Below, one piece after another: positions 1-32,000 of a stretch of DNA of 32,000 nt. The first letter of the stretch is position 1. Every line of letters starts with the position of its first letter. A program made the position numbers and the translations under genes. This stretch comes from Wallemia ichthyophaga EXF-994 (taxonomy: Eukaryota; Fungi; Basidiomycota), in assembly GCF_000400465.1 (NCBI RefSeq), contig NW_008806283.1, positions 300,001 to 332,000 on the forward strand. The letters are read 5' to 3'. The notes under the pieces are model-generated. The model saw only the letters and a list, made by a program, of their open reading frames with translations. It was not told where the DNA came from and did no database searches.

Positions 1-538
1 AAAAGACAGAGTCAACGTGGGACATGTCAATTTGGCGGGTGAGTTCGACGGCAGCAGTACCCTGGCCGGCGATGATGTAAGGATGGTCATAAGGAGGGAC
101 GTAGGTGAGGTGGAGGTCGTGCGCGAGCCTGAAACATTCGGCTTTTGCATCATCAAAAGAGTCGCCGTGGAGGATGACCTTGGCGCCAAGCCTGTCGACG
201 TTCTTCCACTTGATGGATGGAGTGTTCTTGGGCATGAGGATGGTGCAGGGGATATCAAGGTGTGAGCCAGCGAGAGCAACGCCCTGGGCGTGGTTTCCAG
301 CAGAGCAAGTTATGACGCCTCTCCACCGATCCTGTGTGGGGATGTGGGCCATGAAGTTGTACGCGCCTCTGCATTTGAAAGAGAAGACAGGGTGGAGGTC
401 TTCTCGCTTGAGGTGGATGTTGCAGCCGAGGCGATTTGAGAGGTTAGACGCCTTTGTGAGTGGCGTCTGCTGTAGAATATCATAGACCCGCGCATTTAAT
501 ATCAATTTCAAATAATCCGTCTCCTGCGTGCCCGACAT
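1..538 (-). CDS. ILV1: Threonine dehydratase (PLP-dependent), 5' part; runs off the window start
   Basis: Manual minus-strand translation from ATG 538 gives [27 protein letters not shown]...[19 protein letters not shown]...[11 protein letters not shown]...IIAGQGT. This includes the PLP-lysine motif (FSFKxRGA) and SAGNHAQG. It is missing from the ORF track because it has no stop inside the window. Confidence 0.93.
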
Positions 539-599
539 GAATATTTTCTTTTTTGGTGGAAATTTAACCGTCGATAACGCTTGGAGGAAACCAACGACG

Positions 600-1900
600 A
601 TGGCTGAAAAATTCCAAGTACCAAACGTTTCAATTAAGGAGTTGCTGGGTGCCATTCCGTGGGTTTCTCGTGGTCGCTGTATCCCCGCTAACACAGCCAC
701 TCCAGCCCAGAATGTTTCCACCGCTCCGCGTTCAAGTCATCGCTATACGTCGTCCAAGACGTAATACTCTCAGCCATCCTCATCAAAGGCAGTTTCTATA
801 TACCAATGATATCCCAAATGACTGACAGCCACTCACTCTCTCTTTTCATTTCTGCCTCGCTCTGGTCCCTCTTTTGGTTCGCTTTGGGCCTCGTTTGGAC
901 TGGTTTGTGGGTCATTGCCCATGAATGCGGCCATCAAGCCTACTCCTCCCGCAAATCCATCAACAACTCTGTCGGTTTCGTCCTCCACTCCCTCCTCCTT
1001 GTCCCGTACCACAGCTGGAGAATTAGCCATGGAAAACACCACGCTGCCACCGGTCACATGTCTAGAGACCAGGTCTTTGTCCCTAAAACACGTGCTCAGA
1101 GAAATGGCCCTAAGCTCGACTATGAAGATGCTGATGAGAAAATTCTCACCGGTGTCGACATGCCTGAAGAAGAGCAGTTGAAGGTTTCTGAACTCCTCGA
1201 GGACGCTCCACTCGCCGTCTTTGTCAACCTCCTCCTCCAGCAGCTCATCGGCTGGCCAATGTACCTGGTTAGAAACGCTTCTGGTCAAAAGCACTATCCA
1301 AGAGGCACCAACCACTTCAACCCATCGTCTGCAATCTTTGACTCGCGTCATTTCTCCCAGATCATCGCTTCTGATTTGGGTATTGGCTTGGTTCTCGGCG
1401 GTCTCTACTATTGGGGTACACAGAGAGGTTTCACTGAGGTGGTCTCTTACTACCTCATTCCTTATCTCTGGGTAAACAACTGGCTTGTTTCCATCACTTT
1501 CCTCCAACACACTGACCCTGCTCTGCCTCACTACAGAGAGGGTATGTGGAACTTCCAAAGAGGTGCTCTCTGTACCATTGATCGCGTGTTCCTTGGACCT
1601 ATTGGTGCATACATCTTGCACGGTATCTGTGAAACTCACGTCGCTCACCACGTCTCATCAAAGATTCCACACTACAACGCATGGAAGGCAACTGATGCTT
1701 TAAAGGAGTACCTTGGACCACACTACCACTACTCAGACGACAACTTTATTGTGGCATTATACAAATCATACCGCGATTGCGTCTTTGTTGAAGATAAGGG
1801 TGATATTGTCTTTTACAAGGATGCTAGGGGTAGAGCTAGTCGTGTACCTGCAACGGATTCCAAGCAAGGATTCTCTGATTCTGGTATCGAATTGCAGTAA
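600..1900 (+). CDS. FAD2: Delta-12 (omega-6) fatty acid desaturase, 2 exons (600-658, 706-1900)
   Basis: Three His boxes: HECGH, HGKHH, HVAHH. Exon 1 is [20 protein letters not shown]. Intron 659-705 (GTGGGT...GCTAAC...CAG, 47 nt) restores the family motif AIPPECFHRS and joins ORF 806..1900 in frame. Confidence 0.93.
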
Positions 1901-2240
1901 CTTTTTATTTCTCTGTCTTTTATTGGGTTTTGATGAATGATTTGTAAAGTTTTTGGTTTTATCTTATAAAAAAAAGTACACAATTGGTGTTTGTTGGTTA
2001 TGAGGAGTGTATAGCATAGGGTTTAAGAAGGTTGGCAAGTGTACATATCACATCTGCATAATAAGCCCATCCTGATAGAATTTCCAGGGTATGAAAAGTA
2101 CATGAATCTAGTCGTAAAAATCCAACCGATTGTATTATACATGTAACATGTTTTTCACTCCACCGTACGCCGATTTTTTGGGAGTTGAAATTATCAACTC
2201 GAATCGTATCATTCGCCTACCAATAAGATAATAGAGGATA

Positions 2241-3102
2241 ATGGGACAGAGTGGGAGCGTAGAATCACAGCCGAAGAGCACGCCAAAGAATATTCCAGCA
2301 GGATGTCCAATGCATGAGGCAGGAGCACAACCAGGAGTACAACCAGAGCCAGAAGCGAAAGAAGCACCAAGCAAAAAGTCAGAATGCCCAGTAAATCCAC
2401 AGAACAACATGCCACACCTCTCGCAGACACCGCTGTCGGCGCACCAATCAACAGCTCTACCCACAGATAGATCTACATCGAGTATTCCTCGCCCAGAGAA
2501 CACCAATAACCCCGAAGAGTATGGCAGGGGAAAGCACTGGGAGTATCCATCTCCACAGCAGTTCTACAATGCGCTAGTGAGGAAAGGGTGGGAGACGCCT
2601 GAGGAGTCTGTCGAGGACATGGTAGCCATCCACAATTTCCTCAATGAGGAGGCGTGGGTGGAAATAAACAAGTGGGAGAAACGTGCGGGACACGTGGGGG
2701 ATAAGTTAGTGTGGCAATTAGTATGGATTTCTTATTAACGCCACTCGCAGCGACCAAGACAAAGTACAACTCGCACAATTTTCAGGAAGACCTGGTGACT
2801 ACACGCCTAAAGCGAGATTGCAGATGTTGCTTTCGTCAGTCTTCCCTAACAAGTTCTACAATGAACCACCGTTCGATAGACACGATTGGTTCGTTAGGCG
2901 TAAGAATCAGAGTGAGCTCGTTCGATACGTGATCGACTACTACGGCGCTCCTCCTACGCCTGATGGAATGCCTGTGTTTCATCTAGACGTGCGTCCTGCG
3001 CTGGATTCACCCAGTTCAATCGCAGAACGCGTTAGAGTGGGTACAGCTCGTTGCTGGAGGACAGCCACAGGGATGAGTGTGGACTCGATAAGTGAATTGT
3101 GA
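2241..3102 (+). CDS. CYC3: Holocytochrome c (or c1) synthase / heme lyase, 2 exons (intron 2705-2750)
   Basis: N-terminal CP heme motifs (GCPMH, ECPV), WEYPSPQQFYNALVRKG, MVAIHNFLNEEAW and PPFDRHDWFV...RYVIDYY...LDVRPALD. A 46-nt GTTAGT...CAG intron joins the two ORFs in frame. CYC3 versus CYT2 is not resolved. Confidence 0.9.
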
Positions 3103-3203
3103 TTTCAAATTTTATATTTTATTGTTTATGTGGATATGACGTATGTCTGGTGCGGAGGTCGCTCGAACATCAAGACGAGTTTCTTGAACCAGAACGACGA
3201 AGA

Positions 3204-5071
3204 ATGCTGAGTGTGTGCGGTATATCGAGCTTTAATATATTCTAATGTATAACGCCAGATAAACACATCAACGAATCCCCAGAAACTGCAGTCCTCGAAG
3301 CGCTACACGGTCTCTGCAAGCTCAATCCCCAACTTACCCTCGACAAGGAGTCCAAGGCGCTGTACAAGAAGCACTTAGACACCAGCAAAGTATCCCTTAT
3401 TGCTGGTGGCGGTTCTGGTGAGCTTTCTATCCACTTGCGTGTACTGGCTAATGACATCATTTCACGTATACAGGCCACGAACCAACTCACAGCTCATTCG
3501 TCGGCGATGGCATGCTCAATGCCGCCATCCCAGGTACCATATTCGCCTCCCCCAACACGGCTCAGATTCTGCGCGGCATTCAACTCGCGTCTTCTCCACA
3601 AGGCACTCTCGTGATTGTGAAGAACTACACAGGCGATGTCCTCCACTTCGGTCTCGCAAAGGAGAAGTTCGCTGCGCAGAACCCCGAAGCCGCGCGCTTT
3701 ACGCGTTTTATCATGGCCAGTGACGATGTCTCAGTCGGCAGGAAGCAGGCCGGTATTGTCGGACGCAGAGGTCTTGCCGGCGTCACACTCATACACAAGA
3801 TGGCTGGTGCATTCGCTCACAACGGTGCCACTATCGATCAGGTGGAAGACGTGGCCAACTACATCAACGATAACGCAGCTACACTCGGTGCGGGTTTGGA
3901 ACACACACACGTACCTGGCACTGAAGCCTCTAAGGCTTACCTCAAGGATGATGAACTTGAATTGGGAATGGGCATTCACAACGAGCCTGGTTTCACTAAG
4001 ATGTCACCTATCCCACCCGCTTCACAGCTAATTGAAGGTATGGTTGACACACTCACTTCGACTTCCGATCCAGACCGCTCCTATGTAAACTTCCGCAATG
4101 ATGGCTCTGATAGAGTTGTCCTGCTGGTCAACAATCTCGGCGGGTTGTCCGAGCTCGAATTGGCTGGTGCTACAGGACACGCTACGAGTGTCGTGCAGAA
4201 GAGGGGATATAAAGTGGAGAGAGTGCTCAGTGGCACCTTCATCACCTCCCTCAACATGCCTGGTTTCTCCATCACGTTACTGAGACTGCCAGCGGAGGGT
4301 GAAAGCGCACCTGCCAGCACAGCTCAGATGCTTGAGCTGCTGGACAGCCCTGCCAACGCACCTGGCTGGAGATGGCACGCAACCACCCCGCCACGTCTCG
4401 AGAAGGAGTATGTAAACGACTCCCCTACCCATGCAAAACCATCCACCGACACAGCGGCCCCTATCAAGACAGACAACGGGGAAAAGATAATCCGCGCTAT
4501 CAAAGCGGCTGCCGAGAATCTCATAGCGGCCGAACCTGAGATCACGCGCTTGGACACAGTGGCTGGTGATGGCGACTGTGGACTAACGCTCAAGGCAGGT
4601 GCAGACGGAGTCCTCAAGCGTATTTCAAGCGGTGCCATCAGCGGGGACAATGTGGCCAGGTACATACTCGAAGTGAGTGAGGTGGCTGAGACAGATATGG
4701 GCGGGACTAGTGGAGCGCTCTACTCCATCTTCTTCAGCGCATTGGCGGGAGCAGTCAGAGAGCATGAGACGGAGGTGCAGCTGGCATGCAAAGGGGCTTT
4801 GGAAACGCTCTATAAATACACCCGCGCTCGCCCTCCTTCGCGCACTCTGATCGATCCACTCCACGCGTTCATCGACGCGTTTGCGGGTGCCGGCGATGCC
4901 CACAAGGCTATCGAAGCGGCGAAGCAGGCTACCGAGGAGGGTAAGAAGATGGAGGCTAAGGCGGGTAGAGCGGCGTATGTGGGTCAGCAAGGCCTCAAGG
5001 AACAGGCTGTGCCTGATCCAGGAGCAGTGGGAGTGTGCAAGATACTCGAAGGCTTCTTTAGTGTTTATTAA
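3204..5071 (+). CDS. DAK1: Dihydroxyacetone kinase (DhaK-DhaL fusion), 3 exons (introns 3211-3258, 3418-3473)
   Basis: The spliced N-terminus reads MLNKHINESPETAVLEAL...LIAGGGSGHEPTH. Further motifs are VKNYTGD, GRRGLAG, GMGIHNEPG, GDGDCG, MGGTSGALY and RAAY...PDPGA. Confidence 0.95.
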
Positions 5072-5228
5072 GGTGTACATTTATGTGAATATGATATGCT
5101 TTGAGTGCTGTGAACTAGGTTAAAAGACAAGACTCGCATTAGTAATAGCCCCATGTCACACCCGGAATAGCCGAAGTGGATTTCTGCGCGATTGTCTTCT
5201 CTCCACGGATTCCAACAAAACCACAATA

Positions 5229-6392
5229 ATGGCTACAGCAACAGCATTCAATCCAACAGAATCGCCACACAGGAGATACAACCCGCTCAGCGACAGCTGG
5301 GTGCTCGTCTCTCCGCACCGCACCAAGAGGCCATGGCAGGGGCAGGTGGAGGCAGCGAGCAAGCCCGAGCTGCCAGCGTATGATTCACAGTGTTATCTGT
5401 GTCCGGGCAACATGCGCTCGAACGGTGCCAGCAACCCACAATACACGAGCACACACCACTTTGTAAACGACTTCAGCGCAGTCTATCCGCAGGCGGTGGA
5501 TTCTCCACGCGACCCACACCCGCTCATAAAGACAGCGCCCATATCTGGCAAGTGCTACGTCGTCTGTTTCCACCCCGACCACAACCGGACAATAGCGCAA
5601 ATGGACACAGCCGATGTGCTGAGCGTAGTGGACGCGTGGTGCCATCTGTACAGCTCAATCCCGCGCGACGAGCCGAGCGTGAAGTACATACAGATATTCG
5701 AAAACAAGGGCAGCGCAATGGGGTGCTCTAATCCACACCCACACGGGCAAGTGTGGTCTGTGAGCTACATCCCTGAAGAGCCTGCCAAGGCGTTGGCGAT
5801 GCAGGCGCGATACGCGAGAGAAAACAGCAGCACTAGCACACCCTCGCACCTTACACACGCCCCTAACCTCCTCCTCGACTATGCACACTTCGAGCTCGGC
5901 GGCAAGAGAGAGAGGGTGGTAGCACTCAACGAGGACTTTGTCGCTGTCGTCCCATATTGGGCCGTGTGGCCATTCGAGACACTCGTCATGCCCGCCAAGA
6001 AGCACATACCGTCCGTTGCTCACCTCACATGGTTAGAGAAGCAATCGCTCGCTGGTATCCTCCGCGAAGTCGCGTGCAGGTACGACAATATCTTCGACTG
6101 CAGCTTCCCTTACTCGATGGGACTGGTGCAGCAGCCTGTACGCGCTGAGGGTGATGACACCCAAGCATTTGCTCACGCTCAACTTCACATTCACTTCTAT
6201 CCTCCTCTCCTCCGCTCAGCCACAGTGCGCAAATTCTTAGTAGGGTGAGTGGACATACATACAGCTCTCACTCACTCACTTACTCAACACAGCTTCGAAC
6301 TGCTCGGCGAACCTCAGCGTGACCTCACTGCCGAAGGCGCTGCTAAACGCATCCAGGATTCTGACCCAACGTTTCCAAGATGGGCTCAGTAG
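5229..6392 (+). CDS. GAL7: Galactose-1-phosphate uridylyltransferase, 2 exons (intron 6245-6292)
   Basis: HRRYNPL..W.LVSPHRTKRPWQG, CYLCPGN.R and the catalytic GCSNPHPHGQVW. Splicing a 48-nt GTGAGT...CAG intron gives the conserved RKFLVGFELLGEPQRDLTAE. Confidence 0.96.
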
Positions 6393-6435
6393 CGTTTATA
6401 CGCATAGTTGAAATTTGTTTTTGTCAGTTGTTTTA

Positions 6436-7115
6436 AATGGCTTTCTTCACTTTTATCGCACACAATTCCTGCCCTAAAGCACAATGCACACCCCTCATTT
6501 CACGCATCCAGCTCAACGCAGGGACGGGTGCGGTAAGATTTTCAGGGTGCTGTATTCGACCAGCTAATTTAGTATTGGGATGTGAGTGTGAATGTGAATG
6601 TGAGGCACAAGGTAAAATGCATTCTCCTCTCTCTCATACACACGCACACGACGTGAATAGGCTGCTGAGAATGGAGCGGGATCTCTACAAGCAGTTCAAT
6701 GCGGCTGTGGGGTGGGTTGGAATGTGGATAGAGTGGGAGTTGTTCTATTAACGTAGCATCACAGATCATTTCAAAGTGTAAATTAAGACATACGACACGT
6801 ACACTCACGCTCACACTCACACAGCTACTACGAATCCCCACCACTGATCGTATCTTCCTCAGCTATCAATACCACCTCGTCCACCTCCTTAAACTTATCG
6901 CTGCGTATGAGAAAGCAGGACTGCTCAGCGCTCACTTTTTCATCCTCATCAGGCATTCCTTCTTCTTTGTTCACAGTGCTTGCCATAGTCATCCACATAG
7001 CCCAGAGCATCATAAAGCACACCTCAACCAATTCAGGCTTTTGCTTGAAAAGTGCAACCAAAACGGAGTAAACAACTAGTGCTACACTTACACTCTCTTC
7101 TATACCACCTTGCAT
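6436..7115 (-). CDS. Probable small multi-exon hypothetical gene; exon model unresolved
   Basis: ORF 6828..7115 has GNN-rich, D/E/K-rich codons (KFKEVDEVVLIAEEDT). Intron-like segments lie near 6.57-6.64 kb, 6.75-6.82 kb and 7.04-7.09 kb. No family recognised, and splice-like motifs occur on both strands. Confidence 0.3.
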
Positions 7116-7141
7116 GTATTTTTTATATCCGACCTGTCTTT

Positions 7142-8738
7142 TCAATACAAGCCCCACCCAAGCTTCTCAAACACTATCGGCGACACTATCGTACCTACGA
7201 ATCCCATAGCTGCGTATGCCACTACCCGTGTCATCACCTCAGCATCATAGTGACGTCCACTGAACCGTTCTGGCAGTGGCTGCGGCGTCTGTGCTGCATC
7301 CTCCTTCCTCTGTTGCAACTGTCTGAGATCAACGACAGATGGTACAGGATCGAGTTTGTCATTTGAGTTTCTGTAATCAGTGTACTCCCTATAGCTCTCT
7401 TAGCATATCATCTCTTCTCACAAACCACTCTCCACCTACGTCGCAGGCACAAATTCTCTTCGATTCGGCAGTGTAACCACCCTGTGCAGCAGCCTGAACA
7501 TTGGCGGCAGAGACACTTGCATAAACGGCTTGGTGAGTAATCTAGTGAGAAATATCATCCCCACTCCGAGCGGATACTTGAGCAACGAGGCCAGATACCA
7601 CTCCCAGCCTTGCAATTTCGTAACGAAATACGTACTGTGTCCGTATCCGTTGGTATTGGCAAACCACTCTCCTATACCATTTCCAAGGAATACTGATATG
7701 AACGCAACTGAATCTTCGAATGCTGGATTGTCTTCTGCTGGTTCGACGTGTGCATGTATAGCATACAGACCTGTTCTAGTGTTCAGCTTGTGTGGCATAG
7801 CACCAAGGTCCTACGCACACACTACAGTAAGCGAAAGAGGGGTAAACCACGACGTATTACTGATAAACACTTGGTAAGAAGGACCAAAGAGCGACCGCGT
7901 CGTGTAGATTAAATAGCCCGTAATCACTCCACCAATACAATCAAGTGAGGAGTGCATACCCTTTTTAGCCATTAAGTGTTCGTTTACTATCTACTCCACC
8001 CCAAAACTCACACAGTAGAATCTCCCAAAGACCACACTTGAAGTGGCTATAATGAGGAGCAAGTGCAGACCAACCTTGACTGTATCAGACATATCAGACT
8101 CGTCTAGCCATTGCTTCAGTACTAATGCCTGTGCGACAGCCGTGGTGGAATGCGTAGAAGGGAATCCATACTCGAGGTGACTTTGAGTGAATTGAGCTAC
8201 GTCGGCGCGAAAAAGCGACTAAACACACCTAGTTCCCATGCCTGCGATATGCGTAAGTGAGTGGATTTCCATGTCTGCTACCTATTCACTCACTAATCCG
8301 ACTAACGGGAGGAGAGTATGGCCTTGGGACACAACAGAAGTCCTACGAACGATAATTAGACCTTCTATACGAAAAGACACAATATCCTAGTCTTACTTTC
8401 ATCAAGCACGTTATCCATACGCTAGCAGCCAGTGTCTGCAGCAATGCTGTACCTTGTTGTGTGTGTCCCCAGAAAAATGGAATTGGTAGCAAGAGAATAA
8501 AGAAGGTCACAGCCCCGAGAAAGCTTGTCCAGAGCATATATTTGTCAAGCCATTTCCCTCGGTAACGCCGTTGAAATTTGGCCATAAATTCACTCTCCTT
8601 CCTCAGCGATCGCAATAGAAATCTACGGATGGTATATCGCCATTTATGCAAAGTCGTTTTGTAATATTTATCGCTTTGCCGTCCAATCTCTTTAGATTTC
8701 GTGGGTTTCGTGGGTTTCTTCGCCGTGGCGGACGTCAT
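7142..8738 (-). CDS. LCB3: Long-chain base (dihydrosphingosine)-1-phosphate phosphatase, PAP2 family, 7 exons
   Basis: Inferred introns: 8396-8343, 8293-8242, 8228-8181, 8011-7961, 7818-7771, 7439-7389. The spliced product has the PAP2 motifs K-DFCCVPRP, EYGFPSTHS and GRFYCGMHSSLDC..G, and ends PIVFEKLGWGLY. Confidence 0.9.
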
Positions 8739-8846
8739 GAGCAGACGAGTTTCAAATACGCGTGTGTTTTGTGTTTTATGCTTTTATCAAAATGCAATTA
8801 AAATACAATTTTACAAGTTATACATGTCATCACCCACTAAACTCCC

Positions 8847-10489
8847 CTAGACTCCATAATCAATCCAGTTTATAGCATATCCACTTGTTAAACGATGCTT
8901 ATTGGCTGTGATTTGTACATCACCATCCTCATTCTCATTGTCGTTCTCATTTCCGTTCTCACCTTCTTCACCGCTCTGCGCTACTCCTTCCATTGGATGC
9001 AAGTCAATACCTTCCACGGAATCTAAATCTGAATCGACTATTTCGTCGTCATCGTACATTTCAAGATCGTAATCGTGTTCCTTCTTCACATTCCCTTCGC
9101 CGTCTTGATTCTCTTCTTGGTGTCTCACTATTGTACTCGTGTCTTCCTCTTCCTCCTCATCTTGCTCATTTTCCTCCTCGCCCTCCCTTGGCTCACCTTT
9201 CAAATCAGCCAAAACCATAGCATCATCATATCCATCCTCGCTCTCGTCCTCAAAAGCAGCGAGATCCAATCTCGGCCTTTTCACATCCGCGATCGGAGAG
9301 GTACTTTCACGCTTCGTGCGCTTCCTATCTGTATTTGTACCTTCCAGCACTTTCTTTAATAGCGCCTCCTCATACTCCCTATCATACTCCTCAAACTCAT
9401 CTTCCAAGTCTGCATCGTCATCCAACTCTAAAAGCAGATCTTCGTATACTTTGTGATATGAATGCGGTTTTTTTATCAATGGTAGATTCATTGGTAGTAG
9501 TGCGTCTGACTGAAACGTAGAGAATGGATACTGATCCAACATTTTTGCCTGTGTCTCGTGATGCTTGAAATGCATTTTCGAAAGAGGTATCCATTTCTTC
9601 AGATTCCCCGTTGGCGGTGCTTGACTTTCAACGCTGAGCCAACGATCACGCTTCTCGTAGTCAAGAGCCTCTTTTGGTCCTGTACCACGGACCACGGCCA
9701 ATGCGATATCAACGTCCCCAGTGACTACCTCCATCATTTTCTGTATAAAATAGTCAGACTAACTCCTTATCGCTGTATAAAAACGCTCACCTTCTTCGTT
9801 GCGTGTTTTGTTCCCATGAATGCAATTCTTGCCTCCACACCGGCGATAACAAACGCTAAAAGAGGTCTAAGAAACTTCTTAAGAACTTCCTCGACTTTTA
9901 ATTGAAAGTCTTTGTCGATAGACTCGCGATTGATCATCTTCTTGAGTGTTTGTCCAATCAACAAGTCTTTCGAGTTGTGTGGATCAATCACGAGGTTATC
10001 TTCAATTTCCTCCAGACTTAATCCTTTCTTCTTTAAACGGTAACGCCTGTTCTTCTGCGCTGAGCGGAATGCAACGTCTGTGGTAGACGTCGGTGCCAAG
10101 TAGTTGATACAACGAGCGCGTTCATTCGAACTCAAGATCTGCCATTGAATCAGGAATCTATGAAAGACATCCTCAACTGCTTCAAATCGTTCTGAAATTT
10201 CATAACTCATTTCCTGTTCGATTGTGTGTTCATTACTGATACTCTCATAGTCGAGGACATTTATGTATTCCATACACTGTGCCTGTGATTTTGTGCGCAC
10301 GTCAAGCGCTACCAAATCCGCTCTAAACCTCGATCTTCTCGCAACAGCCTTGAAGAATCGTTCCTTCTCAATCCCTGTCCAGAATGCGCCTGTAATCCAA
10401 GAATCTTTGTATTTATCTACCGTCTTCGTTTCTCTTAGCACTTTCCTATATCGTTCAATCTGCTCATCGGTGATATGCAACCCTGCCAT
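8847..10489 (-). CDS. RRN5: RNA polymerase I upstream activating factor subunit Rrn5-like (SANT/Myb-like N-terminus, acidic C-terminus), 2 exons (intron 9790-9741)
   Basis: The segment WTGIEKERFFKAVARRSRFRADLVALDVRTKSQAQCMEYINVL resembles the Rrn5 SANT-like region. A 50-nt GTGAGC...CTGAC...CAG intron joins the two ORFs in frame. Confidence 0.6.
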
Positions 10490-10589
10490 GATCGTGGTCG
10501 CGTTTTGGCAGTAATCGTCTCGCGCAAATGGTATTTTTAATTTCTAAGAAAAAAGCTTATTATGCATACAACAAGATTTTAGTTTATTT

Positions 10590-13500
10590 TTACAACCACG
10601 GCGCCCATCCAACATACATAGCACCAAGATTTACCGGTGAAGTTGCCTCCCGTATGAGCTTTTCAACTTGCGCCGACGTTGACATCACAGTCTTAAGTGG
10701 CTTGTTGTGCTCCGTCTGTAATCCTTGAAGCTTCCTTTCTATTGGATCTAGCGCGCTCATTGCCAGTGACTTGATATACGCCTGACTGTCTGGATCATCA
10801 TCTAGATTCGACGTCTTTTTCGAGCTTGGTCTTCTGCCTGACTTCTCCATTGCTTTAAAGTTGTCCAGCTTTCTCTTCGCATCTTCCCAATCCACCAAAG
10901 GGTCGTGGAGGAATGATTCGACAACACTGCCTAAAGAATCTCTGTTTGCCCTTAGTACGGCCATCGTAACCTCGGCGGCCTTTCTAAACACACCTTCCGT
11001 GCCAGTCACACCTAGCCCATCAATAAGGTTCTGTGTTAGCCTAAATGGCACTCTTTCCGGTACTTCAAATTGTGAACCCTTCTCGAAGAGACAATTAAAG
11101 TCAACATGTTGCACCGCACCGTTGTTCTTATCGAGGAGAATATTTTCACAGTGCCTGTCACCCAATCCCAAAACAAAACCTGTTATGGACATTACTGCTA
11201 GTGTCCTACTATATGTCATGCGAGCTTTGAGCCACTCAGAAGGTTCTGGGAACATTTCAATAAACCACTCGTGAAATACCTTGGGATAGCGTTTTAAAAC
11301 AGACCTAAAAAAGTATATAGTCTGTTCTGGTCCTGACTGTCTACCACGTTCCAGAAGCGCTGCAATATCTGGCATATACCATTTTATATTTCTGTATTCG
11401 TATCTTTCAGTGAGAATTGATCTAAATGTGCGTGTGTCTTTGACCCATTCGATCAATCCACACCTCTCATTTAAGGGTACTACAGTGTAAGTTCTGATAT
11501 AGAGCGATCGTTTTCTAGCTTCTGAATTGGATTTGAGGAACTTGTTGATCATTGAATTAAAGTCCATGAGTCGTGCATCCTTTCTTAGATCATCATCTGG
11601 CTTGCACAAGAAGCTGTAATCTTGACCGTTGTCCCCAATAATGGTCAACTTTCGAGGTTTGACAAGCGACTTCATTAGCTCCACTTCATCCACAAACTTT
11701 GCTACTCTGACAGGTCTGTCTGGGAATGGCTGATGCGAAGTAGTGTGCTTGTTAGTTGCTGGTAAAGAAACCGTCATGGAAGACTGCAGTGGTAACATAA
11801 AGTTCATAGGAGCGAGTCCGACCAATCTTGGGAAGCTGCGCTTGAGGCTGATTGTCCACTCATCCTGATTGACATGCTTGACACATAAAGACAGTAATTC
11901 GTGCACCAGAGTGAGAGCCTCTTGTATTATCTTCTTATTCTCAACACTTCCGTATTGCTATCATGTGTCAGATTAGTCAACAATTTACAATTTAAACTCA
12001 CCTGGACATGCATAACAATCTTCTTGCATCTCTCAGACCGCTTTGGTTTGGTTGAGTTATACATTCCGACCATAGCCCACAAAGCCTGTTGTGGATGATC
12101 TCTGAGAACCCTGATCATAATTTTCTCAAGTATAGCGTAGACAGACTTGTTAGTGTGCCCGATGCGAGATACAATTTGTGCAAATGCTATGTACCAAGCA
12201 TATGACGGCAACCTTTCGAGATTTTTGAGCATTTGATTGTTTGTTTGAGTATACGCGTGGTAAATGTAGAGCTTTTTGTCGTTCTTGCTTGGTTTAGCTA
12301 AGCTGTCTTCGTATGGAGCTACATCAGAGCGAGCACCAAAGTCCATCCAGAGTGTCAACATCCTAGGCATGGTTTGATAGATGTATTTTGTACCGTAGCA
12401 CAGAGCTCGCGAGTAATATTTGACAGTCATCAATATAGACTGGGCTATTACCTGATCAGCTGCCGAATTCTGCTTTCCGTGCGTGTCGTAGTAATGCCCG
12501 AGCTCGTAGTAAGGTTGTTCCCGACTTGAGCGACTATTTAGAAGTGTCAAGAAGTTATTAAATCCACTTACGTTTTGTATTCCTCAATAGCTTTGTTAAA
12601 GTGGGTGACAACGTCGTTGAAGTCTTTTCTATCGCCCTCGGATAGCCAGCGAGCTTTGAGGAGAAGACCCTTTCGCTGATATTAAACGCAAGCTGACTAG
12701 AAAAGCTGTTACCCACCTTTGCCTTCAATCGCCTGTACTTAGTATTAAAATCAGTCTGGGTACTACCAGCCGAGTTCTCCTCAGTTAAATCGATAACAGC
12801 AGAAGTGACGCTGGAATTTGCAGTGCCTTGCAGCATAAGTTTAGGGACCTGATACTCCAAACCAGCATCTAGCTCTCTTAACGCCTTCTCATGCTCCCCA
12901 TTAGCTCTAATAAGTTTAGCCGACTGAATGAAGGAGAATGGTGTACCGATCTGATCAGCCTGTAAACTAGCACTATAAGCTGTCTGGAAATGATGAGCTT
13001 TCCTAGCAGTCTTAGCAGAGCTTAACCACAGCGCCCCAATCTCATTTTTGGCCCATTCCTGTGAGATGGCAGATGTAGCGATAGCGCTCCTGCGCAAACT
13101 CAGCAACGGCTCTCTCGATTTAAATGTAGGCATCGTCACTTCAAGTCTATCTTCCAAGAGTGTGGTGAGTTTTGCAGCCAACGTTTGTGCGCTTTCCGGC
13201 TGGTGTGTGCTGCTAAGCTTGGTGATTTGGGTTATTGCCTGCGAAATCATTTCGAGTTCATGAACCATATGCAAGTGAACGGCTGAGTCGTACGCACGAC
13301 GGTATCCATCACGCCCTGCTGCAATAATAGGTGTTCCCAGTAATTGGCGCGCTTCGTGGAGTATAGACGGTAAACGATATAGCTCATTGTCATGGACTGC
13401 GAGGAGTAGTCGTCCAAGCGAGTACTCTGGCGAATGCTTCGCTAGGCCACTAGATACATTCTCTCGAACTGTTTTCCAATCGCCCACAATCCATGCACCT

Positions 13501-16500
13501 TCTGTTTGGAAACTGCCAAGCGGCTGTCTCCACTCAGGATGACTGCTGAGAACACCACGAATATGCGTTCCAAGAGTATCTAAAGGGATTTAAGTGGAAG
13601 AATAAACAGCAACACTAAAACCCCACCATAATGACCAAGATTCCTCAAACAGCGAAGTAATCCAGCATGAAGATTGAGATCATCAGGCTTCTTCTGCAGC
13701 TCAACTTCCCAGCAACTCTGAGCTGCTGTCCATCTACCAGTACTTTCATGCTCTCTGATCTGATGCTCGAGTGAAGGTGCGATAATCAGAGTAGACACAC
13801 CCTCCATCCCATCAGGCTCATCGAGATTAGCGTAAATTTCGTGTAAATGCTCGTAATACAGCTGCAGATTCTCTTCATCACCCTTAGACCTTATTTCAAA
13901 TATACGTCTTTCAAAAGTGAGCAGAGAGCGAGCGTAAGACCTGCACCTCAATGCAGCATGAGCGAGTAAATCGGCGTCAATTGACTGTATTAAAGGATGT
14001 ACGCGGTCAAGATTGTGAGTGTACATGTCCAGCTGAGCTTGTTGGTGGGATGAGAGACTGACAGGACCACCTTTCTGGGGACGTTGACGTGCTGCTAGTT
14101 TTTGGAAAGGTTGAATATTCATCCTCTGCTTGCGTGTCCATTTGCCGAGGTGGTCCATAAGATCGAAAATCGTCTGCAGTGTATTTGTTAGATAAACTTG
14201 CAATCTACATACGTCACTCACCTGTGCACTCAGTAATCGCTTATCTTGTGAAGTAGAGTCTTTCATCTCTTTCATCTGATCACTCAAAATGACCGTAATC
14301 TCTTGGGACATTTCATTCCTGTCGCTATCCTCACCCGTAATAAGAACGTTTAAAACTAGATACGGTAGTATATAGCGCGCAACGCCTACATCCTGATTAC
14401 GCACGACAGGCTTGAAGACGCTAAAAATTGCCGATGCCTGTTTACCTCTAGTCTTCCAAATCAGATCGGTAGTCCATAATCTCAGCCACTCAGAATATGA
14501 CTTGGACTTTGTGTAGATGGGGTATTCCATAGGACGTCTTTTGGGTTCGCGTGCAATGTAGCGACCATCAGTAAGCAGAGTTGAGAGTGTTTCGAGTACC
14601 TGTCGCGGGAACAACTCCCACCGCTGCTTGACTTTCAGGGGCAGGGAGTTATCCTCCCGCTGTAATAACTCAGGTCTGAAACCACAAAACTTCAGCAGTT
14701 CTTGTATCGCATAAGCGAGATCCTGTTGCGCTCTGCTGTCACTTGTGGATCTATACGCGCCGACTAACTCGTTGGTCATGAGCGACATTACAAACCTGAC
14801 ATTCTCATCGTAGTCTTCAAAATTACTATCGATAATCATTGTCTTCTCCTCAGACATGAGCTCAATTCTATCAGGATCGACAGCGCCCAGTGTACCAACA
14901 CAGTCGAAAGCAGCGTTTTGTATTGGCTGCTGCAGGTCACCACTACGATCTGCAGCAGACAGAGTGAATTTTATCAGAGTGCCAACGATAGGATCAAACA
15001 CGTCACCCGTAGTCAGACTCTTGAATATAGAGCGATTATTGCTAATAAACTCTCTGAGCTCTATCAGACTGTGTAACCTTACTCTGGAATTCTCCCTTGA
15101 AGCTCTCTGTAAGATATTTTCCAAAACATGCTTGAAATTCCATCCACTTCTTATCTGCGTCAGTTTCTTTTGCTGCTCAGTCAACTCAGGTATATGTTTC
15201 ATGTCGAGCATTTCTGCAGCTTGATCGGGCATCTCGTGTGCGTTATCGAGAATGTAATTGAGAATACTCCTCGCTTTCTCCATCTGAGACGCAGTGTATG
15301 CGGACCAGTTACCAACGAAACTCGCGACTGTCCTGCCGATGTAAGGGCTAAGATCCTTGTATGTGAGTGTGGTAATAAACGATTTGATGCTATCCAGAGT
15401 GACAGAACGAAGATTATCGACCTCTACGAAAGCCTGCAGGAGTGCCATGACCTGTGGAGAAACGGACACGATACCCGGACCGATTTTCTTGATAAGCACA
15501 CCGAGACTCCTGATAATCCTACTCTTCTCATCCACAGATCGTCTCCCCTGCACGTCATTGAGGTTATCAGAAATTATAGACATGATTCCCAAAATGTGAT
15601 TGCGGAGGAAGCTCTCGTTTGCACTATATTTCTGCTTCTTGCCTCTTGACTTCCTGTTTTCAGCTTCAGCGATGGTGTCTTCGATACTATCGATAGAAAC
15701 CATTGCCGTCTTAGCCACCGTCTCGTTAGTGTCGCCGAGAGCCATTACAAGCGAAGCGAGCAGTGATGGTCCGCAGCTGATAATAACGCTGGACAGATTA
15801 ATCTGCTTTTTAGACCCCTGAAACTCATCGAGAAAGAGCTGAATGCCTTCGTCGCGTTTAGAGCCCTCGCGGAGGTAGAGATGTGCAAGGATGTGCTCGA
15901 CATACTCCAGACACAACGGTTGAACAGGCTGGCCTAGTGTACGGGCAATACTCGACAGTATATCCCGCTTGCTCTCTGCAATGAGCGACGGGAGTGTGTA
16001 TCGCAGCGTCTGGTGTAGGAATGCCTTGCGATCTGGGAATCCGAGGACTGACATTGAGTCTGTGAGCATGTGTGGTGACGATAGCATGTTCAATACAAGG
16101 AACACTGACAGTCTTGGCAGGTGCGAGCTGCAGACCTTGTACATAGTAGTGGCATTGTGTTCAGCCAGTGTATTAAGCTTGGTTTTTGTAAGATTATATA
16201 GTATTGGAGAAACACTTGAAACACTCAAACTTACCTGGATATATGCCAGACTGCGCAGTAAGGGATTGGTGTTACCTAGCATCCGGAACAGACATATGAG
16301 GCATCGATACAGTCTGGCAATAGGTATGGAGCGACCAATAAGCGTCACCGATACCAAAATCGTTTCTGCAAGCTGGGCGTTCCTGCTCTGAAGCAAATCA
16401 TCAAAGCGATCAAACAAAACATCCTGATTAAAGTCTTCCACCTCATTTAAACCTTTACTCAGAGCAGCCTCCTGAGCTATAATGACAGCATGCGCAGCTC

Positions 16501-18388
16501 TACCAGCAGCGAGACGAATCTTGCGCGACCCGCTACCCAAAGAACGCAAAACAAACCCAGAAATTTCGCCATACCTCCAATTTTCATTCGCAGCTTGAAT
16601 ACCAGAATGAATAAGAATACGACGCAGAGACACCAGCAACAAAAACTGAGTCTTTTCATTAAGATTGACGACTTGGAGCGCTTCCAGTGCTAAGTCGATA
16701 GTAGCAACGTGCGAGACGGCCGAAGTAGAGAGTAAATCGGGATAAGCAGCATCGCTAAAAGAGCATTGAGGAGGTTTTTCAGGATATTCTTTCTGTACCA
16801 TCAGCGTGCCGGCTATAGCAGGTGGAAGGAGACCGATACCCTGAGCCAGACCGTCGTGTGAGACATTCTTAGACGCAGATTGAGCTGCTATTTTGGCCCA
16901 GAGCACATCCTGTATATCCATAGATGCAAGATCATGAGCATCGCTGTGAGACATACCCCACCACTGGGTGAGTACGTACACTAGAGCATCGTGACCACCC
17001 TGCGAATCTACATCATGTCTTATGCTGGTGGTGCGTGTGAGGTTTGAAACGCTTTGTGTCGGTCGCAGAGTGTTGGAAGCATCTCTTTTACGTTTACGAG
17101 TGGCAGTAATAGCGCGCAGCTTTTGAAGTAACTTTGAACGTGCGGATGTGGTCGTTGAAGAAGCTCTCTTATCTCCTAATACAGTGTATAGCTCGCTCAG
17201 TGCATCCACCGACACCACGGAAGAAATTTCTGAGACGGGTATTGAGTTGAAGAGGAGAACCAAAAAGGCATCGAACACATCATGACCTACATCCTCATAT
17301 GCATATCTGATAGAAAGAGTAACCACGTTTTGTATAATGCGTATTGCAACATTCCACGACGACGGACCGAAGAGATAGCCCGAGTTGGACATCTTGTTGA
17401 ATGTACTGTAAAGAGCATTGAAGGTTGGTATATAACGTTGCAGGTACCCGTCGCTGTCTTCACTGTTGTCGATTATATTGGAGAATACTAAAATTATGCA
17501 GTATAGGGATTGTTCGGAGGCTTTCGAGAGCATATTGCGACATATGTTGATAAAGTTGGATTGAAATGCTACTTTTTCAGCAGTAGGTTCTATAGTTGAG
17601 ATAGTATGGGAGCAGAAGAGTTTCAAATGCGTGATGAACTTGGGTATGAGATCTATGAACAAGAATGACGATTGCGGTTGAGAGAAAGTGCGAGTGAGTA
17701 TGTCATTGACGGTGTCTACGAAAGATAGGTATGAGAGGGGAGAAGACAATATAATAGCACCTTCAGACTGTAGAGAACCATCGTGAGCAGCAACAACTGC
17801 AGGTTTAAGAGAATCGTAAACATCAATAGCGACAGGGAAAGCGACTTTATTGAGACTGCTGACGATGCTTAAAAGGCGCTTTATTGAAGCATGAATGAAT
17901 TCCAGGCGATCAAAAGGATCTTCTTGCTCGCTGGAACCTTTGCTGGCAAGATACCTCATCACCAGGCCCAGTACCTGAATAATCTTTCCCCTTAGGACGA
18001 ATCTGGCAGTAGATTTGACGGGATCGACAATTTCTACACTTCCAAGTCTAGTAGCAGCAGCTAGAAGTCTTATAATTAAGAACTCAGCAAAGCTCACTTC
18101 GCGGCCGGAATCCAATGCAAATTGGAATGTCAAGACGGAGGGAGTACGAGAAAGATCAGAATGAAGAAGATTGAGGACGCGAAATACGGGATGATCTGCG
18201 GTGTAATTAATGTCCAATTCGTTTGGAAGCGTGTCAATGCATGCAGATAGCAGGAGCTTGTGTACCTTGATGATTCGTGGATAATGTGAGAGCGCATCAT
18301 TTATATTTACATTTTGAGATTCCCTGTCATGTTCGTCGATGAGTTGCTTAAGAAGTACGTGAGTGGGTTCGCTGTTGCCATCCTCCAT
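10590..18388 (-). CDS. MEC1: PIKK checkpoint kinase Mec1/ATR (HEAT repeats, FAT, PI3K-like kinase, FATC), 7 exons
   Basis: Kinase motifs FLCKPDDDLRKDARLM, LGLGDRHCENILLD and HVDFNCLF; FATC LGAMYVGWAPWL; FAT region DEPDGMEG and AQSCWE. Inferred introns: 16234-16178, 14221-14174, 13626-13580, 12716-12670 (or 12676), 12571-12525, 12001-11958. Confidence 0.95.
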
Positions 18389-18537
18389 TGTTTGTGGTGG
18401 CGGTGGTGGTTGAGAGATAAAGATAACAAAAGCGCGATTTATATTTAATTTTTATTATATTGCAATTACATCCCTTTAAAAGAAAAGGCAGTCGAAAACG
18501 AGAGAATTAAAGTGTTCAGTGGTTTCTACGCGTCAAA

Positions 18538-20174
18538 TTATTCAATTGGGTGAAGAGCGTACTCTTTGTCATCTTCTGGTACTGAGAGAATACGGAGAGT
18601 GTTGGTGTGTCCAGCATCACCCTTCCAGCCTTGAACAGCGAGTACTGTAGTACCCTTCTCAACGATAGCGAGATCCAAAGCCTTCTTCAAAGCGAAACGG
18701 ATTCTGTTATCAACGTCTACTTGCCAGTTAGACTCATCAGCTGGTCTAACCTCGTTGTAATGGATTGGATACACGCCACGACTTAAGTGAAGTTGACGTG
18801 AAGTTTGTTCATTACGAGTAACGCAAAGAATTGGGCAGCGTGGACGATACTTTGAGAGTAATCTTGCAGTGTTACCTGAAGTAGACATACATAAAATTGC
18901 TGAAGCACCCTGGTCGATAGCTGCAGATACAGCAACAGATGCGATGGTTTCAGTGGTGTCCATTGGTCTTGGTGCGAGAGCGCGCAATTCTTGGTAAATC
19001 TTTCCATTGGCGAGAGCGTGTTCAGCGAGTAAACAAACTTCACCCATCAATTTGACGGATTCAGTTGGGTAAGCACCCTTAGCAGTTTCACCAGATAACA
19101 TGACACAATCAGCACCATCAAGAACGGCGTTTGCGACATCAGAAACTTCAGCACGAGTTGGACGTGGGTTGAAAGTCATAGACTCAAGCATTTGAGTTGC
19201 ACAGATGACAGGTTTACCGACAATGTTGCACTTTGCGATCATCATCTTCTGAGCCATGAAAACTTGAGAGGCAGGAATTTCAATACCGAGATCACCACGA
19301 GCAACCATGACACCATCGGTTTCTTTCAAGATTTCATCAAAGTTGTTAACACCCTGTTGGTTTTCGATTTTGACGATGATTTTAATTTTCTTTCCATTTT
19401 CACCCAAGACCTTACGAATTTCTTTGACGTCCTCAGCTCTTCTAATGAAAGAAGCAAAGACGATATCAACGCCATTGTCGACACCGAATTGAAGGTCATT
19501 TCTATCCTTCTGTGAGAGAGCAGGGAGGTCAACGTCAGTCTTTGGAAGGTTGACACCTTTACGTGAGGAGAGAACGCCATTGTTGAGGCATCTAACTCTG
19601 AGCTTATCACCTTCAACGGCGAGAACTAAGAGAGAGAGAATACCGTCATCGACGTAAATGAGTTTACCAGGTTCGATGACGTTAACGATGTTTTTGTAAT
19701 CGAGGTACATGAATTGATCATCGCAAGCTTCAGCGTAGGAATCGTCAGTTGTAACGTAGAATTCATGGCCTTGAGCAATATTAATGTCTTCACCGCCCTT
19801 CATCAAACCAGTCCTAATCTCGGGACCTTTAGTATCTAAAGCAATAGCCAAAGGTCTGTGGTTTGGGTTTCTAGCGACAGTTTCGCGCACATTGTTGATA
19901 ACAGATTGGTGGTAATCGTAAGAGCCGTGTGAGAAGTTCATTCTAACAATATTCATACCGGATTCTCTTAAAGCGGTGAGAGATTCGATGTTGTTGACTT
20001 TAGGACCAATAGTAGCGATGATGGAAGTTTTTCTAAGGAAATGCTTGTTGTGGGTGTCCTGCTCAGTACCAAGGTTTGCGAGCCATTGGAAAGTGTTTGT
20101 TGTGTTCAAGTTGAGTGATTCAAAGGACACTAAAGTTATTTGTTAGATTCAAACTGTCAACCTTTAAAATTACT
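18538..20174 (-). CDS. CDC19: Pyruvate kinase; start codon apparently split by an intron (A|TG, intron 20173-20130 or 20183-20130)
   Basis: [61 protein letters not shown] and [11 protein letters not shown]. The track's GTG start at 20130 is the last base of a CTAAC...TTTAG acceptor followed by TG. Confidence 0.96.
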
Positions 20175-20388
20175 AGTCTTTACTCTTTTAATTCTTTTGA
20201 CGGTTCTGGTCGAAGAATTCCAAGAAGAAATCGCTGCACAACCATTGGCGGTAAGATTAACCTCAGGAATCTTACCACTGGTGGGTAAATTTAAAAATTT
20301 GAAATATAAATTATTTACTATTAAATTTATAATTCGCTTGTAAATTTAAAGTCTGGCATTCAATCTCCATCCTTCACCACAGACAGCC

Positions 20389-22326
20389 ATGGCCAGGAAG
20401 AGATCTCACGCGTCAAAGAAATCAAATAGTGTTAAAGATCCAAAGCCAGATTCAATTCCAATGGATTCAGAGGATGAATTCCATCATCAAAATGACAGAA
20501 TCGACTTTGGTCATAATTCTCCTTCTGATGATGATTCTGATAACGAGGAGGAAGTTTATGGTTTAAAGGGCGTTGACGATGAGGATGAAGATGACAATGA
20601 TGATGATGACGACGACGACGATGTTGATATGGGCGATTACCAAGATGTTCCAGACGATAACATCAACTTGGATCACACCAACGACAACTCCGATCACTCT
20701 GACAACTCCGAAGAAAACTCGGATGACGCTTCCAAACTCAAATCTTGGGGTTCTCGTCAATCTGCTTATTACTCACGTCAGGATGAAAATGAGAGCGATG
20801 ACGACGAAGATACTGAGCAAAATCGCAAACTCGAACAAGAAGAGGCTTTGAAATTACAAAAGTCTTCAAGGCAGGATTGGTCTTGGGATGACGTTAAAGA
20901 TATCGGTGGTGTGGTTGAAGATGAAGGCAATCAAGATACAGCAGTTGATTTAGATGAACCAGAAGACAATACAGCCTATATTGACACAAGCGATCTATCT
21001 CACTCTGATAAATTAGCTCTACTACAAAAAACTTCTCCTGAAACACTTGCCTTATTGACAGATTACGAGGATATTCTTAGCAAATTAAGAGAAACTGAAG
21101 AGTTCATCGCAAAGCGCAAAAAGGAAGATATAAACCATCCTGCTTTAGGATTGCTCTACGTCTACCACCAAACTCTCCTCACTTATGCTCCTCTACTAAC
21201 CTACTTCCTCTGTCTAAGAGCTTCACCAGCGTATGCACACGATAGAATAAAGTTGCTTCAACATCCCGTTCTCAATCGTATGGTCACTCTCCGTGAAGGT
21301 CTCTCACGTATGGAGGATCTAGGTTTCGGTCCCGGCGATGAACAAGCTATACCGGAAGATGACGAAGAGGATCAGCAAGATATTCGCAATATGGTTCGCG
21401 AATGGGCAGCTCACAAGCAAGATGATGTTGACGATGATGTCGATAACTCACTTGAGCAGGGTGAGCTTGAAGGTCTGATGGTGGATGAAAGTGAAAATGT
21501 TGCACCACCTAAGAAAGATAAGAAGGATAAGAAGAAGAGTAAGAAGAATTCTTCAAACAACTCCAATCTTATACATCAAGTCGATGAATCGGCATTCGAG
21601 TACAAACCATCAACCTCGAAATCTAATAAAAAGGATTTGCAGAGAAATACAGACGATGATTACCTTGGAGAAGCTGACACATTATCAACACTCGATGCGG
21701 AATCCAAGAAGAAGAATAAGAAATCGTTGCAATTCCATACAGCAAGAATAGCTAAGACGGACAACCGTCGTAGTGCAGCATCGAAGCAGCGTCAGAGTGG
21801 TGATGACGATGTACCATACCGTGAACGTAAGAAGGCTCGTCTAGAAAAGGGTGGAAAGAGTGCCGAGGGAGATGAGCTAGATGGAGGAGAATGGACAGCA
21901 CAGGATGAAGCCACACGTCGTCAGATAATGAATGAAGATGAGGGATTAGGTGATGGTGGAGACGGTGGTGATGGCGATGACTATTACAACCTCGTCCGAC
22001 AAAGCAAGAAGGCTAAAAAGGAAGCAAAGAAAGAGGAATATGATGATGCAAGATGGAAGAATAGGGTTGACTACGTTGATGAGAGTGGAGTTGATGGACC
22101 ACGTTCACTTCCACGTGATATTGCATTGAATAAGGCGGTTACACGCGCGCGTTCATTTAAGCACTCCAAGTTAAACCGTAATCCACGTCTGAAGAAGAGG
22201 ATTAGATTCGATCAAGCACAGAAGAAGATCAAGTCGATGAAGCCTGTTTATCAGGGTGGACAAGAAGGACAGTATGAAGGAGAGAGAAGCGGAATAACGC
22301 GGAATGTGAAATCGACTAAGTTATAG
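20389..22326 (+). CDS. SAS10: U3 snoRNP / SSU processome protein Sas10/Utp3
   Basis: Acidic N-terminus, WGSRQSAYY and EQEEALKLQK, and the C-terminal Sas10 domain RNPRLKKRIRFDQAQKKIKS...YEGERSGITRNVKSTKL. Confidence 0.9.
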   Translation: MARKRSHASKKSNSVKDPKPDSIPMDSEDEFHHQNDRIDFGHNSPSDDDSDNEEEVYGLKGVDDEDEDDNDDDDDDDDVDMGDYQDVPDDNINLDHTNDNSDHSDNSEENSDDASKLKSWGSRQSAYYSRQDENESDDDEDTEQNRKLEQEEALKLQKSSRQDWSWDDVKDIGGVVEDEGNQDTAVDLDEPEDNTAYIDTSDLSHSDKLALLQKTSPETLALLTDYEDILSKLRETEEFIAKRKKEDINHPALGLLYVYHQTLLTYAPLLTYFLCLRASPAYAHDRIKLLQHPVLNRMVTLREGLSRMEDLGFGPGDEQAIPEDDEEDQQDIRNMVREWAAHKQDDVDDDVDNSLEQGELEGLMVDESENVAPPKKDKKDKKKSKKNSSNNSNLIHQVDESAFEYKPSTSKSNKKDLQRNTDDDYLGEADTLSTLDAESKKKNKKSLQFHTARIAKTDNRRSAASKQRQSGDDDVPYRERKKARLEKGGKSAEGDELDGGEWTAQDEATRRQIMNEDEGLGDGGDGGDGDDYYNLVRQSKKAKKEAKKEEYDDARWKNRVDYVDESGVDGPRSLPRDIALNKAVTRARSFKHSKLNRNPRLKKRIRFDQAQKKIKSMKPVYQGGQEGQYEGERSGITRNVKSTKL

Positions 22327-22337
22327 AAGTATATATA

Positions 22338-22759
22338 TTAAGATACAGGTTTCTCTTGTTGAGTCTGTTCAATCAAACCAACGCCAACATCACCAGTTTG
22401 GTTGGATTCGGTAATTGATTTGTGTTGCTGCTTTAATAAGTTGTGCTTAATTTCCTTTTGACGAGTAATTTCTTTATTGTGGTGTAAGCATTCCATATAA
22501 TCCTCCTTCTGGGCTAAACAGTCCTCGACGGCGTCAGCTTGAGCGTAGCACTGGTATTGTGTAAGCCACCTAACATTCCAATCAACCAATCAAACCTTCT
22601 GAAAATCCTGCCAATAAGCAAAGCAGCGTGTTCTGCCTGTAGATTGATTAGAAGGTGCTGCCTAGTAATTACAACAACGCTAACCTCCCGTATATCCAAA
22701 TCCAGACTGATGATTGAATTAATATTATTTATTTTGTATCCAAATAAACTCACTGCCAT
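22338..22759 (-). CDS. NDUFS5: Complex I 15-kDa subunit NDUFS5 (twin CX9C), 4 exons (introns 22753-22707, 22684-22637, 22595-22551)
   Basis: The spliced product is MASGFGYTGGRTRCFAYWQDFQKCYAQADAVEDCLAQKEDYMECLHHNKE, with two CX9C pairs. All three introns are canonical and 45-48 nt long. Confidence 0.9.
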
Positions 22760-23318
22760 TTTATATTTTTAGTTTTTTATCGTTGAGTTGAGAGAGTGGC
22801 TCAGTTGGGCTGGGTACTTTGTTCTTCTCTACAATCAAGTAGTTTTATTGAAAATTATTATTTGTAAGTAATTCAAAGTAAGGGAGATTGAATAGATTAT
22901 CTAGTCAAATGATGTACATCTATCGTTTACATATAGGAAGAGTCGTCAGAATGCTTTCTTGAAGATATTTTATCGATTGCTGATCATATTCTTGATATTC
23001 TCATCTACTTCTAATTTCCCTGCAATTCCTTTATAATTCTCTAACAAATTTTCGCTAGGTCTATTTTGAATATTTTCTTGTATTATCTTTATAATCAATG
23101 TTATTGTGATATTTAAAAATTTATATTTATAAGTACTTAAAAAGTGAACACAATTCGCGTACGAGGGGAAAGACAATCAAGACAATCAGCACAACATAGA
23201 TAAAAGCAAATAAAAGATGAAATAAAATGTATATAATCAAATAAATATATTGATATATCCTATTGCATTTGTTAGTAATTATCAACTAACCCCTTACTAC
23301 CAATACACATCCACACAA

Positions 23319-23556
23319 AAGTTCAGACATCCAAGGAAGTATTTTGGCCCTCAATGAACCTGAGTGGGAGTTCACTTGACTACGATTTTACACTGCAAGC
23401 AGCGCCTACATCTCTGCCAAAGCCTTTTGGGTTCAACTTTGGCTTATGAGTTGAAGGAGTAGCAATCAAGGAACTCGACCACCTTAACCGAGGTGCGACC
23501 CCCGGCGATTCTAGAGTGGAAACTGCGACGTGGAAACGAAATGTTTCATCAGGTTG
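23319..23556 (-). ncRNA. snR128: U14 box C/D snoRNA
   Basis: Box C TGATGA at 23551-23546. Domain A TCGCAGTTTCCAC (23528-23516) is complementary to the conserved 18S GTGAAACTGCGA. Domain B CTTCCTTGGATGT directly precedes box D CTGA (23326-23323) and is a perfect complement to the conserved 18S ACATCCAAGGAAG; the D+5 rule gives the C equivalent to yeast Cm414. Terminal stem CACACAA/TTGTGTG. Confidence 0.92.
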
Positions 23557-23661
23557 TGTGGGTGTAGATGGTTGAGTAAGGAATGCTTTCAACTCACCTA
23601 AAATTTTCGTTAGCGCTGAGGAATTCCATCGCCCACAACACACAACACTATCACCCAAACT

Positions 23662-23812
23662 AAGTATCAGTAATGACCAGGCTGGCAAGCCTTTAAAGTG
23701 CATCTGCGAGCAAGCTCACACCGCTGTCCAACAATCCAGCGACGGATGTTGGCTTAATTGCTTCAGCATAGTCGCGTAAGACGGGGATAAGAAGTAAAGG
23801 TCATCATTTGGT
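23662..23812 (-). ncRNA. snR190: snR190-like box C/D snoRNA
   Basis: Box C ATGATGA at 23807-23801 and box D CTGA at 23670-23667. CTTCTTATCCCCG after box C is complementary, with one bulge, to the conserved 25S CGGGGAAAGAAG. CTTGCCAG near the 3' end can pair with 25S domain I TTGGCGAG. It lies directly upstream of U14, the arrangement known from the yeast snR190-U14 cluster. Confidence 0.68.
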
Positions 23813-23906
23813 AGTGTGGGTGTGTATTTGTTATGTGTGTGGTGCGCTATTCCACTCACTCTACTTGATCGTTGGGTTGCAAGAAGCAAATTTGGAAGAA
23901 GAGCAA

Positions 23907-23913
23907 TTTTATA
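23907..23913 (-). promoter_or_regulatory. Putative TATA box of the snoRNA host transcript
   Basis: TATAAAA on the minus strand, 47 nt upstream of the first donor, which leaves room for a first exon of about 20 nt. Confidence 0.5.
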
Positions 23914-24172
23914 GCCTAGTGAAAATCTTCTATAAGCACATTTGTGGGTGTTTTAAGTGTATTTAAGATTACAAAGGCATAGGAATTCATATAAAGCAAT
24001 TTTAACATTCAATTTGCGTGTTTTTAGTTGATATTTGGTGTGATATTGATAAGGATAGAACAAGAGGGAAGATGAATCAAGTTGATGATTGTATGCGTTG
24101 GACAGTTTATTTGATACATTTACAAGCTTATTACTACCTTTCTACCAAAACATCCATCACGCTGTCGATCGA

Positions 24173-25084
24173 ATGCCTCCAACACGACGGACTAATGCTA
24201 TACCCAGTACGAGCAGCAGTACGAGCAGCAGCAGTACAAGCAACCGACAGCGACCTTCTACACGTATAACGCTTGATAGTGACGATGATATGGACTATAG
24301 TAATAGCAATAACCGCAATAGCCACAGCAACCACAGCGACCGCAATAACAACGACGACGAAGTTCAATTCAGATCAGCAAGGCGTCTACGTGGTATCGAT
24401 AATGGTATCCTTGTCAATCAAACGCAGCCACCCCAGCAACCAGCAAACGTATCGCACTCACTGCCTGCACGGCCTATAAGGCCACGCACTGCAAGTTACC
24501 CTAACAATCCATTCATCCGTCACCCACGCCATCATCCACATTCAACGCATTTCCTCGCAATGACAGAAATGGGTGCGTTGCGTATATTGCACGATAGCAT
24601 GCCAAACAATCGTCCTATGATGGGTAGAGGTTGGGATGGACTAGGATTAGATGGTGTAGACGCCCGCATTCGACAACGCTATCATCAATTAGATATACCC
24701 CTCCATCAGATCGGTTTCGGTGGTGTGTATCACCCGCATATGGTCCAGCCTGTGAAACATAGTTATAGTACTAAGCTCAGCCATCCCAGGAAATGGCCGG
24801 GGTTTTCTCAAAACGGTGGTCCTAATGTTCGGTCGAGATTAATCCTCGACGCGGCTTCTGATAGACAACTGACTATACACGGAGAAGGCGATAACGCACT
24901 TTATGCTCTTAGATGTGGGCATGTTATAGATGGTAATACACATCACAATCTCATCGAGAATAACGTCATTCCTAAGAAACGGAAGACTAGTAAGAGGAAA
25001 TATTGCTTTGTTTGCCCCGTGGCAAGCTGTAATGCAGAACACACGCAAGAACCTGGATTAGATGCTATACGGTTGTGGACTTAG
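24173..25084 (+). CDS. Low-complexity protein with a SIM-like motif and a C-terminal degenerate RING; possibly a SUMO-targeted ubiquitin ligase subunit (Rfp/Slx5-like)
   Basis: The likely start is MPPTRR at 24173 within ORF 24089..25084. It has a SIM-like RITLDSDDD and a C-terminal ALRCGHVIDG...CPVASC. The family assignment is inference. Confidence 0.5.
   Translation: MPPTRRTNAIPSTSSSTSSSSTSNRQRPSTRITLDSDDDMDYSNSNNRNSHSNHSDRNNNDDEVQFRSARRLRGIDNGILVNQTQPPQQPANVSHSLPARPIRPRTASYPNNPFIRHPRHHPHSTHFLAMTEMGALRILHDSMPNNRPMMGRGWDGLGLDGVDARIRQRYHQLDIPLHQIGFGGVYHPHMVQPVKHSYSTKLSHPRKWPGFSQNGGPNVRSRLILDAASDRQLTIHGEGDNALYALRCGHVIDGNTHHNLIENNVIPKKRKTSKRKYCFVCPVASCNAEHTQEPGLDAIRLWT
24205..24243 (+). repeat. 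Short 12-bp coding tandem repeat (CAGTACGAGCAG, about 3 copies) encoding a Ser/Thr run
   Basis: Two exact copies, a CAG insert, then one degenerate copy. Confidence 0.8.
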
Positions 25085-25151
25085 ATAATAAAATAATTTA
25101 ATTTGCATTGTTCTTAAATATACAGCATCACGATTGTAATATCTCAAGGAT

Positions 25152-25705
25152 ATGCCAACTTGTGAGATAATAAGCGATTGTAGAACTGTACACCACTCTA
25201 AATCCCCTTCAGTCCAATCAAAACCATATCGACAATCACGGGCAACTTCAGCCATCAATAACACCCTACGCAGGCATCCATTCGTAACATTTGGATTGCC
25301 ATTCATTACAATAATGGTTGTTGCTTCGTTTGGCATGTCTACATTCACTCAAACTAAGTATGACAGAGCAGATGGTAAAGTGAAGGAGGTAAGTTGTGCG
25401 GGAGTTATAAATCATACGCTTAACACAAATGCACATACAGCTAGATAAGAAGGAAGCGCTGCAGATTCAAAAGGGGAAAAAGCCTGTGGATTTACGTGAG
25501 GAGTACTTTGTGAGTACAAGTCTCGTGAAAGATTCTCGCAGCCAACACACAAACAGAGACTACAATCAAAGCAAGGAGACCTGGATAATTGGGAGAACAA
25601 GCGAATACGCGTAGGTGTTAGGCGTACTGTGTTGTACACCCACTCACACTCCCACAGAGAGATATCGCTGGATTGGACGAATGGAATATGCCTCTGCAAA
25701 AGTGA
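25152..25705 (+). CDS. COX16: Cytochrome c oxidase assembly protein Cox16, 5 exons (introns 25162-25212, 25389-25440, 25510-25556, 25611-25657)
   Basis: The spliced product is MPTFQSKPY...RRHPFVTFGLPFITIMVVASFGMSTFTQTKYD...DLREEYFRLQ...DNWENKRIR. The last exon is less certain. Confidence 0.85.
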
Positions 25706-25801
25706 GCTTATTGTTATGTACAACACTCTCAATGAAAATTATACTTTTTTTTAGGACTTGTGCCCCGAATCACCCTTTCTTCATCTAAACGGCCAAGAAG
25801 A

Positions 25802-26745
25802 ATGTCACCAATTGGGGAAAAGGGCAAGGAGAGTGGTACAGCGAGAGTACTTGGATCTGGTACTTCTGGTATCGCAGAGTTAATGGTATTTCACCCAATA
25901 GACACCATAGCTAAGCGTTTAATGACAAACCAAGTAAACGGTTCAAACATCAAAGACGTCATTTTCAAGCAACATGCTACTTCTCCTGCACTCACAAAGG
26001 CTCTGTCTCTCTTCCCTGGCTTGGGTTACGCTGCAGGCTACAAGGTCGCTCAGCGCGTGTACAAATTTGGTGGCCAGCCTTACTTTAATGACATTCTTAA
26101 CTCTCGCTATGGCTCCTTCTTTAACTCTATCTTTGGTGACAGAAACGCCAAAGCAATCATGTCCGCTTCCGCTGGTTCGTTGACCGGTATTGGTGAAGTC
26201 GTCCTCTTGCCACTCGACGTACTCAAGATTAAACGCCAAACCAACCCTGAGTCTTTCAAGGGTAGAGGTATCGTCAAAATTGTCGCAGATGAAGGTTTCG
26301 GTTTGTATAGAGGCTGGGGCTGGACAATGGCTAGAAACGCGCCAGGCTCTTTCGCCCTTTTCGGTGGTAGCGCTGTCACCAAAGGCTACATATTTGGTTT
26401 GGAAGATTACAGCAAAGCTACTTTCTACCAAAACTTCTTTTCTGTGAGTGAAATTACAGTGTAGCGTAGGTGAGACATTCTAACACACTCTCTTAGTCCA
26501 TCGGTGGTGCTGTATCTTCCATCACTGTCGCTGCTCCACTCGACGTCGTCAAAACTCGTATTCAACAGGCTAACTTTGACTCAAAGACTTCAGGTGCTAC
26601 CGTCATCAAAGACATAATCAAGAACGAAGGTCCTACAGCCTTCTTCAAGGGTCTCACTCCAAAGATTCTCGTCGTCGGTCCTAAACTCGTATTCAGTTAC
26701 ACGCTCGCGCAAACATTGATCCCTGCATTCGGTAAATACTTTTAG
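25802..26745 (+). CDS. GGC1: Mitochondrial GTP/GDP carrier, 2 exons (intron 26444-26496)
   Basis: ESGTARVLGSGTSGIAELMVFHPIDTIAKRLM plus three carrier signatures (HPIDTIAKR, LPLDVLKIK, APLDVVKTR). It ends KLVFSYTLAQTLIPAFGKYF. Confidence 0.93.
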
Positions 26746-26918
26746 ATTGAGTATATATCCACGTCATCTCCATTTTTTCCGATAACACAAAAATGTATTC
26801 TAATAGAGTATAGTAGATTAATTAAGGGTTTTGTGAAAATGTGAAAATTTATCAAATCATTTTTATGACTACATGACAAGGGATTTTATTTACTTATTAA
26901 TTTAGTAAATGTCTATTT

Positions 26919-28672
26919 TTATGCACCACCCGCACCCATCGATTGAGCAAGTGGACCAAGTTTGGCTGCAGCGTTAGGGTGGTTCTTGATGAAATGAGCT
27001 TGTGCTCTAGTTGCCTTTTCGTATGTGATAGCATTAACTAATTCAGGTTCAGTGCGTGAAACTTGAGCGGATTTCTCAAATGCTTCGATAGCTTCATCTA
27101 TTTTACCCTGTTGAAGACATAATTGCGCCAGTGTACCAATAGCGACATCGTTCTCTGGATCACTTGTGACAGCTTGTCTGACTAATGACTCAGCAGTGTT
27201 GAAATCTTGCTTCCATTGGAAGATGGCTAATGCTTTGTTGATCTTTGGGAGGACGTTGACAGGATATCTATCCATATCCAACTCAATTGCCTTATCGAAT
27301 TTCTCAACAGCTTCTTCGAATTTCCCTTGGTCCATTAACAGCTCACCGTAGTAAGTGTATACATCTGATTTATGAGGGAATTTATTGATTGATGTTCTAA
27401 ATATTGCCATCGCTTTACCGATATTACCATTCTTGTAGTGTGCAACGGCGAGTTGAATCTGAGCGAGTGGGAAAGAGTCGTCAATCTCTACAGATTTTTC
27501 ATAGTTTTCTATAGCTTTGTTGAAATCTGAAAGAATGAAGTATACTTGTCCACGGTGATAGTAAGCATCAGCATCTTGAGGATTCTTTTCAATGGCAGTA
27601 TCGAATGCCTTGAAAGCAGCTTGCGGGTTGGCAAGTTCCATATAGACGCTAGCAGCTTTAACCCAAGATTGAGAGAAATGTGGGGATAACTCAACAGACT
27701 TTTCAAGATCAGCTATGGCTTTGATTGGGTTGTTGAGAAGGAAGTAGAATGTACCACGAAGGTTCAAAGCTTCAGCTTCTAATTGAGTGTTTGAGACACC
27801 CTTGATCAGAGATTGTTCCACCTTTTCTTTGGCTAAATTGAAGTCTTTAGCGTCTGCAGCTTTGAGAGCGTCTGCGAGATCCAAGTCACCTGCACTGGCG
27901 CCTTCAGGAATGGAAGTAGGAGTGCGTTCTCTGAAAGCGTTGAGGTAAGCCTGGATGAAAGAGATTTGAGGAAGTTTTTCACCGCGAGACTGGAAGAAGA
28001 GTGGGGTGAGTGGGGCGTGTATGAGTGGATGAAATAGCTCACCTGTAAGACAGACTTTGCTTGAGTCTCTGCTAACTTCTTCAACACCCTTTCAACAGAT
28101 TTAGCAGCGCTATCGTTACGGAATTGATCAATAATGGTAGCAGCTGTGAAATCGTTGAGAGCGTCATTAAGGTTGCCGAGTTGTTCGAAAGCCTGAGCGC
28201 GTCTGTTTAAGGCTTTAACATATTCGCTGTCTAGTTTCAAGGCTTCGTTGCAATCATCGATGACTTTGTTGTAATCGCCGAGGTTGTTATAACAAGCAGC
28301 TCTATTGGAGTAAAAAACAGCTTCAGGCTTTGTAGATGACTCAATTGCCTTTGAGTAGTTTATAGCGGCTTCGTTCCACTGATGCTGCTGATATTGCTTG
28401 TTTCCCTTTGATTTGAAGTCTTGTGCGACGCTGTCTCTGTCTTGAGGGGAAAGCTCTTCTAAGAGTGGGGAAGGTGCATCAGTGCTGCTCTTCTTGCTCT
28501 TCTTACTCTTCTTCTTCTTCTTCTGTGTTGAAGCTGATGCCGTGGCTGGTGCGATTGCTGCCGATGAATAATAATAACTTGCCGCTGCACCACCAACAAA
28601 TGTCACAGCCGTTGCTGCAATTATTAGATTCTTATTCTTTGCTGCCCAGTCTGCCAGTTTATAAGTACTCAT
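26919..28672 (-). CDS. TOM70: Mitochondrial import receptor Tom70 (N-terminal anchor plus TPR repeats), 2 exons (intron 28042-27990)
   Basis: Hydrophobic anchor followed by a KKKKKSKK stretch, the TPR clamp FKSKGNKQY...FYSNRAACY...YVKALNRRA, and C-terminal TPRs. A 53-nt intron restores the frame. Confidence 0.93.
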
Positions 28673-29058
28673 GACTGCTTGGATTTGAGAAGTTTAGCCT
28701 CATAAATTTTGGTAGTAATCGTTGCTACTAAAATTCAAGTCTAATCACTTGAATTGATTTATTTTCTGTTGTCTACTCTATTTCGCCGGATTCGTTAGTC
28801 AATTCTTGCGTATACTTCAACTTTGGCCCTTTTCTAAATTAACTTGTATTTTCTATTTTAATTTCTCACTTTATAAATATCCCTTGACATCTTCCATCGA
28901 TTCCCCCAGTCTAGACTCTGATAGACCCCTCTGTCAATTACGGCGATCATTGGGAATTTTATTATTTGGAAATCTGGAATTTGAAATAAATCTATAATTA
29001 TTCTGTCTACAGATTCAAATTCTACGCATTCTCAGCCATACAGACGTATTTATCTCGT

Positions 29059-32000
29059 ATGACGACGACAACGACGACCCAGCAGCAGCAGCGAGAGCAG
29101 CACACGCAGCAAGCACAGCAGCCACAGCAACCACCTCCAAACACACCTGCCCAACCCTCCCACACCCACTCACGCCCATCCACCAAAGCCAGAATGCTTG
29201 GAGATTACGTTCTCGGTAAAACCCTGGGCGCTGGCTCTATGGGCAAAGTCAAGATTGGTGTACACGTCCTTACCGGCGAGAAAGTCGCTATTAAGATTAT
29301 ACCACGCTTCACTTCCACAAACGCTCTAAATTCAATCCCTCCAAATCAGCCAAAACCTACTCAATCCTTTATCAACAAAGCTCACAACAAAGATCTCTCC
29401 AAGGAAGTTAGAACGGTAAGAGAAGCCTCTATTTGTCTCCTCCTCTTTCACCCTTTCATTTGCGGTATGAGAGAAATGTCCGTTTACTCACAACATTACT
29501 ACATGCTCAACGAATTCGTCAATGGCGGTCAAATGCTTGATTACATCATCTCACACGGTAGACTTAAAGAGAGAAGTGCACGTTCTTTCGCCAGGCAAAT
29601 CTCTTCTGCACTTTCCTACTGCCACGCTAACTCCATCGTTCATCGTGATCTCAAAATTGAGAACATCCTCATTTCCAAAACTGGTAATATTAAAATTATC
29701 GACTTTGGCTTGAGCAATATCTGGTCCCCACATTCAAATCTCAACACTTTCTGTGGCTCTCTATACTTTGCCGCTCCCGAACTCCTTAACGCTCGCGCTT
29801 ACTCGGGTCCTGAAGTTGACATTTGGAGTTTCGGTATTGTTTTATACGTTTTGGTCGCCGGGAAAGTTCCGTTCGATGACCAGTCGATGCCTGCCTTGCA
29901 CGCAAAGATTAAACGTGGTCATGTTGATTATCCTGCGTGGTTGAGTACAGGTACGTTGCAAATTTTCTTATCTCACTTCTTTCACTCCTCTCTAACTCCT
30001 CTTAGAATGCAAATCTCTGCTATCTTCCATGTTGGTGACAAACCCTCTCCTGCGCGCTTCATTGAATCATGTCTCACATCACCCTTGGATGATTAAAGGT
30101 CATTCCGGGCCCCCGCACTCCCACATTCCTCCTCGCCAGCCCCTTCGCCCTGATATCACGTTCGACCCTCAAGTCATCAAAGGCATGATGGGCTTTGAGT
30201 TTGGTAATGAATATGAAATAGAGCATAAATTGCGCCAAGTTCTCAACTCCCCTGCATATCTCAACTCTCTTGCCGAATGGGACAAGAAAAATCTCAAGAC
30301 ATCTTATAAGTCTGATCCAGAGTTGAATAACTATAACAATGATTTGAACGCGCAAATTCAGCATACTCCACACCATCACCGTAGATTCTCTCAGCAACTC
30401 AACAACAATGTGGAGAAGGATCTACCGACATCAATAAGTGCAGACAACACTCAGCGAACATCGAGATTATCCAAGAGATTTTCCGGTTTAGATTTCTACA
30501 AGCGCAAAATCGCTGGCACATCAATCGCAAATGCCTTTACATCAATCAATGACCAGACACAAATCGGCGAAAAGGAGAAAGAACCTAAGTATGACACATC
30601 CAAACCATACCTAAATCCCACGCAGGGGTTCCATCCACTGTGGGTGAACGATAAGAAAACGTTGATACAACACTAACGAATAGCAGCATCTCCATATATT
30701 TTCTCGTCAGTGAGAAACAGCAACGCGACAAAAATTTCGGTCCTGGCTTGTTCGCCAGCTCACAGGTATCGTTAGCGACGATGGCGAACCAAGCACACGC
30801 GCAAGTGCACAGTCCCGTTACCCCGTCTGATCACAGTGTATATGCGCAATATGAGCGCAATCGCCCGCCTCCACCTGTAGCGCCCATACCTCTTCCTCTT
30901 TCGCAATCCGACGAAGAAGGTATGCGGCGATCGACGAGCAATAGCAGCATGATGCCAGTCGCTCGCCAGCGCCTGTCGAGCACAAACAGTCGAGCGCGTC
31001 CTTTAACGATATCGGAATATACCCAGGGCACTAACGCCAACGCCGACCATAATACGCACCAACAGCACCAGCAACTGTATGGCCAGTATAGCCAGTATGG
31101 CCAGTATAATAATTACAGTCAGTACCCCCCAGCGCAACAACCGACGCCTGTTCCCAATCGCGTAACTAGCAACATGCACGGGAGTGGGAGTGGGGGTGTG
31201 AATGGGAGTGCAAATGCAAGTACAAATGCGTCAACAGTAGTACGCTCGCCCAGCTCCCCAGCGATGAACAATTCGCGACAGCATACACGCGCGCGTGCGA
31301 ATCCATTGGATGTTGGTACCGCAGCACCTATTCAGCCGCCTCCACCCGTGCGTGATGGGAAGGATTATCCTCTTCCACCACCTGCAGCGTCTGCACACAG
31401 ACGGTCACATTCTCTCAGTCAGAAACCGGAGATGTCGCCGCCACTCCCTCCTGCTAATAGTAGTGCAAATGGTAATACTAGTGCCAACGCTAGTGCTAAT
31501 GCTTCCTCTGCCTCGGGTGCCGGGGCGCCAATGTCGACTATCAATGAGCCAGACACGTCTAGCACGGCTGCTACTACTAATGGGACTGCTAATGGTGTCG
31601 CTAATGCACCTACTCATGCGAATGGAAAGGGAGGGATAGCGCACAAATTCACCTCGTTCCTCCATCGTCAATCGTCACACGAGTGCGCACCGGGCGATAT
31701 TCCGCGACAGAGAGTGAACAGCACGAACAGCTACAGAACGGCGAACCGCCTGAGCATGCTCACCAAAAGCAGTAGCAAGGATAGGGAGGGTTTGAAGGAG
31801 AAGGCGCACAACGATGCAGTGAACAAGCTCGAAGGTGGATCGCATGGAAATGGAAACAGCAATGCACACAGTAATGGCCATCACTCACCGAACGGCCACC
31901 GCCGTGCTTATACGGTGTCTGAGCAGAAAAGGGAGCACAAATCAGCGCCAGTGCACCACGATCGCACTCTGTCTTCAGGTCAGCCTAAAGCTACGACGGG
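29059..32000 (+). CDS. KIN1: Kin1/Par-1/MARK-family Ser/Thr kinase, 3' end beyond the window (introns 29951-30005, 30640-30686)
   Basis: [43 protein letters not shown] and [13 protein letters not shown]. Splicing restores [14 protein letters not shown], and the frame appears to stay open to the window end. Confidence 0.93.

Follow-up and report, generated by a model that had tools for sequence, protein, structure and literature searches.

The window analysed here, a 32-kb stretch of the genome of the salt-loving basidiomycete Wallemia ichthyophaga, carries a host gene for two small nucleolar RNAs (snoRNAs) of ribosome assembly on its minus strand. A TATA box is followed by a short non-coding exon 1, a first intron containing an snR190-like RNA, a second intron containing U14, and an exon 2 (Table 1). 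An earlier note on this DNA had proposed a snoRNA host gene with two back-to-back introns, one for each RNA, and a zero-length exon where they meet. This anatomy was right, in a host that is non-coding and follows the rule of one snoRNA per intron: sequence inspection located every listed element at its minus-strand position, and the intron lengths of 262 and 338 nt were borne out. The same note had put the other introns of the window at 44-57 nt. In a loose check of this range, candidates of 44, 53, 55, and 44 nt were found at breaks in open reading frames; a generic short-intron regular expression performed no better than shuffles (20 matches in the window vs 29 +/- 7 in shuffled sequence). 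The expression was therefore unusable for defining the splice consensus of this genome, and only the few candidates at reading-frame breaks (44-55 nt) are credible.

Table 1. Features of the host gene, listed in the direction of transcription proposed here (positions in the window; splice boundaries are marked by a slash).
Feature	Position	Strand	Details
Upstream element TTATAGAAGATTTT	23922..23935	-	TTATA.AAG.TTTT in the alignment of 3/3 species; ~10 nt upstream of TATA box
TATA box TATAAAA	23907..23913	-	From sequence; TATAAA(A) aligned in W. hederae and W. mellicola
12-mer AAATTTGCTTCT	23882..23893	-	12/12 identical in three species; ~20 nt downstream of TATA box
Exon 1, non-coding, no ATG	23860..23893	-	3' end ...GTAGA (...CAAGTAGA) at 23860; 5' boundary approximate
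Intron 1, 262 nt	23598..23859	-	Donor GTGAGT 23859-23854; GCTAAC 23614-23609 (branch A 23610); TTTTAG ending 23598
snR190-like external helix (predicted), 5' arm	23811..23853	-	Pairs with 3' arm
snR190-like box C/D snoRNA	23667..23807	-	141 nt box C to box D; box C AUGAUGA 23807-23801, box D CUGA 23670-23667
snR190-like external helix (predicted), 3' arm	23619..23663	-	Pairs with 5' arm
Junction GCTAAC-GAAAATTT-TAG/GTGAGT	23592..23614	-	AG 23599-23598 abuts GT 23597-23596, zero nt between
Intron 2, 338 nt	23260..23597	-	Donor GTGAGT 23597-23592; TACTAAC 23277-23271 (branch A 23272); TAG 23262-23260
U14 external helix (predicted), 5' arm	23553..23588	-	Pairs with 3' arm
U14, long form	23323..23551	-	229 nt box C to box D; box C UGAUGA 23551-23546, box D CUGA 23326-23323
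U14 external helix (predicted), 3' arm	23283..23319	-	Pairs with 5' arm
Exon 2, AT-rich	23150..23259	-	Poorly conserved; by eye without obvious long reading frame; 3' boundary approximate

Synteny around the locus extends to W. hederae and W. mellicola, with the gene order ATR, pyruvate kinase, Sas10, host gene, COX16, and mitochondrial carrier. A fourth Wallemia-like Sas10 contig (L122, ENA) stops 667 nt past the stop codon, short of the host gene. The Sas10 neighbourhoods of Botryobasidium, Cutaneotrichosporon, and Rhodotorula showed no synteny and no U14 motif. In the three-species alignment, the 12-mer probably marks the transcription start region and the start of exon 1, the remainder of which is not conserved; the last base of this exon before GTGAGT is A in 3/3 species. 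The element upstream of the TATA box may resemble the RRPE-type promoter element of ribosome-biogenesis genes. The transcript has the character of a non-coding host, with no ATG in exon 1 and poorly conserved exons: outside the 12-mer, exons 1 and 2 show 26-41% three-way identity (26% for the first 100 nt of exon 2) vs 78-80% for the snoRNAs. A weak SNORD60 match at 23197-23116 (16.6 bits, E 6.7) falls in the poorly conserved exon 2 and was treated as chance. Each snoRNA has a canonical donor, branch motif, and acceptor for its own intron, with equivalents in both relatives. TACTAAC followed by YAG was found in W. hederae and in W. mellicola, where intron 1 measures 262 and 231 nt, respectively.

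The two snoRNAs

The RNA in intron 2 is a long form of U14, with domain A (UCGCAGUUUCCAC) and domain B (CUUCCUUGGAUGU) separated by ~150 nt in the alignment. Domain A, the essential 18S-complementary element of U14, aligns to the Rfam consensus CAUUCGCAGUUuCCaCC and is invariant in 8/8 sequences. Domain B (CCUUCCUUGGAUGUCUGA), the methylation guide, is present directly upstream of box D, and ACUUCCUUGGAUGUCUGA fits the Rfam SNORD14 consensus over its last 25 positions at a high posterior probability. Boxes C and D are invariant across the three Wallemia species and five metagenome fungi, and three-way identity of the RNA within Wallemia is 78%. The internal insertion is likewise conserved among the three Wallemia species, whose U14 aligns with metagenome fungal U14s of 209-224 nt and has GAACCCA inside the insertion in common with them.

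Searching the whole window against Rfam gave 0 matches at the gathering score and 0 at E<=0.5, and no other snoRNA was picked up. When the search was restricted to a 1.2-kb region, SNORD14 (RF00016) appeared as two sub-threshold halves of 15.7 and 22.4 bits (gathering score 64), one covering box C and domain A (UCGCAGUUUCCAC) and the other domain B and box D (CUUCCUUGGAUGUCUGA). The conserved insertion separates these halves, which points to a single long U14; its position between domains A and B is why the match is split in two and why Rfam misses the RNA. We read the sub-gathering score as a limit of the model and not as evidence against U14 identity.

The RNA in intron 1 is a box C/D snoRNA whose mature ends probably lie a few nucleotides beyond box C and box D. 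It contains an antisense element, CUUCUUAUCCCCGUCUUACGCGACU, a second element, GCUUGCCAG, upstream of box D, and CUUCUUAUCCCCGUCUUACGCGACUAUG followed by a D'-like CUGA. The boxes and antisense element are kept in 8/8 sequences, and three-way identity is 80%. CUUCUU.UCCCCG may complement the universal 25S segment CGGGGAAAGAAG near G2395. The only Rfam match to this RNA in the 1.2-kb region was Dictyostelium DdR2, a weak one (24.4 bits vs a gathering score of 80), and no Rfam family named snR190 matched it. In a metagenome scan with the box A motif, 5 of about 120 contigs had both an snR190-like RNA and U14, the rest being mostly unrelated and probably prokaryotic. Both antisense elements recur in these five fungus-like contigs, with U14 following in each. 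In the three Wallemia species, U14 follows the snR190-like RNA on the same strand after 95-126 nt, and in the five metagenome fungi after 145-587 nt; the order of the pair in Wallemia is that of yeast and Neurospora crassa. The segment GCUUGCCAG...CUGA is also common to the Wallemia RNA and N. crassa CD16, the published snR190 homologue. Box A of snR190 is complementary to helix H73 in domain V of 25S rRNA, and box B to domain I (Jaafar et al. 2021, PMC8536666); a text search of the supplements of that paper gave no match for the yeast box A and box B sequences. The label snR190-like, as used here, rests on position, the two shared antisense elements, and the weak DdR2 match.

Splice junction and predicted external helices

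Acceptor and donor abut where the two introns meet. The string TAG/GTGAGT at 23600-23592 is identical in the three species, and in each of them no other AG lies between the branch motif and its AG. W. hederae and W. mellicola have the junction at the orthologous place in the form YTRAC-N9/10-TAG/GTGAGTT, as ACTGAC-AAATTTTC-TAG/GTGAGTT (L001 9483-9462(-)) and ACTAAC-AAATTTTC-TAG/GTGAGTT (L002 9300-9279(-)). Three-way identity across the junction is 18/24 (11/17 from branch to AG and 7/7 for GTGAGTT) vs 12-23% in the spacers around it, although in three species of one genus this 24-nt conservation could partly reflect a shared constraint other than splicing. This contrast argues that both the 3' and the 5' signals are under selection. 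The earlier note had named conservation of the AG/GT site in related genomes as a test of its proposal, and the site was indeed kept in both relatives while the flanking spacers diverged. The composite motif CTRAY-N4-20-AG/GTRAGT occurs a single time in the 32 kb, both strands considered, and that occurrence is the junction; 300 dinucleotide-preserving shuffles gave an expectation of 0.12 per window. The junction also contains the recursive-splice-site motif (polypyrimidine-AG/GTRAGT) in the form AAATTTTCTAG/GTGAGTT.

Duplex folding predicts an external helix around each snoRNA, of 32 bp and -41.7 kcal/mol for the snR190-like RNA and of 30 bp and -32.5 kcal/mol for U14 (z = -4.3 vs shuffles for the inner 30 nt). 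Across the three species, the predicted helices span 19-32 bp and their arm sequences differ; that they form in every species despite differing sequence suggests that each intron is a self-contained processing unit. The distance from box D to the 3' splice site is 56-73 nt for the snR190-like RNA and 53-63 nt for U14 in the three species, and the former spacing requires the internal AG to be a real acceptor. Intronic snoRNAs are recognised to lie at a constrained distance from the 3' splice site (N. crassa discussion, PMC2780460).

Proposed processing and its alternatives

We consider two sequential splicing events across a zero-length exon to be the best explanation of this locus, and a likely one. 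From its anatomy, conservation, and predicted helices, we infer transcription, both splicing events, their order, and exonucleolytic trimming as follows. The host, which does not encode a protein, would presumably be transcribed by RNA polymerase II from the minus-strand TATA promoter. An internal exon present in other fungi would have been lost, such that acceptor TAG (23598) now abuts donor GTGAGT (23597). By analogy with ascomycete clusters, splicing would most likely proceed 5' to 3'. The first step would join exon 1 to GTGAGTT and rebuild a donor, A/GTGAGTT, near-identical to the first donor, and the second would splice exon 1 to exon 2 from this rebuilt donor, with TACTAAC and TAG as its other signals. 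Each lariat would then be debranched and trimmed by exonucleases back to the snoRNP, separating the snR190-like RNA from U14 without a cut by RNase III (Rnt1). The flanking helix in each intron would bring boxes C and D together and leave 27-39 single-stranded nucleotides from donor to acceptor, so a spliceosome adapted to ~50-nt introns could plausibly handle introns of 262 and 338 nt.

The loss of the internal exon appears to be the derived state. In the five fungus-like metagenome contigs, the order is snR190-like RNA, branch motif and AG, an exon of 45-57 nt (longer in L061), GTGAGT, and U14. Retention of this exon, together with the intronic location of the N. crassa pair in one non-coding host, argues that the arrangement in Wallemia arose by exon loss.

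A further set of proposals is more tentative, and we would put its chances at somewhat below even. The U14 donor may have to wait for removal of the snR190 intron, and for the joining of exon 1 to it, before it can be used; one promoter and one splicing relay would then couple the output of both snoRNAs. The long covarying helices, which take up nearly all of each intron, may be what lets a spliceosome tuned to ~50 nt deal with 262 and 338 nt (27-39 nt single-stranded). For Basidiomycota, the locus may provide the first snR190-U14 pair on record and the first snoRNA host gene with a zero-length exon.

Luo et al. (2013, PMC3596301) stated an alternative for abutting snoRNA introns that their EST and RT-PCR products could not exclude. 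Applied here, one donor (23859) would be spliced to either of two acceptors, 23598 or 23260, and the internal GTGAGT would never be used; the lariat would contain the snR190-like RNA alone or both RNAs, and U14 would come from an exon or from endonucleolytic cleavage. We regard this as improbable, given that the internal GTGAGTT is 7/7 invariant beside spacers of 12-23% identity and that U14 has its own external helix, with its own branch motif and an acceptor 53-63 nt downstream. U14 is essential, which makes its dependence on a by-product pathway unlikely.

A little less probable again is the removal of a single 600-nt intron (23859-23260) in one step, after the model of the S. cerevisiae dicistron or plant intronic clusters. 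An RNase III/Rnt1-type endonuclease would then separate the snoRNAs, as Rnt1 does for S. cerevisiae snR190-U14 according to the background given in PMC5934358, and AG/GT would be a relic of the lost exon, which could last a while after exon loss. The inter-snoRNA spacer of 95-126 nt, however, has no conserved or unusually stable hairpin. No shared Rnt1-substrate-type hairpin was found in it among the three species, and its folding was no better than shuffles in 2/3 (W. hederae, -15.9 vs -15.0 kcal/mol; W. mellicola, -14.1 vs -12.2 kcal/mol). In duplex folding, the halves of the spacer pair outward with the far flanks of their own snoRNAs and not with each other. The junction has also stayed intact while its surroundings fell to 12-23% identity, which argues against a neutral relic.

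We consider it very improbable that the RNAs arise without splicing and that the splice-like motifs are coincidental. The RNAs would then come from separate promoters (Liu et al. describe putative promoters upstream of each N. crassa cluster snoRNA, PMC2780460) or be trimmed by exonucleases out of an unspliced precursor (intronic snoRNAs can be processed independently of splicing, PMC5033589). Against this, two donors and two branch/acceptor pairs are all canonical and conserved in three species, only 95-126 nt with no TATA-like element lie between the RNAs, and chance would produce the composite junction motif 0.12 times per window.

Comparison with known systems

What is new here is the cluster (snR190-U14), the phylum, and the finding of both snR190 and U14 in a basidiomycete. 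According to a 2018 survey of the fungal snoRNAome, orthologues of U14 and snR190 seem to be absent from Basidiomycota (PMC5824354). The occurrence of both an snR190-like RNA and U14 in Wallemia corrects this annotation gap, and a long-U14 model would probably recover U14 across basidiomycetes. Two sequential splicing events at this locus would extend the fungal separation of clustered snoRNAs by the spliceosome instead of RNase III, with an internal exon of zero, to another cluster and phylum, at a junction that appears to be held by selection across a genus. With two introns, two snoRNAs, and two long helices in 600 nt, the locus is a convenient natural substrate for studying how intron-definition spliceosomes treat zero-length exons and structured cargo.

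The earlier note had mentioned, correctly, that juxtaposed snoRNA introns were known in fungi, and the novelty that it implied for them does not stand. Abutting snoRNA introns have been documented in Ascomycota by Mitrovich 2010 (as cited by Luo 2013, PMC3596301), and also by Luo 2013 (PMC3596301) and Donovan 2016 (PMC5033589); zero-length-exon splicing is thus not confined to long animal introns. For Euascomycetes, D. hansenii, and Y. lipolytica, their stepwise 5'-to-3' removal has been reported on the basis of ESTs and RT-PCR products (PMC3596301), and in Candida RNA-seq revealed recursive splicing with an exon size of zero (PMC5033589). Cases given in these papers include Debaryomyces hansenii snR41-snR70 (exon size zero), Candida/Lodderomyces snR57-snR55-snR61, and Euascomycete cluster III (PMC3596301, PMC5033589). 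Like the Wallemia locus, these clusters have a non-coding host, one box C/D snoRNA per intron, and introns that adjoin with no exon in between. Once the upstream intron is gone, a donor re-forms, and each snoRNA is freed in its own lariat, as we propose for Wallemia. The ascomycete cases belong to clusters I-III, whereas Wallemia (Wallemiomycetes) is a basidiomycete and its pair is snR190-U14, cluster V; the exon losses listed by Luo et al. are only for Hemiascomycetes, Euascomycetes, and Archiascomycetes (PMC3596301). In some Candida cases, moreover, a G is shared or donated (nested introns or a 1-nt exon); the Wallemia sites, by contrast, are complete and exactly adjacent.

The same two snoRNAs form cluster V of N. 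crassa, where CD16 (the snR190 homologue) and CD37 (U14) share a non-coding host (Liu et al. 2009, PMC2780460) and were found by RT-PCR to be co-transcribed (PMC2780460). As in Wallemia, both are intronic and follow this order, and the host has little coding potential. The text of that study describes exons and introns of the ordinary kind, with no mention of a missing internal exon (PMC2780460), and U14 is 97 nt in N. crassa vs 229 nt in Wallemia. The S. cerevisiae SNR190-U14 (SNR128) dicistron likewise holds the same pair in the same order in one precursor, but it is intronless and RNase III Rnt1 separates the RNAs. Mitrovich et al., as summarised in PMC3596301 and PMC5033589, attribute the loss of the Saccharomyces introns to splice signals that degenerated.

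Stwintrons of Pezizomycotina, in which the donor, branch, or acceptor of an external intron is split by an internal one as outlined in PMC8469720, resemble the Wallemia arrangement in that two U2-type introns need consecutive removal. We rejected this reading, as neither Wallemia intron interrupts a splice signal of the other and the two lie side by side. A parallel in splice-site form is BOT1 of Cryptococcus neoformans, where a zero-nucleotide exon between introns of 210 and 165 nt has been demonstrated (Burke et al., bioRxiv 10.1101/224170); a basidiomycete spliceosome is therefore able to splice such an exon. BOT1 and the ratchet points of Drosophila and mammals share with Wallemia the polypyrimidine-AG/GTRAGT motif in which acceptor abuts donor. 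Animal ratchet points subdivide very long introns of tens of kb, whereas the Wallemia introns total 600 nt. BOT1 and the animal cases lie in protein-coding genes with no snoRNA cargo reported, whereas in Wallemia the purpose would be the separation of two snoRNAs.

The host gene and its intron junction

We located the snoRNA host gene of the halophilic basidiomycete Wallemia ichthyophaga (class Wallemiomycetes) on the minus strand, and every element that the earlier note had named was found where it had been placed, with introns of 262 and 338 nt as it had reported. The few credible ordinary introns of the window are 44-55 nt long. The locus lies in a syntenic region of both W. hederae (L001) and W. 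mellicola (L002), and the two-intron architecture is identical in all three species.

Features of the host gene, its predicted helices and its relatives
Feature	Position	Strand	Basis
TATA box TATAAAA	23913-23907	-	sequence
Exon 1 end ...GTAGA	23860	-	sequence
Donor 1 GTGAGT	23859-23854	-	sequence
snR190-like box C/D RNA	AUGAUGA 23807-23801 to CUGA 23670-23667	-	sequence
Branch motif 1 GCTAAC	23614-23609	-	sequence
Acceptor 1 TTTTAG	ends 23598	-	sequence
Donor 2 GTGAGT	starts 23597, base directly after acceptor 1	-	sequence
U14	UGAUGA 23551-23546 to CUGA 23326-23323	-	sequence
Branch motif 2 TACTAAC	23277-23271	-	sequence
Acceptor 2 TAG	23262-23260	-	sequence
Predicted helix, snR190-like RNA	23811-23853 with 23619-23663	-	
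Predicted helix, U14	23553-23588 with 23283-23319	-	
U14, W. hederae	L001 ~9186-9414	-	
U14, W. mellicola	L002 ~9016-9245	-	
Sas10/Utp3 gene, adjoining host gene	20389-22326	+	

The composite motif CTRAY-N4-20-AG/GTRAGT (the slash marks the junction) occurs once on the two strands of the 32-kb window, with 0.12 occurrences expected by chance from 300 dinucleotide-preserving shuffles. The junction reads GCTAAC-GAAAATTT-TAG/GTGAGTT in W. ichthyophaga, ACTGAC-AAATTTTC-TAG/GTGAGTT in W. hederae, and ACTAAC-AAATTTTC-TAG/GTGAGTT in W. mellicola. Because three-way identity is 11/17 from branch motif to AG and 7/7 in GTGAGTT, amid 12-23% in the four intronic spacers, and the junction AG is the first past the branch motif in each species, the acceptor and donor halves alike are under purifying selection. 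Identity across the snR190-like RNA is 80%. The earlier note had held that non-conservation of the AG/GT site would argue against its reading; the site is kept in both relatives.

Outside the introns, the 12-mer AAATTTGCTTCT (23882-23893, minus strand), ~20 nt past the TATA box, is invariant in the three species, and TTATA.AAG.TTTT (23922-23935, minus strand), ~10 nt upstream of that box, is conserved; otherwise neither exon 1 nor the upstream sequence is. A weak SNORD60-like match in exon 2 (23116-23197, minus strand; 16.6 bits, E 6.7) is probably due to chance, as both relatives conserve this stretch poorly. The Sas10/Utp3 protein matches a W. ichthyophaga protein at 100% identity and is next closest to those of W. 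hederae (70%) and W. mellicola (65%), and the genes around the host gene are all ordinary eukaryotic ones (ATR, pyruvate kinase, Sas10, mitochondrial carrier, TPR protein, and kinase). Directly upstream of the promoter, an ORF of 331 aa (24089-25084, plus strand) opens with TTG and has no Pfam hit; as listed it is probably not a real gene, since in both relatives the nearest annotated gene in this direction is the small COX16. In W. mellicola, an annotated 90-aa gene without a Pfam hit (L002 8013-8417, minus strand), just downstream of the host gene and on its strand, may be a false annotation of the 3' portion of the host's non-coding transcript.

Identity of the two snoRNAs

The Rfam check suggested in the earlier note was borne out in part: there was no match at gathering score, while SNORD14 was recovered from the local region in two halves, box C with domain A (UCGCAGUUUCCAC, 23557-23462, 15.7 bits) and domain B with box D (CUUCCUUGGAUGUCUGA, 23419-23319, 22.4 bits), both far below the cut-off of 64 bits. 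The match is split and sub-threshold because of an insertion between domains A and B, which is conserved in all three Wallemia species. We read the 229-nt unit (78% three-way identity), present at the expected place in both relatives, as one long-form U14. Wallemia U14s measure 229-230 nt and those of five fungus-like metagenome contigs (L004, L005, L029, L035, and L061) 209-224 nt, whereas N. crassa U14 has 97 nt; GAACCCA is common to the insertions of these long forms.

For the upstream RNA, the sole Rfam match was a weak one to Dictyostelium DdR2 (24 bits, where the gathering score is 80). In this RNA the antisense element CUUCUUAUCCCCGUCUUACGCGACU precedes a CUGA, and another element, GCUUGCCAG, lies ahead of box D. 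Scanning metagenomes with TCCCCGTCNNACNCGACT yielded, among other contigs, the five named above, all of which (5/5) contain an RNA with both elements followed by a long U14. N. crassa CD16, the published snR190 homologue co-transcribed with U14 (PMC2780460), also ends in GCUUGCCAG...CUGA. Given these shared elements and the CD16 ending, snR190 seems a reasonable, if not proven, label. Canzler et al. 2018 (PMC5824354), the only paper in the literature searched that names Wallemia alongside snoRNAs, describes Basidiomycota as seemingly without snR190 or U14 orthologues; with that label, the Wallemia locus indicates that both do exist there. The long-form insertion probably explains the missing U14, since it would drop the SNORD14 match below gathering score.

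Flanking helices and a proposed two-step splicing model

Box D lies 56-73 nt (snR190-like RNA) and 53-63 nt (U14) upstream of a 3' splice site in the three species; the former spacing requires that the internal AG truly serve as an acceptor. Within each intron, the two flanks of the snoRNA are predicted to pair almost end to end (19-32 bp, -24 to -42 kcal/mol; z-scores of -1.9 to -5.8 for the inner 30 nt against shuffles). Since the arm sequences vary from species to species, it is apparently pairing, not sequence, that is kept. The predicted helices begin 1-7 nt away from boxes C and D; in each intron just 27-39 nt stay unpaired from donor to acceptor, near or under the length of the genome's short ordinary introns. 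We infer that the helices would favour assembly of the snoRNP and also make the intron effectively shorter. Folding of the inter-snoRNA spacer in the Wallemia species found no shared and no unusually stable hairpin of its own, which speaks against an Rnt1-type cleavage site.

The locus is best explained as a non-coding host gene whose transcript undergoes two rounds of splicing across a zero-length exon; we consider this model probable on comparative sequence evidence, which also supports the earlier note's proposal of two splicing events. By analogy with ascomycetes, the order would likely be 5' to 3'. Joining exon 1, whose last base is A in all three species, to GTGAGTT would rebuild a donor near-identical to the first, which would then be used with TACTAAC and TAG; debranching and trimming would yield one snoRNA per lariat.

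Ancestral state and known systems

An apparent exon of ~45-57 nt separates the two introns in the metagenome contigs, with a longer stretch in L061, where RNase MRP RNA (97.5 bits) lies between the snoRNAs. This internal exon, together with N. crassa, indicates that the Wallemia zero-length exon is a derived loss. The Sas10 neighbourhoods of Botryobasidium, Cutaneotrichosporon, and Rhodotorula showed no synteny and no U14.

In L029 (-), L035 (-), L061 (+), and L004 (-), the snR190-like/U14 pair was also observed within the spacer of the rDNA, in the same orientation as the rRNA. The order there is 28S 3' end, ~60 nt, GTGAGT, snR190-like RNA, CTAAT..AG, ~50-nt exon, GTGAGT, U14, and 5S rRNA, and L004 runs on past 5S to 18S. 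U14 and MRP are described in IGS1 of Auricularia and Inocybe in the accessible part of PMC9849065, where no mention was found of splice-like signals so near the 28S end; the article does not mention an snR190-like RNA (0 occurrences of 'snR190').

In the literature searched, we found no snR190-U14 cluster with a zero-length exon, no abutting-intron snoRNA case in Basidiomycota, and no description of Wallemia snoRNA genes. The locus is of use to specialists in basidiomycete snoRNA annotation, and is neat rather than surprising. The principle of abutting snoRNA introns and zero-length exons is already established. Luo et al. 2013 (PMC3596301), extending Mitrovich et al., count no fewer than 61 losses of exons among Hemiascomycetes, Euascomycetes, and Archiascomycetes, with EST and RT-PCR products that fit stepwise 5'-to-3' removal, though they note that alternative-acceptor use may also account for these. 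Donovan et al. 2016 (PMC5033589) describe abutting snoRNA introns in Candida, and Burke et al. (bioRxiv 10.1101/224170) demonstrated an exon of zero nucleotides in C. neoformans, itself a basidiomycete. For N. crassa, Liu et al. 2009 (PMC2780460) show that both snR190 (CD16) and U14 (CD37) lie in introns and are transcribed together.
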